From the IMG/VR virus record IMGVR_UViG_3300042290_000544: a stretch of DNA of 64,000 nucleotides. The stretch is one strand, 5' to 3'. Of this stretch, positions 1 to 64,000 are shown piece by piece. Below the pieces are notes generated by a model. It did not search any database. It worked only from the letters and a program-made list of their open reading frames with translations, and had not been told where the DNA came from. Numbering within the stretch: position 1 is the first letter of the stretch; each line of letters opens with the position of its first letter. The translations under genes were made by a program, and so were the position numbers. The stretch comes from a virus.

Positions 1-31
1 AGTCGTTGTTGGGTTTCTACTGTTTTAGTCA

Positions 32-1423
32 TTATGATTTATTGGCAACGTTATATTTGACTTTTCTGAAGATGCTTTCATCTGAACTAATGGCTCCAAT
101 AAGGTTCTGGAGCAATTCAAAGAGAACGTCTTTTTCAGCAGTTGTTGTAACCGGAATTTTGTTATCCAGTTTCTTAATCGCACGTGTAACAGTATTTAGT
201 TTAAGGCGGTCAAGGAGACCAAGACGGACAAGCATCTGCATATGGGCAAGTTCCTTTGCATCGTTATTAGAAGCAACATCCTCATTTACCTGCTCGGTGG
301 CATATTCCTTCTCTGCTTCCGGTTGGTCGTCGTAGAGGTCCTGAGTGTACTCAACATATGAATGAACGTCATCCATTTGATCACGCGCACTTGTAATTTT
401 TGCTTGGATCCAGGCTTCCAGTTCATCCTCATCATCCATTGAATCGGCAAGGTCCTTGGCCATATCGGCAATCTTAAGGAGCTGTCCCTTGGCCATAATG
501 ATTTCCTCTTGATCGTCGTCATGCTCGGCTTCCTCATTTACTGAACCTTCGCCAGCCTTCAGCTTGCTTACCATATCTAAATGGAATTTCTGAGCAGCAG
601 TATCACCACGTTTACCGGCATTCACTGCCATCTGTGAATGTTTTGTGATTTTAAGGTTTAGTTTCTCATCGGCTGCTTCGGCTGCCATTTCCACGGCTTC
701 CTTGAGCCCCTGTTTCACAAGGCGATGTGCCATAAACTTGTGAAGTGTTGACGAACGATTATGGCTTTTTGCCATAGCCTCAAGTGGCTTCAATTCGCTT
801 GCTTCACCACCCGATTTAATATGGGCCGCAATCTTCTTTTCATACGCCGATGCAGCTTTTGCGTGTGCATCGGAAGCGCGGACGTGCGTTGAGATTGACG
901 GGTTCAGTTTGGCTTTCTGAGAGAACTTAGCAGCCTTGACTCCGTGTGCCGATTCATCAAGACTTTCCTCGGTGCCTTCTTTAACACCTTCTTTTGGTAC
1001 GCAGTTTGGAACCTTTCTGCCATTCTTCATCTTCATTCCGATTGCTTCATAACCCTTCCAGCACGCATTTTCAAGGTCCTCTTCCATACGAGTGACGGGC
1101 TTCTTTGCATTTTCTGCATCCCGGTTTTTGGCAACTTCAAACTTAGCATCCATGTGTTTATGGAACGCATCATTGTCACCGGCAGCCTTTGCTGCTTGAG
1201 CTGCTGCGTGATGCTTGGCCATATCTTCGGCTGAACCTTCTTTTACAAGATTCTTGTAGAGCCCACCCGGACCAGCTAAACTCTTTTTCTTGGCTGGCTT
1301 CTTCCATTTAGAATCAAATTCTGATTTGGACATTGCACCTGCATTGACGCGTGCCATGTCTGAGCTCTTTTTCTTTGAGGCTTCTTCTAAGTTAGATTCG
1401 CGGATTTGTTTGATGCTTTTCAT
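32..1423 (-). CDS. Putative internal head protein (low complexity, Glu/Lys/His-rich)
   Basis: 463-aa ORF. N-terminus MKSIKQIRE; many L/V-x-E motifs resembling gp21 cleavage sites; CWKGY..GMK.K.GRKVPNCVP motif typical of T4-like phage hypotheticals. Confidence 0.6.
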   Translation of the reverse strand: MKSIKQIRESNLEEASKKKSSDMARVNAGAMSKSEFDSKWKKPAKKKSLAGPGGLYKNLVKEGSAEDMAKHHAAAQAAKAAGDNDAFHKHMDAKFEVAKNRDAENAKKPVTRMEEDLENACWKGYEAIGMKMKNGRKVPNCVPKEGVKEGTEESLDESAHGVKAAKFSQKAKLNPSISTHVRASDAHAKAASAYEKKIAAHIKSGGEASELKPLEAMAKSHNRSSTLHKFMAHRLVKQGLKEAVEMAAEAADEKLNLKITKHSQMAVNAGKRGDTAAQKFHLDMVSKLKAGEGSVNEEAEHDDDQEEIIMAKGQLLKIADMAKDLADSMDDEDELEAWIQAKITSARDQMDDVHSYVEYTQDLYDDQPEAEKEYATEQVNEDVASNNDAKELAHMQMLVRLGLLDRLKLNTVTRAIKKLDNKIPVTTTAEKDVLFELLQNLIGAISSDESIFRKVKYNVANKS

Positions 1424-2325
1424 GATTGTTTACGGAATTTGCTTAATGGAATACCTTGACTCGATGGTATTCTAATTTTTGGTTGATAGATTGGAAATGC
1501 TTTTTCTTCTAATTTCTGGTCTTCCTGAATGATGACCTTTTTCTCGACAAGCTCCACGGCATTCAGCCATTTACGGACCTTCTTGCCATCCGTGAGTTCG
1601 ACAATAAGATAATTGGATCCACAGTGAGTAATCTTGCCAACCTCTTCGGATTCCTTAATGACAACATCGTCGCCAATTTCAAAGAGTTCTCCAGACACAT
1701 ATGCTTCTCTACGGTCGCCAACGGATTCCAGCTGGATGTGTTTACGGAAGTTGCGTGATTCCTTGAGGCCAAGCCCATTACGGACGGCATTAAAATAATC
1801 TTCGCATTCCGCAAAGTCGGCTGGAAGCCCCTTTGAAAAGGTCTCAAGGTCATTTGCAATCGCAGCAGCACGTAATTTTGATTCCGAAAGGATATTGTTG
1901 CATTCTGTTGCCGCAACAACCTTGACGCCACCTTTAAAGGTAAATGCAAAACCATTATAGCTATCGAGGAGTGCTTGGTACTCAACCACTCTGTCGGCAG
2001 GAGCAACCATGGTGGCACCAGTAAATCCTTGTTCAAACAGTTTTGTGCAGATGGCAAGAGGACCATCAACATCATCGCTCATAATGTTCCGAGCATATTT
2101 CGGAGACATTTTGCGCATCCACTTCACCTTTTCTTCAAGCTTGAGCGGATTGTTCTTTTGGTCATCGACATGAGAAGTATAGATGCGATATGTTTTACCG
2201 TTCGCAATCTTTGCTACATTCTCAATGAGGTCTTCACTCTCGATCGTGGGCGGATTAAATTTGCCAAAGGTAAAAACAACTTCCTTTGTCACCGACTCAC
2301 TTACAAATTGTATAAAGGACTTCAT
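1420..2325 (-). CDS. Cytidylyltransferase-like (HxGH family) protein with degenerate active site
   Basis: FTFGKFNPPTIESE (canonical FGRFNPPTxGH), KNNPL and SESKLR motifs; N-terminus MKSFIQFVSE. Confidence 0.75.
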   Translation of the reverse strand: MKSFIQFVSESVTKEVVFTFGKFNPPTIESEDLIENVAKIANGKTYRIYTSHVDDQKNNPLKLEEKVKWMRKMSPKYARNIMSDDVDGPLAICTKLFEQGFTGATMVAPADRVVEYQALLDSYNGFAFTFKGGVKVVAATECNNILSESKLRAAAIANDLETFSKGLPADFAECEDYFNAVRNGLGLKESRNFRKHIQLESVGDRREAYVSGELFEIGDDVVIKESEEVGKITHCGSNYLIVELTDGKKVRKWLNAVELVEKKVIIQEDQKLEEKAFPIYQPKIRIPSSQGIPLSKFRKQS

Positions 2326-2327
2326 TA

Positions 2328-2780
2328 TTACTTAGAAGGCTTCTTTTTCAGACGGTTCCGCTTTTTTTCACGATCCTTATCCGCTAAACCGTGGAGAGTT
2401 TTAATAATCGCTAGCTCGCGGCTTCTTCCAACACTTACGTTATCCGTTTCTTCTTCGAGACCAAAGTGTTTTGCAACATGTCTATCGCCGTGGCGGTAGC
2501 GAAGAATATCACCGATCATTGCTCTTTTACCACCAACCTCAGCTGGAGTGTATTTTGAATGAACCCTACCTAGTGTTCCCTGATGAATCTTATGGACTTC
2601 ATCGGTGGATTTGCTCTTTAGGTTCTCGTGATCTTTCTTGATGTCGGCCTGTCTACGGGTATCAAGAGCATCATTCTCTTCATCCATAGGACGGCGCTTA
2701 CGCTTCATTGCGTTAAGGTCCTGCTGTTCTGATTCGCCGCCGGTATACTGTACTGGAGTAAAGTCTTTAAAGCTTAACAT
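2328..2780 (-). CDS. Hypothetical late protein, possible internal head protein
   Basis: 150-aa ORF starting MLSFKDF, downstream of a TATAAATA late promoter. Confidence 0.6.
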   Translation of the reverse strand: MLSFKDFTPVQYTGGESEQQDLNAMKRKRRPMDEENDALDTRRQADIKKDHENLKSKSTDEVHKIHQGTLGRVHSKYTPAEVGGKRAMIGDILRYRHGDRHVAKHFGLEEETDNVSVGRSRELAIIKTLHGLADKDREKKRNRLKKKPSK

Positions 2781-2841
2781 GATAGTTTCGAGTTTCCCAT
2801 AGGTAACAATGGAATTACTGTTACCCGTTTATGTAGAATAC

Positions 2842-2878
2842 TATTTATACATTGTCAATGCTTTCGGTTTTATAAATA
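2842..2878. promoter_or_regulatory. Divergent pair of T4-type late promoters
   Basis: TATAAATA on the minus strand at 2842-2849 and on the plus strand at 2871-2878; gp55 is encoded in the window. Confidence 0.8.
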
Positions 2879-2885
2879 TACCTGC

Positions 2886-3191
2886 ATGAAATACACTACA
2901 CTTCTTATCCTTGCAGTTATTACTGCTCTCCTCACCGGTTGCGGAACTGTTGATTCGGCGTACCAATCCACAAAGGGTATTGGTTCTGCTGCTATCGGCG
3001 GCGTAGGCAATATCGTCGGCAATGGCGCGTCGGATGCTTCCAAGACTCTTGGAGTCGCTTCTGAAGCCACCGGCAAAGTTGTTTCTGGCGCGGGTAGAGT
3101 TGTTGGCGGCGGTCTCGATCTTATTGGCGGCGTCGTAAAAGGCACCTCCGACATTATTGCTCCTTCGACACCAGCTCCAAAACAGTACTAA
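2886..3191 (+). CDS. Small lipoprotein
   Basis: Signal peptide with lipobox LLTG-C, then Gly/Val/Ala-rich amphipathic repeats. Confidence 0.75.
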   Translation: MKYTTLLILAVITALLTGCGTVDSAYQSTKGIGSAAIGGVGNIVGNGASDASKTLGVASEATGKVVSGAGRVVGGGLDLIGGVVKGTSDIIAPSTPAPKQY

Positions 3192-3219
3192 TCGTTTAGG
3201 TAAATCTTAACAACATTGA

Positions 3220-3245
3220 CCCCGGGAGCAATCTCGGGGTTATTT
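3220..3245 (+). terminator. Probable intrinsic terminator between convergent genes
   Basis: CCCCGGGA-GCAA-TCTCGGGG hairpin followed by TTATTT. Confidence 0.55.
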
Positions 3246-3947
3246 GTTTTCGTAAAAGCCGCGGTACAATTCGGTTTCTTCGGCTCCGATATTCTTTCTG
3301 AGGAATTCAAGTGCTGGGTCTCGGGTACCGTCGATACGATTGTGTCCGTTACCGTAACCACCACTGACTCCATACATACCTTTGATTCCGATAAGAGTTC
3401 TCTCGAAATCTTTGGGTTCATGGATCTTTTTACTTGCCTTCTTTATGTTCCAGAGGCGAACATCAACAAATGGGCACGTATCTTTTAAGATATTGGGCAT
3501 CTCGTGGAATAGATTGCGATTAAACGAGCTCTGACAGAGACTGCAATGGGTCATATTGCTATGGATCGACCACGTTCTTTTAAGCACATTGTAATAAAGA
3601 GCGCGACCCTCTCCGACTAGATCGTAGGTGCCCGAATTAAACCAGCCTATTGTTTTTTCAAGATAGTCCTTGGAATACCAGTCATCGTCCTCGATAATGA
3701 CCACGGCATCTCCCGTAATCATTTCCTGATGCTCAAATAGATTCCTTAACTTTAACACCAAACTCTGTTTTCCCTTGGTCTCGGGCGTATGGATATGCTG
3801 CTGACCGAGTGTGCAATTGACGGGCATTGTGCTATCGTCCAAGACAATCCATTGATGGTAAGGCACCGTCTGTCGAGCCATAAATCTTTCACAGAGTTTA
3901 AATGCTTCTTGACGGTTGCATGTGGGAGTCACGAGAGTAAGTTTCAT
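3240..3947 (-). CDS. Glycosyltransferase family 2 (GT-A fold)
   Basis: LVTPTCNR, WIVLDD and IIEDDDWY (DxD) motifs. Confidence 0.8.
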   Translation of the reverse strand: MKLTLVTPTCNRQEAFKLCERFMARQTVPYHQWIVLDDSTMPVNCTLGQQHIHTPETKGKQSLVLKLRNLFEHQEMITGDAVVIIEDDDWYSKDYLEKTIGWFNSGTYDLVGEGRALYYNVLKRTWSIHSNMTHCSLCQSSFNRNLFHEMPNILKDTCPFVDVRLWNIKKASKKIHEPKDFERTLIGIKGMYGVSGGYGNGHNRIDGTRDPALEFLRKNIGAEETELYRGFYENK

Positions 3948-3961
3948 AAATGGTTATTTAT

Positions 3962-3969
3962 TATAAATA
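3962..3969 (+). promoter_or_regulatory. Late promoter of the plus-strand three-gene operon
   Basis: TATAAATA 8 nt before the ATG at 3978; back-to-back AATAAATA on the minus strand (3955-3962) for the GT2 gene. Confidence 0.75.
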
Positions 3970-3977
3970 GAACATCC

Positions 3978-5201
3978 ATGTTTGAACTACTTTCACTCCA
4001 ATCTGTTGCCGATACGTACATCGATATGTTGTCGGAAGCAACGAATCCCAATCAGCTGACTCATATTCATCATCCGGAAGACCGACCGTTAATGCACGGC
4101 TCACAGGGATTTGAACATGCACACGCGGCTCTCATGCATGCGCACGAGCATATGAAGGCGAAGAAACATAGTTCCGACCTTACCATGAAGTATGACGGTT
4201 CTCCGTCATTGGTCTTCGGACATCATCCAGTCACCAAGAAATTCTTTGTTGCGACCAAGTCGGCTTTCAATAAGAATCCAAAATTAAACTATTCTGATTC
4301 CGACATTGAAAAGCATCATGGTCATGCTCCGGGCTTGGTCGGTAAGTTGAAACATGCTCTGAAGCATCTTCCAAAGGTTGCTCCAAAACAAGGCGTCTAT
4401 CAAGGCGACCTCATGCACACCCGTGAAGATCATAAACTGCATGAAGCAGTCTCATTCACTCCCAACACTATTACCTACACGGCACGCGGAGATGAAGAAA
4501 AAAAGGTAAAGAAATCTCATGTCGGTATCGTAGTGCACCAACAGTATCATCCGCATCCGAATAAGCCGGGCGTCGAGCATATGTCGGTGAGCCCGCATCC
4601 CGACACCCACAATTTTAAACAGCATCCCGACGTTCATCTCAAGACTGCCGAACACGATACAAGTAAAGTTGAATACGGTAAATCGGATCAAAGTGCGTTC
4701 CATAAACATATGGGAGCAGCCAAGGCAATTCACGACAAGCACGGCGCCTCAATGTACAAAGCAACCGCGCGGCACCAGGGCGAGGCAGGACATCTTTCAA
4801 CGTACATTAATCAGACCGTCCGTACCGGCGAGACGCCAAATGCACAGGGCTTCCAAAAGCATCTTATGGGTCATCATGCCAAACTGGCATCAAAGGTAAA
4901 GACTCCGGCTGCAGTTGCAAGACACCACGCAACCGGCGCCGAACATGTCTCCCACGTGTCGAAACACGCTGGACACTACAATAATCTTCTTTCAATGCAC
5001 AGTCATCTGGCTGCCGCAAAGAATACCCTTGTAAAGAACCTTGAGACCCATGAAGGCGGTCTGGAGCATCATATCGATGGTGCCAAGTCGAAGCCCGAAG
5101 GTTTTGTCGTGAATCACAAATTCAAGGGTAAGACTCATCCGACCAAACTGGTGAATCGTGCCGAATTTGCAAAAGCAAACTTTGCCAAAGTAAGAGGATG
5201 A
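3978..5201 (+). CDS. His-rich ligase-like covalent nucleotidyltransferase (DUF6267-like)
   Basis: Motifs TMKYDGS (I, KxDG), YQGDL (III-like), PEGFVV (IV), TKLVNR (V); start moved to ATG 3978, after the late promoter. Confidence 0.65.
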   Translation: MFELLSLQSVADTYIDMLSEATNPNQLTHIHHPEDRPLMHGSQGFEHAHAALMHAHEHMKAKKHSSDLTMKYDGSPSLVFGHHPVTKKFFVATKSAFNKNPKLNYSDSDIEKHHGHAPGLVGKLKHALKHLPKVAPKQGVYQGDLMHTREDHKLHEAVSFTPNTITYTARGDEEKKVKKSHVGIVVHQQYHPHPNKPGVEHMSVSPHPDTHNFKQHPDVHLKTAEHDTSKVEYGKSDQSAFHKHMGAAKAIHDKHGASMYKATARHQGEAGHLSTYINQTVRTGETPNAQGFQKHLMGHHAKLASKVKTPAAVARHHATGAEHVSHVSKHAGHYNNLLSMHSHLAAAKNTLVKNLETHEGGLEHHIDGAKSKPEGFVVNHKFKGKTHPTKLVNRAEFAKANFAKVRG

Positions 5202-5821
5202 AATCATTCCTTGAGTTTTTAGCCGAAGCAGGTGAACACGGAACACTTCATTCATTTGATGTGGACGAAACTCTATTCAAGACAAATGCAAAGGTGCACG
5301 TGATGCACGGAAATAAGCACGTTACATCCCTAAGCAATTCGGAATACAATACTCATAAATTGTCTCCTGGTCACCACTACGATTATAGCGAATTTCAAGA
5401 TTCTAAAAAGTTTCATGATGAATCGCATCCCATCCATAAGATGTTGGCCAAGGTAAAGGCGATTCATAATAACATTAGGAACTCTCCGCAGCATAAGATC
5501 ATTATCAATACCGCCAGAGGCGATATGAATGATAAGGAAAAGTACCTTGCTAAATTTAAAAAGCACGGTCTACCGATTCATGATATTCACGTAAACCGAG
5601 CAGGTAATGACAAGACTCCAGGTAGCGTTGCAGAAAGGAAAGCACGTGTAATCGACCATCATATCGCTCAACATAAATTTAAGAGTGTGCATGTGTACGA
5701 CGACGACACTAAGAATTTAGATCACTCTTTAGCTTTGGGTAAAAAGCATCCTAATACAAAAATTCACGCATGGCACGTGCAGCACAACGGAAGTATTAAG
5801 GCGTATCACGGAGCACAATAA
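5198..5821 (+). CDS. His-rich HAD-superfamily phosphatase
   Basis: FDVDETL (DxDxT), NTAR, a conserved K and YDDD motifs; N-terminus MKSFLEFLAE. Confidence 0.8.
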   Translation: MKSFLEFLAEAGEHGTLHSFDVDETLFKTNAKVHVMHGNKHVTSLSNSEYNTHKLSPGHHYDYSEFQDSKKFHDESHPIHKMLAKVKAIHNNIRNSPQHKIIINTARGDMNDKEKYLAKFKKHGLPIHDIHVNRAGNDKTPGSVAERKARVIDHHIAQHKFKSVHVYDDDTKNLDHSLALGKKHPNTKIHAWHVQHNGSIKAYHGAQ

Positions 5822-5823
5822 TT

Positions 5824-6444
5824 ATGCTATCATTCAAACAATTTGTCACTGAAGCCGCAGCAGCCGATTCGCACCATGTATTGGCATTCGGTCGTATGAA
5901 TCCTATTACCAACGGACACGAGACTGTGGTGAATAAGGTCCACGAAATTGCAAAGAAGCATAATGCCGGACACACCGTTGTGGTGTCTCACTCGCAGGAC
6001 GCAAAGAAGAATCCGCTCACAGGCGCACAGAAAGTAAAGCACGCCAAGCACGCTTTCCCGGGTACTAATGTTGTTGCTTCCAGTAAGGAAAGCCCAACGA
6101 TTCTGCATCACGCGGCTCATCTATCCGACAAAGGTGTAAAGCATCTACACGTGATTGTCGGTTCCGACCGCGCCAAGGAGATGCACGGTTTACTCCACAA
6201 GTACAATGGAAAGCCATCGGCTGGTGGACACAAGGGTTACAATTTTAAATCCATTACTGTACATTCTGCCGGACAACGTGATCCGGATGCAGAAGGTGTG
6301 AGTGGTATTTCAGCAAGCAAGATGCGCGCTCATGCTGCCGAGGGTAACAAGAAAGCCTTCCATGCAGGAGCACCCTCAAAAATGTCGGCTGATCATAAGG
6401 ACGCCATGTACCACGATGTCCGTAAGGGAATGGGTATTGGTTAA
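5824..6444 (+). CDS. His-rich cytidylyltransferase/NMNAT-like HxGH nucleotidyltransferase
   Basis: FGRMNPITNGH, VGSDR and ISASKMR motifs; N-terminus MLSFKQFVTE. Confidence 0.8.
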   Translation: MLSFKQFVTEAAAADSHHVLAFGRMNPITNGHETVVNKVHEIAKKHNAGHTVVVSHSQDAKKNPLTGAQKVKHAKHAFPGTNVVASSKESPTILHHAAHLSDKGVKHLHVIVGSDRAKEMHGLLHKYNGKPSAGGHKGYNFKSITVHSAGQRDPDAEGVSGISASKMRAHAAEGNKKAFHAGAPSKMSADHKDAMYHDVRKGMGIG

Positions 6445-7349
6445 AGCTGAGTTTTAAATGTTCTGCCGCCAGAGGGGTAAATCGAAACTCTGGCTCCTTT
6501 AATATCAAATTGGCTTCTATCGCCTTTATAAATCATTGCAAGTACAGGATCAAATCCGCCAGACGGTATATCGCCATGATAATGAACATGTCCGGTTGCA
6601 GTTAATCTAAAAACACCATTGGATAATTGTTCAAGACCCGGGTCGCCTTGTAATAAAACATCTACTTTATTTTCATTAATACCGCCCGTATCATAATTGA
6701 CGCCGAATACCGACATCATTTTTAGATTTTTATCTTTTATCGGCATATACGCGGATTCACCGTTAGGCATTTGTTCACCGTATAATGCCTTGCATTTTAC
6801 AGCAAATTGTTTAACCTCTGGATGAGCAGCAATTCTGTCTTCCGTAACTCCGCCCCATTGTTGAAAGTCTCTTGGGGTCGAACCTTTTTTATGTGAAATA
6901 TGCACAAGAGGTCTACCATTTGAGTCAGCTAAATGGAAATCACTTTTTGGTGTTCCATTTGTTTTAGCGACCTTACAGACTCCTTTAACAATTCTGTTTT
7001 TTAATTTAACAGTGATTGGACCGCCATTCGCCGTAACGGCGTTCAATACAGCAGTGGTTAATTTATTAATTGCATCCAGTTCGACATCAAGCCCGCCTGT
7101 TCTACCGTCGGCTTTAACGTAGATTTTTACATCTCCGACTATCACACCACCAATCGATGAGCCACTTAGATTTTTATTTACTTTTGCTCCTAAATTAGAA
7201 AGTGTCGTTGCAATATCTTCTAATTTTGCAATTCTATCACCGTTTACCATTACGGTTATTTTTGTACTGGTTACGTCCTTAACTTTAAATTTTTTCTTTT
7301 TAAGGATTTCAGCTATATCTTTTCCGGTAATTTTTAGGTCTTTAGCCAT
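6441..7349 (-). CDS. Hypothetical late protein, possible PD-(D/E)xK-like nuclease
   Basis: TPKSDF...ISHKK motif; own late promoter at 7358-7365; AT-rich. Confidence 0.45.
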   Translation of the reverse strand: MAKDLKITGKDIAEILKKKKFKVKDVTSTKITVMVNGDRIAKLEDIATTLSNLGAKVNKNLSGSSIGGVIVGDVKIYVKADGRTGGLDVELDAINKLTTAVLNAVTANGGPITVKLKNRIVKGVCKVAKTNGTPKSDFHLADSNGRPLVHISHKKGSTPRDFQQWGGVTEDRIAAHPEVKQFAVKCKALYGEQMPNGESAYMPIKDKNLKMMSVFGVNYDTGGINENKVDVLLQGDPGLEQLSNGVFRLTATGHVHYHGDIPSGGFDPVLAMIYKGDRSQFDIKGARVSIYPSGGRTFKTQL

Positions 7350-7357
7350 AGTACCTA

Positions 7358-7365
7358 TATTTATA
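7358..7365 (-). promoter_or_regulatory. Late promoter
   Basis: TATAAATA 8 nt upstream of the ATG at 7349. Confidence 0.7.
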
Positions 7366-7367
7366 GG

Positions 7368-7847
7368 TCAATAGTCTGGGTCCTTAGAGTACCACGGTTT
7401 CTTGTTGTACCGCTTGTCGGTCACAAACATTTCGTAGAGACCCACCTCGCGCCCATACGCATCAATTTCCCACGGTAGTTCCCAATAACTACCGACATTG
7501 ACGTGGTATTCTTTTCCCTTCCACTTAACGATAAAGCAATTGTCGGTATCGCACATTTCTCGTTTCACAAACTGTTTGACGTGGACGCACTCGTGAGCCA
7601 GTGCCCGTAGGACGCCGTGCATTTTCATGCTGGAATCAATTGTGATATTGAATTCTCGCGGCTTATCCCTGTCATCCTCCCAGATACAATCTGCTTTCAG
7701 CCCATCCTTCTTAAAGAGACCCTTACGCAGTTTGATCAGTAGCATGACTGAGTACGCTGGGATGAGGTCCTTGAGGTAATTGTTGGCGGCTTCTTTGACC
7801 AGCTTCTTTTGTAGCTTGGTACCGCCGGAGACGATGATTTCATTCAT
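7368..7847 (-). CDS. Zincin-like metallopeptidase
   Basis: LAHECVHVKQ (HExxH) with downstream PWEIDAY. Confidence 0.7.
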   Translation of the reverse strand: MNEIIVSGGTKLQKKLVKEAANNYLKDLIPAYSVMLLIKLRKGLFKKDGLKADCIWEDDRDKPREFNITIDSSMKMHGVLRALAHECVHVKQFVKREMCDTDNCFIVKWKGKEYHVNVGSYWELPWEIDAYGREVGLYEMFVTDKRYNKKPWYSKDPDY

Positions 7848-8362
7848 GGTAATGGTTTCCAGTTGATGGGAGACTTGGAATTGACGCGGAATACGGCATA
7901 CGTTCGACTAAAGAATTCCTTGGCGGTAATGCGTTCGGTGTGATAGACCCCTTGGTCCACTGTATGGAATATGATGTAGTCCTCCTCCGAGGTGACTATG
8001 ACGATGGCGGCATGAACCATATCCCTATTCACATTTCCGGGTACTCTTGCAGCAAGCTCGTCGGGTATTAGACCGATCCAGAAATAAGGCATACCGAAGT
8101 CCACATTGCAGTCAATGACATCGAGCCCCTTTGAGACCACATAGATGCACTGGAGTTTGGCAGTTGGCATCCGTTTGTTCCATGCTTCTATCGAAGCAAA
8201 GAATGTGGGAGCCGTTCGCCTATCCGGAACTAATTTCTGCACCCATTCCTTATAGGATACCGGTGCATCCATAAGGCCCGAAAGAGTCTGATAGGTGAGC
8301 GGTACACAGTCGTTGGCCCGTAGCGAACCAATAAGGAGTAGGATGCAGAGGGGGAGTCTCAT
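7844..8362 (-). CDS. Exported protein, possible papain/C39-like cysteine peptidase
   Basis: Hydrophobic signal peptide, NDCVP near the mature N-terminus, HAAIV strand. Confidence 0.4.
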   Translation of the reverse strand: MRLPLCILLLIGSLRANDCVPLTYQTLSGLMDAPVSYKEWVQKLVPDRRTAPTFFASIEAWNKRMPTAKLQCIYVVSKGLDVIDCNVDFGMPYFWIGLIPDELAARVPGNVNRDMVHAAIVIVTSEEDYIIFHTVDQGVYHTERITAKEFFSRTYAVFRVNSKSPINWKPLP

Positions 8363-8625
8363 ATTCCGTGTTCTTTACGCCAAAGGCCAAACAGACTTTG
8401 CGAGTCGAGCGGACTACAACCAATTCGATCGGGCATGCAAAGATCGATCCAGATACGAATATCCTCGGGAGTCATCTTCTCGTATGGTGAAAAGTCACAA
8501 AAGACGGTAGTACCGTTTTCATGAACGAAATCGTGCCAGAGTTTAGTGCAGTCACCATCGTCATGGCAGATCCATGGTTGGTACGACCAGCCCACGTGGC
8601 TATAAGTTTCAGTTGCGGTAATCAT
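8359..8625 (-). CDS. Hypothetical protein
   Basis: Tightly packed ORF; start placed at MITATE just after the upstream stop. Confidence 0.55.
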   Translation of the reverse strand: MITATETYSHVGWSYQPWICHDDGDCTKLWHDFVHENGTTVFCDFSPYEKMTPEDIRIWIDLCMPDRIGCSPLDSQSLFGLWRKEHGI

Positions 8626-8626
8626 T

Positions 8627-8947
8627 TTAGTACCGTCCTTCGTTTGTGTAATTTGCTCCGAAAAGGCGAGTGCCAACTTCGGGTGGCATCCAGACGCTCA
8701 ATTGATTAAACGAAAGACTACCCTTATAGTCCCAGATAGCGCACGGCATATCACGAGGACCCGCCATTGGAATGTCGCAAGGAACTGTCGCTTTAAACCG
8801 CCATTCGACCGTCACCTTACCGTCTCCAGCATCGAGCGACTCGGTAGCGGAAAATCCGAGTATTTTGTTCACTTCGTCGATCGAGACGTTAGTGAGAGTA
8901 CCCGTGCGATGGGAAGGATAGAATTCATGTGTTTGTTTAATTTTCAT
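8627..8947 (-). CDS. Conserved phage hypothetical protein
   Basis: DGKVTVEW...IWDYK pattern seen in phage hypotheticals; operon packing. Confidence 0.6.
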   Translation of the reverse strand: MKIKQTHEFYPSHRTGTLTNVSIDEVNKILGFSATESLDAGDGKVTVEWRFKATVPCDIPMAGPRDMPCAIWDYKGSLSFNQLSVWMPPEVGTRLFGANYTNEGRY

Positions 8948-8956
8948 ATATGATGT

Positions 8957-9223
8957 TTATAATTCTACCGCAATAAGATTATCCAATGTTTTGTAGTTGC
9001 TATAATCTTTTTCATAATCGCTTTCTTCATCGTTCCAGATAAAAGTGAGTAGAACATATTCGGACAATCCTTCGTCAAAGTAAATGTGCATTTGACGACC
9101 CTTATCATTATACCATTCTTTATCCTCACCGACCCAATGAAATCCAAGGCGTCTCAATTTTTCTTGTTGTTCTGGAGTATAGCGATTTAGATAAGACGTT
9201 TCTTCGAATTGTTTCTGGTCCAT
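8957..9223 (-). CDS. Hypothetical acidic protein
   Basis: ORF in early operon; start at MDQKQ preferred (alternative start 9262). Confidence 0.55.
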   Translation of the reverse strand: MDQKQFEETSYLNRYTPEQQEKLRRLGFHWVGEDKEWYNDKGRQMHIYFDEGLSEYVLLTFIWNDEESDYEKDYSNYKTLDNLIAVEL

Positions 9224-9227
9224 AATC

Positions 9228-9431
9228 TTATTCCTCGTTGCTGTTGATAAAGTTGTCGACATTGTACTTTGTCATCTCTGAGAGGACCGAATCGCGTTCA
9301 CGATCACCGACCTGGATAACTCCAAGGGCGAGAGCCTCATGCTTAGCCTTGAGGGATTTGCGGAGCTTAGCGATAACCGCAGCTTTGTTGACTTGGAATT
9401 TTCCGTTTGGAAGTTTCTTGGTTAATTTCAT
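9228..9431 (-). CDS. Hypothetical early protein
   Basis: 67-aa ORF whose ATG lies 6 nt from a -10 box. Confidence 0.6.
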   Translation of the reverse strand: MKLTKKLPNGKFQVNKAAVIAKLRKSLKAKHEALALGVIQVGDRERDSVLSEMTKYNVDNFINSNEE

Positions 9432-9437
9432 AAGATA

Positions 9438-9492
9438 ATAGTACTAAATCCTGGGTAAAAGTAAATCAAAACGATTTGCCTAAGTGATTGAT
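9438..9492 (-). promoter_or_regulatory. Early promoter with upstream IHF-like box
   Basis: ATCAATCACTTA-N15-TTTACT-N16-TACTAT. Confidence 0.7.
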
Positions 9493-9515
9493 GATCAATA
9501 GGGGTTAAAAATACT

Positions 9516-9869
9516 TCAAGGTTTAGTGACAATCTGAGCGTATTCCTCACCGTTTTTAGAGAGAATGTACTTTCCATCAACGAGCCGGGCTTCATAGCTG
9601 GTCGTTAGCGCAGCCGGGCTAAATTCGCCTTTTGGCATGCTGAAGGAAGCAACCGACTGCTCTTTTGTTTGTTTTGCCTTCACGGGCTTAGTCGATGCGC
9701 TAGCAGAACCTATGCGTTTGCCTTTTTTAGACCTGAAGGTCTTTTCAAGCAGCTCTAGCGAACCAGCCTTTTCGATACGCATGGAGATGTAATCCCAGCC
9801 GCGGTAGGTAACCAGCTCGCCGGTCACGGTGCATTTCAAAGTAAGCTTTTTGATAGGTGTGTTATTCAT
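9516..9869 (-). CDS. Hypothetical basic early protein
   Basis: 117-aa ORF directly behind its own promoter. Confidence 0.6.
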   Translation of the reverse strand: MNNTPIKKLTLKCTVTGELVTYRGWDYISMRIEKAGSLELLEKTFRSKKGKRIGSASASTKPVKAKQTKEQSVASFSMPKGEFSPAALTTSYEARLVDGKYILSKNGEEYAQIVTKP

Positions 9870-9878
9870 TATGGTACA

Positions 9879-9979
9879 ATCCTACAACATTCCGACTAAA
9901 AGTAAATCAAATAGATTGTCCTAAGTTGTTGATTAGTAATAACCCGACAAAATACTTTGAACTTTCATAAGTCGTTGAT
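9879..9979 (-). promoter_or_regulatory. Early promoter with two IHF-like boxes
   Basis: AATCAACAACTTA-N15-TTTACT-N16-TAGGAT; second box TATCAACGACTTA at 9968-9980. Confidence 0.7.
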
Positions 9980-10055
9980 AACCAATATAAACTAAATGAC
10001 TGGCTACCAATTGCTTAGTAGCCAGCCGATTTAATGAACAAAAATCTCGAAGCAA

Positions 10056-10325
10056 TTACTTGCTGATCTGATACAACTTGGCAGCCGGACCACGGGAACC
10101 CTTGGCCTTAGGCGCATCACCGACAACGGTGGCGTTTTTCTTTACGTACTCCGAGACGTACCAGTGGTTGATACCAATAGCATTAACGGCTTCCTTAAGG
10201 GTGAACGGCGTGGCTGGAAAGTTAAACTTCGTGACCAAAGACATAGCCTCCGGCTTCTTGACTCCGCGGCGAGGAGTGTTGGTGGTAGCGGTAGTATTGG
10301 AACTAGCGGTGTTATTCGTATTCAT
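10056..10325 (-). CDS. Small putative winged-helix DNA-binding protein
   Basis: FTLKEAVNAIGIN...VSEYVKK...RGPAAKLY pattern; ATG at 10325. Confidence 0.5.
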   Translation of the reverse strand: MNTNNTASSNTTATTNTPRRGVKKPEAMSLVTKFNFPATPFTLKEAVNAIGINHWYVSEYVKKNATVVGDAPKAKGSRGPAAKLYQISK

Positions 10326-10388
10326 ATATTGCGTTTTGTGTTTATTGTTATTTGATGAGTGTTTGTTGTTTCTCAATCGATACCAATA

Positions 10389-10460
10389 ACAATAAACAAA
10401 AATGGTTCAAAGTAAATAATAAAATGCTGAAATTGATTGCGTAAAAACTAAGTGATTGAT
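10389..10460 (-). promoter_or_regulatory. Early promoter, IHF-like box further upstream
   Basis: ATCAATCACTTA-N32-TTTACT-N16-TATTGT. Confidence 0.55.
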
Positions 10461-10462
10461 CT

Positions 10463-11155
10463 TTAAGCATTTACGGAAAATTCGGTAATCATCGGAAAGA
10501 TGGGAGCCAAAGCAAGAGCCATATTCTGAGCCACTTCCATGTGCTCCTTCTGAGTACCATTGCCCGAACGTACCTCAATGTAATGGATGAAGCTGCGGAG
10601 CGTTCCGGAGATGTAAAGACGGGAGACCGTGTTACCTTCTGGTAGAATAGAACGAGCTTGCTCTTTAGCAATACCACGTTCCAGTGCAGCTTTATAAGTT
10701 GCTGATGCTAAATCAATTACTTCTTGCTGTTTGATTTCCCACCACAATTTTGTGGCATCATCTGCGGTATCCAAGGAATTCTGGCGGTTCTTATCATCCT
10801 GGAGACGCGCCTCACGCGTTACGAAGTCCAACTCCTTCACGGGGTCGGCATAGCGTTGGCTAAACTCCTGGAAGGAGAATGAGCGATGGCGGAGAATCTG
10901 GCGGGCAATATCTCGGGTCGTATTGACTTCGACGCAGGCAGACACCATCTCCAAAGGAGACCAATGCTTGTTGCGAATAAGATACCGAATGAGTTTGTCG
11001 GAAGTCTCGGTATTGAACTGATTCTTTGGATTCGAGACTCTTGCACAAAATGCAATAAGATCCTGAAGATCCATACTGAAATTTTCAATTCCAATGGGTT
11101 TCATCCCATCTGCCATCTTGGAGTGGCTGATTAGTTTAACTTTTTTGGTTATCAT
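10463..11155 (-). CDS. thyX: Flavin-dependent thymidylate synthase ThyX
   Basis: HWSPLE and RHRSFSFQEFSQRY (RHRx7S) motifs. Confidence 0.95.
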   Translation of the reverse strand: MITKKVKLISHSKMADGMKPIGIENFSMDLQDLIAFCARVSNPKNQFNTETSDKLIRYLIRNKHWSPLEMVSACVEVNTTRDIARQILRHRSFSFQEFSQRYADPVKELDFVTREARLQDDKNRQNSLDTADDATKLWWEIKQQEVIDLASATYKAALERGIAKEQARSILPEGNTVSRLYISGTLRSFIHYIEVRSGNGTQKEHMEVAQNMALALAPIFPMITEFSVNA

Positions 11156-11579
11156 GATTGATTTTATGTGTGAGATAGTACCCAAGCATTTTTACGTTTT
11201 TCTGAGTAAATTCAAATTCATCACTGTAAATGCCACCATTCCGCTGAATAAACTCTTCAGAAAAACCCTCCTTGAGCATACGGTTAACCATACCTCTGTT
11301 GAGAATGTAGGCACAAGAAGTCTTTTTTCCAAAATTAGGAAATATCATTATAGTACCAAAATCAGAATCGATTTTGGCTTTGGCAGCAATAAGTGTTTGA
11401 CCTGAATTAATTGCAGTATCGAAATCAATGGATACCTTAATGTCCTTATTTTGCAGTTGCGCAGAATGGATAATGTCGTGAGCAAACTCCAAGACACATT
11501 CATTGGTATGAACGTCGGTCTTGTGCTCGGAATAGTCTGGTTTGTTTTTTTCCTGTTCGTTATCGTCGTCGGCAAGCAT
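11136..11579 (-). CDS. Hypothetical protein
   Basis: Operon-packed ORF; ATG adjacent to the upstream stop. Confidence 0.55.
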   Translation of the reverse strand: MLADDDNEQEKNKPDYSEHKTDVHTNECVLEFAHDIIHSAQLQNKDIKVSIDFDTAINSGQTLIAAKAKIDSDFGTIMIFPNFGKKTSCAYILNRGMVNRMLKEGFSEEFIQRNGGIYSDEFEFTQKNVKMLGYYLTHKINHDNQKS

Positions 11580-11580
11580 A

Positions 11581-12264
11581 TTATGTCCAAAGGAGTCTGC
11601 GGTTTTTAACAACCCATTCGCATACCTGAGTGTCGGCTTCAACCAACTTCTCTTCTAATTCAGTGACTTTATTATACCGGTCCATCTTATTCTGAGCAAG
11701 ATCGCTCATCATAAGAGGAACATCTTCCCACGCTTTTTCTATTTCCTTTAGAATTTCTTGCCGACCCTTGGTCGCATAAGCATGACACTCCTTTAATTGA
11801 GCCGCGAAGGTTTTAACTTTCTCCGAATAGTCAAATAGAGTTTGGTCAAAGCACTTCTCACGGTCAACATACTCGATGACGCATTGCAGACAGAATTCTA
11901 CAATGATGCAATCAAGATCGCGATACTCCCGAGTGAAAACCTTATCGCGCATTTCGGCGCGCGGATGATGAATGTAGGGCTTTATCTTCCGTTTGATTCT
12001 TTTGCAACTTGTTTCAATGTCCCAAAAGAATCCAGCAACGGTATCGCGAAAGAAGTATTGCACCGGATATTCCTTTTTAACATACGCATCAAATTTTTCC
12101 CACTCGCCTACAAGGTCCTTTCCGGCACTGAGTGCATAGGGTTTGATGTAAAGAGGGAATGGCCAATACCACACAATCAGTTCTCTGGATTGCCGCGGCA
12201 TCGCTTTGTATTCGTCAACGGTATGAACCATGACGCAGTGTTTGTAAGGATTGTCGTTAAACAT
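11581..12264 (-). CDS. Hypothetical protein
   Basis: Long ORF ending RRLLWT, operon-packed. Confidence 0.65.
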   Translation of the reverse strand: MFNDNPYKHCVMVHTVDEYKAMPRQSRELIVWYWPFPLYIKPYALSAGKDLVGEWEKFDAYVKKEYPVQYFFRDTVAGFFWDIETSCKRIKRKIKPYIHHPRAEMRDKVFTREYRDLDCIIVEFCLQCVIEYVDREKCFDQTLFDYSEKVKTFAAQLKECHAYATKGRQEILKEIEKAWEDVPLMMSDLAQNKMDRYNKVTELEEKLVEADTQVCEWVVKNRRLLWT

Positions 12265-12967
12265 AAGTGTAGACCTGTGCAATGTGTTCGGTTAGATCGA
12301 AGGCAATCGGCTTATTAATAGGTACATACTGTTCGTTGCAGATTGAAGCATTAATGTGTAATACATCCTCTGGAGAATAAGCGTAACCGTACGCAGCGTG
12401 AATATGACCGCAAACATGAGCTTTAAGATTTGGTAGTTTTTGAATTGTTTGTAACAGATTGCTGCATCCGACTTTTTCATTCACCCAAGGCATTTTGTAA
12501 TTGGGGCATTCATCCACAAAACCATATGCGGGTCCGTGAGTGACGAGCACCTGAATATCCTTTGGAATAAGGTCCCAGTGTTTCTGGATAGCATCACCAC
12601 GTCTGCGGTTGAATGCCCAGCCAAAGAACTCTGGTTGTACCGGAGAACCCCAGAACTTAACTCCTTCAATTGTGGCACCAGAATCATTTAGATAATGGAA
12701 ACCTTCCGAGACGGGAAGCATTGCCTTAATGGCACTTTCACTACTGGGATAGTCGAGATGACCCGGGTCCATAAAAATATCATGGTTGCCCGCAATAATG
12801 ACGCGATGCTTGTAGGGAAGTGCATTGAACCAGCCGAGGGCCCGAAGGGATTCCTCCATGGAACCGCGGTTACAGAAATCCCCGGCATGTACAATAACAT
12901 CGGCTTCTGGTAAATCACCCAGGGCTTTGTGTAGCCCGTGGGTATCTGATATGCAGAGGATTCTCAT
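12257..12967 (-). CDS. Calcineurin-like metallophosphoesterase
   Basis: SDTH, HAGD, AGNHD, THGP and GHIH motifs. Confidence 0.92.
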   Translation of the reverse strand: MRILCISDTHGLHKALGDLPEADVIVHAGDFCNRGSMEESLRALGWFNALPYKHRVIIAGNHDIFMDPGHLDYPSSESAIKAMLPVSEGFHYLNDSGATIEGVKFWGSPVQPEFFGWAFNRRRGDAIQKHWDLIPKDIQVLVTHGPAYGFVDECPNYKMPWVNEKVGCSNLLQTIQKLPNLKAHVCGHIHAAYGYAYSPEDVLHINASICNEQYVPINKPIAFDLTEHIAQVYTYV

Positions 12968-12971
12968 GTGT

Positions 12972-13160
12972 TTAATCTTTCTTCACGGTAACTCTTGCGG
13001 CAAATACTCCGGAAATAACCATTGTGGCACACCAGGTGCTAAATGTAAACGGGATGGTAAGACCGAATAGAAGATTGAGCGACCAGATGATGGCAATTGG
13101 ATAAAATATAATGAATGCAATTGCAAATGCAATTACAAGAGCAATAAGGAATTCTTTCAT
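12972..13160 (-). CDS. Small membrane protein
   Basis: MKEFLIALVIAFAIAFIIFYPIAIIWSLN...; hydrophobic helices. Confidence 0.6.
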   Translation of the reverse strand: MKEFLIALVIAFAIAFIIFYPIAIIWSLNLLFGLTIPFTFSTWCATMVISGVFAARVTVKKD

Positions 13161-13161
13161 G

Positions 13162-13437
13162 TTAGGCGACGGCTGGAGTTTCTTCGGTCTTGGCTGAGCG
13201 GCGGTCGGTATTGCTGCCTTCCATGGCAAGGAGGAAATAACGAATTGTTGAGCGATCAACGCGGAATTGATTCTTGTCCTTATAGTCGGCAAGCTCGCGG
13301 GCAGATGCCGAGGACTTTAGCTTTGGAGGCTGTCCTGGAATCTTTCTAAGTCCTCGGTAAGACTTAATCGCTTCGGTTAACTTTTTCAGTTTCCGACGAT
13401 ATGAATACGAGTTGGTGCGTTTGTCAGTATGGTTCAT
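13162..13437 (-). CDS. Hypothetical basic protein
   Basis: Operon-packed ORF with a 4-nt overlap with the upstream gene. Confidence 0.5.
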   Translation of the reverse strand: MNHTDKRTNSYSYRRKLKKLTEAIKSYRGLRKIPGQPPKLKSSASARELADYKDKNQFRVDRSTIRYFLLAMEGSNTDRRSAKTEETPAVA

Positions 13438-14012
13438 GGCAGTTTATAGGAAATTGTGTGAAGGAAAGAACCTGTTTTGTAAAGGGTAATGGATAATTTA
13501 CGGCGAACCCAGCGGTAGGGCGATGTGTGGAAAATAAAGCGGTTGTACCAACGAGAATTCTCGTATTCTCGGTCTGCATGCCATTTGCGCTCTTGCTCTT
13601 TTCTGTCGGCGCTGGGCACTTTTTTAAACTCAAAAAGTTCGGTAGATTGAACCTTACCGTCAATGAGTACAACTTTAAATTCAATAGAACAGTCCCAAAG
13701 ACCAAGCACATCATGACGGTAGTCATACATGTAAATAGTTTCAGTGATTTTTTGAAGTTCAAGATATGGTTCCGTACGTTTGAGGGAACCAATACGGTCC
13801 AACCAATTTTTAGAGTTGGCATCACCTTCGACCCATTTCTCACTCTTGTATTTTTCAAGAAAGAAATTACCGTCTTGAACAACATAGTTGCCCAAGCAGC
13901 AGTGAAGGTCCTTGGTCTGAAAGGACCAGTTGTTTTTATCGAGACCAAACTCCTTCATCTCTTCCGAGAAAGGTAATTTGTCGCCCCATTGAATTGTATC
14001 GAACATTCCCAT
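13434..14012 (-). CDS. Conserved phage hypothetical (MGMFD...FQTKD family)
   Basis: MGMFDTI and FQTKDL motifs; promoter TTTACT-N16-TAATAT at 14025-14052. Confidence 0.65.
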   Translation of the reverse strand: MGMFDTIQWGDKLPFSEEMKEFGLDKNNWSFQTKDLHCCLGNYVVQDGNFFLEKYKSEKWVEGDANSKNWLDRIGSLKRTEPYLELQKITETIYMYDYRHDVLGLWDCSIEFKVVLIDGKVQSTELFEFKKVPSADRKEQERKWHADREYENSRWYNRFIFHTSPYRWVRRKLSITLYKTGSFLHTISYKLP

Positions 14013-14063
14013 ATTGTAGTTCCTATATTACATTGTTGTACCGCAAAGTAAACAACAAAATGC

Positions 14064-14309
14064 TTACAGTTTGAAATTAAGTTGGTCTCTAATTGTTTGC
14101 ACGAAGACCCTACCAGCTTCGGAAGCCGATTCAAGATCGGGAGCAATTACATTGCCATTTCGCTCAATTCTAAGTATTTCTTTGCCTCCCACGTTAAAGT
14201 CAAGAACGGAATCGGTAATCTGAGTGCCCACCAAAAGTTCAGAAAGGGGGCTAAAGTTAATCGGATTGAAGCTGGGTTCAATGTCTTTGAATTCTGTTTG
14301 TGTTTCCAT
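14064..14309 (-). CDS. Hypothetical protein
   Basis: ORF immediately after the helicase stop. Confidence 0.5.
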   Translation of the reverse strand: METQTEFKDIEPSFNPINFSPLSELLVGTQITDSVLDFNVGGKEILRIERNGNVIAPDLESASEAGRVFVQTIRDQLNFKL

Positions 14310-14313
14310 AGTA

Positions 14314-15708
14314 TTACATTTTGAATCCACTGAAGTCACGTTTCGGAGTCACGCCGAATGATGGCACCGAAGGGCTGGCTTGGCGGAAGGTTGGTTCTTT
14401 AGTAAGAGTTTGTGCTTTGTTTTCGACATCGTACAACCGCATTTTGGCACGGTCGACACCGATGATGAATTTTTTGTTTTTAGTTGGGTCGTTGTAACGA
14501 TTCTTTAGTTGTTTCACGAGGAGCTGATTCATTTTCTCCAGTTCCTCGGTTGAGATCAATGCAAACATTAAGTCGGCGGTAGCCGGGAGACCGAACGATT
14601 CCGAAGTGTCGGTAAGTTCAACATCGCTGTTACCGAAACCCGAGCGGGTCGTCTGAGTCGCAGAGAAGATGGGAACATCAAACTCCACGGCAAGCCCACG
14701 GATTTCTTCGGCAATGGCTTTAATAAACGAATAGGTGTTGACGGAACCGCCGACACCCTTCATACGAGCCGATGCACAGATATTAAGATAGTCGATAAAG
14801 ATGGCATCGGCCTTAAAGTCCTTCTTAAGTTTCAGTTCATTCAGGAGAGCACGAAAGTGTCCTGCATGGGCGGAAGCGGTCGGATATTCTTTTACAATAA
14901 GGGTACCCTTTGTCTTTGCGGCAATCTTCTGGATTTTAGATTCATAAAGATCCTTTGGCATATTTGCCAACTGATCAATCGGAACATTCATTAGATTGGC
15001 ATCAATACGTTCGGCAATGCGTTCTTCCGACATTTCAAGTGTAATGTAAAGCACATTTCTGCCCTGAGTAAGGAACGAAGAAGCCACATGACACATGAAT
15101 AGAGATTTACCCACGCCCGTACCCGCAAGACAGATATTAAGAGTCTTCCGAGGCACACCATTCTTTGTAATGGTATTGAACATCTCCAGATCAAATGGAG
15201 TACGGTCTTCAACCTTATGATAGAAATCAAAGCGGTCGTCAGCATTACCAATGTAGTCGTGACCAACAGAATTATCAAAATTGATTCCTAATGCCTTTTG
15301 TAGAATATCGGGAATTGCATCTTGGGAGGTTTCTTTTTTCTTACCGTCAATGATGGAAATAGATTCCATGATTGCCAGAAATACCGCGCGGTCCTTACAC
15401 CATTTTTCGGTATGTTCCAGCAACCATTGATCCTGGACAACGGGGTTCTCCTTGAGTGAATCAATAAGTTTAACAGTGTTGTCATACTGCTCCTCACTGA
15501 TGTCGGTATTTCTGTTTACTAGATCAATGTTGAGTGTCGTCTGAGTCGGCAACTTATTGTACTTCTCGATGAAATCAACGATGAGTTTATAGACGGACTT
15601 ATGTGACCCCTCAAAGTATTCGCGTTTAATGAATGGTAGTACCTTGCGGCAATACCCTTCATCATTCACTAACTTCTGAAGAATCGTTGTTTGTAGATTG
15701 TTTGTCAT
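14314..15708 (-). CDS. gp41: Replicative DNA helicase (T4 gp41-like)
   Basis: AGTGVGKS Walker A, YITLEMSE, IDYLNI, SESFGLPATAD, KQLKNRY. Confidence 0.95.
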   Translation of the reverse strand: MTNNLQTTILQKLVNDEGYCRKVLPFIKREYFEGSHKSVYKLIVDFIEKYNKLPTQTTLNIDLVNRNTDISEEQYDNTVKLIDSLKENPVVQDQWLLEHTEKWCKDRAVFLAIMESISIIDGKKKETSQDAIPDILQKALGINFDNSVGHDYIGNADDRFDFYHKVEDRTPFDLEMFNTITKNGVPRKTLNICLAGTGVGKSLFMCHVASSFLTQGRNVLYITLEMSEERIAERIDANLMNVPIDQLANMPKDLYESKIQKIAAKTKGTLIVKEYPTASAHAGHFRALLNELKLKKDFKADAIFIDYLNICASARMKGVGGSVNTYSFIKAIAEEIRGLAVEFDVPIFSATQTTRSGFGNSDVELTDTSESFGLPATADLMFALISTEELEKMNQLLVKQLKNRYNDPTKNKKFIIGVDRAKMRLYDVENKAQTLTKEPTFRQASPSVPSFGVTPKRDFSGFKM

Positions 15709-16015
15709 TAGACCCTACTTTATAGTTTCCCGTGTCGAAGGCATTTTGAATGATGTGACTTAGAATGTCACCAAGGTGATTGTTGAAATCGGCAGACATT
15801 TCCAGTTCATCAATATCATGAACGTCTGGAGCTTCGTCTACTTTGAATTGAAAAGAGAGAGTGGCCGATTCTTTGTCTTCGTTTACCTTTAAGGAAACCT
15901 TTCCGTAAGTAACAACGACGCCCGACCATGGGCCACTCTTTAACTTAACCGAATACAATTCGGAAGTTGGCTTTTCAACGAAAGCGTAATCTGTATCTGT
16001 AATTTTAGGATTCAT
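15662..16015 (-). CDS. Conserved protein at the T4 gp40 position
   Basis: Synteny uvsX-40-41; conserved GxxxxYGKV...FxxxLGDIL pattern. Confidence 0.5.
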   Translation of the reverse strand: MNPKITDTDYAFVEKPTSELYSVKLKSGPWSGVVVTYGKVSLKVNEDKESATLSFQFKVDEAPDVHDIDELEMSADFNNHLGDILSHIIQNAFDTGNYKVGSNDKQSTNNDSSEVSE

Positions 16016-17054
16016 CGGCTTCATCATCTACGATTGAGGTGAGACCACTTTGACCTTCGCCGCCTAGGGTATAGCGAGTACGGATGTAATCTTTAAATTC
16101 TTTCGAGTCAAGAATGTCTTTCCAGAATTCCTTCGTGTAGGTATCTTTCTCACGGTACTTGGCGGTGTCACCTTTCTTTTGGTACCAACCCTGGGTCGGT
16201 TTAGTGACAAAGCCGCCATCAAGAGAAACCTCAAGGAGACCAGAGTATTTCTCAACGCCGTTGGCAAAAGAAACAGAAATCGGAACCTTGGACTTTTCTT
16301 TTACAAAGCGAGACTTGTCAACGTTGATCACAAAGTGGTAACCTTGGAGACCGTCATCATCCTTGTCTTGTTGGCGGCCGAGAATCCAGACCGTGTTTGC
16401 CGAGTAATAGAGACCGGTACCACCAGAAAGAACATCCTTGGGATACATGTCCTGCGTCTTGTAGGTGTGACCGATGGCAACAATCGGAATGTCCTTCATT
16501 GAAAGATGCGGGGTTACCATACGGAACAGGCTCTTGAAAGCCTTGGCACGAGTCATATCGGCAACCGATTTCTCATTCATGGCATCCTCAACTTCCTTCT
16601 TGGAAGCAAGGTTACCGACCGAGTCAATCATGATGATGACCTTGTCGCTTTTCTCAATTCCATCAAGCTGTTTCATAATGTCGAATTTAAGGTCTTCGAC
16701 ATTCATGATGGGGCAGTGGAGCACGCGGCTGGTATCAATGCCAAAGGTCTTGAAGTAAGCCTGAGGCGAACCAAATTCAGAATCATAGAATAGTACGATT
16801 GAATCAGGATGCTTTCTCATATACGCCGCAACCATGATGAGGGCAAATGAGGTCTTGAAGTGTTTAGATGGACCGGCAAGGACGGTAAGACCGGAAGTGA
16901 GACCCTTGTCGAGGTCACCCGAAAGGGCAACATTGATCATAGGAACATCGGTCGGAACACTGTTGTCGCCTTGATTGAAAAACTTGGATTCATCCAAGGT
17001 AGACGAGCTATCAATGCGGGAATTCTTTTTTAGTTTAGCGAGTAATGATGACAT
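16005..17054 (-). CDS. uvsX: RecA-like recombinase UvsX
   Basis: LAGPSKHFKT, YDSEFG, IDSVGNLASKKE, ADMTRAK. Confidence 0.96.
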   Translation of the reverse strand: MSSLLAKLKKNSRIDSSSTLDESKFFNQGDNSVPTDVPMINVALSGDLDKGLTSGLTVLAGPSKHFKTSFALIMVAAYMRKHPDSIVLFYDSEFGSPQAYFKTFGIDTSRVLHCPIMNVEDLKFDIMKQLDGIEKSDKVIIMIDSVGNLASKKEVEDAMNEKSVADMTRAKAFKSLFRMVTPHLSMKDIPIVAIGHTYKTQDMYPKDVLSGGTGLYYSANTVWILGRQQDKDDDGLQGYHFVINVDKSRFVKEKSKVPISVSFANGVEKYSGLLEVSLDGGFVTKPTQGWYQKKGDTAKYREKDTYTKEFWKDILDSKEFKDYIRTRYTLGGEGQSGLTSIVDDEADES

Positions 17055-17093
17055 AATAGAAATATACTATAGTTGATTGATCCTGTACATCTT

Positions 17094-18092
17094 TTAATGA
17101 TTCCAGTGAGGATAAAATTCTCTGGATAAATGAACAGATTGTGGCTTTTCCATATAGGCAAAGTCCAGTTCCTCTTTGTGATTCATTAGCGTTGAAACCC
17201 ATTTAAATACACAAACGTTTCCTTTAACGTTTTCCTCCAGCTCCCTAACAAAGAGCTTTCGAATTTCGTTGCGCTCATTCCAGCTCCCGTAAAATGGAGC
17301 GTCTTTATAATACCCAGTCTTTGGTAGTTTACGAGATTCGTTTTCGATTGGAAGCGGTTCCCAGATTGTAACCTTTGCATTACCTTTCTCAGACAGATCT
17401 TGGCATTGCTTTACGTATTCCGCAACAAGAGCCTTCGTAGCTTTAATTGGATCCGGCTGGCGAAGTAAATGGTGGCGAATATCGATGTTGCCAAAATAAA
17501 CTTCAAATTCAGAATATGCCAACGTATTATCCGGAACAAATGATTCAAGACCCATATTAAGTGCACCGTGCAAGGTCTTGAAGGGAACCGAATTAACTTT
17601 CCATCCGGGCCGATACATAGAAATTGCGTGAGAATCGCCAAATGCGAGTTTAGTACTCAGGAATTGATTATTCGGATTGATAACTGTTGCAAATGTTTCA
17701 ATCTGTGCCAAGTTAGTCCAGTCGACACTCTTCCAATCCGGGTGTGATGCTGGTTCCTTATCAACCCGGGGTTTAATCATCTCAGAGTATTTCGGGAAAT
17801 CAATCACGAGAGAAAAAACTTTACCAGTGAATTTAGATAGACGGACAATCTGATCGATCGATCCATACTGCTTTACACCGCCAAACAAATTCACCGTACC
17901 GCCCCAATCATTACCATGGTAAACGGCAATACATTCAAAGTCATTGTAATCTTCGATCTTACCGCCATAATTGACAGTAACGTCGTGGCCAGAGTGCCTT
18001 AATTGATCAGCATAGATTGCAGCCTGCGCCGCGCGGTGAGACGAAATACGCTCCGAGATTGGAGCCATTGGAGTTGTAATTAAAACTTTCAT
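17094..18092 (-). CDS. DNA-modification cluster protein with SGNH-like C-terminal domain
   Basis: FGDSH, FGNIDIRHH and terminal EKPQSVH motifs resemble SGNH blocks I, III and V. Confidence 0.55.
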   Translation of the reverse strand: MKVLITTPMAPISERISSHRAAQAAIYADQLRHSGHDVTVNYGGKIEDYNDFECIAVYHGNDWGGTVNLFGGVKQYGSIDQIVRLSKFTGKVFSLVIDFPKYSEMIKPRVDKEPASHPDWKSVDWTNLAQIETFATVINPNNQFLSTKLAFGDSHAISMYRPGWKVNSVPFKTLHGALNMGLESFVPDNTLAYSEFEVYFGNIDIRHHLLRQPDPIKATKALVAEYVKQCQDLSEKGNAKVTIWEPLPIENESRKLPKTGYYKDAPFYGSWNERNEIRKLFVRELEENVKGNVCVFKWVSTLMNHKEELDFAYMEKPQSVHLSREFYPHWNH

Positions 18093-18979
18093 AATTCTGT
18101 CAATTGTTCATCTTTCTTCCATTTTCTATAAGAATCCGTTCTATCTATAATTGATGCATCTTTTAAAACCGGATCGGTTCCAACATTCCACATTAAAATC
18201 TTTTTGCCCGTATTTTTTGGAATATACTTCCAAACTTTGGCATCATACGTGACCACTGTTGGAAATGGCGGTACGTTTTCTGGCTTTTCAGGAGTTTGAA
18301 AATCTAGAGGTTCGCTAATCACGGTGGCACGACCCAGTTCACCTTCTTTAAGATTACGAGCTACGGCAATACATGTAAATTTAGCATTGGGCCAGGCAAT
18401 TTGAAGAGCTCGGGTCAATACGCCAGTAGAAATAGCAACATAGACTTCATCCGGTTCTGGCAATTTAGATGCAGCATGAATGATCCCGGCCGTTGCATAC
18501 TCATGCCTTAGTCCTAATGGAACAAAAAATGCATTATTGTCTTTTGCCCACTTTTCAGCAAGGCGATTTAAATTTGGCATTGCCGCAATACGTTCAAAGA
18601 TCGCAGTTGCTCCACGTTCAATGCAACATGCCTGATGCACTGAAATCTTTTTGGAAGACGGCATAAAAAGAGTAACCTTTTTATTAATTCGGTTTGCCGT
18701 ATCGCAAATCGACACTCCCGCGAGTCCAACTCGAGGCTGAGAATATACGATATGATCCGATTTGATTTTTGCAACAAGCAAATCTCCAGCTCTTGTTTTC
18801 GTTCCTACGATGAGGTCGTCTCGAACCACTTGAACACCCTCGTGTTCAATAATGACTGGATCCGGATTATACGGAGTCCACCCTTCGCAAAGGGAAAGGT
18901 AATAATCCTTGGCTTCTTTCCAGGACATTAATCCAACATCTTTATTTAAACCGTCTATGACATGAGTATCGTGCGACAT
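18089..18979 (-). CDS. PLP-dependent enzyme (fold type II, TrpB-like)
   Basis: VVRDDLIVGTKTR (PLP lysine), AISTGVL, YDAK, WNVG. Confidence 0.8.
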   Translation of the reverse strand: MSHDTHVIDGLNKDVGLMSWKEAKDYYLSLCEGWTPYNPDPVIIEHEGVQVVRDDLIVGTKTRAGDLLVAKIKSDHIVYSQPRVGLAGVSICDTANRINKKVTLFMPSSKKISVHQACCIERGATAIFERIAAMPNLNRLAEKWAKDNNAFFVPLGLRHEYATAGIIHAASKLPEPDEVYVAISTGVLTRALQIAWPNAKFTCIAVARNLKEGELGRATVISEPLDFQTPEKPENVPPFPTVVTYDAKVWKYIPKNTGKKILMWNVGTDPVLKDASIIDRTDSYRKWKKDEQLTEL

Positions 18980-18980
18980 A

Positions 18981-20141
18981 TTATTTTAAGGTTTTGCAGA
19001 GCTCTTTATATTTTTCTACAGTGACTCCGGCACGGCTAATGACATAATCATCTGATGGATGCACGTCAAGATCGTTAAATGACTTAATGAGACCCAGCTC
19101 GAGCATTGGTTTCTGGCGGCCGTACGGATGATCGTGAATCTGATGTGATGACCAAAGATTATCTCTGTCAAGATGGTTGTATGCCGCACCTGGGCGGACG
19201 TAATTTTCAACCCAACGAATAAAGTCACAGCACACATCTTCTGCGTTATATGGGAATGCTCCAGTATCAGATTGAATCTTCTCCATGACAAGATCGAGAA
19301 AAGCCTCAGTCTTCATTTTTTTCGTCGGCGTCGCGAGATAAGAAATGCACTCAATGGCATTGGTACCGTAATAGAATGGAGTATCTCGGTGAACATATTG
19401 GGGAAACCAGTCAGCAACGTCAGCAACAACTGCTGCATATTGGAAAGCGAACCTGCGCATTCCGTTTGCTTGATTCCAGCTCAACATGAATTCGCCAATT
19501 TCGCGAAGTGTCTTCTTGTTTCCTGCAACTAAGAAATCTGCAAGTTCAGTGGCCAAACGTGGAGCAAATTCGCAGAGGTAGTAATCGCCACCACGTTTAT
19601 AACCTGCTGGTGGTTTTGGAAATGCAGGAAACTGGTATCCAACTGAAGTGTAAAACGGAGACTTCTCGGTCTTTACGATTTCAGTCATCTCTGGAATTGA
19701 AGAAGCAGTATGAAGCTTGAACAATAACGTATTATGGTAACCGGATGGTTTCGTCGCATAATTGATGGCAGAACCTGTTACGCGGTGAAGAATGAATACG
19801 TACATCCATTCTGCAAGAGAGAACTTCTTTCCGTTCCAGCTTGTCGCCACAGTCTTACGTTGGGCAGTATGGTTTCCTGATGACATCTTCATCCAATAGG
19901 GATGATGTGCATTCCAACCATAAAAGCAATCATTCACGATCTGTGAGAATCCAGCAAATTTACGTTCAACCACATCGTAGAGCTCGACATTTTCAAGCAA
20001 AGCATCACCCATTTTCGACTCAGCATGGGTTAACATCCCATAAGGAGGCTTGGATGAAACGTTGCATTTTTCCTGTTGATCCTTTGCTAATTGATAATAG
20101 CGAAGGAATTCATCGTAATAGTGTGTAGTTGAGAGTCCCAT
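18981..20141 (-). CDS. Putative amino acid:DNA transferase (aGPT-PPlase / HhH-glycosylase-like fold)
   Basis: F-x-Y-x4-D helix, GTNAIECI and NAEDVCCDFIRW resemble aGPT-PPlase C-terminal motifs; located between the nucleotide enzymes and the PLP enzyme. Confidence 0.55.
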   Translation of the reverse strand: MGLSTTHYYDEFLRYYQLAKDQQEKCNVSSKPPYGMLTHAESKMGDALLENVELYDVVERKFAGFSQIVNDCFYGWNAHHPYWMKMSSGNHTAQRKTVATSWNGKKFSLAEWMYVFILHRVTGSAINYATKPSGYHNTLLFKLHTASSIPEMTEIVKTEKSPFYTSVGYQFPAFPKPPAGYKRGGDYYLCEFAPRLATELADFLVAGNKKTLREIGEFMLSWNQANGMRRFAFQYAAVVADVADWFPQYVHRDTPFYYGTNAIECISYLATPTKKMKTEAFLDLVMEKIQSDTGAFPYNAEDVCCDFIRWVENYVRPGAAYNHLDRDNLWSSHQIHDHPYGRQKPMLELGLIKSFNDLDVHPSDDYVISRAGVTVEKYKELCKTLK

Positions 20142-20144
20142 AAA

Positions 20145-20591
20145 TTATTCGAATTTGACAAATTCCCAGGTAATACCTGCTTCAGCGAACATCTGCTGAG
20201 TTAGATTCCACGAGTCTTGCCACGTTGCAGGTATTTCCTGGTATGGCATAACAATGTTTTTAATTCCAACTTGGATGATGCCTTTTGCACATTCAGAGCA
20301 AACTGGCAATCCATGTACAAACAAAATGGATCCATCGAGCGAGACGCCACTATAACTTGCGTTATAGATGGCATTCATTTCCGCATGGACCACATATTTG
20401 TACTTCGTCGGACGATCAGCATACCGATCCGGCGTATCTTGGATTCCGCGTGGGAAACCATTATACCCCTGAGCTAGTACCTGCCCCTTTGGCCCAATAA
20501 TCACACAGCCGATTTTAGTGGAAGGATCTTTCGACCATCCAGCAATCTCGCGTGCCAATTTAAGGTAACGACCTTTCCACTTATTATCCAT
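20145..20591 (-). CDS. cd: dCMP deaminase
   Basis: SKDPST, GYNGFPRG, HAEMNA and CSEC zinc motifs. Confidence 0.93.
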   Translation of the reverse strand: MDNKWKGRYLKLAREIAGWSKDPSTKIGCVIIGPKGQVLAQGYNGFPRGIQDTPDRYADRPTKYKYVVHAEMNAIYNASYSGVSLDGSILFVHGLPVCSECAKGIIQVGIKNIVMPYQEIPATWQDSWNLTQQMFAEAGITWEFVKFE

Positions 20592-21261
20592 TAATAAGTG
20601 CGAAGTGCCGTTCATAGACGTGGAGCGAGCCGACGTGCCAGATGAGGTCTCCCATTTCATAATTATTTTCTCCGAGTGTGTTTAGATCTTGCAGAAGTCG
20701 GGTTTGTACTACGTGTTGCCAGGCACGATCATTTTTATAACCGAAGACGACATCGTTGCTTCGCATTTGAACGATGGCGTGAAGTTTATTGGCTCGAATA
20801 AAATACTGCACAGCATTCGTGCACATGAAATCGGAACAACCATCTTCGCAATAATGCCGGTGCATCTCTGGCCGAGTGTAAATCATTATAGCTCTGCGAC
20901 TATTTGGATTTGCGATAAGCTCATTTCGCGCAGAATTAAATTGTTTATGATTGGTTTCTGAGTAGATGCACCAACCGTAGTTTGAGTTAATCCGGCCATC
21001 TTTTGTTGCGACTTGTTTCCAGATCTTAGGAGCACCGCCAGGAATATCATTGACGTTCAGAGACTGGGAATCATACCATTGAAGTTCAGCATTGATGTAC
21101 TCGTAATTAAGTTTGCCAAAGATGGATTCTTCATCTGCAAAAAATGATGCGCCACACAACTCGAGGGTTTTAACGCCGCTCTTGTCTGTCACATAGGCAC
21201 CGTTCGCTAGAGCATCTTTAAAATGCTGACGAATATCATTAACTCTGGGTAGTGTCATCAT
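20584..21261 (-). CDS. gp42: dCMP hydroxymethylase (T4 gp42-like)
   Basis: Thymidylate synthase fold: INSNYG, DFMCT, MRSNDVVFGYKND (Asp at the TS Asn177 position, indicating dCMP specificity), GSLHVYERH. Confidence 0.88.
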   Translation of the reverse strand: MMTLPRVNDIRQHFKDALANGAYVTDKSGVKTLELCGASFFADEESIFGKLNYEYINAELQWYDSQSLNVNDIPGGAPKIWKQVATKDGRINSNYGWCIYSETNHKQFNSARNELIANPNSRRAIMIYTRPEMHRHYCEDGCSDFMCTNAVQYFIRANKLHAIVQMRSNDVVFGYKNDRAWQHVVQTRLLQDLNTLGENNYEMGDLIWHVGSLHVYERHFALING

Positions 21262-21601
21262 TGCGAGTAGAAGAAATTTTGCGGTTAAGGAAGTCGCGGT
21301 CTTTGGATTGTCCGTCAATGCCGCCGCGGCAGAATGAAACAAAGAAAGACGAATAGTTGATTAGATCTTTTGCAGAATCTTGGAGAGACTCGAAGTTAGG
21401 AGCATAGCTAGGATCAAATTCCATTGCCTCAAGAACACTACGCATGCGCAGTACTTTTGTGTTCATGACGTCAAGGATTGACGCAGCCCCGCGGGGGTAA
21501 TAATCAGCCTGCCGAATAGTGCTATTCGCATTCTGGTAATCATTGGACTTTTTGAGTTGCAGATCTGCACACTCTTGGAGGACTTTGATGGATTCTTTCA
21601 T
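21239..21601 (-). CDS. Nucleotide-modification-associated all-alpha NTP-PPase-like protein (Nmad1/DUF1599-like)
   Basis: KKSNDY...K..R...ESLQDSAKDLINY pattern; heads the modification operon. Confidence 0.7.
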   Translation of the reverse strand: MKESIKVLQECADLQLKKSNDYQNANSTIRQADYYPRGAASILDVMNTKVLRMRSVLEAMEFDPSYAPNFESLQDSAKDLINYSSFFVSFCRGGIDGQSKDRDFLNRKISSTRNDDTTQS

Positions 21602-21613
21602 AATAAAGAGACA

Positions 21614-21642
21614 ATTATACGCTAGTTATAGTAGTTTGTAAA
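21614..21642 (-). promoter_or_regulatory. Sigma70-type promoter of the modification operon
   Basis: TTTACA-N17-TATAAT. Confidence 0.8.
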
Positions 21643-22086
21643 TCACAATTTTTTAGTTAATTTAGGACGTTCGCCATCCCAACCCGTGCCATTCCAGTTC
21701 CATATTCCATAGAATTCGTACTCGTCAGAATCTAAAGGATTTAGGAAAATGTAAATTCGCCTTGCCACCGGAATACCTCGGGCAATTTTATCTTCCATTC
21801 CTTCCAATACGCCCCTCCGATTTGCAGCGCAGGTTATAACTTTCACATCGATTGGCGTGATGCCATCAGGCTCATACAGATCTCTGTATTTTCGATCGTC
21901 ATCCACGTAACCTTGCGACATGAGCCAGAGCTCAGCGTAATGACCACGTAGGCATTGTTTCAAAATTTCATTAAACGTACGATTCTGATGCACTGCAGGA
22001 CTCGGATCCTCATGGATCCGTTTTGCTTCCTTGAAGGCGCGGGAATATAACGACTGTTGGTCGATATCGGATTTCTTAAAAGTCAT
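21643..22086 (-). CDS. Putative PD-(D/E)xK nuclease
   Basis: GHYAE...RDL...IDVK arrangement. Confidence 0.5.
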   Translation of the reverse strand: MTFKKSDIDQQSLYSRAFKEAKRIHEDPSPAVHQNRTFNEILKQCLRGHYAELWLMSQGYVDDDRKYRDLYEPDGITPIDVKVITCAANRRGVLEGMEDKIARGIPVARRIYIFLNPLDSDEYEFYGIWNWNGTGWDGERPKLTKKL

Positions 22087-22514
22087 AGTTTTTGATATTT
22101 GCGGGCTGAACTTAAAGCTTGCATTTCTGACAAAAGACTAGGTTCGTCAATTTCGTGGAGGAGTTTCATGTCCGCAATATTGTAACATACCGACACTCGC
22201 TTGAGTCCTTCGCGATCCTCGCCGCCCACGTATTCCATATCATATTTTGATTTATTGGTGCACTCGTAGACGCGAATATACTTCGAATCGTCATAATCGA
22301 TAAAAATGAGTTTAGCCGTGTCTGTGATGCATTCAACAGTTCCCTTTGAGTTTGGATTGACCGTCATGCAATTGCCAAAGGTTTTGCTCGTATGCCGATT
22401 CTGAATTCTCACATCGTAATCAGTCCGTAGTTGCCGAGTTGAAAGATTTGCCACTTTTCCAAAAAGATTTAAACCCAGAAGGTGAAGCTTTTTGCTTTTG
22501 ATTGTATGATTCAT
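22083..22514 (-). CDS. Hypothetical early protein
   Basis: 143-aa ORF whose ATG lies 6 nt from a -10 box. Confidence 0.6.
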   Translation of the reverse strand: MNHTIKSKKLHLLGLNLFGKVANLSTRQLRTDYDVRIQNRHTSKTFGNCMTVNPNSKGTVECITDTAKLIFIDYDDSKYIRVYECTNKSKYDMEYVGGEDREGLKRVSVCYNIADMKLLHEIDEPSLLSEMQALSSARKYQKL

Positions 22515-22520
22515 ACTGAT

Positions 22521-22576
22521 ATCCTACATCAATCTCTCAGAAAGTAAAACAATAAGAATGTCCTAAGTTATTGATT
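22521..22576 (-). promoter_or_regulatory. Early promoter with IHF-like box
   Basis: AATCAATAACTTA-N15-TTTACT-N16-TAGGAT. Confidence 0.7.
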
Positions 22577-22602
22577 ATCAATGCTTCTTAAATGGTTGCC
22601 TA

Positions 22603-23553
22603 TCAAAGCATTACACTCTTGTAGGCAAACTCAATGGCACGTTCAGCTTCCGCGTTTAACGGCCGTTTCTGATAAAGCCTAGAGGTATCGCTATCAAGAC
22701 TACGGATCATTTCCGCAATCTGCGATGCAGTGATCGGGTATTTTCGCTTTACTGCATTGCACGCAATACTCGACATGATTTTGTAGATCATGCGGTATCT
22801 TCCAGAGCCATCAATCGATGAGATTGCCTTATACTCGTTGATCAACTTTTTATTCACGAAAGGACAATCTGTGTAGGATGACCAACTCACCGCAGTATTG
22901 TTCATCTCTCCTTTTCGATAATTTAGAATTTCTTTCTGAATATTAGGCGGAAGCTTATCAATGAAACTCCGAGATGGTTTTTCGCTGAACGGATGCAGCG
23001 CCATAATCTGATCTGGATCCATGACCTCGCCAGACCGAGCCATAATGAAATTATCAGCATGGGGGTACTGAGCGGGCACGTAATACATCCGGCTCAGATC
23101 CTTGGTCTGCTCATCCGCCATAGAATTAAAATGCTTATTCAGAGCATACCAAAAATGACGAATCTTATCCGGAGGTACTTCCTTGTTCAATTGGAAGACG
23201 ATTCGAAACTTCTTTTTGTCTGGGCGAGATGACGCAGTCGAATAACAAATATGGTTGTACTGAGAATATACCTTCACTGCATCTGCAAAAGAGCATTCAT
23301 ATTCATCTACGTCTAATGCAGCCCAGCCACCCCAGGACGTCACATTGGCATTAGATCTTGTTCCACCTTTGGCATAGACGGCAGGGGAAATGAGAGAAGA
23401 TGATTTCTTCGTCTCGCCCTTTTTAGCCTTATAGCCGGGCAATCTTGAAAGCGTAAAAAGCAACTTTTCGAAGTCGGCCCAAGATTTACAGACTACTAAC
23501 TTGTCCGTCTTATTGTCAAAGACGGAATTAAATACTGTAAGTGAATAGTTCAA
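22603..23553 (-). CDS. Primase-polymerase (AEP-like) protein
   Basis: ALDVD, YSTASS, KFRIVF and KDLSRMYYVP motifs. Confidence 0.7.
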   Translation of the reverse strand: MNYSLTVFNSVFDNKTDKLVVCKSWADFEKLLFTLSRLPGYKAKKGETKKSSSLISPAVYAKGGTRSNANVTSWGGWAALDVDEYECSFADAVKVYSQYNHICYSTASSRPDKKKFRIVFQLNKEVPPDKIRHFWYALNKHFNSMADEQTKDLSRMYYVPAQYPHADNFIMARSGEVMDPDQIMALHPFSEKPSRSFIDKLPPNIQKEILNYRKGEMNNTAVSWSSYTDCPFVNKKLINEYKAISSIDGSGRYRMIYKIMSSIACNAVKRKYPITASQIAEMIRSLDSDTSRLYQKRPLNAEAERAIEFAYKSVML

Positions 23554-23954
23554 TCTGTGAAAATGGGTCCAAGCAATCCTACGTTATCTGCATGAGATGG
23601 CGCAGTCCAACCTTGAGGCTTGATTAGATCTGGAAGACCTAATGGATTTGGCCGAGACTCTTTCACTCCTACTTGTTTAGTGATGTTGGCTTCATATACT
23701 GCAGCCCAGGCTTTTTCAGAATCAACGTCAAAGGCGTCAAGCGTACCGATTGCAACAACGCAAAGATCAATGAGCGCATCAACCACATCATCGGCGTTGT
23801 CTGCCTTTTTCATTTCATCGAGTTCTTCTTGCAAGAATTTAATGCGAAACTCTAGGAAAGCTTTAAGCTTTTCTTTGTCGAATTCACGTACAATTGGATT
23901 TACTCCAAATTTGCGATGCATATATTCAATGTCATGTACCCAATTAGTTTTCAT
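23550..23954 (-). CDS. MazG-like NTP pyrophosphohydrolase
   Basis: EELDE...VDALID...AN..K, DLIKPQGW. Confidence 0.85.
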   Translation of the reverse strand: MKTNWVHDIEYMHRKFGVNPIVREFDKEKLKAFLEFRIKFLQEELDEMKKADNADDVVDALIDLCVVAIGTLDAFDVDSEKAWAAVYEANITKQVGVKESRPNPLGLPDLIKPQGWTAPSHADNVGLLGPIFTD

Positions 23955-23992
23955 AAGTTAATAATAATTTAGCTGACGTTTATTGTAAACAC

Positions 23993-26518
23993 TTAAGTGA
24001 AGAATTCTTCAAGATTCGAGGTTTTTTCCATGGTCCATCCAATAGAATCAAAGATAATAGATAAAGGATCCAGGAAGGTTTTCTGAAATTGAAGATCGTG
24101 ATCAATATATCTATGCAGACCTAATTCTTTTGGGAGACCATCTACGAAAGAAATTACATTTTCTTGCATCGGGTTTGGAGTTTTGAGATAGATGAATTTG
24201 ATTTTATCACCGCTACGAATTAGCTGATGCTTTTTTTGAAGGCTGCGCTTCACGATCTGATCGTTAAAAAGCAAGCATCCGCGAACATGGATCGGAGTTC
24301 CTTTCTTGTAAATTCCGCCTTCCGCCCTGTTCGAATATCCCGAAACATCCGATGCTCCACGGGGGAATGCAATCTCTTCTGGAGGTAATGAAATAAAGTT
24401 TTCGCGGATTTTAACAATTTCAAGTTGAGCTTCAGCTTCAGATTTTGTCATAATGACCTCGAACATTTTCTTTAACCCATCACGGCATACTGCCGGAGTT
24501 GAAGATTTTACTGCTTCGATTCCCATGATCTTAATCTTAGGTTTGGAGTATTGAACACCTTCATTGTTGTGAACATTCAGGATATATCGTTTCTTTGCTG
24601 TCCAAATACCACGATCCGCAATTGCCTCGCGTTTCATTCCCATACGATTTGTTGGACAGAACATGGTCTTCGACAACAGCTCATATGATGCGGTTAGCAT
24701 AGGCTCGATAGCCTTTGCACAAAATTCATCCAAGAACTTAACGGGATTCTTAGGAGCAAAGCTTTGAACGATTGGATCCATTGAAACATACAATGAGTCA
24801 GTATCGATAGCGATAACGTAATCTTTGTCTTTCGATTTAAGAGTCTTATTTAGGAAACGATTTACTTCCTTTTCAGCCCAGCGGATTGCTAATTGGCCCG
24901 ATAGAGTTGTCGCCTCGGCAATTCGCATATCGAAATACCGAAAGTACTGATTGCCCAGGGCGCCGTAGAGTGAGTTGAGAAGAATTTTAACTGCAATCTG
25001 TTGATTCTCGAGGCGAGAGATTTCTCGTTCGCATCTAAAATACTCAACCTTGTTACCCTTGTCGATAGTCTCGAGCCGCTTCTTTTCCTGAAGCATGGCT
25101 TTCTTTAGGATAACACGCTTGTCATAGATCTCAGTAATGATTCGAGGGATTACACCGACTTTGTCCGTACGAAAATGGACGCCATTTGCAGCCATGATGG
25201 TTCCGGGCATATGAGGTTCAAATGGCACATCATTCAGGATTACATCGGGTGAAATACCTGGAGTCGTCTCAGACGTGATCGTCTCGGGTGACATGTTGTA
25301 TTGGATGATGAGATTCGGATACAGAGAATTTAAGTCGAATGAACAAACCCAATTATGTAGACCCACTTTTGGTTCTTTCACATAACCGCCCGGATAATCA
25401 GCCTTAAAGTTTTTAACAGATGGGGGGATCGCAATTGCCTTACGAGCAAGATCTCGATAGATAATCGAATCCCAGATTGCCGTAGTTCCAAGCGTATCGT
25501 TATAATTTACACCGCCGATGTAGGCGAGAGTGAGAACTAAAGTAATGAGACCTAGTTTGTCTTCGAGACGATCCACGATCTCAACGTCTTTGATGTTGTA
25601 ATCCACGAAGGTTTGATAGTTCTCTTCGTAAAGATTGTGCAGAGAACCATATTCTTCGTAGGACAGTTTTCCATCTCCAAGAACAACGTGTGCAATATGG
25701 CCCAACTTATAGGACTCCTGATTGCCATACGTGTGAGTCGTAAACTTTTTAAACAGATCCATGTAGTCCAGCTGAGCGATGCCGGTAATCTCGTAGATCT
25801 TCATCGGACGACCTTTAATCACGGTCTCTTTAGGTTCTACTTTGCCAAAAGGCGAAAGTAGATTTACGGTCCCCTGACCACATATTGAAATGATTCGATT
25901 CACGATATATGGAATATCGAAGCCGCGGCTATTCCACCCCGTGATAATGTCAGGATTGTTTTTTGGCATGGCGAACCAAGTTACAAAATCTAACATCATC
26001 GTTCGCTCATCGACGAATTGACGGTATTCGACTTGAGAATGAATTAGCTTTTTATCAGCATCATACGGTTTTGTACCCCATACGTAATATACGTCATCAA
26101 TGCTATTTTTAACCGTAATGGTAATAATTTCGTGCAGCGCATCTTCGGGCTTTGGAAAGCCGTCATTCGACATTACCTCGATGTCAAGCGTGGAAACATT
26201 AATGACATTGCGATCGAAGTGGATTTCATCCGGAAAACGCTCTTGAATAAATTGAGCAACATAGCGAGTATTTCCATAGATCTTAAAGGATTCAAGGTTC
26301 TCGTAAGGAGCCATGAATTCTTTAGCATCTTTCATCGAATCAAACTTCATAGGCTCAACCGGAGTGCCATCCAGCGCAGTCCAGATGGTTTTCTCATGCT
26401 TTGAAGGGAGATACATGGTGGGCTTGAACTTCACACGTTCGGTTACGCGCTTACCGTTATTATAACCTCGGTAAAGGATATGCGAACCCCATCTGCTCAC
26501 ATTAGTATAGAATTTCAT
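23993..26518 (-). CDS. gp43: Family B DNA polymerase
   Basis: DIE exonuclease motif, SFDLNSLYP, KILLNSLYG, IDTDS. Confidence 0.97.
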   Translation of the reverse strand: MKFYTNVSRWGSHILYRGYNNGKRVTERVKFKPTMYLPSKHEKTIWTALDGTPVEPMKFDSMKDAKEFMAPYENLESFKIYGNTRYVAQFIQERFPDEIHFDRNVINVSTLDIEVMSNDGFPKPEDALHEIITITVKNSIDDVYYVWGTKPYDADKKLIHSQVEYRQFVDERTMMLDFVTWFAMPKNNPDIITGWNSRGFDIPYIVNRIISICGQGTVNLLSPFGKVEPKETVIKGRPMKIYEITGIAQLDYMDLFKKFTTHTYGNQESYKLGHIAHVVLGDGKLSYEEYGSLHNLYEENYQTFVDYNIKDVEIVDRLEDKLGLITLVLTLAYIGGVNYNDTLGTTAIWDSIIYRDLARKAIAIPPSVKNFKADYPGGYVKEPKVGLHNWVCSFDLNSLYPNLIIQYNMSPETITSETTPGISPDVILNDVPFEPHMPGTIMAANGVHFRTDKVGVIPRIITEIYDKRVILKKAMLQEKKRLETIDKGNKVEYFRCEREISRLENQQIAVKILLNSLYGALGNQYFRYFDMRIAEATTLSGQLAIRWAEKEVNRFLNKTLKSKDKDYVIAIDTDSLYVSMDPIVQSFAPKNPVKFLDEFCAKAIEPMLTASYELLSKTMFCPTNRMGMKREAIADRGIWTAKKRYILNVHNNEGVQYSKPKIKIMGIEAVKSSTPAVCRDGLKKMFEVIMTKSEAEAQLEIVKIRENFISLPPEEIAFPRGASDVSGYSNRAEGGIYKKGTPIHVRGCLLFNDQIVKRSLQKKHQLIRSGDKIKFIYLKTPNPMQENVISFVDGLPKELGLHRYIDHDLQFQKTFLDPLSIIFDSIGWTMEKTSNLEEFFT

Positions 26519-26553
26519 ATTACAATCCTATCATGTTGTGCGGGTTTGTAAAT

Positions 26554-26585
26554 AAAAAAGAGTGGTGACTGTAAAGCCACCACTC
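26554..26585 (-). terminator. Intrinsic terminator after hsp20
   Basis: GAGTGGTG hairpin followed by a T-run on the minus strand. Confidence 0.75.
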
Positions 26586-26609
26586 GTACAAGGATCAACT
26601 AAGAGTTAA

Positions 26610-27029
26610 TTAGTCCTGAATAAAGGTCGAGCCAATCTCAATCTTCTTTGGGCGTTCTGATTCTGGAACAACCTTAGTGAGCGGAATCGAAAGAATTCCA
26701 TTCTTAAGGTCGGCACCTTTTACCCGAACGTATTCCGACAGCGTAAAAGTTCTGGTGAACTTACGGGTTGAAATACCCTTGTGATTATAGACGCGGGTGT
26801 CTTCCATTTCGCCGCTGACAGTAAGGATCGAATCCTTTAGCTGAATGTCGAGGTCCTCCTTAGAGAATCCTGCAACGGCAATTTCCACCAAGAAATTATC
26901 GTCATCAAGATAGACGACATTGTGCGGTGGGTATGTATCCTCTCTTAAGGAGACTCTGTTGAGCTCGTTGAAGAGATGGTCGAAGCCTACAAAGGCCGAC
27001 CGTGGGAACGTGTATGTATTTCCTGACAT
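26610..27029 (-). CDS. hsp20: Small heat-shock protein Hsp20/IbpA-like
   Basis: GFD, YPPHN, EIAVAGF, KGISTRKFTRTFTL, NGIL, PKKIEI. Confidence 0.95.
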   Translation of the reverse strand: MSGNTYTFPRSAFVGFDHLFNELNRVSLREDTYPPHNVVYLDDDNFLVEIAVAGFSKEDLDIQLKDSILTVSGEMEDTRVYNHKGISTRKFTRTFTLSEYVRVKGADLKNGILSIPLTKVVPESERPKKIEIGSTFIQD

Positions 27030-27126
27030 GCTATTTTACCTCCAGTTATGCAAGGTTATGTAATCTCCGACAACCCCAGTTGGGCATTATCGGTCGATGG
27101 CGTAATTGCCATCAAATTTATTTATA
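27030..27126 (-). promoter_or_regulatory. Late promoter plus ROSE-like 5' UTR of hsp20
   Basis: TATAAATA at 27119-27126; hairpin at 27067-27093; CCUUGCA-UAAC-UGGAGG pairs over the SD with a bulged G. Confidence 0.6.
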
Positions 27127-27591
27127 TCACTTCGTGTTGCCGATATTGTACTTTGGGAGCAATTCCCAATTAGCTTTATCTCGGTACGGAATGATCTTAA
27201 TCTGTCTGAGTGGTGCCTTATCCTTGGACTGTTCCGAATTTACGATTGAAACCAGACCCCAATCCGAAAGAAGGGTGGCAATGGTATTCCGTCTTTGTAA
27301 ATCATTTACATTTAGATTGGACGGCTTGCCATCAAGAAGAAACAGTTCTTTAAAATGCACAATGAAATACCGACCCTGCTTGTGTAGGATATGGCATGAT
27401 TGGTATAGCTTGTTGGAAGACTTCCGAGAAGCAACACCAATACGGGTGAGTGTCTCACGAACCTTAAGGAAATCATCCGGCTCATTCAAGGTTATCTCAA
27501 GCATCATTGCAGGAGTCCATGCCACAGGGGTTTCGTCCACGACGGTCCCTTGGATAGGATCAATGCTTTGATTTGGTTGTTGAGCGTCCAC
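27127..27591 (-). CDS. regA: Translational repressor RegA
   Basis: DDFLKVRETLTRIG, LYQSCHILHKQGRYFIVHFKELF. Confidence 0.96.
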   Translation of the reverse strand: MDAQQPNQSIDPIQGTVVDETPVAWTPAMMLEITLNEPDDFLKVRETLTRIGVASRKSSNKLYQSCHILHKQGRYFIVHFKELFLLDGKPSNLNVNDLQRRNTIATLLSDWGLVSIVNSEQSKDKAPLRQIKIIPYRDKANWELLPKYNIGNTK

Positions 27592-27955
27592 CTTTAAATA
27601 GTCTTTGTTTAAGTTCGTTTAGTTGTTCGGAACTCAAAATTGTCAAAGCGGATCTAGCCTTTTCATTACTATATCCATAATGTTCTTTAACAATCAAGAG
27701 GTCTTCCGATTCAGTTGGTTTGAGCCATTTGCTGAATCGTTTATTCCTACTAACTATATTTATAAGATATTCGTATTGGAGCCTCTTGTCCAAGTGATGA
27801 TTTTGGTTCATCTCATTGGCAAAGCCCACGGTATCCGCAAAGTATGAAAGACCTCGATTCACCATAAACGGAAGGTATTGCTTTTCGGCAATATCGTCGA
27901 CCATGATATTGGTCTTGGTCATGTTGATGGAATTAAGGTATTCAAACGGATTCAT
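27560..27955 (-). CDS. gp62: Clamp loader small subunit
   Basis: Y.PFMVNRGLS, KRFSKW, YGYSNEKA; synteny. Confidence 0.9.
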   Translation of the reverse strand: MNPFEYLNSINMTKTNIMVDDIAEKQYLPFMVNRGLSYFADTVGFANEMNQNHHLDKRLQYEYLINIVSRNKRFSKWLKPTESEDLLIVKEHYGYSNEKARSALTILSSEQLNELKQRLFKGGRSTTKSKH

Positions 27956-27956
27956 G

Positions 27957-28910
27957 TTATTGCTTCCATTCCGCACACGCCATAAGTTCGGTAATGCACG
28001 CCACAAGATTTAACTCATGGTCGGCAACGAATGCGTCTTTGTATTGATAATTGGCAAGAATGACCACGATGTTGGGTATGCTGTCGGGATTGGCATGCTC
28101 GGTCATATTGTCGTAAATCTTGCGGAAGATTGCCGCAGGTTCGGAATCAATGTTATTGACCACCCACGCACGACCAGCCTTGAAGTCCTTGTCCTTAAGA
28201 GCCTTGATTAACAGAGTAATGTTTGCATCCGAAAGGTTTGCAAGGATACCCTTGTCAATCTTTCCAGAAACCGAATAGCGTTGGCACTCATTGAGCACTC
28301 GGCGCCAGTCGGGAGCAAAGCGGAGAATGAGTTCGGCAACGACGGCTTGCTCATACTGAATACCTTCCGATTTAAGGATGAATTCAAGACGCTTCAGAAA
28401 AGCATTGGCAAGTGATGCCATTTGTTTCTTGGAAGTATTGAATTCAATTACGGCGCATCGGGAATGAAGTGGTTCAATGACGCGATTCTTAAAGTTACAC
28501 GTAAGAATGAACCGACAGTTGTTGCTGAATTCCTCAATGAAGCCGCGAAGCGCGGGCTGCGTGGAAGATGGATTCAGGTAATCTGCTTCATCTAGGATAA
28601 TAACCTTGGGTCCTCTGGAGTGCAGAGATACCGATGAGGCAAACTGGCGAATCTTGGTACGGAGAACATCAATACCAGATTCTTCCGAGCCGTTAATGAT
28701 CATATAGTCAAGATCAAGCATGTTGCACATTGCGCGTGCAACTGTTGTTTTACCAAGACCAGCGGTACCAGTGAGCAGCATGTTCTGCATCTCACCAGAC
28801 TCAACAATGCTCTTAAAGGTCTTTAGAAGACCCTCTGGAAGGATACAGTCATCAAGTATTTGAGGACGGTACTTTTCAACCCACAAAAATTCATTAGAGT
28901 TTGTTAACAT
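27957..28910 (-). CDS. gp44: Clamp loader large subunit
   Basis: LWVEKYRP, GTAGLGKTT, DEAD, SRC. Confidence 0.96.
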   Translation of the reverse strand: MLTNSNEFLWVEKYRPQILDDCILPEGLLKTFKSIVESGEMQNMLLTGTAGLGKTTVARAMCNMLDLDYMIINGSEESGIDVLRTKIRQFASSVSLHSRGPKVIILDEADYLNPSSTQPALRGFIEEFSNNCRFILTCNFKNRVIEPLHSRCAVIEFNTSKKQMASLANAFLKRLEFILKSEGIQYEQAVVAELILRFAPDWRRVLNECQRYSVSGKIDKGILANLSDANITLLIKALKDKDFKAGRAWVVNNIDSEPAAIFRKIYDNMTEHANPDSIPNIVVILANYQYKDAFVADHELNLVACITELMACAEWKQ

Positions 28911-28919
28911 AGGGGTCTA

Positions 28920-29180
28920 TTATACACCAGTGACAATGGTCTTGTAAACCTCTTTAATCTCCGAAGTTTCATTTTCAAACTCAACCACATTCTGTTTGTG
29001 GTACATCATTGCGACCTTACGGAACGTCTTGGTCGGAAGTTTGTATTTGTCTTCCAGTGCTTTTAGAATCTCACGAATCTGTTCCTTTTGTGTTTGCATC
29101 TCCGACATAGCTTCAGAGATTTGATCAAGGGCGGTGAGGATGGCTTTGCGGTCTTCAGCCGAAGTGGGAATGTTGCTCAT
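28920..29180 (-). CDS. dsbA: T4 DsbA-like dsDNA-binding protein
   Basis: Helical 86-aa protein with the K..F.K...MYHKQ pattern. Confidence 0.65.
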   Translation of the reverse strand: MSNIPTSAEDRKAILTALDQISEAMSEMQTQKEQIREILKALEDKYKLPTKTFRKVAMMYHKQNVVEFENETSEIKEVYKTIVTGV

Positions 29181-29242
29181 AATAAAAAAGTGGTGGGTTC
29201 TTTAATGACTGCCCACCAAAAGTCCGTACGGAGTTAGAACAA

Positions 29243-29479
29243 TTACGCTTGAGCCGGAGCTTCTTGCTTTGGCTCTTCAGTTGGCTTCGGAGTGCTTGCC
29301 TTTACAAAGGCTTCAAAGCGACTGCGGAGTGCACCGATTGCGGTGAGTTCTGGACCTTCAAAGGCTCCACGACGGGAGACGATGTCGATCATTTGAACCA
29401 CTGCGGCAAGGTCATTAAGACCAAGTTGCGGAGCGGCTGCTGGTTGTTGTTGTTCTGGTATTACTTTGCTGTTGTCCAT
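29243..29479 (-). CDS. Conserved T4-like hypothetical protein
   Basis: L.LNDL....IDIVSRRGAF...EL..IG.L pattern, downstream of gp45. Confidence 0.7.
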   Translation of the reverse strand: MDNSKVIPEQQQPAAAPQLGLNDLAAVVQMIDIVSRRGAFEGPELTAIGALRSRFEAFVKASTPKPTEEPKQEAPAQA

Positions 29480-29504
29480 ATATGTTTCCTAGGTTATCGA
29501 CTCC

Positions 29505-30173
29505 TTAAGCGAACGTCGAAGTTTTTTCCAGAGCAATCCAATACTCCACCGGGAGTGTGGTATGCTTTAGATGAGAGATCAATTTAGAACTAATCTCTAC
29601 CGTGTAGTCACCAGAAACCATTTTCAGGTTGGAGATGACCATGATGAATGAGAAAACCTCTTTGCAAGCATTGTTCTCATCAACCACGATGGAGTATTTA
29701 TTCGCAGAGGCATTCTTTGCATCGGTAAGATTTACAATAATTTTGCCATTTTCGCCCTTGATTTCAATGTTGGCGTGTCCGAGGACTGCTGACGCCTTAC
29801 GAATCTTGTTGAGGGTGTCTTCGGAAAGAATGAAGGTGACTTCTGGATTCGGCATGGTTACCTGCTTGGACGGAGCCGTAAGAAGGTCCATGGAAGCATA
29901 GAAGTACCGAATGGAAGTCTTTCCATCCTTAATTGTAATCGAATCGTCGCTGAATGACAACTCTGGATCGTCTACAAGAGTGAGTGTGGAAAGGAATTCA
30001 TTCAGGTCATAGATACCAAATTCCTGAGGAAAGGTCTCGGCGACTGTGGCGGATGCCATGATGTTCTTGGCTTCCGCGATTGTAGCAATAGAACTGCCAG
30101 CCTTGAATACCATATTCGGATTAATTCCGGCAAAGTTTTTAAGGAGCTTGATTGTATTTTCTGATAGTTTCAT
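29505..30173 (-). CDS. gp45: Sliding clamp
   Basis: MKLSENT..LLKNFAGIN, FGIYDLNEFL, YWIALE. Confidence 0.95.
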   Translation of the reverse strand: MKLSENTIKLLKNFAGINPNMVFKAGSSIATIAEAKNIMASATVAETFPQEFGIYDLNEFLSTLTLVDDPELSFSDDSITIKDGKTSIRYFYASMDLLTAPSKQVTMPNPEVTFILSEDTLNKIRKASAVLGHANIEIKGENGKIIVNLTDAKNASANKYSIVVDENNACKEVFSFIMVISNLKMVSGDYTVEISSKLISHLKHTTLPVEYWIALEKTSTFA

Positions 30174-30176
30174 AAC

Positions 30177-30503
30177 TTAAAAAGCTGTGGCTGCGTGTCC
30201 CGTATCATGTTCGTAAAGGAAAAAGAGGCACGCGGCTGCGTGTCCCAGGTGATGTCGGCCTGTTTCAAGATCGAAACGCTCACCACGTTTCCATGCCCAG
30301 AGATGGCGTTGGAGTGCATCGAAATACCGACGTTCGGCTTCTGGTACATGTCTCCAATTTTCTCGGGCATATTTCTTGGCTCCGATGGTAAGAACCTGCG
30401 CCAGTTCCTCAAGCGCAAACGGCGGAATCAAACCGTATTCCGGCTTGTCCGAATCATATTTGAGACCTTCGAGGGGAGACTGTTGCTCGATTTGTTGTTC
30501 CAT
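30177..30503 (-). CDS. dATP/dGTP diphosphohydrolase domain protein (DUF5664-like)
   Basis: GLKYDSDK, GAKKYARENW, RH..W..GE..D.ETG.HHL.HA. Confidence 0.85.
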   Translation of the reverse strand: MEQQIEQQSPLEGLKYDSDKPEYGLIPPFALEELAQVLTIGAKKYARENWRHVPEAERRYFDALQRHLWAWKRGERFDLETGRHHLGHAAACLFFLYEHDTGHAATAF

Positions 30504-30558
30504 GGAAAAGGAAAAGGGCTGCAGGGTGTTGAGTCCTGCAGCCTCTGTAGTTCACTTA

Positions 30559-30789
30559 TTAGACGCTGGCAAGAGCCTTGGTATCGAGACGGTACTTATA
30601 GACCGTTTGACCTTGGGCATTCTTACGGCGGTTCGTGTAGATGGGGAGACCATCGTCACGAAGTTGAGCTACGACCGCAGATGGGTTCGCGATGCTGAGG
30701 CGCTTTGAGGCTTCGGCAATGGTAACCTCTGTGCCTTTGGCAAGAAGTTTAAACAGGCGAGCTTTCTGGGTGGATGTATTGCTATTCAT
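30559..30789 (-). CDS. Winged helix-turn-helix protein
   Basis: VTIAEASKRLSIANPSAVVAQLRDDGLPIYT...YRL; own promoter TTTACA-N16-TATGAT at 30863-30890. Confidence 0.7.
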   Translation of the reverse strand: MNSNTSTQKARLFKLLAKGTEVTIAEASKRLSIANPSAVVAQLRDDGLPIYTNRRKNAQGQTVYKYRLDTKALASV

Positions 30790-30909
30790 ATTATCTATCT
30801 TTCAGTTTGGTCCTATTGTTTTAGTTGCTTATGATTGAAGGGACCAATTCAACCATAAGAGAATCATATACTGTTGCTTGTGTTTGTAAACAACAAAGTG
30901 AATTTATTT

Positions 30910-32079
30910 TCAGGCCGCGGGTTGAGCGACTTCTGGAGCCGGTACCACTGGAGTGGCTGCTGGAACTGGATTCACAGAAGCATCAATCTTGGAGTAAAGG
31001 TCGGCAAAGGCGATTTTGGTATCATCGTCGAACCGAGAGATACACATATTGATCGACTTGAGCCGGTCGCGGAAGATGGAGAAGGTGTGTGCAATATGGC
31101 ACAGGCGACGAGTGGAAATCACTTCGTCAACACCGCCATCCGCAAACGTTTTGCGAATGACTTCCGACCAGGTTACAAGACGGTCGGCAAACTCTTCGTC
31201 AACGGCATTGTACTTTTCCATGTGCTTCACAACGATTTTGCGTTCGGTGGCCAATGGTGGGTACGTCTGCTCGATGGTGCATACAAAGCGTTCCAGGAAG
31301 GCTTCGTCGATAACCGTAGCAGCCACAAACCGACCATCCTCGGAACCCTTGCCCTTGGTATTTGCGGTAGCAATTACATTGAACCCGGGAGCCGGACGAA
31401 TGACCTCGCCAGTCTTTTTGATCAGAATGGGCTTACCTTCAAGGACGCCTTGGAGACACATGATTTTGTTGCTGGAACGGTCGATTTCGTCGACGAGAAG
31501 GATTGCACCACGTTCCATGGCCTTCACCACGGGGCCCTTGGCAAACACAGTCTCGCCGTTAAGAAGGCGGAAGCCACCGATAAGATCGTCTTCGTCGGTT
31601 TCTGGTGAAATCTGAACACGAATGTACTCGCGGTCGGCAGCCGCGCAGGCTTGTTCGACCATCATGGTTTTGCCATTGCCCGACAGACCCGCAATAAAGA
31701 TGGGATAGAATGACCGCGATTTAACCACGGTGGAAATGTCGGAGAATTCACCCCAACGAATATAGGTGGGGTCGCTTTGCGGAACGTAGGCGTCGGTATT
31801 GACGATTGAATTTACAGAGGTCGCCAGTTTCATCGTGGCGGGAGCCGGAGTCATAGGAACCACTTGGGAAACGGTGGTCGACGTGGTAGGGCGAAGGAGA
31901 GTGGTATAGTCATACGTACCCTTGTGGACGCGGTAGGCATCTGCAAAGATGTCGCTGTAGTTCTTATAGACGAAACCATGGGTTGCAGCCACGGCGTCGA
32001 TGACTTTACGGCGGAACACCGTAACGTCGGGATGAAGCTCCTTAAGGGAAGCGAGGATAGTGAGGGATGCTGATTTCAT
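30910..32079 (-). CDS. MoxR/CobS-like AAA+ ATPase
   Basis: GLSGNGKT, LLVDEID, ATANTKG, EAFLERF, STRRL. Confidence 0.9.
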   Translation of the reverse strand: MKSASLTILASLKELHPDVTVFRRKVIDAVAATHGFVYKNYSDIFADAYRVHKGTYDYTTLLRPTTSTTVSQVVPMTPAPATMKLATSVNSIVNTDAYVPQSDPTYIRWGEFSDISTVVKSRSFYPIFIAGLSGNGKTMMVEQACAAADREYIRVQISPETDEDDLIGGFRLLNGETVFAKGPVVKAMERGAILLVDEIDRSSNKIMCLQGVLEGKPILIKKTGEVIRPAPGFNVIATANTKGKGSEDGRFVAATVIDEAFLERFVCTIEQTYPPLATERKIVVKHMEKYNAVDEEFADRLVTWSEVIRKTFADGGVDEVISTRRLCHIAHTFSIFRDRLKSINMCISRFDDDTKIAFADLYSKIDASVNPVPAATPVVPAPEVAQPAA

Positions 32080-32112
32080 AATATAGAAGGTCAATTAATT
32101 TGTTATAGTACT

Positions 32113-32168
32113 ATCATACATTAAACCGTATGAAAGTAAATCACTTAGATTGTTCTAAGTTGTTGATA
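32113..32168 (-). promoter_or_regulatory. Early promoter with IHF-like box
   Basis: TATCAACAACTTA-N15-TTTACT-N16-TATGAT. Confidence 0.7.
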
Positions 32169-32179
32169 GTCAATAATCG

Positions 32180-34420
32180 TTAGGAAATTGTTTCGGCAAA
32201 CTTAGAAACGAACACTCGATTTACTTGTTTTGACCTGGAGAATTCGGAGAAAGCCTTGGCCATCCTGGAGCGGGTCATGTCCGAAGTGATGTTGAAATCT
32301 TCGTCCTCGGTATCAAGGTCGGAGCCAGAAGCAACAACAAAGTATTGATCGTAACCGAAACCATTCTCAATGGCAACCGATTTGTTTTTCTTGTAGTCCT
32401 TGGACAGTTTGGTCTGCCAGAGGGTGTAGGCGGTATGATGGTCGGTCTTTTTTGGACGGCTTACAAGCGCATTAATTACATCCCGTTGGGCACTTGAAGT
32501 GTTGGAAGGAATGAAGAAACCAATGGTTTTAGTACCAGTGGTAATACGCAGATTTCTGATTAGCTCTGCGCTAAGGGCTTCACCGCGAGGAGATTTCACG
32601 CGGCGACCGTTGAGCGTAAAGTTAAGGTTGGTTTCATACCCAGCTTGCGAACGATTTTCATCATAAGATTTATTTAAAAATGTACGCATATGTTGCCCTT
32701 CGCCGTCGGTAAGGAATACCGTGGTCATTTTCTGAACTTTATGTTTTTGTTTGAATTTGGTGACGAGGTCGTGCGCAGCAATAATGGTCTCATTCAGAGG
32801 GGTATTGCCAAGACGTTCGTATTTGGATTGAACGTAATTGCTTTGGGTTTGTTCGAAGAGCCCGTGGAGGGCTTTTTGATATTGATTCTTGGACATTGAA
32901 GAGTTAATGAGGTCGAGAATGACAACACTGTCGACAATGATTTCGCCGTCCTTACGACCACTATTTTGATCGTATGCATTTACATAAGGGCGCGAGTCGT
33001 TGTCGCCGGTAAAACCATAGACCTGGAAGGGGATACCAGTGGCTTTGCAGAACATGCTGAGATTGATCACGTGTTTCAGAACGTATTTGATCACCTCGTT
33101 CATCGAATAAGAGTAGTCGATGAACATCATCATGCCATGGCTTTTTGCATTGGCCAATTGGGTTACACTCAGAAAAATGTCGTCGGTGACTTTGTAACCG
33201 TGTAGTTTGTTGACATTTAGGATGCCAGTCTGAGCCACGGTTGCGCGGTTATACTGATATGCGGCTTTGCGCATCTCGAATTCCTTACCCAGCACGCCAA
33301 CAAACTTCTTGGTGCTCGCAATAAATTCGGCATATTCCTTGGAGTACGTTGGACGAGTACCACCGTAAATAGAAATTTGCTTTTGCCAAGCGGCATCGCG
33401 GTCGGCGGTAATGGTCTCATTTGAGATAACCGTTGCAGCCAAATCGCGTTTTGATGGAGGGGTGCAATAGTTTGTAGTACGAACCGACTCGCTGGTATCG
33501 ACAAGACTCTTGGCTTGTTTTTCAAAGTGAGAGTTGGTCGTAATTTCTGGAACGGTACCGTAGTGATTCGGGTCGAATTCCGACTTGGGAGCAGCATCTG
33601 CTTTTTGTTCGTTACCATTGGTGTCCTGGGTAGGAGCAGATTGATCCTTTGAGGGCTTGCCCATAAGGTCGTCGATGGCTTTTTCGATAGCATCCTTAAG
33701 GTCGGCATCACCGTCCTTGGATTTATCGTCGTTGCCAGCAGCGTCGGCTTGGTTTTCACCCGGCTCGCCTTGCATGGGCTCGCCTTGAGCCGAAGGGTCG
33801 GCTTCCCGCTGTTGGTTGCCGGGCTGTTCGGTTTTATTTGCACGCGGCTCGGTAGCTTTAGGATTCTCCTCGGCTTGAGCCTGAGCCAAATTTTGAAGCG
33901 CAATGGCAGCAGCCACAACGTCGTCCCAGGTCTGTACAGCCATCACCTGATTTACAACGGCTTGCTCATCCGAAGAAAAAGCAATGTTGATGGAAGAAGC
34001 CAATTTGGCTTTGAGATTGACACGGTCGCCGATGGCAAGAGCCTGAACGTCTTTGCCTTTGATGCCGAAGAAATCCTCGGTATTGAGCACGTCATAACCG
34101 CGGCGGAAGGAACCGACGAGGCCGGGATACGTGGCACGAATCATTTTCTCGATCCGCACATCCTCAACGATATTGAGGTAGTCCTTGCGGCAGGGAAGTT
34201 TGCCGTCCAAAGCATCGCGTGGAGTGTAAAGGGCGTGACCGACCTCGTGACCAACCAACAGATCGTACACATCCTTGCCTTTGTCTTTCCACACTGGAAG
34301 ACCAAGCACGCGGTTTTTGACGTCGAAGAAAGCCGTCTGAAACTTGCCGTGTTGAACAGAAATGTTCTCCTTGGAAAGCAGGCGAGCCAGCATTGATTGT
34401 TGTTCTGATCCGTTATTCAT
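32180..34420 (-). CDS. CobT-like metallopeptidase-VWA protein
   Basis: HEVGHALYT, EDVRIE, acidic linker, MIDAS DYSYS, TPL, LTDGE. Confidence 0.85.
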   Translation of the reverse strand: MNNGSEQQSMLARLLSKENISVQHGKFQTAFFDVKNRVLGLPVWKDKGKDVYDLLVGHEVGHALYTPRDALDGKLPCRKDYLNIVEDVRIEKMIRATYPGLVGSFRRGYDVLNTEDFFGIKGKDVQALAIGDRVNLKAKLASSINIAFSSDEQAVVNQVMAVQTWDDVVAAAIALQNLAQAQAEENPKATEPRANKTEQPGNQQREADPSAQGEPMQGEPGENQADAAGNDDKSKDGDADLKDAIEKAIDDLMGKPSKDQSAPTQDTNGNEQKADAAPKSEFDPNHYGTVPEITTNSHFEKQAKSLVDTSESVRTTNYCTPPSKRDLAATVISNETITADRDAAWQKQISIYGGTRPTYSKEYAEFIASTKKFVGVLGKEFEMRKAAYQYNRATVAQTGILNVNKLHGYKVTDDIFLSVTQLANAKSHGMMMFIDYSYSMNEVIKYVLKHVINLSMFCKATGIPFQVYGFTGDNDSRPYVNAYDQNSGRKDGEIIVDSVVILDLINSSMSKNQYQKALHGLFEQTQSNYVQSKYERLGNTPLNETIIAAHDLVTKFKQKHKVQKMTTVFLTDGEGQHMRTFLNKSYDENRSQAGYETNLNFTLNGRRVKSPRGEALSAELIRNLRITTGTKTIGFFIPSNTSSAQRDVINALVSRPKKTDHHTAYTLWQTKLSKDYKKNKSVAIENGFGYDQYFVVASGSDLDTEDEDFNITSDMTRSRMAKAFSEFSRSKQVNRVFVSKFAETIS

Positions 34421-34523
34421 TATGGTACTACTATATGTTAAAAACACATAGAAGTAAAACAAATAATGACGGAATGGCGTACACTAAAACTAAGTGTAAT
34501 ACCATCAATAACTTATGCTTATT

Positions 34524-36233
34524 TTACTTACAGTGGCTAAAGTTCTTTTCCTTGTAGAACTCTAGTTTTGCGCTGAATTTACCGTCCAAAGCGTCGGTTT
34601 TGTGGCTGATAATGAAGACGTTCGTGTTGTCCTCAAGAGTCTTTAGAATCTTAATGAGGTTCTCCACACCATCGGAATCCATACTGGAATCGAAGGTTTC
34701 ATCCAGAATCAATAGATTTGTGGAAATAGAGTTCTTCATACGGGCAATCTGGCGCCATGTGAAGAGAAGGGCAAGGTCGATCCGTTGTTTCTCGCCTTCC
34801 GAAAAGGAAGCATAGGAGAAGTCATCGCGGTGGCGTGAACGAATGGTCTCATTGAAGGCTTCATCAAGATTGAATGAAACAAAGAAGTCCAACACCTGAA
34901 GGTAGCCATTAATGAGCTTATTCATTACCGGTAGATACTGACGAATGACCTTGGTCTTGATGCCCGTGTCCTTCAGCATTTCGGAGATGGCTTGATTGTA
35001 AGTACCTTCCTCATAATAACCGGCGCGGCGGTCATTCAGTTCACCCGAATTTGAATTTAAAGTAGAGAGCGCAGTTTCGGCAGAAGCAATGTCGGTATTC
35101 TTACTCTTGGCAGATTCAGCTTCCAATAGTTTGATTTGCTTCTGGATCGACGACACCGTCATATTGTTCGAAAGGATTATGTTATTCAGCTTTGAATAAT
35201 CATTCAACTTTTCGGCAGTGGCATTAATTCCATTGCTAACAGTATTCAACTCATTAATAAGATCATTTCTTGCCTGAGACAGTTCATCGTTCTTTAGTTT
35301 TACCTTACCCAGCTTTTCTTCCTTAAATGCAGCATTGAGCACCTGAGAACACGTTGGGCAATTGTTGTTCTCCTCATAGAACTTGGCGTCACGGACCAAT
35401 GCTTTAATCTTAGCTTCGATCTGGGTCTGATACGTCGCCAACTTATTCTTTGTGTTTGTAAGCCTGAGTGATTCTTTCTTTACGGTATCAATGTCGGTAC
35501 CTATGGTCTTATTGATACCATCGTTTTCCGATATAAGTTCATCAATCTCCTTCTGAAGCTCTTGAATCTGTATCACATTCTTTGCGACATTCTCGGCATC
35601 AAGGTTCTTAAGATCACCAATGTACTTCTCCTGCATCTTAATCTTTTCACGAACAAGATCAATTTCATAGTTGGTGTTGGTGAGCAGTTCTCTTAGCTTG
35701 GCACTGCGCTCTTTAAGCACAATGTTCATCTTGGTGAAGATGTTAATGTCCAATAGGTCCTCAATCACCTCTCTGCGCGCATTATTGGGTAGCTGCATGA
35801 AAGGAACAAAAGAAGATGAACCGAGTACCACAATCTGGTGGAACGACTTATGGTTCAGCTTGAGAATGTTTTGCTCAAGGATTTTCTGGTAGTCACGACT
35901 ATGTGACTCCTGGTTAATAAGGACGGTATTCTGGTAGATTTCAAAGATACCAGGTTTTAGACCGCGGACAATACGGAAGGCAGTTGGACCGACATTAAAC
36001 TCCACCTCAACGATACAGTCTCTATTGTTAATTGAATTGACCAACTGTGGCTTATTAATGTCGCGGTGAGGTTTACCAAAGAGCGCAAATGAGAGTGCGT
36101 CGAGGATCGTAGATTTACCCGAACCATTATGCCCCACAATAAGCGTGGTGGGGCTTTTCAATAGGTCAATGCTGGTAAAGTAATCACCCGTCGAAAGGAA
36201 GTTTTTGTATTTAAGAGACTTGAAAACAATCAT
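34524..36233 (-). CDS. gp46: Recombination endonuclease ATPase subunit (Rad50/SbcC-like)
   Basis: GHNGSGKST, CPTC zinc hook, FSEGEKQR, LDE. Confidence 0.95.
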   Translation of the reverse strand: MIVFKSLKYKNFLSTGDYFTSIDLLKSPTTLIVGHNGSGKSTILDALSFALFGKPHRDINKPQLVNSINNRDCIVEVEFNVGPTAFRIVRGLKPGIFEIYQNTVLINQESHSRDYQKILEQNILKLNHKSFHQIVVLGSSSFVPFMQLPNNARREVIEDLLDINIFTKMNIVLKERSAKLRELLTNTNYEIDLVREKIKMQEKYIGDLKNLDAENVAKNVIQIQELQKEIDELISENDGINKTIGTDIDTVKKESLRLTNTKNKLATYQTQIEAKIKALVRDAKFYEENNNCPTCSQVLNAAFKEEKLGKVKLKNDELSQARNDLINELNTVSNGINATAEKLNDYSKLNNIILSNNMTVSSIQKQIKLLEAESAKSKNTDIASAETALSTLNSNSGELNDRRAGYYEEGTYNQAISEMLKDTGIKTKVIRQYLPVMNKLINGYLQVLDFFVSFNLDEAFNETIRSRHRDDFSYASFSEGEKQRIDLALLFTWRQIARMKNSISTNLLILDETFDSSMDSDGVENLIKILKTLEDNTNVFIISHKTDALDGKFSAKLEFYKEKNFSHCK

Positions 36234-37291
36234 ACTATTTCTAAATTTTGAGCTTCGGCGTAGAGTTCTCTTAGTTTTGACTTTAGCGCATCCTTATTGA
36301 GGGATGTTTCTGCTGCGTCGACATAAGTATTTAACAACTCTCCGGTATCCGATATAGACTCTAACGCATCCTGCTCAACATTGGAAGCCAAAAATTCGTC
36401 AAAGTTTTCGGCAATCTTAATTTCATGAATCGGACGCTTTTGAAGCCGATCAAGGAATCGGTCAAATTTAAAGAGGTCCTTCTTTGATTTAACCACGACC
36501 TTAACAAAGTGATGATCAAAGGTACTTACATCGATACCATCAACATCATATTTCTCATCATACATGAACTTTGAGAAGATCGTGAGAGGGTTTCTCACTG
36601 GAGTAATTTCCCGGGTCTCCGTATCAAATACATGGAAATACTTTGGGTCATCCACATCTGCCCACGTCATTTCAAACTGTGTACCGAGATAGTGGACATT
36701 GCCCTTGGTCGATTTAGTATGGTAATGTCCCGAAAGTACCGCTTCAAAGCGTTTAAATACATCGGCAGATTCACCGTGGGTCGCTTGTACACCAGGTTGC
36801 ATATCAAAGCCCGCAAGTTCCAAGTGCGCACCCAGGATAGGAGCATCACAGGTCTGGATGAAATTCATTGACTCTGCATGGTTCTCTGGATTGATCCATG
36901 GAAGCATTGCAATCTTGCAGGAGCCATACTGCATTACCCGTGGAGTCATAATGATATTGATGTTATTTACAAAGTAACCAAGGAGCTCTTTCAGTGAGCA
37001 AAGGTCATTCGTATTCTTGTACACCACATCATGGTTACCAGGGATAATATCCATCATCATTCCCCGTGCGACCATAGGTTCCAGGAACGTCTTACGGTTA
37101 TGGTTCAGCGCAGTAAAGTTAATGTACTTTCGATGATCATAGAAGTCACCAAGATGAAGAATCTGTTTAATGCCATTCTTGTCGCAATAAGGAAAGAACA
37201 CTTCATTGTAGAATTTGGCAAAGTAGTCGAGAAAGATACCTGAAGCATTTCTGGCACCGGTGTGGCTATCATTTAGTACGGCTATTTTCAT
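36230..37291 (-). CDS. gp47: Recombination endonuclease subunit (Mre11/SbcD-like)
   Basis: DSH, LGD, PGNHD, SGHYH. Confidence 0.95.
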   Translation of the reverse strand: MKIAVLNDSHTGARNASGIFLDYFAKFYNEVFFPYCDKNGIKQILHLGDFYDHRKYINFTALNHNRKTFLEPMVARGMMMDIIPGNHDVVYKNTNDLCSLKELLGYFVNNINIIMTPRVMQYGSCKIAMLPWINPENHAESMNFIQTCDAPILGAHLELAGFDMQPGVQATHGESADVFKRFEAVLSGHYHTKSTKGNVHYLGTQFEMTWADVDDPKYFHVFDTETREITPVRNPLTIFSKFMYDEKYDVDGIDVSTFDHHFVKVVVKSKKDLFKFDRFLDRLQKRPIHEIKIAENFDEFLASNVEQDALESISDTGELLNTYVDAAETSLNKDALKSKLRELYAEAQNLEIV

Positions 37292-37884
37292 ACTTCGGGC
37301 ATAAAGAATTCAAGTTCCGTCTTTTCCTTCTTTTTGAATTCCTTTACTGCTTTATCTACTGTTTTTACCTTATCGATTCTATTCTTGAGGACATCAATGA
37401 AACCCGTCTCCACACCATAAGTGAATTCGGAACCGTTCAAGCTCTCCGACATAAAATCGGTAATACCTGCATGCTCGATGTAACGAGTTTTAATGTCTTG
37501 CTGCTTCTTCTCCTTCATGATTCTACGGATGAAAGCATAGTAATTGATCTGAGTAAAGTAGGCAAAGGCATTAGGAGAACCAGTGCGTGTGGCAGCCTCA
37601 ATATTGTAATTCATGATGGCCTTAATGCAGTTCTCCACTCCGTCCATTACCATTTCCTCACGGTAGGTATAGTGGATAAAATTAGGTTTATGAGACAGAC
37701 CCTCTGCAATACGGAGGAAGCAACGCCCTATGTATTCCGTGATGCGTGGTATCTCCGTGCCAGCCTCTTTGGCTTTTTTAACCGAGTTGACATAATCAAC
37801 TACGTTCTGTGAGAACTCACGGTTGTTAACGTAATGAATTCCTTCTCTTTTGGAGGGCTTTAAAGGCTTTGTAATAGTTTCCAT
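37288..37884 (-). CDS. gp55: Late-transcription sigma factor
   Basis: HYVNN, IAEGLSHKPNF, NAFAYFTQI..YAFIRRI..EKKQ. Confidence 0.95.
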   Translation of the reverse strand: METITKPLKPSKREGIHYVNNREFSQNVVDYVNSVKKAKEAGTEIPRITEYIGRCFLRIAEGLSHKPNFIHYTYREEMVMDGVENCIKAIMNYNIEAATRTGSPNAFAYFTQINYYAFIRRIMKEKKQQDIKTRYIEHAGITDFMSESLNGSEFTYGVETGFIDVLKNRIDKVKTVDKAVKEFKKKEKTELEFFMPEV

Positions 37885-37901
37885 AATTTTACTTATTCAT
37901 A

Positions 37902-38003
37902 ACATTACACCATTAGTCGCATATTGTAAATAACAAAAGATTAAACATTTATAAAAGGTAAACGCAAATTTGTTGTTTACATCTCCAAATTCATTGTTAT
38001 AAT
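37902..38003. promoter_or_regulatory. Divergent sigma70-type promoters
   Basis: Minus strand TTTACA-N17-TAATGT (37930-37902) for gp55; plus strand TTTACA-N16-TATAAT (37976-38003). Confidence 0.65.
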
Positions 38004-38028
38004 GAATCTCTATTCAACTTAAGGGATA

Positions 38029-38418
38029 CTAGTTCTTATGCCGGTCTTGGTCCGAATTAAACTTAAAATTCAATTGGTCGAGCCAGGACTCCTCTTTCTT
38101 CTTACCTGTTGGCTCCGGAACTTCCTCATTGTGTCTCTGCGCCACAATTCTTGCGTATTCTTCCTTGGTTGTTTCATCTGGAATTGCAGCACTTAGAATG
38201 TGCATCTTCCGAATCATATGGATTCTTGAGTCGGTCCCTTGAAACCATGGAGAATAATAGGTTAAAGCCTTAATGCCTTCCGGCGTAGAATTGCTGATAA
38301 TGTTAATCTGAAGAGGGTCTCGAATAAGGATGTTTTCATCTTGATCAGAAAGAACCTGACAGAGAAGCGAATCGCCAGAGGTGAGCTTTAGAATCATACA
38401 AAGGTCATACATGCTCAT
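38029..38418 (-). CDS. Conserved T4-like protein downstream of uvsW (Sm-like)
   Basis: LKLTSGD..., P..I, PW pattern; synteny uvsW-X-gp55. Confidence 0.65.
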   Translation of the reverse strand: MSMYDLCMILKLTSGDSLLCQVLSDQDENILIRDPLQINIISNSTPEGIKALTYYSPWFQGTDSRIHMIRKMHILSAAIPDETTKEEYARIVAQRHNEEVPEPTGKKKEESWLDQLNFKFNSDQDRHKN

Positions 38419-39938
38419 AGTGAGACCTCATAGATTTTATAATTGAACTTTTCTTTGGAGTATAGTTTAATTCTTTCAGCAGCATGATCCAGTGTGTAGT
38501 TACGAGACTTCTTCCAATGAAGGTCATCGGCAATATCAAATACCTTTGTGGCGACTCCATTATCGGACTTACGCAAGCCACGTCCGATGGACTGAAGCAC
38601 ACGAATCTGAGATTTTGAAGGAGAAGCAAACACGATGTTGTGTAGGTTTCTTATATTTATACCTGTGGAAAATGTACCCATGGAAGCCACAATGATTGCG
38701 TCCTTCTCACCTTCAGTAATGGCACGGATGCGTTCACGCTCATCGGTATCCACACTTCCAGAAACAAAGAATAGCTTACGAGTGCGGCGTGGCATTTCAT
38801 TCAGCCTTTCATTAATCATCTCATAGAGAGGCTTCCCATGTTTCTCAACATAGTTGTAAAGTACAAGAGTGTTACCTTCCTGAGCAAGAGCCAGGTTCCG
38901 AATGAATTTATTCCGAGCCTCATTTGCAACAATAAAGTCAATTTCTGCTTGATAGTCGAACTGCTTTGCTGCTTGGCATACCTCATCACTGTATTTCAGT
39001 AACAGCACGGAAATGTCAAGGTCGGAAAGAGCATTCTGTTCAATAAGTTCCTTCGTGCTAGTTACCTTATAGACGGGACCAAAGAGACCTTCAAGGACCA
39101 ACTTATGTGTCTGCGTCCCGTCCAGTGTACCAGTGGTACCAATACGGAACTTTGCATCTCTGAGTTTCTCCATGATGGAAGCCAAAGACTTAGCTTTAAA
39201 GTTGTGCGCCTCGTCTCCCATCACCATACCGTATGGCTCAAACCACGTGGCTTGCATCTTGTAGATGGACTGCCATGTAGTAATAATGACGCGTTGACTA
39301 ATGTTGATTTTCTCCTTACCCGAATAGATTCTATGGCAGGTTTCCTCGACGCTCCACGATTCTTCAAGTGTTGCGTAGTCGGCAAAGTCTTTGTACATCT
39401 GTTCCACAAGCGAAGTTGTAGGTACAATTAGCAATACTTTCTTATTGTATTTAGAAAGGTACCAACGGATCAGCACATAGATAATGAGTGACTTACCAGA
39501 AGCCGTCGGGCTCAACAAAAGTGTCTTCCAATGGCGAAGCGCGTGTGCAATGGCTTCGACCTGGTAATCACGAGGCTCAATAGACTTACCGTGGGCATAG
39601 AGATTCAGGCTGGCAATAAATTCGGCAAGCTCATTTGGTTCGATGAGTTCCTGCGTATGAGGTAGCCCGTAGTAAGGATCATCAACATACTCAATCTCAC
39701 ACTTACGAGTCTCCGCAAACTCTTTGATGTAAGGCAGAAGACCGCCGTAGATGGTCTTTAGGCGAGCGTCAAAAAGCCGAATCTTTCCGTCCCATATCTT
39801 ATTTTTGTAGGCTGGCATGAACTTATAGCCAGGAACGAAAAAGGTAAAGAATTCGGATAACTCATTCGCGATTGATGGTTCGCACTCGATATGGATATAC
39901 ACCTCATTCTTTTTGCGGATTTTAAGAATGTCGGACAT
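38415..39938 (-). CDS. uvsW: SF2 helicase UvsW
   Basis: WDGKIRLF, SPTASGKS, DEAH, QSIGRGLR. Confidence 0.95.
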   Translation of the reverse strand: MSDILKIRKKNEVYIHIECEPSIANELSEFFTFFVPGYKFMPAYKNKIWDGKIRLFDARLKTIYGGLLPYIKEFAETRKCEIEYVDDPYYGLPHTQELIEPNELAEFIASLNLYAHGKSIEPRDYQVEAIAHALRHWKTLLLSPTASGKSLIIYVLIRWYLSKYNKKVLLIVPTTSLVEQMYKDFADYATLEESWSVEETCHRIYSGKEKINISQRVIITTWQSIYKMQATWFEPYGMVMGDEAHNFKAKSLASIMEKLRDAKFRIGTTGTLDGTQTHKLVLEGLFGPVYKVTSTKELIEQNALSDLDISVLLLKYSDEVCQAAKQFDYQAEIDFIVANEARNKFIRNLALAQEGNTLVLYNYVEKHGKPLYEMINERLNEMPRRTRKLFFVSGSVDTDERERIRAITEGEKDAIIVASMGTFSTGINIRNLHNIVFASPSKSQIRVLQSIGRGLRKSDNGVATKVFDIADDLHWKKSRNYTLDHAAERIKLYSKEKFNYKIYEVSL

Positions 39939-39939
39939 A

Positions 39940-40386
39940 TTAACCTCCGGATGTGAAGCGCCGCCAATCAATCATGTTCTTGATATGGGTATGGCGCCAG
40001 CGGAGTGTACCCATGATTTCTTCAAGGGTTTCCACCAGTGTCTTAAGGTAAATGATTTTTTCTTCCGACTTCTGAAGTTCGGTATCCGAGTTAAAGTAAT
40101 ACTCAAGGTCCGACTTCATGATTTTAAGCCCATTGAATGGGTCATATGGCCAACCGCGGACGGTCATTTCTTCTTGCGTCATCTTGCCATTGAAGTAGAG
40201 CCATTTGTCCTTGAGAAGGATTTTCTGGTCAAGCTCTTTCTTCTTGAGTTGCAGCTTCGTGATTGAGATTAGCTCAAGGTACTTTGCGTGGACCTTAGCC
40301 GTCTTCTGCGAAGCCTCGTCGAGATTCATTTCATCAATCTCGGCATCTTTCTTCCACATTACCAATAGGTCATCAAGGTTTATCAT
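39940..40386 (-). CDS. uvsY: Recombination mediator UvsY
   Basis: W.KD..ID, H.KYL, IKNMIDWRRF. Confidence 0.9.
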   Translation of the reverse strand: MINLDDLLVMWKKDAEIDEMNLDEASQKTAKVHAKYLELISITKLQLKKKELDQKILLKDKWLYFNGKMTQEEMTVRGWPYDPFNGLKIMKSDLEYYFNSDTELQKSEEKIIYLKTLVETLEEIMGTLRWRHTHIKNMIDWRRFTSGG

Positions 40387-40414
40387 AATATAGTATTATT
40401 TATCCTATCCTAGA

Positions 40415-40879
40415 TCAGATGAATTCAAAGTAGGTATATCTAAATGAAGCATCAACACTCACATATTCGACATCGGTAGTCTGAGTATGAAATTCAATTG
40501 CACCGATGCTTGTGGGAAATGCATCAACATAACGAATACGCTTGTTTGGGTTATTACTTGATGTAAGAATATGGAGAATCATATCGGCAGACTTCCGTTT
40601 GCTCTCTTCGGCATTGTTACGGATCCAATTGTAAAGTTCAAGGTAATTTTCCATGTTCTCGGAGACGATGAAACGCATATCAAACGATGCGTAATCCAAA
40701 CGGTCTCCTGGAGTATACATCTGTTGATTGCGGAAGGGAGTCGATACCTCGCCGAGGCTGAGAGCCGGAATGGATGTAACCGTGCAAAAATACTCAAGGT
40801 TTGCAAATTCATTTGCATTAATGCTTACCTTAAATCCTGTTGGTGAAAGGTAGTTTTTGTTCTGAGTAAGGTTATTCAT
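40415..40879 (-). CDS. gp3: Tail tube terminator / completion protein
   Basis: NYLSPTGF, FIVSENMENY.ELYNW, AFPTS; late promoter at 40885-40892. Confidence 0.8.
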   Translation of the reverse strand: MNNLTQNKNYLSPTGFKVSINANEFANLEYFCTVTSIPALSLGEVSTPFRNQQMYTPGDRLDYASFDMRFIVSENMENYLELYNWIRNNAEESKRKSADMILHILTSSNNPNKRIRYVDAFPTSIGAIEFHTQTTDVEYVSVDASFRYTYFEFI

Positions 40880-40896
40880 ACAAGTATTTATAAACT

Positions 40897-40924
40897 AAAA
40901 AGGGGAGCCCTTTCGGACTCCCCT
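40897..40924 (-). terminator. Terminator after gp23
   Basis: AGGGGAG/CTCCCCT hairpin followed by a T-run on the minus strand. Confidence 0.85.
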
Positions 40925-40962
40925 CTTTAAAAAACCGGTATCAATCAAGATACCGAGACTGA

Positions 40963-42312
40963 TTAGCCATTGTCAAGGAGACCAGAGACACCGAAGATAC
41001 GGAAGTATCTGTTGGCGCGATTGGTTCCGGTGCCGTTGCTGATGTCGGAGACATTAGTTTCAGCGAATGGATTTGCGACCATGCCGTAACGGGTTTTGAA
41101 TCCGATACGTGGTTGGAAGTCAGATTGACCGACTGCACGTACCATGGTGAGTGGAACGTATGGTGCGTAGAACATACCTGCGTCATACGGATTGGTACCA
41201 CGGTAACCGCTGGTGACGTAGTCAACAGTGGCATATGGATCAATGTAGACCTTGGTACGACCGTTGAGAACGCCAGCAAAGGTATTGCCGGTATCGTCAA
41301 CTTCGAGGCTGGTGCTGAGTGCTGGAGCGTAGTCGAGTACGCCTGCAGCTGCGAGTGCGGTAGCAACATCCGAAGAGCAGAGGATGAAGTTACCCTTGCC
41401 ACGACGTGTTTCTTTTGCGATAACATTCGCTTCGCGTTCGATTTGAACAAGAAGACCCTTGAAGCGTTCAACGTTCCAACGACCATCAGAGTCGGTGAGG
41501 AGGTTGAAGTTACCCTTTGTGGCAACGTTTGCTTGTTGTGCACCGAGCTTGGCTTTTACATTGATCGTGCGGATAACTTCGCGGTTGATTTCCGCGAGGA
41601 TTTCAGCAGAGAGGATGTTAGCGAGCTCAGATTCTGCATCAAGACCGTGGACGGCCTTGAGGTCTTGAGCAAGTTCCATGGTGTATTCAGCCTTCAGAGC
41701 GCGGGTCTTAGCGGTAACGGTTTGTTTCTCGATTGAGAAAGCCATTTCGCCGAATGAACCTGCACCGGAAGAACCTGAACCGAGACCTTCAGCAGTGCTG
41801 GTGGCCATACCGGTACCAACTGAAAAGGTATCGGAAACGGTATCGGTATCGCTGTCTGCACCTGTTCCACCTTTAGCAGATGGGAGAGATGAAGAATCGC
41901 CGCCGCTGGTGCCGGTGCCAGCAAATGCTGAATCGGCTTCGTTGAAGAGAGCTTCAGTTCCACCTTGTGAGGTGTACTTGCTCTTCATAGCGAAGATCAG
42001 ACCGGTTGGTCCGCTCATTGGTTGAACGCCAGCGATGTCGTAGGCGATCAGGTTTGGCATGCTACGACGAACAAGGCTAATGAGGATTGGATCCCAGTTA
42101 GCGATGTTGCCTGTGCCACCGGTGGTAGCATTAGCAGCGGTCTCATTGAGACCTTGGAAAGACGACTGAGCGCGTTCTTCACGGAGTGCTTTTTCTTGAT
42201 TTTCAAGAATGCACGCTGTAACCGAACGGCGGTAGTTATCTTTGATTGATGGGAGATCCTTATGGTTGATGATAGGATTCCACTTTTCTTGGAGTTTTTC
42301 TGAGTTGAACAT
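40963..42312 (-). CDS. gp23: Major capsid protein
   Basis: GVQPMSGPTGLIFA, RALKAEYTMELAQDLKAVHGLDAE, GFKTRYG. Confidence 0.98.
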   Translation of the reverse strand: MFNSEKLQEKWNPIINHKDLPSIKDNYRRSVTACILENQEKALREERAQSSFQGLNETAANATTGGTGNIANWDPILISLVRRSMPNLIAYDIAGVQPMSGPTGLIFAMKSKYTSQGGTEALFNEADSAFAGTGTSGGDSSSLPSAKGGTGADSDTDTVSDTFSVGTGMATSTAEGLGSGSSGAGSFGEMAFSIEKQTVTAKTRALKAEYTMELAQDLKAVHGLDAESELANILSAEILAEINREVIRTINVKAKLGAQQANVATKGNFNLLTDSDGRWNVERFKGLLVQIEREANVIAKETRRGKGNFILCSSDVATALAAAGVLDYAPALSTSLEVDDTGNTFAGVLNGRTKVYIDPYATVDYVTSGYRGTNPYDAGMFYAPYVPLTMVRAVGQSDFQPRIGFKTRYGMVANPFAETNVSDISNGTGTNRANRYFRIFGVSGLLDNG

Positions 42313-42346
42313 GTGAGTTAAGTCCTTTAGTTAGGAGTTAAATTGT

Positions 42347-43681
42347 TTATGACTTGAGTGTGCGGGTAATTGCTGAAGAATATGCTGCCATTACGGGAGT
42401 CAGTTCAGTTTCCTGTTCTGATTCATTGAGTACGGCGGTTTCTACTTCATTTTCTTTGGACTTCTTAACAATCTTGCGGAAGTAAGATTCTTTGACGGAC
42501 CGAACTTTCTTTGTGAAAGATTCAGCATCTTCAAAATCAATACCTTCTGACAGACTGGTGAGCTTGACTGCTTCTGTTGAAGCAAGACCGACTGAAGCCT
42601 CAGCAAGGATCTGGTTGCGCTTGAGGGCGTTTACAGACTCATTGAGTTTCATGTTGGATTCGGTTGCCTTCATCAGCTGTTCTTCAAGGGAAGCAACGTT
42701 CTTATTGAGTGTATCAACAAGATTTTCCTTGCCTTCTGGAACTTCGATGTAGCTTTCAGTAAACACATTCTTCAATGCGTTAATGAAATTTTCGGCGATT
42801 TCGGTGCGTAGACCAGATTCGATTGCAACTTTGTTCTCTTCCATCCAGGTACCTACGACATAGCTAAGATAGCTGTCGACCTTTTCTGAGAGCGAAGAAG
42901 CAATTTTAGTTGTTTCTTCATCCAGTTGGGAGCGGTAATTTTCCTCAATGCGGGAGACTTCTTCTGCAAGTTTGGCCTTAACGGTTGATTCAAACAGCTG
43001 AGATGCCTTAGAACGGAAAGATTCGGAAAGAGAGGTTTCGGCCTGTAAGAGGACATCAAGGTTTTCCTTAACGTCATCTTTTTCTTTCTTGTCTTTTTCT
43101 TCGTCATCGGCAGATTTCTCTGCTTCTGGTTGCTGTTCGTCTTCACCTTTTTCGTCGGCTTTTTCAGCTTCTGAATCGTCTTCGGAACCTGCCTTTGGTT
43201 CTTCAGCCTTTGGCGTCTCTTGTGGAGTCGTTAGAGTGCTGTAAACATTGGCAAGATCCTCAGTCTTCATTGTTGACATATGTTGGTACATTGCGTTGAT
43301 GAGCCCAGCTTTGGTCTGTGGAGCCTGTGCAACTGGAGCAGCAGCAATAGCTGCGTCGGTAGCTGCAACGGACTTTTGAACCTCTGGTGCAAGTGCTGGA
43401 GACTCTGGTTTTCCCAGAGAATGTGGCGCAACCGCCACTGGAGCAGCACTCACTGCGGACGCAACTGCATCGGCGGCTGGTTTTACAGCATCCGCGGCAG
43501 GCGCATCGGTCGGTACAGCATTTGCTACTGGAGCATCAGCAGTACCTTCTTCGTCATCAAGCTTCTTCTTGCCTTGTTCCTCGCCAGAAACTTCAACATC
43601 TTCAACGAGTCCATCAGCAAGTAGTTCCTCAACAGTGATGTCTTCAATGAGATCGACTTGACCTTTTGATGTGTGTGACAT
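42347..43681 (-). CDS. gp22: Prohead core scaffold protein
   Basis: LSESFRSKASQLFE, KVDSYLSYV..WMEEN.VAIE.GLR; long acidic/Ala-Pro N-terminal extension. Confidence 0.9.
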   Translation of the reverse strand: MSHTSKGQVDLIEDITVEELLADGLVEDVEVSGEEQGKKKLDDEEGTADAPVANAVPTDAPAADAVKPAADAVASAVSAAPVAVAPHSLGKPESPALAPEVQKSVAATDAAIAAAPVAQAPQTKAGLINAMYQHMSTMKTEDLANVYSTLTTPQETPKAEEPKAGSEDDSEAEKADEKGEDEQQPEAEKSADDEEKDKKEKDDVKENLDVLLQAETSLSESFRSKASQLFESTVKAKLAEEVSRIEENYRSQLDEETTKIASSLSEKVDSYLSYVVGTWMEENKVAIESGLRTEIAENFINALKNVFTESYIEVPEGKENLVDTLNKNVASLEEQLMKATESNMKLNESVNALKRNQILAEASVGLASTEAVKLTSLSEGIDFEDAESFTKKVRSVKESYFRKIVKKSKENEVETAVLNESEQETELTPVMAAYSSAITRTLKS

Positions 43682-43734
43682 ATTTGTTTTAGATTTAGCC
43701 TACTATAATAGTATAGTGGTTAAAGTTTAGAGAG

Positions 43735-43873
43735 GATATCAAGCGAGAATTGCTTGTGATCAGTCTCTGTTAATTCACGAATTACCTTGGATGTATTCAC
43801 GTTACCATAATTAGCATCTTCAGTTTTACCCATAATAGAAAGTCTTGAGCAATTATTTAAGAACAATTGCATC
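43735..43873 (-). other. 139-nt structured insertion at the gp21 3' end, flanked by duplicated CTC
   Basis: TTT CTC [GATGCAA...TTGATATC] CTC TCT AAA CTT TAA; the two ends can base-pair. Confidence 0.5.
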
Positions 43874-44497
43874 GAGAAAGTTTTTGAACACCCGTACCTG
43901 AGCTTCAATAAGCTGTTTGGACGGTGTACGGTTGATTTCTTTTTGAATCTTCTCGGCAATGATTTCATTACCGCGAACAAAGTATTCAACGCCTTCCATG
44001 ATACCATTGACGAAGGCTTCTGGAGCAGAAGGATCCTGAACAATATCAATGGTGGAAAGTACAAAGTCGGATTTGACCGACATAATGTTGCCGTTGCGTT
44101 CCAGTGAACCCATACCGCGGCTCGAAACGCCAAGACGAACTCCGCCTTCAACGAGACCCTTTACGATGTTGCCCATCGGAGTATTGAGAATAAGCGCCTT
44201 ACCCATTACGTTATGTCCGTCCCATTTGAGAGAGGTAATGCGATGTGATACCTTATCAAGGTTTACGGTAGGACCATCTGGGTGATTCAGTTCACCAACT
44301 GCACGACCCGTCGTAACTTGCTCATTCACATATTTGGCAACTGCTGGAGAAAGAACATTGTAGCGATAGATGCGACCATTGCGGTTTGCCTTTTCGGCTT
44401 GCATAAAAACACCTTCAACATATGTTTTCTTTTCTGCGCCGACGCCTTCGGTAATATAACCGATGTCACTATCGAGATGTTCTGTGATCAACTTCAT
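43853..44497 (-). CDS. gp21: Prohead protease
   Basis: MKLITE, NRNGRIY, GELNHP, GVSSRGMGS, DPSAPEA. Confidence 0.96.
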   Translation of the reverse strand: MKLITEHLDSDIGYITEGVGAEKKTYVEGVFMQAEKANRNGRIYRYNVLSPAVAKYVNEQVTTGRAVGELNHPDGPTVNLDKVSHRITSLKWDGHNVMGKALILNTPMGNIVKGLVEGGVRLGVSSRGMGSLERNGNIMSVKSDFVLSTIDIVQDPSAPEAFVNGIMEGVEYFVRGNEIIAEKIQKEINRTPSKQLIEAQVRVFKNFLDAIVLK

Positions 44498-44503
44498 TTG
44501 AAA

Positions 44504-44809
44504 TTATTCTGCTTCTGAATTGTGATATGCAATCATATTCTTATGATGCTGCATTAAAAGATTGTGATACTTCTTGCCCGAACCTGGCATACTCATTGAA
44601 TAAGGTTCGGCTAACTTTTCGTGAGCATCATGAGCCTGCTGATGCATCTTGCTGGCTAACTTATGATGCTCTCTACGTAGCGCGTGTTGAGAATGAGAAT
44701 TTGCAATGTTAGTTGCATCATGTGCATGATTTTGCGCATAATCATGATTATAATCGAGAGCTGTCGCCTCTGCGATCATCGAACGAACTGAATTAATTAA
44801 GTCGTGCAT
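44504..44809 (-). CDS. His-rich protein at the prohead core (gp68) position
   Basis: Start MHDLINSVRSMIAE right after the upstream stop; repeated His-Ala helices. Confidence 0.55.
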   Translation of the reverse strand: MHDLINSVRSMIAEATALDYNHDYAQNHAHDATNIANSHSQHALRREHHKLASKMHQQAHDAHEKLAEPYSMSMPGSGKKYHNLLMQHHKNMIAYHNSEAE

Positions 44810-44810
44810 A

Positions 44811-44984
44811 TTATTTAATATCCGAAGTCGGTTTCTTGTTGTAAAGTTCCGAAGCCAAAGATGCCTTGCGTTCATCAAGAACGGCATTAATCTTGGATGT
44901 CATCACGCGAGTAAAGTTCTCATTGGCTTCCGAGGCTTTTCCGGACGCCAATGCTTTAATCATTGTGGTAATGTCATTATTCAT
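44811..44984 (-). CDS. Small prohead core protein (gp67-like position), not in the ORF track
   Basis: Hand translation MNNDITTMIKALASGKASEANENFTRVMTSKINAVLDERKASLASELYNKKPTSDIK (57 aa); late promoter at 44993-45000. Confidence 0.75.
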   Translation of the reverse strand: MNNDITTMIKALASGKASEANENFTRVMTSKINAVLDERKASLASELYNKKPTSDIK

Positions 44985-45018
44985 TATGAAGCTATTTATA
45001 TGTTTTTGTATTTAAACA

Positions 45019-46566
45019 TTACTTACTCGGAGGCATTTCAGGTGCCGGATTTGCCATACCTTCAATTTCTGCCATTCTTTGTTCTTCGGCAGCCTGAGCA
45101 GAACCATCCTCGTTCATTTCTGCATCCATCGTCTCAATGTCTTCGTCGGTCTGCTGAAGAATGTTACGGCGGACCCATGTGTCGGAGAAGTATTTCCCGA
45201 CAAATGGTTGTGCAGCATTCAGAAGTTCAATGCGATTTGTGAGGATTTCAGCTTCTTTTAGCTCGGTAAAGTAATTATCCTGACGGAAGTCAACCGTCAT
45301 GTCCTCACGAATCTGCGGCCAATCTTCTTCGGTAATGATACCCTTGAGCATCAATTGAGTCTGAAGTAGATCAAAGAACATGATCGAGAACTTTTTACGC
45401 AGACGGTCGACAAACTTTTGGAACTTGACCTCATCACGTGAAATCTCTGTGGTTCTACCAAGGCTGAATGGAGTTTCCGGCTCCATGCGCCCGATCGGTA
45501 CATTTAAGCAGCGATAAAGTTTCTTTTGGAAGAACAGAATGTCGTCAATCTGACTTAGGTTCTCTCCGCCCGGAAGCGTAGAGATTTCGGTACCACGACC
45601 ACCCTCGCGGCGCGGAAGCCAGAAGTCTTCAAGCATTGACATATGCTTACGGTCATCGCGAATTTCACCAGTCTGAGCATCATATACCAACTTATTACGG
45701 TACTGATTCATAATTGTGCGCATATATTCTTCCGCCTTACCCTTTGGAAGATTGCCCACATCAATGTAGAAAATACGGCGTTCCGGAGCACGTGCAAGAC
45801 GATAGATGACCAATGAGTCTTCCATCATGCGCAGTTGATTCACGGGCTTGATTGCCTTATGGAGCGGAGACAGAACACGCTTACGGGTAGCATCAAGAAT
45901 ACCGGATGGCACATAACAGATTGCATCCTTATTAATCTTGAGCCCAATGTCCGACTTCTGAAGACCGCCATCCTGGTAGAGGTAATACTCATCAAGATTC
46001 TTAATGATTTTGGCACCCGTTTTTGGGTCCATTTCTTCTTTAATTTCACGGACCTTACGGATACGGAGTGCATCAACCGCCCGCAGTTCTTGAATACCTG
46101 CGTCGGGCTGAGTTTCATCAATGATCATATGATAGAACAAACGTCCATCAATGTACCATCTACGGAAAATATCCTGACCATTATTACTGAAATTAAGTAA
46201 TTTGCAGAGGTGATCAAACTCTCCACGAATTAGTTTCTTAATTGAAGCCGGCTGTTCCAGACGGTCCAAGTTAAGGTGTGCCGGAACATCGTCATGGTCT
46301 CCGACAATAGCTTCATTTACAATATCATCAATTGCCTGGTCGCACTCGGGCTGTTCAGCTGCAATACGATACTTGCGGATTAAATCGACATCCGTCTTTG
46401 CTGCATCTCCATCAAGGTCGAGATACTGACCATAGTAACCTCCGGCGGCAATCGCAGTGGAACCGTCCTCCGAGCTTGCGGGCACGAAAGAAACTGGTTG
46501 TTCTGCAATCTTCTTGCGTTTCTCAGCATCGCTGAGTTTTTCAAATTTCCATCCGAAAAATTCCAT
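45019..46566 (-). CDS. gp20: Portal vertex protein
   Basis: NQLRMMEDSLVIYRLARAPERRIFYIDVGNLPK, EDFWLPRREGGRGTEI. Confidence 0.98.
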   Translation of the reverse strand: MEFFGWKFEKLSDAEKRKKIAEQPVSFVPASSEDGSTAIAAGGYYGQYLDLDGDAAKTDVDLIRKYRIAAEQPECDQAIDDIVNEAIVGDHDDVPAHLNLDRLEQPASIKKLIRGEFDHLCKLLNFSNNGQDIFRRWYIDGRLFYHMIIDETQPDAGIQELRAVDALRIRKVREIKEEMDPKTGAKIIKNLDEYYLYQDGGLQKSDIGLKINKDAICYVPSGILDATRKRVLSPLHKAIKPVNQLRMMEDSLVIYRLARAPERRIFYIDVGNLPKGKAEEYMRTIMNQYRNKLVYDAQTGEIRDDRKHMSMLEDFWLPRREGGRGTEISTLPGGENLSQIDDILFFQKKLYRCLNVPIGRMEPETPFSLGRTTEISRDEVKFQKFVDRLRKKFSIMFFDLLQTQLMLKGIITEEDWPQIREDMTVDFRQDNYFTELKEAEILTNRIELLNAAQPFVGKYFSDTWVRRNILQQTDEDIETMDAEMNEDGSAQAAEEQRMAEIEGMANPAPEMPPSK

Positions 46567-46585
46567 ATTATATGTTGGGTTGAAT

Positions 46586-46617
46586 AAAACAGGGGAGGGA
46601 ATGACTCCTCCCCTGTT
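46586..46617 (-). terminator. Terminator after gp19
   Basis: AACAGGGGAGG/CCTCCCCTGTT hairpin followed by a T-run. Confidence 0.85.
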
Positions 46618-46635
46618 GTTTATTTATCCAAATAA

Positions 46636-47166
46636 TTAGACTCTGGATTGGGCTGATTCCCAATAGAGCACCTGGAGCTCAACACCGAATTCTTCAATTG
46701 TATTTTCCGAGTCATAGCTCAGATCAATTGCAGACACGGTTGTTGGAAAAGTGCCACGAAGATCGTAACGCTTTGTAACAGCTCCACCTTTATTCAGCTG
46801 TTCGACAACCATATCGGTTGTATAAGAAGCTGGATTGGTAAGACCGGTGTTGGTTGAGTTGTTATTAATACCATTGACCCAACGCTCGAAAGCGTTGCGG
46901 ATGTCCATATTAACATCATTGATGACGGTAATACCCCACGCTTCAAATACGCGATCGCCTGCAACTTGCATTTGACGTCCACGGAACGGAATGGTGATTG
47001 GTGAGATGATTGATGATGGAAGCTGAGCTGCCTTGATCATGAATGATGCAAGTTCAGTGTTTCCACGGGCATAGGCGGGGAAGTTGCAGGTAACCTTGAA
47101 AAGGTTATTGCGAGCGCCACCACCGACAAGTTTTGACTTAAAGTCTGTAATACCTAAAACGGCCAT
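46636..47166 (-). CDS. gp19: Tail tube protein
   Basis: GGARNNLF, FRGR...AGDR.FE.W, IEEFGV. Confidence 0.95.
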   Translation of the reverse strand: MAVLGITDFKSKLVGGGARNNLFKVTCNFPAYARGNTELASFMIKAAQLPSSIISPITIPFRGRQMQVAGDRVFEAWGITVINDVNMDIRNAFERWVNGINNNSTNTGLTNPASYTTDMVVEQLNKGGAVTKRYDLRGTFPTTVSAIDLSYDSENTIEEFGVELQVLYWESAQSRV

Positions 47167-47195
47167 GTGAATTTCTCCTTATTTAATTGTTAAGA

Positions 47196-48902
47196 TTAGT
47201 TACCAACCAGCTCGGAGAATTCAACACCAGTACGAGTGGCGATGAAATTCAGAGTGATATAGTTGATCGAACGTGCTGGCTTAATGTAAATTTCAGCACG
47301 GAATTCATTGCGGTCGATAATGTCACCAGTGTTATTGGTCTCATCGCATACAACTTTGAAATCAGTGATACCACGACGACCTTGAACATCACGGAGGAAT
47401 GGTTCGGTCATATTGCGGAACATCGCACGAGTGAATTCATCATTGAATTCAAACAGCTGGAATTTAGCAGCGGTAGAGATGGATTTCTCAAGAACGATAA
47501 ACAGACGGCGTACATTAATACGATCGAATGCAGATGGTTTGGCAAGAGCTGTTTTATCGCCGAAGAGAAGCGTACCTTGTCCTGGGAAGGAAACAATAGG
47601 ATTCACACGGGATTTATAGAGCGTGTCACGATCGGCTTGCTTTGGATTGAAAGCAATCTTAGTGACTCCGAGGATCTGACCACGATTGAAACCTGCTGGT
47701 GAGAACCAAGCATCGGCAACCTGATCGGCATTTGCGCAGAGACCGGCAACATGTCCGCAAGCTGGAATCCAACGGTAAACGTCATTATATTTGTCGTATA
47801 CCTTGAGCGCGGTCGAATCAATTACGGCGTATGATGTAGAAGTGAGCTCGTCTGCCCATTCCTTTACATCGGCCGCCGGAGTTGAAGTGCCGACGCTTGT
47901 TTCAATTGGAGGAGATACCAGTGCAATAGCATCTTTACGAGCTTCGCAGATTGCAATAAGTTCTTCGGCAATATCCGAATCATCTGCAACATCACCGGCG
48001 GTGAACAGAAGATTTACATCAACTGTTTCGGCATCGGAGAAGAGCTCAAGAGCGGTAATAACCTCAGCTTTTACTACAACTTCATTGATACCGCCAGATA
48101 GAGTGTAGGTAAGAGGAAGAGAACCGGTGGTGAAAGCCGCACCGTATTCAAGAGTCTGACCTGCATCTGAAAGAGCAACATCATGGTTCAACCAGTAAAC
48201 ATATTCCGAATTGTTATTCAGAACAGTCTTGTAGTAGTTTGAAGTACCATCAGCTTTAAGGGCATCAGATGCTTGAGAAACAAACTCAAACTTTTCGAGG
48301 ACGGTACCAGGAGTGCCCGACCATTTACCGTTGGTGTCAACGATAACGATATGGAGCTCATCTTTTGTGGTATCGGTTCCGGCATTAGCAGAAGTATCTG
48401 GAGCAGCAGAGAATCCGTTCTTATAGGTCCAAGCTGTAAAAGCTGTTGGGTTTGCTGGGCAAACAGAAACGGCCAGTGAATTGCCGAGTTCGCCAGGGAA
48501 CTTAGCACACCATTCACCAACGACTGGGTCGCCGGATCCGGTTGCAGCTCCATCTTCGAAGTTTTCTTCGTAGTGCGAGAGATTCTTAACTAGGAGACCG
48601 ACATCGCCGGCTGTTGCGTTAAGTGCTGTGTCAACGCCGTCCTTGCCTAATGCACGGACAACTTTGAGTGAATTACCGTACTTCAAGAAAGAAGCTGCGG
48701 TAAGGAATGAGCGTGCGGTAGCGTCAGTTGGTGATCCGAATACAGTAGCAAGTTCTTTTTCAGAACTTACCATGCGAATCTCTTCAACTGGTCCCCACGC
48801 GAATGCACCTGCATAGCCACCGATAGAGGTGGATACTGCTGGTACGACGTTTGTTAGGTCAATTTCTTGAACCTGAACTCCTGGTGATACTTGGAATGCC
48901 AT
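47196..48902 (-). CDS. gp18: Tail sheath protein
   Basis: SPGV...EIDLT, WFSPAGFNRG, FDRINVRRLF, KPARSIN. Confidence 0.97.
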   Translation of the reverse strand: MAFQVSPGVQVQEIDLTNVVPAVSTSIGGYAGAFAWGPVEEIRMVSSEKELATVFGSPTDATARSFLTAASFLKYGNSLKVVRALGKDGVDTALNATAGDVGLLVKNLSHYEENFEDGAATGSGDPVVGEWCAKFPGELGNSLAVSVCPANPTAFTAWTYKNGFSAAPDTSANAGTDTTKDELHIVIVDTNGKWSGTPGTVLEKFEFVSQASDALKADGTSNYYKTVLNNNSEYVYWLNHDVALSDAGQTLEYGAAFTTGSLPLTYTLSGGINEVVVKAEVITALELFSDAETVDVNLLFTAGDVADDSDIAEELIAICEARKDAIALVSPPIETSVGTSTPAADVKEWADELTSTSYAVIDSTALKVYDKYNDVYRWIPACGHVAGLCANADQVADAWFSPAGFNRGQILGVTKIAFNPKQADRDTLYKSRVNPIVSFPGQGTLLFGDKTALAKPSAFDRINVRRLFIVLEKSISTAAKFQLFEFNDEFTRAMFRNMTEPFLRDVQGRRGITDFKVVCDETNNTGDIIDRNEFRAEIYIKPARSINYITLNFIATRTGVEFSELVGN

Positions 48903-48962
48903 TAGTTTGTCCTCGTCAAATTTTGAGTTATAAGGTTGTAATAATACGGATGTTCAATGATC

Positions 48963-48974
48963 TATTTATAAATA
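48963..48974. promoter_or_regulatory. Late promoter for gp18 (palindromic TATTTATAAATA)
   Basis: TATAAATA readable on both strands. Confidence 0.75.
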
Positions 48975-48981
48975 GAAGGAT

Positions 48982-50592
48982 TTAGAACAATCCGGTATTA
49001 TACGACTGAGCCCAGACCTCTCCACCTTCGACGGTGTATTTTGGTTTTGTATCTTCAACGGCTGAAAAGTAACCGACCGGAACAAGTTCATCCTCAATGT
49101 TTTTAAGTCTATCTGAATAGAGCATATGCTTCAGATTAATGTCGGACATGTTGATAAAGAAATCGGTTGCCACAAACCATGCAAACAGCACGAGAGTCAT
49201 TACGGTATCATCATGGTTGCCGTCGGATGCTTCATATGAGCTACCGTCCTCAACAAAGGTGCTTAACTCTGAAATGGTATCTGGATCCACGACCTTTAGT
49301 TTCTTTTGCTCGATAAGATCCTTGAGGTTACTGCAACCAATACGTTTTGTTTTCTTTGTGGTGGTAATACCGATGGCTCCATGCTTCACGATGGATTCCA
49401 CAAACATATTCTCATACTCTAGGTCATAATAGAGACCATTACATACCACGGATCCCTGGTCGTTCGATTCGACCACGACATACGCATTGTTATAGTTCTT
49501 TGCATACTTATAGATCACATTCGGAAACAACAGCGGTGACATGAGATTGTCTCTGAATGTGCACACGGTATAGAATGGCTGCACCGAAACATCGAAGATG
49601 GTAAAGGTAGAAAAGTCCTGTCCTCTTCCCTTTGCCACGTCTACCGTCATCACGTAACGATGGTCGGAGATAGGTTTCTCATAGACCTTTACATTGTTCT
49701 GAGTATAGATTGCGGGCTCAGATTTTAATGCAAGAAGATTCTCGGCATTAATCAGCGTCGAGCCTGTACCATGAAAGGAATTACCATACTCTTGCTCGAA
49801 TTGCAGCGGCGATGTGTTGGCAATTGTCTGATTCTTCCATTTCTCATCACGACCCGGAACGTCGAACCAGTCCACGCGGAACGGTTTGTACTCACTAACT
49901 CCTTGAACCGCACTCTCCCAAAGACGGTGGAATGTATTTCCGACACCGTTTGCCGTAGAGGTAATAATGACCTTGGACGTAGTACCCGATGTAATTACTG
50001 GGTATGTTGAGGTATAAAAGGTTGCTGCATTTTCAACAAAGGCAAATTCATCAAGGAACAATAGATTGATGGAGAGACCGCGGATCGAAGATCCAGAGGT
50101 TGCTGCGGCAATGATGCGCGAGTTGTTACTAAACTCGATTGAACCCTTATTCAAGGCGCGACAGCCCGGTTGTAGAAAGAATGGAAGGTTTTCAAGCGCA
50201 AGAGTAATACGTGCCAACATTTCACGCGCCGTCGAACCTTTATTGGCGAGGACTGCGATCGTCTTGTCGGGTTGGAATACTGCGTACCAAAGAATGTAGA
50301 TGACCGAGCTAATTGACTTGCCCGACTGGCGACACGCAAGAACAATGGAAAATCTATTATCAGTAAAATGGCTAAACATTTTTTCCTGATACGAATAAGG
50401 TTTAAATGGAACCAAGCCTCGATCCAAAGAAATTACCTTCACGTACTTCTTTGCAAAGTAAATCGGGTCCTTCATGCACTTGAGGTACTCGTTTACTTCT
50501 TCATTCGTGAATTGCTGTTGAACGCCATCACGCTTGACCATCGGGTTACCGAGGTACCCCATCTCAGCATTTTTAAGGTGCATTTGTGACAT
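48982..50592 (-). CDS. gp17: Terminase large subunit
   Basis: CRQSGKS, LDEFAF, STANG, DVAKGRGQDFS, HDD. Confidence 0.97.
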   Translation of the reverse strand: MSQMHLKNAEMGYLGNPMVKRDGVQQQFTNEEVNEYLKCMKDPIYFAKKYVKVISLDRGLVPFKPYSYQEKMFSHFTDNRFSIVLACRQSGKSISSVIYILWYAVFQPDKTIAVLANKGSTAREMLARITLALENLPFFLQPGCRALNKGSIEFSNNSRIIAAATSGSSIRGLSINLLFLDEFAFVENAATFYTSTYPVITSGTTSKVIITSTANGVGNTFHRLWESAVQGVSEYKPFRVDWFDVPGRDEKWKNQTIANTSPLQFEQEYGNSFHGTGSTLINAENLLALKSEPAIYTQNNVKVYEKPISDHRYVMTVDVAKGRGQDFSTFTIFDVSVQPFYTVCTFRDNLMSPLLFPNVIYKYAKNYNNAYVVVESNDQGSVVCNGLYYDLEYENMFVESIVKHGAIGITTTKKTKRIGCSNLKDLIEQKKLKVVDPDTISELSTFVEDGSSYEASDGNHDDTVMTLVLFAWFVATDFFINMSDINLKHMLYSDRLKNIEDELVPVGYFSAVEDTKPKYTVEGGEVWAQSYNTGLF

Positions 50593-51007
50593 TCTTTTCG
50601 AGAGTTTGAGAGATTAAATGTTTCTGTAAATCTGTAACGGAACCCAGAAACACATTGTTGTTTGTAACGCTACCAGTGGGACCCGTCGGAACTTCGCCTT
50701 TTTCTTTCTTTTTAACTTCCTTCTTCTGCTTCTGAAGTGCCATGAGCTTATCCGTCATGTCGGAAGTGTTCTTGAGCATATTGCTCAGTACCTCAAATGC
50801 GCGTGGATGTTCCGACTGTAACGCAAGTTCCATCATACCATCAATCGCCTTATTCGACTTATCCACGAGGTCCTTATATGTCTCACGCGAAAATTTGTAA
50901 TCGTCCTCAATCTCCCTATCCTGTTTTACTTCTGCAGTAATAGGAGCCACCGGAACAGCCGGTAAATGGTGTTCCAAGTTCTTTAAGAGTTCTTCGCTTT
51001 TGCTCAT
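50573..51007 (-). CDS. gp16: Terminase small subunit
   Basis: DYKFSR, HPRAFEV, NNNVFLGS.TDLQK. Confidence 0.92.
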   Translation of the reverse strand: MSKSEELLKNLEHHLPAVPVAPITAEVKQDREIEDDYKFSRETYKDLVDKSNKAIDGMMELALQSEHPRAFEVLSNMLKNTSDMTDKLMALQKQKKEVKKKEKGEVPTGPTGSVTNNNVFLGSVTDLQKHLISQTLEKNVTNAP

Positions 51008-51022
51008 AATAAAATTGAGTGC

Positions 51023-51793
51023 TTAAGGATTGGGTTCGTTAAACCCAAAATCCGTAATTGTCTGAACTATGGTATAGTCGTCGGGTGTGTCCTCAATGGA
51101 ACCTAAGATTGTGTTGATATTTACATCGATCTTATCGTTTTGATTTGTAAGCAGGTTCACATCTGATACCTTAATTATTGCCTTATTTGAAACTGGTCCA
51201 TAGAAACGGATGCGCGTCTCAAAGTCCAAAGTATAGATAATTGCTCTGCGTTGAACAAAATCGCCTTCGTAGGTATCTTCCATGTTTACCGTTGTGAGCA
51301 CAAACGGAAGGTCGGTCGTAAGATTTACCGAATCCAGCTCCTTGATTGTAACGGTATATTCGGGCTGAAAATATGGCAGAATCTGTTCAAGGATCTGAAG
51401 AGCATCGTCCTGATTCTTTGCCATAATTGAGAGCTGGAAGTTCATTCTGTACGGAGCAAAGGTCCGTACGATATGCTTCGTAAGTGTATCGCCCGCATCA
51501 ATCGAGGTTACAACATTATTGCGGTTGATCTTTGTTGTCGCATCATACACAATGTTTGTAATCTCAAACGACATACGCGGTAGCTTCATTGCGACCTTAT
51601 TGTCCTGAAGGTCCTTCTGTTCGTCGAGACGCTGAAGGAACTTGGCTTTGGGACCATACGAAAGCGGAACACGCACCGAATGCACTACGTGACCCGATTG
51701 GTCTTTGCGTATTACATTGATGTTATTGAAGATTGTTCCGAAGACCGAAACAACTCTACGAATATGGGAATGATAAAAGTGTCCGCTTGTCAT
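51023..51793 (-). CDS. gp15: Tail sheath stabiliser / terminator
   Basis: FGTIFNNI, VPLSYGPK.KFL, LPRMSFE, QILPYFQP. Confidence 0.93.
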   Translation of the reverse strand: MTSGHFYHSHIRRVVSVFGTIFNNINVIRKDQSGHVVHSVRVPLSYGPKAKFLQRLDEQKDLQDNKVAMKLPRMSFEITNIVYDATTKINRNNVVTSIDAGDTLTKHIVRTFAPYRMNFQLSIMAKNQDDALQILEQILPYFQPEYTVTIKELDSVNLTTDLPFVLTTVNMEDTYEGDFVQRRAIIYTLDFETRIRFYGPVSNKAIIKVSDVNLLTNQNDKIDVNINTILGSIEDTPDDYTIVQTITDFGFNEPNP

Positions 51794-51796
51794 AGA

Positions 51797-52963
51797 TTAA
51801 AGAGCGGCAATTCTTGTTTTAAAGTCGGCAAAATCTGTACTATCTGCAACCAATGTTTTTAATCCGGATATGCTAATGAATTGTGATTCACCAGTGCTGT
51901 CTAAAATGTCGCCGGCAGCAGGTAATGTTAAATCTCCATCAGTGTCAAATCTCCAATTTTTAGTATTTGTGTTGGTACCAATGACAACATCGCCGCCGTT
52001 CTTTTCGATCTTAACAAACTGGTCATCGTCACCAAGATAGATATCGGTTGTTACGGAATTGCCCGAGATTAAATGTACGTGACTGTGTTCCGAATTACTG
52101 ATGTTATTGTTTGTTACGGTAACAAAGGTACCTTCAGGCATTGCATTAAATTCAAAATTATAATATAATGCCGGATCATTTTCAGTTTGATAATCTGTCG
52201 AACGAGTACCATTAACAGTAGTTAGAGTAAAAGTGAATTCGGTAATGTCACTATTGGCGGGTATGGTCCAGGTGACCGTTTCGGCAATAGGTCCTGTAGT
52301 TCCGTCAAAAACTACATTACCAGTAAGAGCCCGCCCCAATGATTGTTGTGTTACACCGGTACCACCAATTTCATAATTAACAGTTCCAAAATAATTTCCT
52401 TGCGAAAGCTGATTGACCGAGATTGTAATTGGGCTACCATACACAATGTAACCACTCGAAGTGACTAACCATGTCGACGATGTAGGACGAATTACTAAAC
52501 TTTGTCCGGCAGCTGCTCCGGGTGGTGTAATTACAATTGTAGTAGCCGTATCAGTTATATTAGCGCCTTCGGGGAATGTAAGTTCGCCCGTAGCATTGAG
52601 CACAACTTCATAACTGCCATTAATTAATCTATCTTCCGTTGCACGTGTTCCTTGTGCACCAGTAATACCCTGGACACCTTGAGCACCTTGAAGTCCTTGT
52701 ACACCTTGTGTACCTTGAGCTCCGTTAGATCCCACGAATCCTGCGGTACCTTGAATTCCCTGAGCTCCAGTGATACCTTGAGCTCCAGTGATACCCTGAC
52801 GCCCTTGAATTCCCTGAGTGCCTTGCGCACCTTGTACTCCTTGCACCGCGCCTAGGTTATACAGTTCGGTAAAATTGGCATTGGCCTTTGTGAAGGCTGC
52901 ACGAATTGTGTCGCCCGTTCTATCGTTGGCGACTGTTCCTGTTAAAATAGTTTGCTTTGCCAT
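51797..52963 (-). CDS. Fibre-like structural protein with gp9/gp10-type N-terminus and collagen-like segment
   Basis: ANDRTGDTIRAAFTKANANFTELY, G-X-Q repeats, C-terminal DFADFKTRIAAL. Confidence 0.7.
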   Translation of the reverse strand: MAKQTILTGTVANDRTGDTIRAAFTKANANFTELYNLGAVQGVQGAQGTQGIQGRQGITGAQGITGAQGIQGTAGFVGSNGAQGTQGVQGLQGAQGVQGITGAQGTRATEDRLINGSYEVVLNATGELTFPEGANITDTATTIVITPPGAAAGQSLVIRPTSSTWLVTSSGYIVYGSPITISVNQLSQGNYFGTVNYEIGGTGVTQQSLGRALTGNVVFDGTTGPIAETVTWTIPANSDITEFTFTLTTVNGTRSTDYQTENDPALYYNFEFNAMPEGTFVTVTNNNISNSEHSHVHLISGNSVTTDIYLGDDDQFVKIEKNGGDVVIGTNTNTKNWRFDTDGDLTLPAAGDILDSTGESQFISISGLKTLVADSTDFADFKTRIAAL

Positions 52964-52964
52964 G

Positions 52965-54005
52965 TTATTGGGTATCGGCTGTTAGTGTTGTAGAGTCTGC
53001 GTAGATTCCTGTTGAATCTGCACGGTAAGATGAATTTGAGGGAATGAGAGGCGGCTCCGAGAAACCAATCTCACCGAATGGATTGTTTTCAGTAAAGTCG
53101 ATAATGTCGAGTCCTTGTTTCTCAAAATCATAGTTCTGTGCTCCCTCGGCATTACCGTTAAATGTAAGATTCTCGCTTGCGGTATCAAGATCGTATACCT
53201 TTGTAATGTCCCATTCTGCGCCACTGGTAAGACCGACAAGAGGTCCAAGACCAAACCTGCCAAAGTTGCCGTTGCTCATCCGAATCTCTCCGAGACCTAT
53301 ACGGAGTTCACTATTTGGATTCTCTGGAACTATTTGGTTGAAGCGTAGTACCTTACCAAAGATTTCAACCGCATCGGTAGATTGAGTTGCAGGAGAAACA
53401 ATTTGTTTTACAGTCTCGCCAATGACAAAGTTAGTTTCATTTGAATTCTCAATAGCAAAGAAATACTCGGTCGCAAATTTCTCTTGAATAGAATCAATCT
53501 CCTTGATACCCGTAGAGAAGTCCTCGTCGGAGTATTCAAACATCTCGCATTGCAGCTTGTAGACCGGAACCTTTGAGAGTTGATAGAACGGAGATTTGTG
53601 TTCAACAAACTTAATGACAAAGAACGAACGAGTGAGCGGGAAGAAGATAAGGTCGCCTTCATTCGGCCGACCCGAAACAATCTCATTATTGTAGAGACCA
53701 ATAAGTTTTTCCCATTGACGCTTTGAAACTACAAAGGTCGCTTGGTCACGAATCTCAAGACCAAACTTTGTGAACAGTGTACCATCTCCGTCAAATCCAT
53801 CCACATTCTCAAGGTACATTTCAATAACATATGCCTCTGTGAATTTTGATTCGATGTCCTCATTTAAAATCATATCACGCGAGACCATACTACGAGGAAT
53901 GTAGTACATCTCGTGACCGTATATCTTGAGTGCTTCTGTAACTAAATCTTCATAAAGATTCTGTTCAGACTTCGCACCCTGCGAAAAATAAACATTACGC
54001 GGCAT
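52965..54005 (-). CDS. gp14: Neck / head completion protein
   Basis: EQNL.EDL..E.LKIYG, KFGLEIRD, RPNEGDLIFFP, NPFGE. Confidence 0.93.
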   Translation of the reverse strand: MPRNVYFSQGAKSEQNLYEDLVTEALKIYGHEMYYIPRSMVSRDMILNEDIESKFTEAYVIEMYLENVDGFDGDGTLFTKFGLEIRDQATFVVSKRQWEKLIGLYNNEIVSGRPNEGDLIFFPLTRSFFVIKFVEHKSPFYQLSKVPVYKLQCEMFEYSDEDFSTGIKEIDSIQEKFATEYFFAIENSNETNFVIGETVKQIVSPATQSTDAVEIFGKVLRFNQIVPENPNSELRIGLGEIRMSNGNFGRFGLGPLVGLTSGAEWDITKVYDLDTASENLTFNGNAEGAQNYDFEKQGLDIIDFTENNPFGEIGFSEPPLIPSNSSYRADSTGIYADSTTLTADTQ

Positions 54006-54008
54006 AAA

Positions 54009-54767
54009 TTAACCAACAAGAAAATCCACTGGCTTTGCGTATCTGAGTTCCATGTCAATCTCAAGTTTTTCAATTTCTGCATTGGCATCTTCAAGAATCT
54101 TCATGCCATTCATCGTGACGCCGCCTGGAAGTTGCATACCTTCAAACTTGCTCATATTCTGACCCCATTGACGCTTGATCAATGCCGTGGCATATTTCTT
54201 GAGGAACATATCGTTGTACACCTTGGTGTGCGCACCAGAACCATCTCTCTCAAGAGTTTCATATGCCTCAATAATGATCCAATCTCCCACGGCAATAGTG
54301 TAAGAGAAGTCCATATCAATGAACAAACGATTCATATGGCGGTTAAACCGGATCGGAGGAACACCATTCAGAATCATATCCAGCATCTCAAGGAACTGAC
54401 GGGTCTCAACGTAATTCACCAATGCTCCTGCATACTGAAGATCATAAATGTCATTCAAATGCATTTGGTAACGCGCCGACCACATACCCGATGAATTGGA
54501 TGAGTTGTTGTTGAGTGGTAGCACTCTTGTAATAAACAAGCAGCTATCCGGAAGGTCAACATATTTCTGTGCCGCAATTTCGGTGGTCACCTGAACCTTA
54601 CGATACGTTTTGAGCGTAGCGTCCATATGATATTCGTTCCAGAATTGGAACGCCTCGTCGATACGGTCATTTACCTGATCGTCATCAACATTAATCTCCA
54701 GAACAGGAGCGCCGAGCGAACGGAGGCAATAGTCAATTAATTCTTGTCTAGATGATGGTGCAGGCAT
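54009..54767 (-). CDS. gp13: Neck protein
   Basis: YCLRSLGAPVLEINV, KRQWGQNMSKF...LPGGV; late promoter at 54774-54781. Confidence 0.95.
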   Translation of the reverse strand: MPAPSSRQELIDYCLRSLGAPVLEINVDDDQVNDRIDEAFQFWNEYHMDATLKTYRKVQVTTEIAAQKYVDLPDSCLFITRVLPLNNNSSNSSGMWSARYQMHLNDIYDLQYAGALVNYVETRQFLEMLDMILNGVPPIRFNRHMNRLFIDMDFSYTIAVGDWIIIEAYETLERDGSGAHTKVYNDMFLKKYATALIKRQWGQNMSKFEGMQLPGGVTMNGMKILEDANAEIEKLEIDMELRYAKPVDFLVG

Positions 54768-54822
54768 ATCATCTATTTATATGTTTCTACCACTTACCTA
54801 TTGGGCACTTTAAAGACGTAAA

Positions 54823-55101
54823 TCATACCTTCTTTTCAAGTCTTTCAATCCGTATTAGAATGTCCTTTATGGATTCTATAAGAACTGTGGTGATTCGCTT
54901 ATAATCAATTTCATTTGGGCGACCTGAAGAATCCAAAGAAACAACCTCGGGAAGTATTTTTGCGACCTCTTCGGCAATGAGACCCAGCTCATTCTTTTTA
55001 GAGTTGTCGACAAGATCGTATTTTACGCCTCTAAGATTTTTTACAATCCTCGAGGCATTTTCTAAGGTCTTAACATTCTTTTTATAACGAATAGAATCCA
55101 T
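54823..55101 (-). CDS. Stand-alone S74-type intramolecular chaperone domain
   Basis: DS.RYKKNV, LRGV.Y, GLIAEEV..ILPEVV, DY, LIESIK; AGAGG SD upstream. Confidence 0.75.
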   Translation of the reverse strand: MDSIRYKKNVKTLENASRIVKNLRGVKYDLVDNSKKNELGLIAEEVAKILPEVVSLDSSGRPNEIDYKRITTVLIESIKDILIRIERLEKKV

Positions 55102-55124
55102 TCATCAAATAACCTCTTACCCTA

Positions 55125-55499
55125 TTAAGGAGTTGCCGGAGGGGTATTAGTTGTTGGAGGCGACCAAGGAAAATTACCAGAAGATACTTCGGTTTCTGGA
55201 TTCTTCTTGGCATCAATCTGTTTTTGAATCTGTTCGTTCACGTGAGTTTCATAGCTACCGGTAACAACAGCTTGAATCCAACCGAGAACCTGAGCTTCGG
55301 TGAGGGTTTCAAATGAGATGAAGGTTGCTGGATCGCCATCGGCTTCCGGAGTGAATGGAGTTGCGCCAGAAAATTCTCCGACAAGACCATTTTCATCGGT
55401 ACCAATTTTCTTCCAGTAAGTTTGTGCAACAAAGTCGGTAAGGTTACCAACGTTCTTTTTCTTGAGGGAAGTGAGTTCCCAGGTATATGTAATTGCCAT
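55125..55499 (-). CDS. Tail-fibre-associated small protein (MAITYTW family)
   Basis: YTW, F..LTE.QVLGW, PW; late promoter at 55513-55520. Confidence 0.7.
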   Translation of the reverse strand: MAITYTWELTSLKKKNVGNLTDFVAQTYWKKIGTDENGLVGEFSGATPFTPEADGDPATFISFETLTEAQVLGWIQAVVTGSYETHVNEQIQKQIDAKKNPETEVSSGNFPWSPPTTNTPPATP

Positions 55500-55525
55500 A
55501 AGTTTGTACTCCTATTTATAAGTGT

Positions 55526-55870
55526 TTAAGTAGATTGTATTTCCGTCCAATTTATAGTAGATTCATTCCAGTTATATTTCTTTCCATCTTGCGGGTAGGG
55601 TATGGGTGGAAACCAATTGCAGGTTTCTTCGTCGAGCACCCATGAATCAAAAGGCTTTTTAGGAATGAAAGCATCTCTTTGTGAATCATAAGTGTAATCT
55701 ATTCCTGCGTAATTTTTTCTAATAGTTCCATTATAACTTGTTTGAATCCAAGTTCCTCCAAGTTTAAGGTCAATAGCTAAAAACTCTTGTCCGCGATGCT
55801 GTTCTTCATCGGGAACAACAAGAACTCTTAATACTAGATTTTGCGAATTAATTTCTGCGAAGTGTGCCAT
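55526..55870 (-). CDS. Conserved phage protein (MAHFA family), tail-associated
   Basis: MAHFAEI, WIQTSYN...RKNYAGI..TYD..RDAFI.PKP..SW. Confidence 0.75.
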   Translation of the reverse strand: MAHFAEINSQNLVLRVLVVPDEEQHRGQEFLAIDLKLGGTWIQTSYNGTIRKNYAGIDYTYDSQRDAFIPKKPFDSWVLDEETCNWFPPIPYPQDGKKYNWNESTINWTEIQST

Positions 55871-55880
55871 AAAATTTTTA

Positions 55881-56834
55881 TTAAGCTCCTAGGTAACTAA
55901 TGATAACGACTCCAGAACCTCCGTTTTGTCCGCTGTTAGAATTTGTTCCGCCACCGCCACCACCTCCAGTTCCAGATTGGCCAGCCGTTGCGCCAACGTC
56001 ACTTTGCCCTATACCACCAGTGCCACCACCTCCAGAACCACCGGCTCCTCCAACATAATATCCAGAGCCGCCACCGCCTCCAGCGTAAGCTGTACTAGTT
56101 CCTGAAATATCATAAGAAAGACCAGATCCGCCAGCTCCTCCTTGAAGATTTCCATCAACAGCGTTTCCGCCTACAGCTCCTGCGCCACCACCGCCCCCAC
56201 GCCCCCACGGACTTCCTTCTCCTCCGTTATTTCCACTGCCACCTCCATCAGCCAAACCTATAGCAAAATTAGCTTGAGCGGCGCCACCGCCAGAACCTCC
56301 GTTACCGCCTCCGTTATTTCCGAAAGCTCCACCGCCACCGCCGCTTGAGCTAGAAATAGAGGCAAAAGAAGATCCTGATCCAGTAGCTCCAGAGCCTCCG
56401 TCACCACGCGCAGCTCCACCGCCACCGCCGCCAATTGTTACAGCGTAACTTCCAGCCGAAATTGAGTATGACCCACTATATCTTAATCCGCCAGCTCCAC
56501 CGCCGGCTCCGAAAAAGCCAGAAGCTCCGCCGCCACCGCCGCCTCCAGCAACTACTAAATATCTTATTGTAGCTCCAGAAGGAACAGATGAAACCGTGAA
56601 AGTTCCAGAAGAAGTAAATGTATGTATCTTATATCCGCCGCTTGTAGTTACTGTGCCGCCAGTAGCTGAAATGGAATTACTCTTACCACGAAGATTGTCC
56701 ATGGAAATTGTACCGCTTGCAACTCCCGCAAGTGTACGTACAATGGTATCATTTAATGAAATGTTCGTATTAGACGCCCGACCTAGCTCCGTATTGACGT
56801 CACTCATTGAAATTGTGCCTGTTGGTGTTGGCAT
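55881..56834 (-). CDS. Glycine-rich adhesin-like tail protein
   Basis: G.ISMSDVNTELG N-terminus, IHTFTSSGTF, YLVVAGGGGG, GGSGVVIISY. Confidence 0.75.
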   Translation of the reverse strand: MPTPTGTISMSDVNTELGRASNTNISLNDTIVRTLAGVASGTISMDNLRGKSNSISATGGTVTTSGGYKIHTFTSSGTFTVSSVPSGATIRYLVVAGGGGGGGASGFFGAGGGAGGLRYSGSYSISAGSYAVTIGGGGGGAARGDGGSGATGSGSSFASISSSSGGGGGAFGNNGGGNGGSGGGAAQANFAIGLADGGGSGNNGGEGSPWGRGGGGGAGAVGGNAVDGNLQGGAGGSGLSYDISGTSTAYAGGGGGSGYYVGGAGGSGGGGTGGIGQSDVGATAGQSGTGGGGGGGTNSNSGQNGGSGVVIISYLGA

Positions 56835-56837
56835 AGA

Positions 56838-57203
56838 TTAATTAGTTGCAGCCCAAGGAAAACTGTTAGAATCAATTGAAGTAGAAGTCTTCGGCGCCTT
56901 TTGATGATCAATTGAGGCTTGAATCTGTGAATCGATAAAGGTCATATCGTCCGAAGTAATCGTACTTTGTATCCAAGTGAGAACCTGAGTCTCGGTAAGA
57001 TTGTTCAGTGGAGTAAAATTGCCAGTTGCATTTAATGCCGCGATTTCTTCTAAACTAAATTTAGTACAACCGGGATAGCGACCCGTGGATCCAGTCGCAT
57101 CGGTACCAGTTTTCGACCAATGGATTTCAGTAACGGCATTTTCAACACCCATTTTAGACTGGGTGTGCATCATATCAATTTTCCAAGTATATGTAATAGC
57201 CAT
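56838..57203 (-). CDS. Tail-fibre-associated small protein (second MAITYTW paralogue)
   Basis: Paralogue of 55125-55499. Confidence 0.7.
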   Translation of the reverse strand: MAITYTWKIDMMHTQSKMGVENAVTEIHWSKTGTDATGSTGRYPGCTKFSLEEIAALNATGNFTPLNNLTETQVLTWIQSTITSDDMTFIDSQIQASIDHQKAPKTSTSIDSNSFPWAATN

Positions 57204-57207
57204 AAAA

Positions 57208-59574
57208 TTATTTATTCTCCAGTTTGTTGAGGCGTTCCAATACTGCGGCAAGTTGTTCCTTTAATGATACAACTTCCTTTGCAAGTTCCACTGCGGATGC
57301 CATCGCAGCATTACCATACGCAACCGAAAGCGTTTTGAAATCATCTGTCGCTTCGATAACCGCTTCTGGAAGTAGAGGCTTTAATGATTGAGCGGAAACG
57401 CCAACTTGACGAAGTTTTTCGCCATCAATACGAGTGTATGTACCAACTTTTACTTTGGCTAACTGCTCAACATAATCTTTTGGTAAATCAGCCCAATCTT
57501 TCTTTAGACGTTCATCTGAATATGCTGTTACGTTGCTTGAAGCCTTGATCGAATAAGCCATACACGAACCGAAGCCGCCGTTAATCGCGACAATCAATCC
57601 GTGCGAATCCAAGTTGCCAGCAATACCGCCAGCATTTGGGTGCGACCACGCGATACCGTAAAGATTGTTTATGCCACCGCCAGCAGTGAGTTTATACGAA
57701 TCACCCATTGCGAATACGCCTTGGAAAATAGTTGAATTGTATAAACCAACAATTCCATAACCGTAATTATTGTCAATGTAAAAATTAGAACCAGCAGTCG
57801 CCCGAGTTGCTGTTGCAGCATTACCGGAAGTACCACCAGTAATACTAATACCCCAGGTGCCGGATGCACCACCTCCGGTTAGTGTAGGAGAATAGGAATT
57901 GTAGTTTAAACTATCGAGCAGGAGTCGCCACGGTCTAAACGTATTCGAGTTCCAACCTCTGACATACATGTTATTTGACCAATAACTTTGAGAAAACTGA
58001 AACCCGTACCTATCGCCGCTGTAATGTCCGTTGCACGTTAACCAATTCGTCCATGTTGCATCGGGTGCTCCAGTGGGGTTGTTATAGAGATAAAATCCGC
58101 TACGTTGGGTAGCGTCGTTCATGGATGATAATCCATCAAAAGTAGCGGCTCCATTAGTCCCGTACACTACATTATTTGTTCCGTACCCAAAAAGAGCATT
58201 TGAATTGCTTGCCGTTGTTGCAGTCGCGGCATTGCCCGAGCACGATCCCGAGCTACCAGTGACGGAGATGCCCCAACTTCCGCTCGCGTCTCCGCCAGTG
58301 CGGGTTGGCACGTCCAGCACTTGCCGAAAATTAGCTGGGGTGTAGTATCGGATGTAACCGTCTTGAGACGCATACACTCGGCTAATTGCGGTTGTTCCAT
58401 TATCTCCAGAATCGGTATTAATCCAGCCCGCTTGGATGTAACCGCTACCATCAGTCCTTACGACTTTGTTCGCTTCGTTATTTCTGCCAGCATGGACAGC
58501 TAGTCCATACGCAGTTCCCGCATTGCCGGTGACATTGATCCCCCAAGTTCCGCTCGCACCGGAGCCGGTCAAGGTCGGCGCGTAGGAATTGTAATTGTCG
58601 CTTGCGAGAAGCGTTTTCCACGCGGTCCACACATTTCCAGCGTCGTAATTCCCGAAACGGACCTGAAGGCCCGTTCCGCCGTAAGTGGGCGAGTAGGGTA
58701 CAAACATCTGAAGATCGCCGCCAGGACCAGCATATGTCTTAACATTTATCAGAGAGCCGTAACTCTGAAACCCGTTGCCTGCTTGAACGAAAGATGTCTG
58801 GATACCTAAGTTGTAACTATTAGGAGCGGTAGATGCAGACCATACATAATTCGCTAAAGCCGATAAAAGTGGTGTTGATCCTGAAGACCCACTTACAGAT
58901 CCGCTAATTGTATTATTAAATGTATTAGTAGCCGTCCAAGTATTTGTATTACCTAAAATCGTTGCGCCCGAAGTTCCTTGTGCGCCCTGAGCACCGGTTG
59001 ATCCTGTGTTTCCCGTTGAACCTACGGAACCTTGAGTGCCATTCGATCCAGTAATACCCTGACGACCCTGAATACCCTGGATACCCTGAGTACCCTGTGC
59101 ACCTACTGCACCTTGAGCTCCTAAGGTTCCTTGAGTTCCCTGGATGCCCTGAATACCCTGGATACCCTGAGTACCCTGTGCACCTACTGCACCTTGAGCA
59201 CCTAAGGTTCCTTGAATTCCCTGAATACCCTGAATACCCTGGATACCCTGAGTACCCTGTGCACCTACTGCACCTTGAGCCCCTAAGGTTCCTTGAATTC
59301 CCTGGATACCTTGTTGTCCCTGAGTACCTTGCGCACCTTGAAGCCCTTGGGTACCCTGAGTTCCTTGTGTTCCTTGCGTGCCCTGAATACCCTGTTGTCC
59401 CTGAGTGCCTTGTGCACCTTGAAGACCCTGTGTACCTTGTGTCCCTTGGATACCCTGCGGTCCTTGAACACCAGCATTAATCGAGACCCAGAAGGCACCA
59501 TTCCATTGCCAGCTCTTACCACCGTGGCTGTGGATGTCATTAAGTGTAGGTGAATTTGGAAATGAAAGGGCCAT
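57208..59574 (-). CDS. Tail fibre with collagen-like stalk and C-terminal S74 chaperone
   Basis: MALSFPNSP anchor, about 170 aa of G-X-Q repeats, YSDERLK autocleavage motif. Confidence 0.85.
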   Translation of the reverse strand: MALSFPNSPTLNDIHSHGGKSWQWNGAFWVSINAGVQGPQGIQGTQGTQGLQGAQGTQGQQGIQGTQGTQGTQGTQGLQGAQGTQGQQGIQGIQGTLGAQGAVGAQGTQGIQGIQGIQGIQGTLGAQGAVGAQGTQGIQGIQGIQGTQGTLGAQGAVGAQGTQGIQGIQGRQGITGSNGTQGSVGSTGNTGSTGAQGAQGTSGATILGNTNTWTATNTFNNTISGSVSGSSGSTPLLSALANYVWSASTAPNSYNLGIQTSFVQAGNGFQSYGSLINVKTYAGPGGDLQMFVPYSPTYGGTGLQVRFGNYDAGNVWTAWKTLLASDNYNSYAPTLTGSGASGTWGINVTGNAGTAYGLAVHAGRNNEANKVVRTDGSGYIQAGWINTDSGDNGTTAISRVYASQDGYIRYYTPANFRQVLDVPTRTGGDASGSWGISVTGSSGSCSGNAATATTASNSNALFGYGTNNVVYGTNGAATFDGLSSMNDATQRSGFYLYNNPTGAPDATWTNWLTCNGHYSGDRYGFQFSQSYWSNNMYVRGWNSNTFRPWRLLLDSLNYNSYSPTLTGGGASGTWGISITGGTSGNAATATRATAGSNFYIDNNYGYGIVGLYNSTIFQGVFAMGDSYKLTAGGGINNLYGIAWSHPNAGGIAGNLDSHGLIVAINGGFGSCMAYSIKASSNVTAYSDERLKKDWADLPKDYVEQLAKVKVGTYTRIDGEKLRQVGVSAQSLKPLLPEAVIEATDDFKTLSVAYGNAAMASAVELAKEVVSLKEQLAAVLERLNKLENK
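59050..59470. repeat. Collagen-like G-X-Q coding repeats with a higher-order ~81-nt unit
   Basis: CCCTGAGTACCCTGTGCACCTACTGCACCTTGAGC.CCTAAGGTTCCTTGA occurs three times (about 59085, 59166, 59247). Confidence 0.85.
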
Positions 59575-59602
59575 TGTTATATGTTCTATTTATTACTTGG
59601 AA

Positions 59603-62290
59603 TTAGACATCTCTGGTTTCCGCTGTTTCTTTAATAGGTTTCAATGGTTCAACAATTACTTTACCATTTTCGTCTGTCCATTCAGTGTCCATCATGTGCT
59701 TGTCCTTACGCTCGCCAATGACCATCCAAGAAATTTCGTCTGTGCAGGTAGAATCTTGAGCTTGAATTGTGAGAATATTGCCTGTAACTTTTCCACGAAT
59801 AGCAGTCCAACCGCTTTCGTTAGTAGTGAAGCATTGAACTTCACGGCAGAGAGCTTCAAAGGTGCCTTCCGTCATAGTGGCGGAGGTGTCAATATTCACG
59901 GATGCAGCACCGTTTACTAGTGTTGCTTTACCGCGATAAATAAGATCAGCTTGTGGACCTTCGATGAAAGAGTGAACGAGTTCATGTGTTTCTGATTTAG
60001 AAGGAAGTGGATGTTCAATACGGAATGAACCTGAACCCTTTGAAAGAGAACCGGGAATATTGACAGCGCCGTCACCCTTGACAAACAAGTAATCAAGCGT
60101 TCCAGCTTGGTTCAAGACGCGGAGCGCATAGTCGCTGGCGTTTGTGCCTGCCGCCACCCGCAGACCGAAGCTGGTGCCCGCGCCGGAAATGCTCGATGTA
60201 AGGTTTGCAATGAGCTGGCTGGCTTGGTTGCCTGTGGCGGAGAGTGCCGCCCCGCCGATGGCCGCGCCGCCCGTTACTGTGAAGGCCGATGTCACGGCAA
60301 GGCCAGCGGACGAAAGCTGCATCCTCTGTGCGCCATTTGTGTACCAAAACTGATCGGCGGTTTGGTCCGATGCCGAAACTTTAAGCACATCCCAAAACGC
60401 TGCGTCACTGCTGCCACGAGAAAACCTTAACCGATCAACGCCTGCATCATCCCGGATGCTCCAGTTACGAACGGTGCCGGTTGTGTGTTCGCGGAGAGTG
60501 ATGCCGAAACCGGTGGTTGAGCCTACGCCAAACGCTGCCGAACCGGAAACATCGAGTCGTGCAGCAGGACTCGTCGTTCCAATGCCGACGTTGCCTGTAG
60601 CGCCAATACGCACCCGTTCGGTATTGTCCGTTCGGAAAATAATGTTTGCCGCCTCGCGTTGTATAAACAGAGCGTCACTAGCGCCACCAGAGATGCCAAT
60701 TACTAATCCATCAAGAGTAGTTTGTCCTGTAGTGCTATTTGTGATATGCAGGAACGAACCGCCACCGCTTGCGCCGCCATAAATCTCTAATGTTCGTGAT
60801 GTGCCGCCGGCAATGTCGGCTATGGTGTTCGTTCCAATCCCAACATTTCCGTAAGCATTAATACGCACTCTTTCAGCCGTTGTGCCTTGAGAAGTTGTAT
60901 AAAAACGTAAACCTGCGTCTTGAGTAGATGCTGTAGCATTCCAAGCCGCTTCACCGTCTGCGGTAATACGAGCCATTTCCTTTAATGTGGATGTACTACT
61001 CAAAAGAGATGTAAATGTAAGACCGGCTCCATAACCACCGATATATCCTTCTAAATTAAATTGAGACGCGCCTACGGACTGTTCGCCGGAATATATGTGC
61101 AGACGTTTTGTAATTGTACTTGTACCGATACCGACGTTGCCGCCATCAAAAATCACATTTGCAGACCCACCTTCGCGGCGAATATAAAGATCGTCCGTGT
61201 TTCTTGGTCCAACAGCCCAAATGTTAGTGCTACCACGAACAAACATTACGCGACCATAGTCGGTGTTTTGAACGTAAATTTCACCATTATTGACATGGAG
61301 TTTTGTAGCAGGACTCGTCGTACCAATGCCGACGTTACCGCTGCTGTCGATGACCGCACGAATGGACGATCCTGTGCCAAAAATCAACTTGCCGCTACGA
61401 GACGTAATACCAAAATCAGCGGAAGAACCGCTCATGGTTTGGTTGCTTGAGCCAATGTCTCCTATAGCCGTTCCATTTGTCTGGTAGGTATGGTAAATAC
61501 CGTTGGCGTTTGTGGAATTAAAAATGGCGATTTGCCCAAGCGAACCGCCCGTTAAGCTAAACATTCCCGTGCTCGACAACGCCCCAGTCACGGCAAGACC
61601 GTTGTAGATGTTTACCCTTTTTGTGGTATCAAAAGCCATCACAATACCTGTACCAGTTTGATCGTAAAAATATAATCCCGCACCAGGAATGTTTCCAGAA
61701 GCTGAACCCGCAACTTTTACTGCATAAGTTCTTCCTCCTGTAGCCGTAGAAATCATCTGGAAACCTTGGTCTGGATCGGAGCCAGTAAATATAGCGCTAT
61801 TAGCTGAACCGCTAAACTGTGACTGAAGTGTCGCCGTTACTGACGTGAACGCATTTGTATTCGTCCAAGTATTCGCAGTTCCAAGAATGGATGCACCGCT
61901 AATACCCTGAATACCTTGAAGCCCCTGTGTTCCCTGAGTCCCTTGAATACCTTGTGCGCCTTGTGTTCCCTGTGTACCTTGAGCACCCTGAGCACCCATG
62001 ATACCTTGGAGACCCTGTGTTCCCTGAGTGCCTCGGATACCTTGGACACCTTGAATACCCTGGATACCTTGAATTCCTTGGATACCTTGGAGACCCTGCG
62101 AACCCTGAGTGCCTAGAAGCCCCTGGATACCTTGGACGCCTTGTGTTCCCTGAGTTCCTTGGATACCTTGTGTGCCCTGGACACCAGTGATGGTATTATT
62201 GGCCCAATAGGTACCGCTCCACGTCCATGTTCTTGAACCAGATGTGACTTGCTGTCCGGGAGAAGGTGATGTTGGAAAATCAATAGCCAT
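59603..62290 (-). CDS. Tail fibre with collagen-like stalk and GNVGIGT repeat modules
   Basis: MAIDFPTSP anchor, G-X-Q repeats, four GNVGIGT units, C-terminal SFRIEHP...H..IEGP domain. Confidence 0.85.
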
Positions 62291-62320
62291 AAGAGTATTT
62301 ATTATTTAGATTCGAGAGCA

Positions 62321-64000
62321 TTACGCAACTGTAACGGCAACTGGTGAAAGCATAGAAAAGTTTACCCACAATTCGTGGGTAGGAACAGATCCAGGAACAG
62401 CCGTGTCGTTAAAAGTAGCAACTACTCTAAGTACACCATTTGAAGGTGCTGAATAAGTTAATGTAATTGTTGATCCATTTGTATTCGTTCTAATCACATT
62501 GATTTGACCGACTCCTGGAGAACTATTAAGTGCTCTAAAATGAATAAGTTCTTCAACAGCTCCTTGTGAACCGCCGTATTGATTGATATGAGATGCTGTG
62601 GTCGTGAGCACGCAGTTACGCCAGCCGTTAGCTCCTGTGAAAGTAAAATCTGTAGTTACGCTTAAATTTGCAGTAGCAGAACTTCCTGACGACTTGGAGA
62701 ATAATAAATTAATTGGTATATTAGTAGCATCAGCGTTGCTTGAGGAACCGCGAAAAGCCACATCTCCTATAACTGTTAATTTTTGGCTAGGACTCGTCGT
62801 ACCAATGCCAACTCTATCATTTAGAGCGTCAACAAAAAATGTTCCTGAATCTATATTAAAATTACCAGTATCTCCTAATCTAAGACGTTCGGTTACTGCT
62901 CCAGAAGTTCCTGTTTCTATTACAAAATCATCAGTTCTTAATACTAAATCAGCAAACGCGCTATCTGCACTATTTCTAGAACGTAATACATAATATGTAT
63001 TACCTTCGCCTAAAAAGTGAAATAGCGATGTACCTGAACCAGCGACCGATAATCTATTTGCAGGACTCGTCGTACCAATGCCGACGTTGCCGCTTGATCG
63101 GATCGTAAAGGCTTCAGTACCGTCAGCCCCCGCAGTTGAGCCGACATAAAACCGATGATTAGCCCCACTGAAATAGTCCATATCCGAGAGAGAAACTCCA
63201 AAACCGCCAAACCAATCTGGCGCGAACCCATTATCGTGAAGAATGATCTTTCGGCCATTATAGGTGTTGTCAAACCTCAGAACGTGCCCACTTGAAGTTG
63301 AAGAGGAACCATATGGACTCGGATGAGCCGAAAAATTACCGATGAAGATATTCCCATCTTCAACGTGCAGTTTAGCGGATGGACTCGTTGTACCAATGCC
63401 GACGTTGCCGCCTGCAGAAATTCTCATCCTCTCCAAAATAATATCAGCGGTTGATTGTGTCCAAAAAGCCATTCCAGACACATTGCCACCTTCATTTACA
63501 GCATTAATTCTGCCATTGTTTCGTAATCCACCTCCCGTAATATTGCCGTAAAATAACAATGATGGGCCAAATCCGGCATCTACACCACCAGTGCCATTAA
63601 CAGTAGTTGTATCAGCTTGAATCCGCAAAACATCAGCAGGCGCATTTCTTTGAGCAAACGTACCATAAATATCTGTTTTATACGATGGCCCCGTCGTCCC
63701 AATGCCGACGTTGCCGCTGCTCGTTGCAAAGTTGGCTCCTCCCGTGCTACTTAACGATGTAAACGCATTTGTATTTGTCCAAGTATTTGCAGTTCCAAGA
63801 ATTGATGCACCGCTAATACCTTGAATACCTTGAATACCTTGTGTGCCCTGAGAACCAACTGTTCCTTGAGACCCTACTGTACCCTGAGTTCCCTGCGCCC
63901 CTTGGATACCCTGTATTCCTTGAGCACCCTGAGTTCCTTGAACGCCTTGAATACCCTGGATACCTTGGATCGAACCTGGATTAACATCGACCCATTGCGA
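62321..64000 (-). CDS. Tail fibre (5'-partial, runs off the window end)
   Basis: Frame is open from 64000 ([16 protein letters not shown]...); collagen-like repeats followed by GNVGIGT modules. Confidence 0.8.

What the first reader, a model, noticed from the sequence alone, without database searches (positions are those of the whole stretch)
3962..6444. Inverted late operon of possibly virion-packaged heal-and-seal / nucleotide enzymes
Seen: the only multi-gene plus-strand unit in the window, driven by TATAAATA. It encodes a protein with ligase-type motifs (KYDG, QGD, EGFVV, KLV), a DxDxT HAD phosphatase and an HxGH nucleotidyltransferase. The last two start MKSFLEFLAE and MLSFKQFVTE. Known: T4 internal proteins use a capsid-targeting sequence (MKTYQEFIAE) cleaved after Glu by gp21, and T4 Pnkp plus Rnl1 repair tRNA cut by host anticodon nucleases. 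Inference: a three-enzyme kit is made late, packaged in the head and injected, to repair RNA or restore NAD/nucleotides before phage gene expression, as a pre-loaded counter-defence.
Basis: partly seen in the sequence, partly recalled or inferred. Interest (0 to 1): 0.8.

Follow-up and report, generated by a model that had tools for sequence, protein, structure and literature searches.

The report
Capsid-tagged ligase, phosphatase, nucleotidyltransferase operon
An uncultured T4-like lake phage makes, late in infection, three histidine-rich enzymes (an RNA-ligase-fold protein, a HAD phosphatase and a nucleotidyltransferase) that carry the same short N-terminal tag phage T4 uses to load proteins into its head, so they are probably injected with the DNA; what they act on is unknown.

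Summary
A TATAAATA late-promoter motif (3962-3969) precedes three tightly coupled + strand genes.

- A (3978-5201) is Pfam DUF6267. Its model (pLDDT 93) matches only ligases in an unbiased fold search, RNA ligases first (Z 7-8.7). The KxDG lysine and motifs III-V are conserved.
- B (5198-5821) is a HAD phosphatase, nearest the T4 Pnkp phosphatase (Z 13.8, nearly tied with AphA-type nucleotidases).
- C (5824-6444) is an HxGH nucleotidyltransferase (TNGH plus ISASKMR).

B and C start with a near copy of the T4 IPII/IPIII capsid targeting sequence, which I read from the T4 record. The same tag heads most homologues of all three unrelated families. The window encodes gp21 protease, gp22 scaffold and gp23. 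Published proteomes found tagged C homologues in virions of cyanophages S-SZBM1 and S-CREM2. Head packaging is therefore well supported.

The "three-enzyme kit" is only partly supported. A and C are the conserved pair, often fused. B is a swappable cassette, replaced by DUF6321 in a close relative and absent from isolate genomes. No 5' kinase is present. RNA repair or NAD restoration remains inference.

Verdict: a new variant of a known kind. Other first-stage notes of this scan cover the same stretch.

The parts
3962..3969 (+). T4-type late promoter motif TATAAATA, 8 nt upstream of the first gene
   Evidence: 13 copies in the window against 2.3 expected. Most lie just upstream of structural gene starts.
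3978..5201 (+). Gene A, 407 aa, Pfam DUF6267. It has an RNA-ligase-like covalent nucleotidyltransferase fold with a 120-residue helical insert (about residues 235-355). It is basic (pI 9.5) and 12.8% His. Its long variant N-terminal tag ends in MLSE-A at residues 18-22.
   Evidence: DUF6267 at E 4.6e-89. AF2 pLDDT 93.4. All of the top 15 of 48,161 chains are ligases, RNA ligases first, Z 8.2-6.8; second look Z 8.7. Motif conservation; composition.
5198..5821 (+). Gene B, 207 aa, a HAD-superfamily phosphatase (DVDET, T105, DD168-169) with a small insert after motif I. It is 12.6% His, pI 9.4.
   Evidence: AF2 pLDDT 91.3. VIA-align: T4 Pnkp phosphatase Z 13.8, Pnkp1 13.2, AphA 11.9. Alignment. 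No Pfam or PHROG hit.
5198..5227 (+). Codons 1-10 of B, MKSFLEFLAE: capsid-targeting-like propeptide, followed by Ala as in T4 IPII/IPIII
   Evidence: The roles of residues 4 and 7 (targeting) and 8 and 10 (processing) come from PMC9026906.
5824..6444 (+). Gene C, 206 aa, an HxGH-class nucleotidyltransferase (PITNGHE and GISASKMR). It is 10.7% His, pI 9.9.
   Evidence: phrog_3041 at 1.5e-60. PF01467 scores 21.0 bits, exactly at the cut-off. TIGR00125 at 2.6e-06. Profile hit to PPAT at E 0.007. Alignment.
5824..5853 (+). Codons 1-10 of C, MLSFKQFVTE: capsid-targeting-like propeptide, followed by an Ala-rich linker of variable length
   Evidence: M1, F4 and E10 are invariant in 21 aligned homologues. 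The tag heads 113 of 120 homologues.
43853..44497 (-). gp21-type prohead maturation protease, the enzyme expected to remove the tags
   Evidence: phrog_207 at 8e-72.
42347..43681 (-). gp22-type scaffolding core protein, the expected docking partner of the tags. It is rich in [LIV]xE sites.
   Evidence: phrog_237 at 1.3e-70. Site list.
1420..2325 (-). Tagged paralogue of C (starts MKSFIQFVSE) with a degenerate HxGH motif (PTIESE) and an extra C-terminal domain. It belongs to the same cluster of tagged late genes.

Best explanation
Genes A, B and C form one late transcription unit whose products are loaded into the prohead, as T4 internal proteins are.

Proposed mechanism:
- A 10-residue N-terminal tag (aromatic at position 4, Phe/Tyr at 7, Leu/Ile/Val at 8, Glu at 10) docks each protein on the gp22 scaffold core.
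- The gp21 protease cuts after Glu10. For A the cut would follow the MLSE site at residue 21.
- The basic, His-rich mature enzymes stay with the packaged DNA and enter the cell with it.

The cargo:
- A is an RNA-ligase-fold enzyme that should form a lysyl-NMP intermediate at K71.
- C is an HxGH nucleotidyltransferase that works with A; the two are one polypeptide in many relatives.
- B is a Pnkp/AphA-like HAD phosphatase that this lineage inserted between them.

The most likely job is immediate work on nucleic-acid ends or nucleotide cofactors before any phage gene is expressed, for example 3'-phosphate removal plus sealing.

Shown here: gene structure, folds, motifs, tag conservation, presence of the head machinery. 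Shown by others: virion presence of C homologues. Inferred: cleavage, injection, substrates.

Sub-probabilities: ligase fold 0.9; packaging 0.7; nucleic-acid end repair 0.3.
For: Operon and late motif.

Folds:
- A: every one of the top 15 of 48,161 chains is a ligase. NgrRnl Z 8.2 (rmsd 3.7 over 184 residues), TbREL1 7.9, T4 Rnl2 7.8, Trl1 7.4, T4 Rnl1 6.8, DNA ligases 6.6 or lower. The second look gives the same order.
- A: KxDG, D144, EG374-375 and K390 are conserved.
- B: HAD fold, with T4 Pnkp phosphatase the top match at Z 13.8, rmsd 2.7, 134 residues.
- C.

A-C coupling: about 40 of the 150 best DUF6267 cluster representatives carry the C domain in the same chain, and the C domain starts after the tag positions. 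phrog_455 is such a fusion. A-C synteny holds in S-SZBM1, Melnitz and L002.

The tag:
- The same logo heads 113/120 C, 44/61 B and 78/119 close A homologues.
- A variable linker follows it.
- T4 IPII/IPIII start MKTYQEFIAEA; positions 4, 7, 8 and 10 are the functional ones (PMC9026906).
- A relative has a 61-aa protein starting MKTYKEIIAE.

Head machinery: gp20, gp21, gp22 and gp23 are in the window. gp23 has LNE-T at residues 55-58.

Virion data: tagged cytidylyltransferases were detected in CsCl-purified S-SZBM1 and S-CREM2 virions (PMC9146016, PMC10665884). The untagged S-SZBM1 DUF6267 is not in that paper's virion table as far as I read it.

Composition: A, B and C have 10.7-12.8% His against 2.1 +/- 1.3% in 48 other ORFs. 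The only other real gene above 10% is the 127-aa ORF between portal and protease, where T4 keeps its core proteins.
Against: - There is no direct evidence for this phage: no virion proteome, no N-terminal mapping, no cultured host.
- The published virion detections rest on 2-3 peptides. Their authors note possible carry-over of abundant proteins.
- A's fold match is modest (Z below 9). Foldseek gives E of 0.1 or worse. Sequence profiles see no ligase: Pfam, PDB profile, hhalign against T4 Rnl2.
- A's own N-terminus departs from the 10-residue tag.
- B's top matches are nearly tied with nucleotidases, and B has a cap-like insert, so a small-molecule substrate is as likely as a polynucleotide end. 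A tagless B relative sits beside dUTPase and regA.
- No 5' kinase lies in the operon or the window.
- His enrichment is lineage-specific; the Melnitz homologues have 1-2%.
Confidence: 0.6

Rival explanations
1. The proteins are packaged and injected as above, but they act on small molecules, not on RNA or DNA ends. C would make a dinucleotide cofactor (NAD+, dephospho-CoA or similar), B would be a nucleotidase, and A would use or adenylylate a non-polynucleotide substrate. The purpose would be to reset the host nucleotide or cofactor pools at the moment of entry.
For: - C's best profile match is phosphopantetheine adenylyltransferase (E 0.007), with weak NMNAT-family hits.
- B aligns over more residues with AphA nucleotidases (151 against 134).
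- B has an insert in the cap position.
- A tagless B homologue sits next to dUTPase.
- Cyanophage authors read the virion protein as NMNAT-like.
Against: - All structural neighbours of A are polynucleotide ligases.
- C scores far below the NMNAT equivalog cut-offs (15.6 bits against 341).
- No Nampt or Nudix partner lies in the operon.
Confidence: 0.2
2. The enzymes are not packaged. The shared N-terminus is some other signal, such as assembly into a cytoplasmic complex, translation efficiency or turnover. The enzymes would work in the cytoplasm late in infection, for example on phage DNA before packaging, or in a moonlighting assembly role like T4 gp63/Rnl1.
For: - There are no direct virion data for this phage.
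- Virion detections of homologues are low-coverage and could be contamination.
- S-SZBM1 DUF6267 has no tag, so the family can work without it.
Against: - The tag matches the T4 capsid targeting sequence at each of the four experimentally defined positions.
- It is conserved at the amino-acid level with different codons.
- It is absent from the C domain when fused behind A.
- It is followed by variable linkers.
- In the window it occurs only in a cluster of late genes.
Confidence: 0.13
3. The three proteins are structural internal proteins that only derive from enzymes. They would serve as basic, His-rich DNA counter-ions or ejection aids and be catalytically irrelevant.
For: - All three have pI 9.4-9.9 and extreme His content. 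This is shared with the 127-aa ORF in the prohead-core position.
- The paralogue at 1420-2325 has lost the HxGH histidine.
Against: Catalytic residues of A, B and C are at least 90% conserved or invariant across homologues down to 30-50% identity.
Confidence: 0.07

Closest known systems
T4 internal proteins IPI, IPII, IPIII and Alt: capsid-targeting-sequence cargo processed by gp21
   Same: Both have a ten-residue N-terminal tag with the same functional positions (T4 MKTYQEFIAE-A; here MKSFLEFLAE-A and MLSFKQFVTE-A). Both are late genes, have basic products, depend on a gp21/gp22 head core, and show cargo diversity behind a constant tag.
   Different: The cargo here is a ligase-fold enzyme, a HAD phosphatase and an HxGH nucleotidyltransferase of 200-400 aa. 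T4 carries small restriction inhibitors or an ADP-ribosyltransferase. Cleavage and injection are not shown here. A carries a longer variant tag.
ATP-dependent RNA ligases: NgrRnl (Rnl5), T4 Rnl2, TbREL1, Trl1, T4 Rnl1
   Same: Predicted nucleotidyltransferase fold. KxDG lysine, acidic motif III, EG motif IV and Lys in motif V occur in the same order. Motifs IV and V lie at the same offset from the end of the aligned range as in T4 Rnl2 and NgrRnl.
   Different: No sequence-level similarity is detectable. A helical domain of about 120 residues is inserted between motifs IIIa and IV, rather than appended at a terminus. Motif V has one Lys plus a downstream Arg. There is a conserved N-terminal HxED motif. 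Activity is untested.
T4 Pnkp plus Rnl1, and bacterial Pnkp1/Rnl/Hen1 RNA repair
   Same: A HAD phosphatase whose nearest solved structures are the Pnkp and Pnkp1 phosphatase domains sits in one operon with an RNA-ligase-fold enzyme.
   Different: There is no 5' kinase and no Hen1. B is not a constant partner of A. B has a cap-like insert that Pnkp lacks. The T4 enzymes are early cytoplasmic proteins, not head cargo.
Virion-associated 'cytidylyltransferase/NMNAT-like' proteins of cyanomyoviruses (S-SZBM1, S-CREM2, S-SCSM1, S-CBWM1)
   Same: C belongs to the same PHROG families (phrog_3041 and phrog_395). The S-SZBM1 and S-CREM2 proteins start MRFRQFIIEA and MKNFSSFLTEA, that is, with the same tag.
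   Different: Those papers report the detection without a targeting mechanism. They do not link the protein to the neighbouring DUF6267 gene or to a ligase fold.

Membership tests
T4-type capsid-targeted internal head proteins | N-terminal 10-residue tag: aromatic at position 4 and Phe at 7 (targeting), Ile/Leu/Val at 8 and Glu at 10 (processing) | tested here: met
   B and C fit at all four positions. The logo is conserved in the A, B and C families. A itself carries a longer variant ending in MLSE.
T4-type capsid-targeted internal head proteins | The phage encodes a gp21-type prohead protease and a gp22-type scaffold core | tested here: met
   phrog_207 at 8e-72 and phrog_237 at 1.3e-70, beside portal and gp23.
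T4-type capsid-targeted internal head proteins | Late expression | tested here: inconclusive
   TATAAATA lies 8 nt upstream and is enriched in the window. Metatranscriptome contigs touch A and B at depth 2-3 only and cannot show a transcript.
T4-type capsid-targeted internal head proteins | Presence in virions with the propeptide removed | not testable with these tools
   Only homologue data exist: tagged C homologues in S-SZBM1 and S-CREM2 virion proteomes. No N-terminal mapping has been done.
Covalent nucleotidyltransferases (ATP-dependent RNA ligases) | Nucleotidyltransferase domain fold | tested here: met
   The top 15 of 48,161 chains are all ligases, Z 8.2-5.9. The top 50 of the second look are all ligases. 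Z is modest and Foldseek E is 0.1 or worse.
Covalent nucleotidyltransferases (ATP-dependent RNA ligases) | Motif I KxDG lysine and motifs III, IV, V | tested here: met
   K71, G74, D144, E374, G375 and K390 are at least 90% conserved in 42 sequences down to 28% identity. Equivalence to ligase residues is inferred from order and offsets, not from a residue-level superposition.
Covalent nucleotidyltransferases (ATP-dependent RNA ligases) | Match to a curated ligase sequence family (Pfam RNA_ligase, DNA_ligase_A_M) | tested here: not met
   Only DUF6267 is hit. The PDB profile search finds no ligase. hhalign against T4 Rnl2 gives probability 0.2%. An ESM cluster in which 48% of members carry RNA_ligase scores 0.75, a lead only.
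Covalent nucleotidyltransferases (ATP-dependent RNA ligases) | Self-adenylylation and strand joining | not testable with these tools
   This needs biochemistry.
ATP-dependent DNA ligases and capping enzymes | C-terminal OB-fold domain after motif V | tested here: not met
   In the model only one helix (residues 394-406) follows motif V.
Pnkp-type heal-and-seal RNA repair | HAD 3'-phosphatase with a DxDxT nucleophile | tested here: met
   DVDET with invariant D21 and D23. The HAD fold has T4 Pnkp and Pnkp1 as top matches, Z 13.8 and 13.2. The next unrelated HADs score 12.8-11.9, so substrate class is not resolved.
Pnkp-type heal-and-seal RNA repair | A 5'-OH polynucleotide kinase in the same protein or operon | tested here: not met
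   There is no P-loop domain in A, B or C. The kinase found near B in locus L004 has no homologue in the window.
HxGH nucleotidyltransferases (PF01467 superfamily) | (H/T)xGH and ISxxxxR signature motifs | tested here: met
   PITNGHE and GISASKMR are conserved. PF01467 scores 21.0 bits against a cut-off of 21. TIGR00125 scores 27.5 against 27.7.
NMN/NaMN adenylyltransferase (NMNAT) | Score above the curated equivalog cut-offs | tested here: not met
   TIGR01526 scores 15.6 bits against 341, and TIGR00482 scores 14.5 against 112. The best PDB profile hit is PPAT, not NMNAT.

The most novel reading that the evidence does not exclude
DUF6267 is a previously unrecognised RNA-ligase family with an inserted helical domain. 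Together with its obligate HxGH nucleotidyltransferase partner, it would be delivered from the capsid by many T4-like aquatic phages (cyanophages, pelagiphages, OM43 and lake phages). It would repair or modify nucleic-acid ends in the first seconds of infection, acting as a pre-loaded answer to host RNA- or DNA-cutting defences. The capsid tag would serve as a recombination-friendly handle that lets cargo cassettes such as the HAD phosphatase be swapped in.
Probability: 0.25. Interest if true: 0.85.

Novelty: new variant of a known kind. Interest (0 to 1): 0.66.

Why it matters
- DUF6267 and the "cytidylyltransferase" are among the most widespread unexplained genes of T4-like marine and freshwater phages. 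The searches here found 2,512 A and 1,076 C proteins in metagenomes, and hits in 466 and 530 deposited phage genomes.
- The capsid tag explains why cyanophage virion proteomes keep finding a nucleotidyltransferase.
- The ligase fold, and the tight coupling of the ligase-fold protein to that nucleotidyltransferase, turn two annotation blanks into a testable hypothesis of injected nucleic-acid or nucleotide enzymes.
- The result extends the T4 capsid-targeting system, so far studied in coliphages, to a large environmental phage group.
- It offers a simple sequence rule for predicting injected proteins in uncultured T4-like phages.

Tried and rejected
- Sequence-only links of A to ligases failed: Pfam, NCBIfam and PHROG names, PDB profile search, and hhalign against T4 Rnl2. 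Foldseek against PDB gave no hit below E 0.1, although ligases led the list.
- The PDB profile search for B gave nothing.
- Single-sequence PDB search for C gave nothing.
- B has no homologue in the phage isolate collection.
- hhalign of A against the 293-aa L004 protein was negative.
- Searching the window for the L004 P-loop kinase found none.
- No whole genome is held for this window, so a kinase or other tagged genes elsewhere in the genome could not be checked.
- One freshwater metatranscriptome holds read-sized contigs over parts of A and B at depth 2-3. Being contigs, possibly from DNA, they show neither transcription nor a start site.
- Literature searches for DUF6267, for the misspelt annotation "cytitidyltransferase", and for capsid targeting together with RNA ligase returned nothing. 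The Syn9 transcriptome paper is not held.
- I considered A as the missing replicative DNA ligase. I rejected this as the main reading because of the late motif, the tag, the absence of an OB domain and RNA ligases ranking first.
Full report
**What is there.** The window is part of an uncultured T4-like phage. It encodes terminase, sheath, tube, portal, gp21-type protease, gp22-type scaffold and gp23-type major head protein. Near-identical DNA occurs in at least 19 lake-water metagenome runs.

Almost all genes lie on the minus strand. At 3978-6444 three plus-strand ORFs form one unit. A's stop overlaps B's start (ATGA), and B and C are 2 nt apart. TATAAATA lies 8 nt before A. This motif occurs 13 times in the window against 2.3 expected, mostly just upstream of structural genes. 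No sigma-70-like site stands out in the region.

**Gene A (407 aa).** Pfam assigns it to DUF6267 (E 4.6e-89) and PHROG to the N-terminal half of phrog_455. The family is large: 2,512 proteins in the 90% clusters, 1,711 representatives at 50% identity, and hits in 466 deposited phage genomes, mostly T4-like cyanophages.

An AlphaFold model built on 42 diverse sequences has mean pLDDT 93.4. Foldseek found nothing below E 0.1, but ligases led its list. An unbiased VIA-align search of 48,161 chains gave only ligases in the first 15 places:
- Naegleria RNA ligase, Z 8.2 (rmsd 3.7, 184 residues)
- T. brucei REL1, Z 7.9
- T4 Rnl2, Z 7.8
- fungal Trl1, Z 7.4
- T4 Rnl1, Z 6.8
- DNA ligases, Z 6.6 and below

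The second look gave 50 ligases out of 50, in the same order.

K71 and G74 (KYDG), D144 (QGD), E374-G375 (EGFVV), K390 and R394 are at least 90% conserved. Motifs IV and V lie at the same distance from the end of the aligned range as in Rnl2 and NgrRnl. That equivalence is my inference from the ranges.

A helical block of about 120 residues (235-355) is inserted before motif IV, and no OB domain follows motif V. Sequence profiles do not see the relationship. The assignment therefore rests on predicted structure plus motifs, at modest Z.

**Gene B (207 aa).** It has no Pfam or PHROG family, only 61 homologues and none in 50,697 deposited phage genomes. The model (pLDDT 91.3) is a HAD fold. T4 Pnkp phosphatase is the best match (Z 13.8, rmsd 2.7, 134 residues), then the Pnkp1 phosphatase of the Pnkp1/Rnl/Hen1 complex (Z 13.2). 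Unrelated HADs and AphA nucleotidases follow within 1-2 Z units. D21, D23, T105, D168 and D169 are invariant. An insert sits after motif I, in the cap position. The data do not settle whether the substrate is a polynucleotide or a mononucleotide.

**Gene C (206 aa).** It belongs to the phage "cytidyltransferase" PHROGs (1.5e-60). It carries PITNGHE and GISASKMR, the two signatures of HxGH nucleotidyltransferases. Its profile weakly hits phosphopantetheine adenylyltransferase (E 0.007). It lies far below the NMNAT equivalog cut-offs.

**The tag.** B starts MKSFLEFLAE-A and C starts MLSFKQFVTE-A. I read T4 IPII and IPIII from NC_000866. Both start MKTYQEFIAE-A, and IPI starts MKTFKEFT. A review of Black's work states three things: the first ten residues of IPIII suffice for encapsidation, residues 4 and 7 govern targeting, and residues 8 and 10 govern gp21 processing (PMC9026906). 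All four positions are conserved here.

The same logo, M-[KLI]-[ST]-F-x-x-[FY]-[LIV]-x-E, heads homologues of three unrelated folds:
- 113 of 120 C homologues
- 44 of 61 B homologues
- 78 of 119 close A homologues
- 59 of 147 A representatives

Further properties fit a modular N-terminal propeptide:
- A linker of variable length follows the tag.
- The codons differ between copies.
- The tag is absent from the C domain when C is fused behind A.
- One B relative lacks it entirely.
- A in this phage has a longer variant ending MLSE-A at a low-confidence hinge.
- In the window the strict tag occurs only in B, C and the C paralogue at 1420-2325. IPI-like variants occur on the two neighbouring late genes.

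**Independent support for packaging.** Two published proteomes of CsCl-purified cyanophage virions list the C homologue: S-SZBM1 locus 140, and S-CREM2 ORF154 (PMC9146016 and PMC10665884). I read their genes. They start MRFRQFIIEA and MKNFSSFLTEA, and ORF154 is preceded by TATAAATA. In S-SZBM1 the adjacent DUF6267 gene has no tag, and I did not see it in the virion table. The S-CREM2 authors caution that abundant proteins could co-purify.

Within the window, A, B and C have 10.7-12.8% His and pI 9.4-9.9. The 48 other long ORFs average 2.1 +/- 1.3% His. The only other real gene above 10% is the 127-aa ORF between portal and protease, where T4 has its prohead core genes. This enrichment is lineage-specific; the Melnitz homologues have 1-2%.

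**Is it a three-enzyme kit?** Only in part. A and C are the stable pair:
- About 40 of the 150 best DUF6267 representatives are A-C fusions.
- A and C are adjacent in S-SZBM1.
- They flank one small gene in Melnitz and in locus L002.

In L002, whose A is 76% identical, the middle gene is a tagged DUF6321 protein instead of B. In Melnitz it is a tagged, very basic 130-aa protein. B occurs elsewhere in other phages:
- In L004 it sits in a run of tagged genes, including a 61-aa protein starting MKTYKEIIAE, next to a C-like protein and a P-loop kinase.
- In L005 it sits among small genes.
- In L006 a tagless copy sits beside regA and dUTPase.

So B is a cassette that this lineage placed between A and C. 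No kinase is present in the operon or the window, so a complete Pnkp/Rnl-type pathway is not encoded here.

**Mechanism and odds.** I put the ligase fold of A at about 0.9. I put head packaging of B and C, and probably A, at about 0.7. I put nucleic-acid end repair as the purpose at about 0.3. Small-molecule or cofactor chemistry is the main alternative, followed by a cytoplasmic late role.

**Novelty.** Capsid-targeted internal proteins are textbook T4 biology, and virion-associated cytidylyltransferases have been reported. I found no paper naming DUF6267, none linking a capsid targeting sequence to these families, and none describing the A-C coupling. This is a new variant of a known kind, with a clear experimental path.

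Noticed in passing
window 44504-44887 (-): A 127-aa ORF between the portal and prohead protease genes, where T4 has its core proteins gp67/gp68. It has 12.6% His, has an MIAE-A site and matches no PHROG. It is the only gene outside the operon with His above 10%.
   Followed up: partly
window 1420-2325 (-): A tagged paralogue of C (starts MKSFIQFVSE) in which TxGH has become TIES. It has an extra C-terminal domain that hits phrog_4808. In relative L002 the orthologue keeps SSHE.
   Followed up: partly
window 2328-2780 (-) and 32-1423 (-): Two further genes downstream of a minus-strand TATAAATA (2842-2849) start MLSFKDFT and MKSIKQIRE. The first resembles T4 IPI (MKTFKEFT). With the operon they form a cluster of tagged genes on both strands.
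   Followed up: partly
window 2886-3191 (+), hairpin 3217-3242: A single plus-strand ORF with a lipoprotein-like signal (a Cys follows a hydrophobic stretch). It has its own TATAAATA at 2871 and a terminator-like hairpin. It is conserved in L002.
   Followed up: no
window 3240-3947 (-): A family 2 glycosyltransferase lies between the two tagged gene groups, with no late motif. In L002 an unrelated 210-aa gene replaces it.
   Followed up: no
L004 6626-10902: A lake-phage relative has a run of tagged genes after B: a 61-aa protein starting MKTYKEIIAE, a 174-aa protein, and a 486-aa protein with a C-like domain. There is also a 293-aa protein with KTDG near its start and EGLVV near its end (possibly another ligase-like enzyme), followed by a Zeta/AAA_33-type P-loop kinase.
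   Followed up: partly
L008 2372-7035 (Methylophilales phage Melnitz-1): Four consecutive genes start with the tag: a 361-aa protein, the DUF6267 protein, a very basic 130-aa protein and a 650-aa C-domain protein. This is a cultured system in which packaging could be tested.
   Followed up: partly
window 40963-42312 (-): The gp23 homologue has LNE-T at residues 55-58, a plausible gp21 maturation site. gp22 carries 18 [LIV]xE sites.
   Followed up: no

What the first reader, a model, noticed from the sequence alone, without database searches (positions are those of the whole stretch)
17094..21642. Candidate cytosine hypermodification pathway: dCMP hydroxymethylase plus amino-acid:DNA transferase-like, PLP and SGNH-like enzymes
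Seen: one promoter (TTTACA-N17-TATAAT) heads six tightly packed genes: Nmad1-like, TS-fold enzyme, dCMP deaminase, 386-aa helical protein, fold-II PLP enzyme, SGNH-like protein. The TS-fold enzyme has RSNDVVFGYKND, with Asp at the specificity position as in T4 gp42. Known: AADT plus PLP decarboxylase modules hypermodify 5-hydroxymethyl-URACIL (for example 5-NeOmdU in ViI), whereas T4 glucosylates 5hmC. Inference: this phage may attach an amino-acid-derived group, possibly decarboxylated and acylated, to 5hm-CYTOSINE. The operon has no T4-type glucosyltransferase and no recognisable 5hm-DNA kinase, so the activation chemistry may also differ. The AADT call rests on motif resemblance only.
Basis: partly seen in the sequence, partly recalled or inferred. 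Interest (0 to 1): 0.85.

Follow-up and report, generated by a model that had tools for sequence, protein, structure and literature searches.

The report
Kinase-less hydroxymethylcytosine hypermodification cassette
An uncultured T4-like phage makes T4's hydroxymethylcytosine, but where T4 keeps its sugar-adding gene it carries three enzymes related to those that hang amino acids on thymine in other phages, so its DNA probably bears a decorated cytosine that nobody has yet identified chemically.

Summary
In detail: one consensus promoter (21642-21614, minus strand) heads six packed genes. They are a small Nmad1/MazG-like ORF, a true T4-type dCMP hydroxymethylase, dCMP deaminase, a 386-aa helical protein, a fold-II PLP enzyme and an SGNH-fold protein.

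The block lies between uvsX and gene 42, exactly where T4 has beta-glucosyltransferase.

- **386-aa protein:** no Pfam or PHROG match. Its confident model has the amino-acid:DNA transferase PUGT of phage PaMx11 as best solved match, and it keeps an invariant Glu-x3-Cys like that enzyme's catalytic motif.
- **PLP protein:** a homologue of M6 gp52, the proven decarboxylase of DNA-tethered amino acids.
- **SGNH protein:** intact Ser, Asn and His, and an N-domain faintly like that of T4 beta-glucosyltransferase. In other phages it is fused to a 386-aa-like domain.

The three-gene set recurs in nearly all 49 related viral contigs. Every genome checked has a single thymidylate-synthase-family gene, always the cytosine type. 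I found no 5-hmU-type DNA kinase.

The most likely reading is a post-replicative, kinase-free, amino-acid-type hypermodification of 5hmC. The product and the activation chemistry are unproven.

This scan has reported the same cassette before, in at least 17 other genomes. I found no publication describing it.

The parts
21614..21642 (-). sigma-70-type promoter TTTACA-N17-TATAAT heading the six-gene block
   Evidence: Exact match. The pattern occurs 3 times in the window against 0.03 expected, and this site matches 11 of 12 consensus positions. Its function was not tested.
21239..21601 (-). 120-aa Nmad1/MazG-associated small protein
   Evidence: phrog_18404 E 7e-12 (profile positions 170-252) and phrog_1485 E 3e-9. 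Pfam DUF1599 (Nmad1) only E 0.018. Conserved upstream of gp42 in relatives.
20584..21261 (-). T4-type dCMP hydroxymethylase (gp42 orthologue); probable start ATG 21261
   Evidence: E 5.7e-82 to T4 dCH 1b49 over residues 34-251. The catalytic Cys (FMCTN) and the specificity Asp (RSNDVVFGYKND) are kept. The MilA-type match is only E 8e-4.
20145..20660 (-). dCMP deaminase (start uncertain, 20591-20660)
   Evidence: PF00383 E 2.6e-18 and phrog_174 E 1.7e-42.
18981..20141 (-). 386-aa aGPT-Pplase/AADT-superfamily protein (P0003) with invariant Glu301-x3-Cys305
   Evidence: AF2 pLDDT 94.4. Best solved match is 8z2m PUGT (Z 9.7, rmsd 4.0, 206 aligned), followed by HhH-GPD glycosylases. BFVD matches to AADT, Pplase1 and HMUDK_hel proteins. 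Conservation.
18089..18979 (-). 296-aa fold-type-II PLP enzyme (P0002), homologue of M6 gp52 decarboxylase
   Evidence: phrog_7093 E 5.3e-35. M6 gp52 falls in the same PHROG at E 2e-159. hhalign to M6 gp52 gives Prob 95.9%, E 5.6e-9. PALP matches 8 of 24 orthologues. K61 is invariant.
17094..18092 (-). 332-aa two-domain protein (P0004): beta-GT-N-like domain (about 1-140) plus SGNH domain (145-331)
   Evidence: AF2 pLDDT 91.9. SGNH matches at Z 14.8 and Foldseek E 1e-5. S154, N202 and H321 are invariant. hhalign to T4 b-gt gives Prob 62%. PF09198 gives sub-threshold hits in the orthologues' N-domain. Fused to a P0003-like domain in P0155 and P0179.
23550..23954 (-).
   Evidence: PF01503 E 4e-7 and phrog_671 E 1e-17. 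Conserved next to the DNA polymerase gene in relatives. Substrate is inferred.
10463..11185 (-). ThyX thymidylate synthase, the likely consumer of the deaminase's dUMP (context)
   Evidence: PF02511 E 3.8e-41.

Best explanation
The block is the DNA-modification module of an uncultured T4-like phage.

**Before replication (by homology)**
1. A MazG-like pyrophosphatase lowers dCTP.
2. The gp42 orthologue turns dCMP into 5-hydroxymethyl-dCMP, which is phosphorylated and built into DNA in place of C.
3. The dCMP deaminase feeds dUMP to ThyX, so T stays ordinary.

**After replication (inferred)**
Three enzymes occupy T4's beta-glucosyltransferase slot and work on 5hmC in the polymer.
1. P0004 would bind the hmC site through a beta-GT-like N-domain. 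It would use its SGNH Ser-His acyl-enzyme domain to activate the 5-CH2OH group, most simply by esterifying it. This is the job done by the P-loop kinase in thymidine pathways.
2. P0003 is an aGPT-Pplase/AADT-fold protein. It would flip the base and attack C6 with Cys305, expel the leaving group, and let an amino acid or amine add to the exocyclic methylene.
3. P0002 is a homologue of M6 gp52. It would then decarboxylate or otherwise trim the tethered amino acid.

The end product would be an amino-acid-derived 5-substituted cytosine that protects the DNA from host nucleases.
For: **Position:** the window's gene order is 41, uvsX, [P0004, P0002, P0003, dCD], 42 ... 43. T4's order is 41, 40, uvsX, segA, b-gt, 42, imm, 43.

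**gp42:** E 5.7e-82 to T4 dCH, with Cys and Asp kept.

**P0003**
- The best of 48,161 solved chains is the AADT PUGT (Z 9.7).
- The next 14 matches are all HhH-GPD-type proteins.
- BFVD gives prob 0.97-1.0 to proteins named AADT, Pplase1 and HMUDK_hel.
- Glu301 and Cys305 are invariant and Asp302 is 90% or more conserved in 52 sequences. The spacing equals PUGT's Glu243-Thr244-x-x-Cys247 (PMC11472151). In 15599 Pplase2 the equivalent residues (E222, T223, C226) are essential (PMC13458397).
- The ends of the structural alignment (model 316 = chain 258) put Cys305 on Cys247.

**P0002:** phrog_7093 and hhalign 95.9% to M6 gp52. The decarboxylase activity of M6 gp52 is shown in PMC8989533.

**P0004:** SGNH fold with the catalytic residues invariant.

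**Rosetta-stone fusions:** P0004-like plus P0003-like domains in one protein.

**Conservation:** the trio is kept in nearly all loci with enough DNA.

**Cytosine link**
- Each of four relatives' records, one of them 99% complete, has exactly one TS-family gene, and it is gp42-type with Asp.
- P0004 homologues also occur in Aeromonas phages 44RR and phiAS4, which have gp42.
- Petrov et al. list 44RR, 31 and 25 as lacking glucosyltransferases (PMC2993671).
Against: - No chemistry was measured.
- P0003 matches no Pfam model at E up to 10.
- Profile-profile comparison with nine clade-2 AADTs is negative at Prob 0.3%. The control, clade 1 against clade 2, fails too.
- Z 9.7 is modest for a helical protein.
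- The residue-level equivalence of Cys305 with the catalytic Cys rests on alignment end points, not on a superposition.
- AADTs are known only on phosphorylated 5hmU. No kinase was found, and an SGNH-made leaving group has no precedent.
- The metal-binding Thr is Asp here.
- The beta-GT-N likeness is weak (Prob 62%; Pfam E about 1e-3, below the cut-off).
Confidence: 0.6

Rival explanations
1. The target is 5hmU, not 5hmC. The neighbouring deaminase converts 5hm-dCMP to 5hm-dUMP, 5hmU enters DNA, and the cassette is an ordinary thymidine-type hypermodification pathway with a divergent transferase.
For: - The dCMP deaminase is conserved right next to gp42 and the transferase-like gene.
- Every characterised AADT and M6 gp52-type decarboxylase acts on 5hmU derivatives (PMC8989533, PMC13458397).
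Against: - ThyX is present, as in T4, where cd feeds dTMP synthesis.
- No dUMP hydroxymethylase and no 5-HMUDK were found.
- The cassette sits in the beta-gt slot.
- P0004 relatives occur in gp42-positive Aeromonas phages, three of which (44RR, 31, 25) are listed as lacking glucosyltransferases (PMC2993671).
- The Thr that binds thymine O4 through the metal in PUGT is Asp in this family.
Confidence: 0.12
2. P0003 is not a transferase. It is a base-flipping or DNA-recognition partner, like the helical domain of 5-hmdU DNA kinases, for the SGNH enzyme. The modification would be a simple O-acyl (for example O-acetyl) 5hmC. The PLP enzyme would make the donor or act elsewhere.
For: - The nearest Pfam-bearing clusters carry HMUDK_hel (11-13% of members), and one of the 52 aligned family members hits it at E 0.01.
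- A relaxed hhalign to clade 1 is colinear over 259 columns at E 0.013.
- The fusion of an SGNH domain with a helical domain mirrors SP10's kinase-helical fusion.
- M6's clade-1 protein gp55 was dispensable in reconstitution (PMC8989533).
Against: - Glu301 and Cys305 are invariant and Asp302, Asp306 and Arg309 are 90% or more conserved across 52 sequences of 20-93% identity. This argues for catalysis.
- The best solved match is the catalytic AADT.
- The PLP partner is homologous to an enzyme that works on DNA-bound amino acids, and it is almost always present.
Confidence: 0.18
3. The three genes are not DNA-modifying. They would be auxiliary metabolic or cell-envelope genes (a cysteine-synthase-like PLP enzyme and an esterase) that merely lie in a replication-gene cluster.
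For: - The profile of the PLP family hits cysteine synthases weakly in the PDB (E 0.017).
- SGNH enzymes are mostly esterases of sugars and lipids.
Against: - The homology is specifically to M6 gp52.
- P0003 has a DNA-glycosylase-type fold.
- The three genes show tight synteny and fusion.
- They share a promoter with gp42.
- They sit in the beta-gt slot.
Confidence: 0.05

Closest known systems
Thymidine hypermodification pathways of phages M6, ViI, PaMx11, PhiW-14, SP10 and SH-Ab 15599 (dUMP hydroxymethylase, P-loop 5-HMUDK, AADT/aGPT-Pplase2, PLP decarboxylase and other tailoring enzymes)
   Same: - A pre-replicative hydroxymethyl pyrimidine made by a TS homologue.
- A glycosylase-fold protein with a Glu-x3-Cys motif.
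- A PLP enzyme of the M6 gp52 family next to it.
- In some relatives, a paralogous pair of Pplase-like genes.
   Different: - The hydroxymethylase is cytosine-specific.
- There is no P-loop DNA kinase. A beta-GT-N-like/SGNH protein stands in its place and is fused to the helical domain in some phages.
- The transferase-like protein is outside the Pfam ADDT model and has Asp where AADTs have the metal-binding Thr.
- The product is unknown.
T4 5hmC pathway (gp56, gp42, gp1, alpha- and beta-glucosyltransferase)
   Same: - gp42 orthologue with about 60% of aligned residues identical.
- A dCMP deaminase, and a MazG-like pyrophosphatase that is a possible gp56 analogue.
- The modification genes lie between uvsX and gene 42.
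- The N-domain of P0004 faintly resembles the beta-GT N-domain.
   Different: - There is no complete glucosyltransferase.
- The UDP-glucose-binding half is replaced by an SGNH domain.
- AADT-like and PLP enzymes are added.
5hmC carbamoyltransferase (MetaGPA, PMC8670742) and TET/C5-MT clusters with P-loop kinase and aG/PT-PPlase (PMC8256090)
   Same: - Non-sugar decoration of phage 5hmC.
- PMC8256090 already proposed that kinase plus Pplase genes might act on 5hmC.
   Different: - Here 5hmC is made before replication by gp42, not by TET.
- There is no kinase and no carbamoyltransferase.
- A later paper (PMC13229309) links the 5mYOX clade that co-occurs with P-loop kinases and AADTs to thymine oxidation. 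I did not check whether that clade includes the contigs of PMC8256090.
RB69/DLP3 arabinosyl-5-hydroxycytosine (PMC13326640)
   Same: A T4-like phage with a TS homologue that carries the Asp, no T4 glucosyltransferases, and an alternative cytosine decoration.
   Different: Those TS homologues are best matched by MilA-type structures in that paper's table, bind flavin and make 5-hydroxy-dCMP. The window's enzyme is a close T4 gp42 relative. Their downstream enzymes are GT-B arabinosyltransferases.

Membership tests
T4-type dCMP hydroxymethylase (gp42) | TS fold with full-length similarity to T4 dCH | tested here: met
   E 5.7e-82 to 1b49 over residues 34-251; PF00303 E 1.5e-17.
T4-type dCMP hydroxymethylase (gp42) | Catalytic Cys (T4 Cys148) and Asp at the E. 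coli ThyA Asn177 position (T4 Asp179) | tested here: met
   FMCTN and RSNDVVFGYKND align with T4's FMCTN and RSNDVVFGFRND. The same is seen in 9 relatives.
T4-type dCMP hydroxymethylase (gp42) | Makes 5hm-dCMP rather than 5-hydroxy-dCMP or 5-methyl-dCMP | not testable with these tools
   Inferred from closeness to T4 gp42. The MilA-type match is only E 8e-4. In the table of PMC13326640 the 5-hydroxy-dCMP synthases have MilA-type structures as best hits.
Amino acid:DNA transferase (aGPT-Pplase clade 2, Pfam PF18724 ADDT) | Match to the family's sequence model | tested here: not met
   No Pfam hit for P0003 at E up to 10, or for 52 relatives at E up to 1. hhalign against 9 AADTs gives Prob 0.3%. 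The clade 1 versus clade 2 control is also negative.
Amino acid:DNA transferase (aGPT-Pplase clade 2, Pfam PF18724 ADDT) | HhH-containing two-bundle helical fold of PUGT / YuA Pplase2 | tested here: met
   8z2m_A is the top hit of 48,161 chains: Z 9.7, rmsd 4.0, 206 residues, model 10-316. Foldseek prob 0.47 to 8z2n. BFVD hits to AADT-named proteins at E 9e-40 and 5e-4.
Amino acid:DNA transferase (aGPT-Pplase clade 2, Pfam PF18724 ADDT) | Strictly conserved catalytic Cys with metal-binding Glu-Thr four and three residues before it | tested here: inconclusive
   Glu301 and Cys305 are invariant with the same spacing. The Thr position is Asp302. Equivalence is inferred from alignment end points (316 = 258) and was not seen residue by residue.
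Amino acid:DNA transferase (aGPT-Pplase clade 2, Pfam PF18724 ADDT) | Works with a P-loop 5-HMUDK that phosphorylates the hydroxymethyl group | tested here: not met
   No M6 gp54-like protein in the window (phmmer --max, best E 3.6) or in the 140-kb relative G002 (that search had no positive control). The only Walker A proteins in the window are replication or packaging ATPases and one 301-aa ORF.
5-hmdU DNA kinase helical domain / aGPT-Pplase clade 1 (PF18723) | Match to the family's sequence model or profile | tested here: inconclusive
   One of 52 relatives hits at E 0.01. The nearest ESM clusters carry it in 11-13% of members. Relaxed hhalign is colinear over 259 columns at E 0.013, Prob 3%, with Cys on Cys. 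Foldseek prob 0.97-0.99 to PhiW-14 and SP10 proteins.
M6 gp52 / ViI gp226-type PLP-dependent decarboxylase of DNA-bound amino acids (phrog_7093) | Sequence homology to the characterised enzymes | tested here: met
   phrog_7093 E 5.3e-35 covering 9-278 of 279 positions. M6 gp52 is in the same PHROG. hhalign gives Prob 95.9%, E 5.6e-9.
M6 gp52 / ViI gp226-type PLP-dependent decarboxylase of DNA-bound amino acids (phrog_7093) | Fold-type-II PLP enzyme with a Schiff-base lysine | tested here: inconclusive
   PALP matches 8 of 24 orthologues. K61 is invariant in GTKxR. The offset of the hhalign alignment (85 = 60) would put K61 on M6 K36, but that stretch was not aligned.
M6 gp52 / ViI gp226-type PLP-dependent decarboxylase of DNA-bound amino acids (phrog_7093) | Decarboxylates an amino acid tethered to C5 of a pyrimidine in DNA | not testable with these tools
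   Needs an enzyme assay.
SGNH/GDSL hydrolase-acyltransferase superfamily | SGNH fold | tested here: met
   Residues 145-331: Z 14.8 (2hsj), all 50 top VIA rows are SGNH proteins, and Foldseek gives E 9e-6, prob 1.0.
SGNH/GDSL hydrolase-acyltransferase superfamily | Block I Ser (GDS), block III Asn (GxND) and block V His | tested here: met
   G152-D153-S154-H155, G201-N202-I203-D204 and H321 are invariant in 35 sequences. The Asp of DxxH is Gln318, so the enzyme would use a Ser-His dyad.
T4 beta-glucosyltransferase (PF09198 plus GT-B C-domain) | N-terminal DNA/acceptor-binding domain | tested here: inconclusive
   hhalign gives Prob 62%, E 7.6e-5, with P0004 30-96 on BGT 29-98. PF09198 hits only the N-domain of the P0004 orthologues, at E 1e-3 to 3e-3, below the cut-off. 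The T4 control scores 1e-99.
T4 beta-glucosyltransferase (PF09198 plus GT-B C-domain) | C-terminal UDP-glucose-binding Rossmann domain | tested here: not met
   The C-terminal half of P0004 has an SGNH fold instead.

The most novel reading that the evidence does not exclude
A very widespread group of aquatic T4-like phages replaces every cytosine with an amino-acid-derived 5-substituted cytosine. The route needs no DNA kinase.
1. A chimera of the beta-glucosyltransferase DNA-binding domain and an SGNH acyl-enzyme domain esterifies 5hmC.
2. An AADT-fold enzyme with Asp in place of the thymine-O4-binding Thr then swaps the ester for an amino acid.
3. A PLP enzyme decarboxylates the amino acid.

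A simpler form of the pathway may exist in Aeromonas phages 44RR, 31 and 25.
Probability: 0.3. Interest if true: 0.85.

Novelty: new variant of a known kind. Interest (0 to 1): 0.72.

Why it matters
Known phage decorations of 5hmC are sugars and one carbamoyl group. Amino-acid-type hypermodification is documented only for thymine, and always through a DNA kinase.

A cytosine version with a different activation step would matter in three ways:
- It would add a new natural DNA base.
- It would add a new way of activating a nucleobase hydroxymethyl group in a polymer.
- It would extend the substrate range of the AADT fold.

The family is abundant. At 90% clustering there are 940, 1694 and 1210 metagenomic clusters for the three proteins. 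Such DNA may therefore be common in aquatic viromes. That would affect sequencing bias, restriction and CRISPR escape, and the design of enzymes for 5hmC mapping.

Cultured Aeromonas phages carry the SGNH partner, which gives a direct experimental entry point.

Tried and rejected
- **Nucleotide and protein searches in phage records.** Megablast of the block and tblastn of P0003 against 50,697 phage records found nothing.
- **Sequence searches of the PDB.** phmmer or profile searches with P0003, P0002 and P0004 gave nothing, or only weak cysteine-synthase hits.
- **Pfam on the fused proteins.** Pfam on seven long proteins carrying a P0003-like domain gave nothing useful.
- **Profile-profile comparison with AADTs.** hhalign of the P0003 family against M6 gp51 alone, or against nine AADTs, was negative. 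The only local match (residues 209-226) is a chance alignment without the Cys. A control with two known clades also failed, so I treat this result as uninformative.
- **Aeromonas ORF233c C-terminal half.** BLASTP of P0003 against it was negative. Foldseek gave only prob 0.18, so I make no claim of homology.
- **The 316-aa ORF (22603-23553).** I considered it as a pathway member and rejected it. It is primase-like.
- **The 147- and 143-aa ORFs.** They have no matches.
- **RB69-type 5-hydroxy-dCMP synthase.** I considered this for the TS homologue and rejected it because of its closeness to T4 gp42.
- **Whole genome.** None is held for the window, so 'rest of genome' searches used a 97%-identical 140-kb relative that is only 84% complete.

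Full report
**What is there**

The window comes from an uncultured T4-like phage. Its DNA polymerase is about 50% identical to those of cyanomyoviruses. UvsX, a gp41-type helicase, a clamp loader and a terminase are all present.

A near-consensus promoter, TTTACA-N17-TATAAT, lies on the minus strand at 21642-21614. The exact pattern occurs 3 times in the window against 0.03 expected. Six packed genes follow:
- a 120-aa ORF (21239-21601)
- a thymidylate-synthase-fold gene (20584-21342 as listed; probable start 21261)
- dCMP deaminase (20145-20660)
- a 386-aa protein, P0003 (18981-20141)
- a 296-aa protein, P0002 (18089-18979)
- a 332-aa protein, P0004 (17094-18092)

uvsX follows directly (16005-17054). 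T4's own record shows the order 41, 40, uvsX, segA, b-gt, 42, imm, 43. The four genes between uvsX and gene 42 therefore sit where T4 has beta-glucosyltransferase.

**The hydroxymethylase**

The TS-fold protein matches T4 dCMP hydroxymethylase (1b49) at E 5.7e-82 over its whole length. It keeps the catalytic Cys (FMCTN) and the Asp in RSNDVVFGYKND.

This needed checking. RB69 and DLP3 have TS homologues with the same Asp that make 5-hydroxy-dCMP with a flavin (PMC13326640). In that paper's table those enzymes have MilA-type structures as their best matches. Here MilA scores only E 8e-4.

The window also encodes ThyX (10463-11185, E 3.8e-41) and a MazG-like pyrophosphatase beside the polymerase gene (23550-23954). 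The T4 logic therefore fits: dCTP is removed, hm-dCMP is made, and the deaminase feeds dTMP synthesis.

**The 386-aa protein (P0003)**

It has no Pfam, PHROG or PDB sequence match. It does have 940 metagenomic cluster relatives, and HMMER finds distant ones down to about 25% identity.

Conservation and model:
- A 52-sequence alignment shows invariant G123, S124, G134, N137, F233, D241, G259, E301 and C305.
- D302, D306 and R309 are conserved at 90% or more.
- The AlphaFold model is confident (pLDDT 94.4).

Structural matches:
- Against 48,161 solved chains, the best match is PaMx11 gp46/PUGT, the 5-phosphomethyl-dU glycinyltransferase (Z 9.7, rmsd 4.0, 206 residues).
- The next 14 rows are DUF2419, AGOG, OGG, AlkA and EndoIII proteins, all of the HhH-GPD type.
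- Foldseek alone was weak.
- Among viral models, a 62%-identical orthologue is already named 'Amino acid:DNA transferase domain-containing'. More distant hits are to AADT, Pplase clade 1 and the helical domain of the 5-hmdU DNA kinases of PhiW-14 and SP10 (prob 0.97-1.0).

Active-site motif:
- PUGT's active site is Glu243-Thr244-x-x-Cys247. Glu and Thr hold the metal that also binds thymine O4 (PMC11472151).
- The equivalent residues are essential in 15599 Pplase2 (PMC13458397). Mutation of the cysteine or the nearby glutamate also kills M6 gp51 and ViI gp247 (PMC8989533).
- P0003 has Glu301-Asp302-x-x-Cys305. The end points of the structural alignment (model 316, chain 258) put Cys305 on Cys247. 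This equivalence is an inference, not a superposition.

Sequence profiles do not confirm membership:
- hhalign against nine AADTs gives Prob 0.3%.
- The same test fails between the two recognised Pplase clades, so it lacks power.
- A relaxed alignment to clade 1 is colinear over 259 columns and puts Cys on Cys, but at E 0.013.

I conclude that P0003 belongs to the aGPT-Pplase superfamily at fold level and keeps the catalytic-type motif. It lies outside both Pfam families.

**The PLP enzyme (P0002)**

- It matches phrog_7093 at E 5.3e-35 over nearly the whole profile.
- M6 gp52 is the enzyme shown to decarboxylate DNA-bound amino acids (PMC8989533). It is a core member of that PHROG at E 2e-159.
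- hhalign of the P0002 family to gp52 alone gives Prob 95.9%, E 5.6e-9.
- Eight of 24 orthologues reach Pfam PALP.
- The VRDD...GTK61xR motif is invariant.

**The SGNH protein (P0004)**

The model is confident (pLDDT 91.9). Residues 145-331 have an SGNH fold. All top 50 rows are SGNH esterases or O-acetyltransferases, at Z up to 14.8 and Foldseek E 1e-5. GDS154H, GN202ID and H321 are invariant.

Following a lead from earlier notes of this scan, I tested the N-domain against T4 beta-GT:
- hhalign gives Prob 62%, E 7.6e-5, with NLFGG aligned on NFFGG.
- The Pfam model of the beta-GT N-domain gives its only hits in two relatives' genomes inside the P0004 orthologue. These hits are sub-threshold.

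This likeness is suggestive, not proven.

**Links between the parts**

1. **Fusion.** P0155 (790 aa) and P0179 (719 aa) are natural fusions of a P0004-like N-half (E 5e-58 and 5e-42) with a P0003-like C-half.
2. **Synteny.** In 49 IMG/VR loci the order P0003, PLP, SGNH recurs wherever enough DNA is present. This holds even in lineages where gp42 lies 14 kb away.
3. **Cytosine-type hydroxymethylase.** Four relatives' records, one of them 99% complete, each hold one TS-family gene, and it is always gp42-type with Asp.
4. **Aeromonas phages.** P0004 homologues occur in T4-like Aeromonas phages 44RR, 31 and phiAS4. 44RR and phiAS4 have gp42 with Asp. Petrov et al. list 44RR, 31 and 25 as lacking glucosyltransferases (PMC2993671).

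I found no M6-type DNA kinase in the window or in a 97%-identical 140-kb relative.

**Mechanism**

Shown by homology: 5hm-dCMP synthesis, a glycosylase-fold protein with a Cys motif, an M6 gp52-type PLP enzyme, and an SGNH enzyme with its catalytic residues in place.

Inferred: the three enzymes act on 5hmC in DNA. P0004 takes the kinase's role by making an ester leaving group. P0003 substitutes that group with an amino acid through a C6-thiol adduct. P0002 decarboxylates the amino acid. Asp302 in place of Thr may reflect cytosine's N4 in place of thymine's O4.

The rivals are a 5hmU target reached through deamination, a purely O-acyl product with P0003 acting as a recognition subunit, and a role outside DNA. 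I weigh them in their own sections.

**Known or new**

Burke et al. proposed that a kinase plus a Pplase might act on TET-made 5hmC (PMC8256090). A later paper links the 5mYOX clade that co-occurs with kinases and AADTs to thymine oxidation (PMC13229309). I did not check whether the two papers concern the same contigs.

I found no paper that describes an AADT-like or PLP set with gp42, or an SGNH enzyme in DNA modification.

Earlier follow-ups of this scan reached the same reading on at least 17 other genomes.

Noticed in passing
L009:11143-12090 versus window 18089-18979: Contigs that are 96-98% identical to the window in P0003 and 78% in P0004 carry a PLP gene only 38% identical to P0002. 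Other near-identical contigs keep the 96-99% allele. One gene has been swapped inside the cassette, which may mean a different final chemistry.
   Followed up: partly
L004:9155-10138 and L021:11149-12165: Some relatives have a second Pplase-like paralogue of 327-338 aa between the P0003-like and PLP genes. The two are 72% identical to each other. hhalign of the L004 protein to the P0003 family gives Prob 80%, E 1.5e-5, and an 'EDK.C' motif is kept. The window lacks this gene.
   Followed up: partly
L004:7607-8020 and L021:9570-10001: A 137-143-aa ORF with a borderline UDG-superfamily match (PF03167, E 4e-5 and 1.5e-3) sits directly upstream of the P0003-like gene in relatives. It is absent from the window.
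   Followed up: no
L003 (Erythrobacter phage vB_EliS_R6L gp1): The tblastn match to P0002 (32% identity) lies under a gene annotated 'DNA modification methylase' in Erythrobacter and Microcystis phages. This may be a fusion of a methylase with the PLP domain.
   Followed up: no
L001:4408-8388 (Aeromonas phage 44RR2.8t): ORF233c is 795 aa, with a P0004-like N-half and an unexplained C-half. It lies next to a sodium:solute symporter gene.
   Followed up: no
window 20584-20660: The listed deaminase ORF overlaps the end of gp42 by 77 nt, and its Pfam match starts at residue 27. A later start (Met16 or Met24) is likely. The orthologue in L004 is 138 aa.
   Followed up: partly
window 30910-32094: A 394-aa AAA_5 / CbbQ-type ATPase (PF07728, E 9e-22) lies among the replication genes.
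   Followed up: no
window 22603-23553; 21643-22514: A 316-aa primase-like protein (phrog_9765, E 6e-61) and two ORFs of 147 and 143 aa with no matches lie between gp42 and the MazG-like gene. The 143-aa ORF is present in only some near-identical contigs.
   Followed up: partly

Follow-up and report, generated by a model that had tools for sequence, protein, structure and literature searches.

Organization of the gp21-gp22 junction

The window, that is, the whole 64-kb stretch of DNA analysed here, from an uncultured T4-like phage, carries a T4-type head-gene block on its minus strand, with gp20, two small ORFs, gp21, gp22 and gp23 in succession. Pfam searches identified the gp21 prohead protease (43853-44497, 214 aa; Peptidase_S77, E 6e-41, residues 19-165) and the gp22 scaffold protein (42347-43681, with its start at 43681; T4_CASP, E 1e-58), and position alone designates the likely portal gene gp20 (45019-46566) and the likely major capsid gene gp23 (40963-42312). 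All features described below lie on the same minus strand. The gp21 reading frame closes with CTC (43876-43874) followed by GAT GCA ATT GTT CTT AAA TAA, the stop codon occupying 43855-43853, and the encoded C-terminus, FKNFLDAIVLK-stop, forms a module that we call type B. A spacer of 171 nt then separates gp21 from gp22. In this spacer, 142 nt downstream of the first CTC and in another frame, lies a second one within CTC TCT AAA CTT TAA (43734-43720). A 37-codon ORF (MGKTED...ILSKL, 43720-43833) starts at an AUG at 43833-43831, runs through a hairpin described below and ends at 43722-43720, the ancestral gp21 stop.

The original prediction had proposed that a structured insertion splits the gp21 C-terminus between two matched CUC codons and that this insertion may be a ribosomal bypass element of the gene 60 type, a spliced intervening RNA or a non-autonomous mobile element. 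All its sequence details were correct, including the CTC codon, the DAIVLK-stop ending, the long spacer, the downstream LSKL-stop and the 37-codon ORF. Taken by itself, the CUC/CUC match is at chance level, and it acquires its meaning through comparison with relatives.

Folding analysis was consistent with some 140 extra structured nt between the two Leu codons, since a 199-nt region was much more stable than shuffled sequences (z -3.66; none of 200 shuffles as stable). The minimum-free-energy fold includes the predicted 9-bp hairpin enclosing the gp21 stop codon (43848-43870), which is identical or near-identical in the close relatives L003-L009. The fold makes no use of the proposed pairing between the ends of the insert (GAUGCAA with UUG-A-UAUC), and this pairing is not conserved; its 3' partner belongs instead to the covarying hairpin presented below.

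No cultured phage is close to the window at this locus, the best gp21 match remaining below 60% identity, and the gp21-gp22 junction had no DNA match in the phage collection. Many relatives are present in IMG/VR. Thirteen contigs with gp21 genes 92-99% identical to that of the window, and two others at about 75%, share the long spacer and a downstream (D)FLSKL-stop remnant. About 70 distinct, more distant genes end with DFLSKL-stop or NFLSLLK, and gp22 follows after only 4-31 nt; we refer to these as gap-less genes. The original prediction was thus right that relatives end in FLSKL. The two groups encode different C-termini: the gap-less genes carry VEWIW, NGILKPQQIE.YETEI and DFLSKL, and the gap-bearing genes have their own module, with VEYF.., GNE.. 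and a tail of the form FL-x-E/D-I-x. This tail, more broadly FL-x-(E/D/A)-(I/V)-x, is found in nearly all gap-bearing relatives and is conserved as protein. We conclude that gp21 at 43853-44497 is the functional copy and that its translation ends normally at the DAIVLK-stop. One locus, L018, carries a window-type gp21 body fused directly to SKL-stop, exactly as a deletion product of the insert would; it is best read as a secondary deletion between two TTYCTC repeats.

Descent of the spacer from the gp21 3' end

In order to compare the spacers with gp21 genes, we used a covariance model (R1) built from 25 distinct spacers only, and an nhmmer profile built from 32 gap-less gp21 3' ends. R1 matched the window once, at 43722-43846 (61.8 bits, E 9e-9), the next match in the 64 kb having an E value above 1. 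In related loci it likewise matched once each, at the gp21/gp22 junction in every case, and it had no match in outgroup phages. Although built from spacers, R1 also aligned along its entire length with the 3' coding sequence of gap-less gp21 genes (27-43 bits). Conversely, several spacers aligned with the gp21 profile in collinear order, apart from an internal deletion (L017, E 9.5e-8; L043/L045, 2.4e-5; L016, 3.6e-5; L012, 8e-4). In the window, the profile matched the last 28 nt of the spacer, around LSKL-stop (E 0.018-0.05), and the body of the relic outside these 28 nt is too diverged for a direct match; its homology is therefore argued through L016/L017 and the covariance model. The L-S-K-L-stop itself (43720-43734, E 0.018) coincides, both in place and in sequence, with the true gene ends of L018 and of L019-type genes, and the downstream LSKL-stop is thus a genuine remnant of a gp21 ending, as had been suspected.

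The relic of the window retains a series of landmarks, namely ATTATGG (from I-M-E), an ATGG/TGGGA-type island, TGAAT, GAGACTG (from E-T-E), TCCTCTC (from F-L-S) and the old stop codon. In the gap-less coding sequence, ATTGAA NNNNNN GAGACTGAAATT (I-E-x-x-E-T-E-I) is followed 61 nt on by TTCCTCTC (F-L-S). The spacers hold both motifs, only 11-31 nt apart. The L048 relic still keeps the spacing ATTATGGA-N16-TGGGAAA, which equals that between the I-M-E and W-E codons, a comparison counted by hand on a stretch written from the gap-less consensus and not a tool output. The parental gp21 frame has been lost in every lineage through stops, frameshifts and internal deletions. Together, these comparisons indicate that the 171-nt spacer is a decayed, frame-broken, collinear downstream copy of the last ~60 gp21 codons. 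As the spacer is homologous to the gp21 end, the matched CUC codons correspond to each other as homologous Leu codons, one from each copy of that end. The supposed insert is therefore not foreign sequence.

This origin also bears on the three mechanisms initially proposed. A bypass of the gene 60 type, or a spliced or self-cleaving RNA, would join NFL to SKL-stop. The window's subclade does offer what such a mechanism would use, with matched codons flanking a strongly structured gap in the apparent reading frame and FLSKL restored when 142 nt are removed, and in this respect it resembles T4 gene 60. In contrast to that system, the matched codons do not extend across relatives. The CUC/CUC pair is restricted to the window's subclade: the landing codon is always CUC, whereas the take-off codon of the coding copy is CTG, TTA, CTT or TTG in relatives with the same architecture. 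The distance between the two sites is 142 nt in the window and the spacers span 88-201 nt in gap-bearing relatives. The take-off CUC is followed by GAU and not by a stop, which comes six codons later at the end of a tail that is conserved as protein. The resumed frame drifts after L-S, with the stop lost in L010-L014 and unrelated long continuations in L043-L057. As for splicing, the downstream exon is not kept as coding sequence in other lineages; the upstream tail, which has a stop of its own, is conserved. In Rfam, no relevant group I or II intron or self-cleaving ribozyme family matched the window at E values up to 10, and none matched seven related loci at E values up to 0.1. We regard both a bypass and a spliced or self-cleaving RNA as barely credible. 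A MITE-like mobile element was also rejected: the sequence is single copy, always occupies this locus and has a body homologous to gp21, its end pairing is not conserved, and the repeated CTC belongs to the homology between gp21 ends.

A single illegitimate recombination event probably gave rise to the relic, through either a partial tandem duplication or the acquisition of a different gp21 allele ahead of the resident 3' end. In L163, the functional copy ends like L019-type genes, including ~12 nt past the stop, and the relic and gp22 leader match L158/L195-type genes. This is the pattern that an illegitimate crossover between diverged phages would leave. In a tree of the gp21 N-terminal part, the best topology needs about 5 changes of arrangement; a single origin (monophyly) of the type-B set was not rejected (p-AU 0.09). 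The codons at the start of the second copy (V-D-I-V-Q-D) were also compared with the new gp21 tail and spacer. The similarity was significant in the window (p 0.025), L048 (0.014) and L096 (0.001) and not significant in about ten other loci, the matches being weak and inconsistent, so that we mention only as a suggestion that the gp21 tail and spacer could be the translated start of the second copy.

A conserved hairpin in the spacer

RNAalifold, run without guidance on the 25 distinct aligned spacers, yielded one helix, formed by GAGA/UCUC, a CU/C internal loop and then a variable stem. In the window this hairpin, GAGACUG-(stem-loop)-CCUCUC, lies at 43730-43767 and consists of the invariant GAGA/UCUC, the CU/C internal loop, GAU/AUC, a 2x2 loop, CAAGC/GCUUG and the loop AAUUCUC. 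Paired bases occupied 91.6% of the helix cells in the alignment, compared with 40-63% in controls with slid partners. The covariation score was 0.387, compared with at most 0.174 in the controls, and was reached by none of 500 shuffles. All five variable pairs showed double changes (37 such cells, compared with 12 in shuffles), and the compensatory changes included G-U pairs (8 U-G and 3 G-U). The invariant GAGA/UCUC base cannot show covariation. We also looked for a second conserved hairpin between ATGG and TGGGA, but the individual folds differ and RNAalifold supports the terminal helix alone. The hairpin matched no Rfam family, and we found no description of it in the papers searched, including a survey of 104 motifs (PMC2864571). 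These results indicate that the hairpin is a conserved structured RNA and represents a new motif. The search for further copies and for covariation thus revealed a covarying hairpin but no second copy in the 64 kb.

The same two strands are present in the coding sequence of the gap-less genes, where GAGACTGAAATT and TTCCTCTC are predicted to pair. Among 44 distinct gap-less genes, the Phe codon is TTC in 44/44 and the Leu codon CTC in 44/44, and I-E..E-T-E-I is written ATT GAA..GAG ACT GAA ATT in 40-44 of them. Other conserved Leu columns in these genes use 4-6 codons. The strands always lie 61 nt apart, except in the single locus L071, where the distance is 58 nt. By their codon usage, the hairpin strands are frozen at synonymous sites within the gap-less coding sequence. 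The coding version is also carried by phage C48C1.

We then surveyed 118 distinct loci for the arrangement of the helix and found two nearly exclusive patterns. In 71 of them, the helix lies within the gp21 coding sequence and the tabulated gap before gp22 does not exceed 31 nt. In 33, the gap is at least 88 nt, the helix is in the gap and the coding copy lacks the motifs, its Leu codon being CTC, CTG, TTA, CTT or TTG. The 14 loci with neither arrangement comprise 13 outgroup loci and L018, which falls among helix-bearing lineages. In both arrangements the 3' end of the hairpin is found 14-48 nt (median ~30 nt) from the gp22 AUG over 104 distinct loci, except in one coding-class locus, where the distance is 85 nt. 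There is no overlap between the hairpin and the gp22 ribosome-binding region. Three gap-bearing loci carry an extra ORF between gp21 and the relic (L099, 335 aa; L165, 104 aa; L180, 91 aa); despite this insertion the relic still stands directly upstream of gp22.

The spacer of the window differs from those of L003-L009 by only 1.2-3.5%, as against 18-28% at four-fold sites of gp21, indicating that the spacer is under purifying selection. This comparison is relevant to the idea that the spacer is a neutral pseudogene remnant not yet deleted, its hairpin being an accident of ancestry. The derivation of the relic from coding sequence is clear, and decay has affected most of it and reduced it to 88-201 nt, all as expected of a neutral remnant. 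However, it evolves 5-10 times more slowly than neighbouring synonymous sites, persists across lineages whose gp21 proteins are only ~60% identical, possesses a covarying stem whose strands are frozen at synonymous sites in the coding version, and stays with gp22 when genes are inserted. A neutral remnant is therefore very improbable. Remnants of gene 3' ends that partial duplication or allelic replacement leaves in mosaic phages are similar in being collinear, frame-broken copies of a neighbouring gene, and the junctions differ here between the L163 type and the window type. In contrast to such remnants, that of the window is under strong purifying selection and contains a covarying RNA structure, and it is thus not merely debris.

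Selection could also act on a small protein encoded by the spacer, of 37 aa in the window and 40-52 aa in L016/L017. The start of this ORF argues for such a product, as ATGG is invariant in 25/25 relics, behind a U-rich leader. The window, L003-L006, L010-L017 and L165 all keep the frame open, the indels between L016 and L017 are in-frame, and four of the six substitutions among the closest relatives, in the window's subclade, are synonymous. The peptide itself behaves differently. Three contigs from different samples (L007-L009) share a 1-nt deletion in the hairpin loop that frameshifts the last 8 codons of the ORF and leaves the hairpin stem preserved. Between the window and L010, changes are distributed 8:5:9 over the codon positions, the stop has disappeared and 12/37 residues are replaced. 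In other lineages, this AUG opens an ORF of only 2-12 codons, in unrelated frames and with unrelated peptides, and the 37-aa and 42-aa ORFs matched no Pfam or PHROG family. Of the earlier alternative reading as a 37-aa ORF, the start codon thus holds across relatives, but the ORF is not conserved as a protein, and a real small protein is unlikely.

Possible roles of the hairpin in gp22 expression

The late-promoter motif TATAAATA occurs 13 times in the window, compared with 2.3 expected. The scan found none in the gp21-gp22 or gp22-gp23 junctions; the nearest copy upstream of gp21-gp22 is at 44993-45000, and there is none between this copy and gp23. The motif (T/N)ATAAATA, without the helix, is present in the gp21-gp22 junction of 12 of 13-14 outgroup loci and of the cultured phages S-RIM50 and Melnitz. 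In contrast, 98 of the 104 helix-bearing loci have no (T/N)ATAAATA motif in this junction. This complementarity between promoter and helix is suggestive, although it corresponds essentially to one deep split of the tree and hence to about one evolutionary event.

The conserved strands could alternatively act as DNA, either as a promoter-like or protein-binding site or as a single-strand DNA hairpin. The invariant GAGAC/CCTCTC, together with a TTGA-like box 8-9 nt upstream, could be sequences recognized by a protein, and the junction is devoid of the usual late promoter. However, the compensatory changes produce G-U pairs among others, as expected of RNA pairing on this strand and not of duplex DNA recognition, and the variable stem leaves no hexamer conserved at a constant distance. 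A sigma-70-type promoter made of the TTGA box and a -10 element was rejected on the latter ground. A function at the DNA level thus seems as improbable as the neutral remnant.

In the explanation that we favour, with a probability of about three in four, the spacer, as a decayed gp21 3' end, is apparently kept for the hairpin it contributes to the gp22 leader, where this hairpin would act in cis. In the ancestral layout, the hairpin would have been embedded in the gp21 coding sequence, upstream of gp22. A partial duplication or an allelic replacement would then have freed it from the gp21 reading frame, allowing two overlapping jobs to separate: the upstream copy would keep the protein and lose the RNA motif, and the downstream copy would keep the RNA motif and lose the reading frame. 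The hairpin would be a cis-acting element of the gp22 mRNA leader, needed where no late promoter directly serves gp22 and its expression depends on the gp21 transcript. This proposal replaces a tempting but wrong recoding story by a testable one based on an RNA hairpin. The two arrangements, with the hairpin inside or outside the protease frame, provide a natural experiment on selection acting on an RNA structure that overlaps coding sequence, and they show how duplication may resolve such an overlap. The element, absent from Rfam, accompanies the scaffold gene in more than 100 distinct T4-like phage lineages.

How the hairpin might act is less certain. The sub-mechanism we prefer, at odds clearly below even, is that the hairpin is remodelled by ribosomes that reach it from upstream, which would adjust gp22 initiation. 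These ribosomes would be translating gp21 in the ancestral arrangement and, in the window, a short ORF from the conserved AUG. Alternatively, the hairpin could serve as a 5' stabiliser after mRNA processing or as an operator for a phage protein. The position of the mini-ORF stops gave a hint that translation into the helix matters, as in 11 of 14 lineages its stop lies past the helix or at most 12 nt short of it, compared with 11 of 28 for the other two frames. A more specific version, which we consider speculative and somewhat less probable still, is that the helix is an undescribed translational coupling device of T4-like phages from marine and lake environments, to which a mini-ORF starting at the conserved AUG delivers ribosomes. 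The helix would set the output of gp22 relative to gp21 on a shared late mRNA and would have to be melted by upstream ribosomes. Once recombination had pushed it out of the gp21 frame, selection would have retained the former Met codon to open a mini-ORF serving only to bring ribosomes into the helix. If the hairpin does control the gp21:gp22 ratio, it would bear on how the balance between protease and scaffold is obtained without a separate promoter.

Two known types of RNA element offer points of comparison. In MS2 and Q-beta, the long-distance 'Min Jou' interaction couples translation of the coat gene to replicase initiation: a strand within the upstream ORF pairs with a strand located before the start of the next gene, and ribosomes melt the helix. 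The coding-embedded version of the hairpin has this geometry, with strands 61 nt apart and a 3' strand ~30 nt before the gp22 AUG. Unlike the Min Jou helix, its 3' strand does not cover the gp22 start region, and the helix of the window has moved out of the gp21 gene. T4 itself uses translational operators in mRNA leaders, such as the hairpin operator of gene 43 and the leader pseudoknot of gene 32. The gp22 element resembles these in being a small conserved RNA structure in the leader of a T4-type gene, with a putative action in cis, and its invariant internal loop on a short stem recalls a protein-recognition hairpin. In contrast to the T4 operators, to which it has no sequence similarity, it is located further upstream and is attached to a late structural gene.

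A last structured element was noticed between the relic and gp22, where the palindrome CTATACTATTATAG (43703-43716) folds as a hairpin and is represented by CTATA..TATAG in L003-L017.

Late-promoter motifs and the gp21-gp22 interval

The T4 late-promoter motif TATAAATA was found at 13 sites in the window, against 2.3 expected (for example at 44993-45000, 40885-40892 and 38654-38661, all on the minus strand). None of the 13 lies directly upstream of the scaffold gene gp22 or of gp23, suggesting that gp21 (prohead protease), gp22 and gp23 may share a single late transcript. A palindrome, CTATACTATTATAG, is present at 43703-43716 (-), between gp22 and the relic, the decayed second copy of the gp21 3' end. 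Its CTATA..TATAG form is kept across the related contigs L003-L017, the L010 version being CTATAATATTATAG; the element may represent either a variant promoter or a hairpin. In L163, the stretch that separates the gp21 stop codon from the relic contains a TATAAATA motif together with a GC-containing hairpin (GGTTTTGTGG..CCACAAA; L163:2143-2200), and L156 has both in the same place. In this lineage, the conserved hairpin of the relic would be placed in a promoter-proximal gp22 leader.

The helix motif elsewhere in the window and in L018

The window contained only one other regex match to GAGAC[AT]G...CCTCTC, at 3537 (+), where the two strands are 64 nt apart. The chance expectation is about 0.4 matches of this kind, and the covariance model did not report this one. 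In L018, the gp21 region (L018:3001-3894) combines a window-type body with an FLSKL-stop ending and is missing the GAGACUG strand. The ORF that follows, shortly after which the contig ends, is His/Ala-rich and not gp22-like; it resembles the window ORF upstream of gp21.

ORFs around gp21

Two small ORFs, one of 127 aa (44504-44887) and one of 57 aa (44811-44984), both on the minus strand, occupy the interval between the portal gene and gp21, whose T4 counterpart carries genes 67 and 68. The 127-aa product is His-rich, and no Pfam family was found for either ORF. Inserted ORFs were detected between gp21 and the relic in three related contigs (L099:2170-3177, L165:2155-2469 and L180:1013-1288). 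In L165 and L180 the start of the inserted ORF resembles that of the small ORF upstream of their own gp21 (MS..IKAI.EAY..MLNE..), which gives both insertions the look of duplicated prohead-core-type genes.
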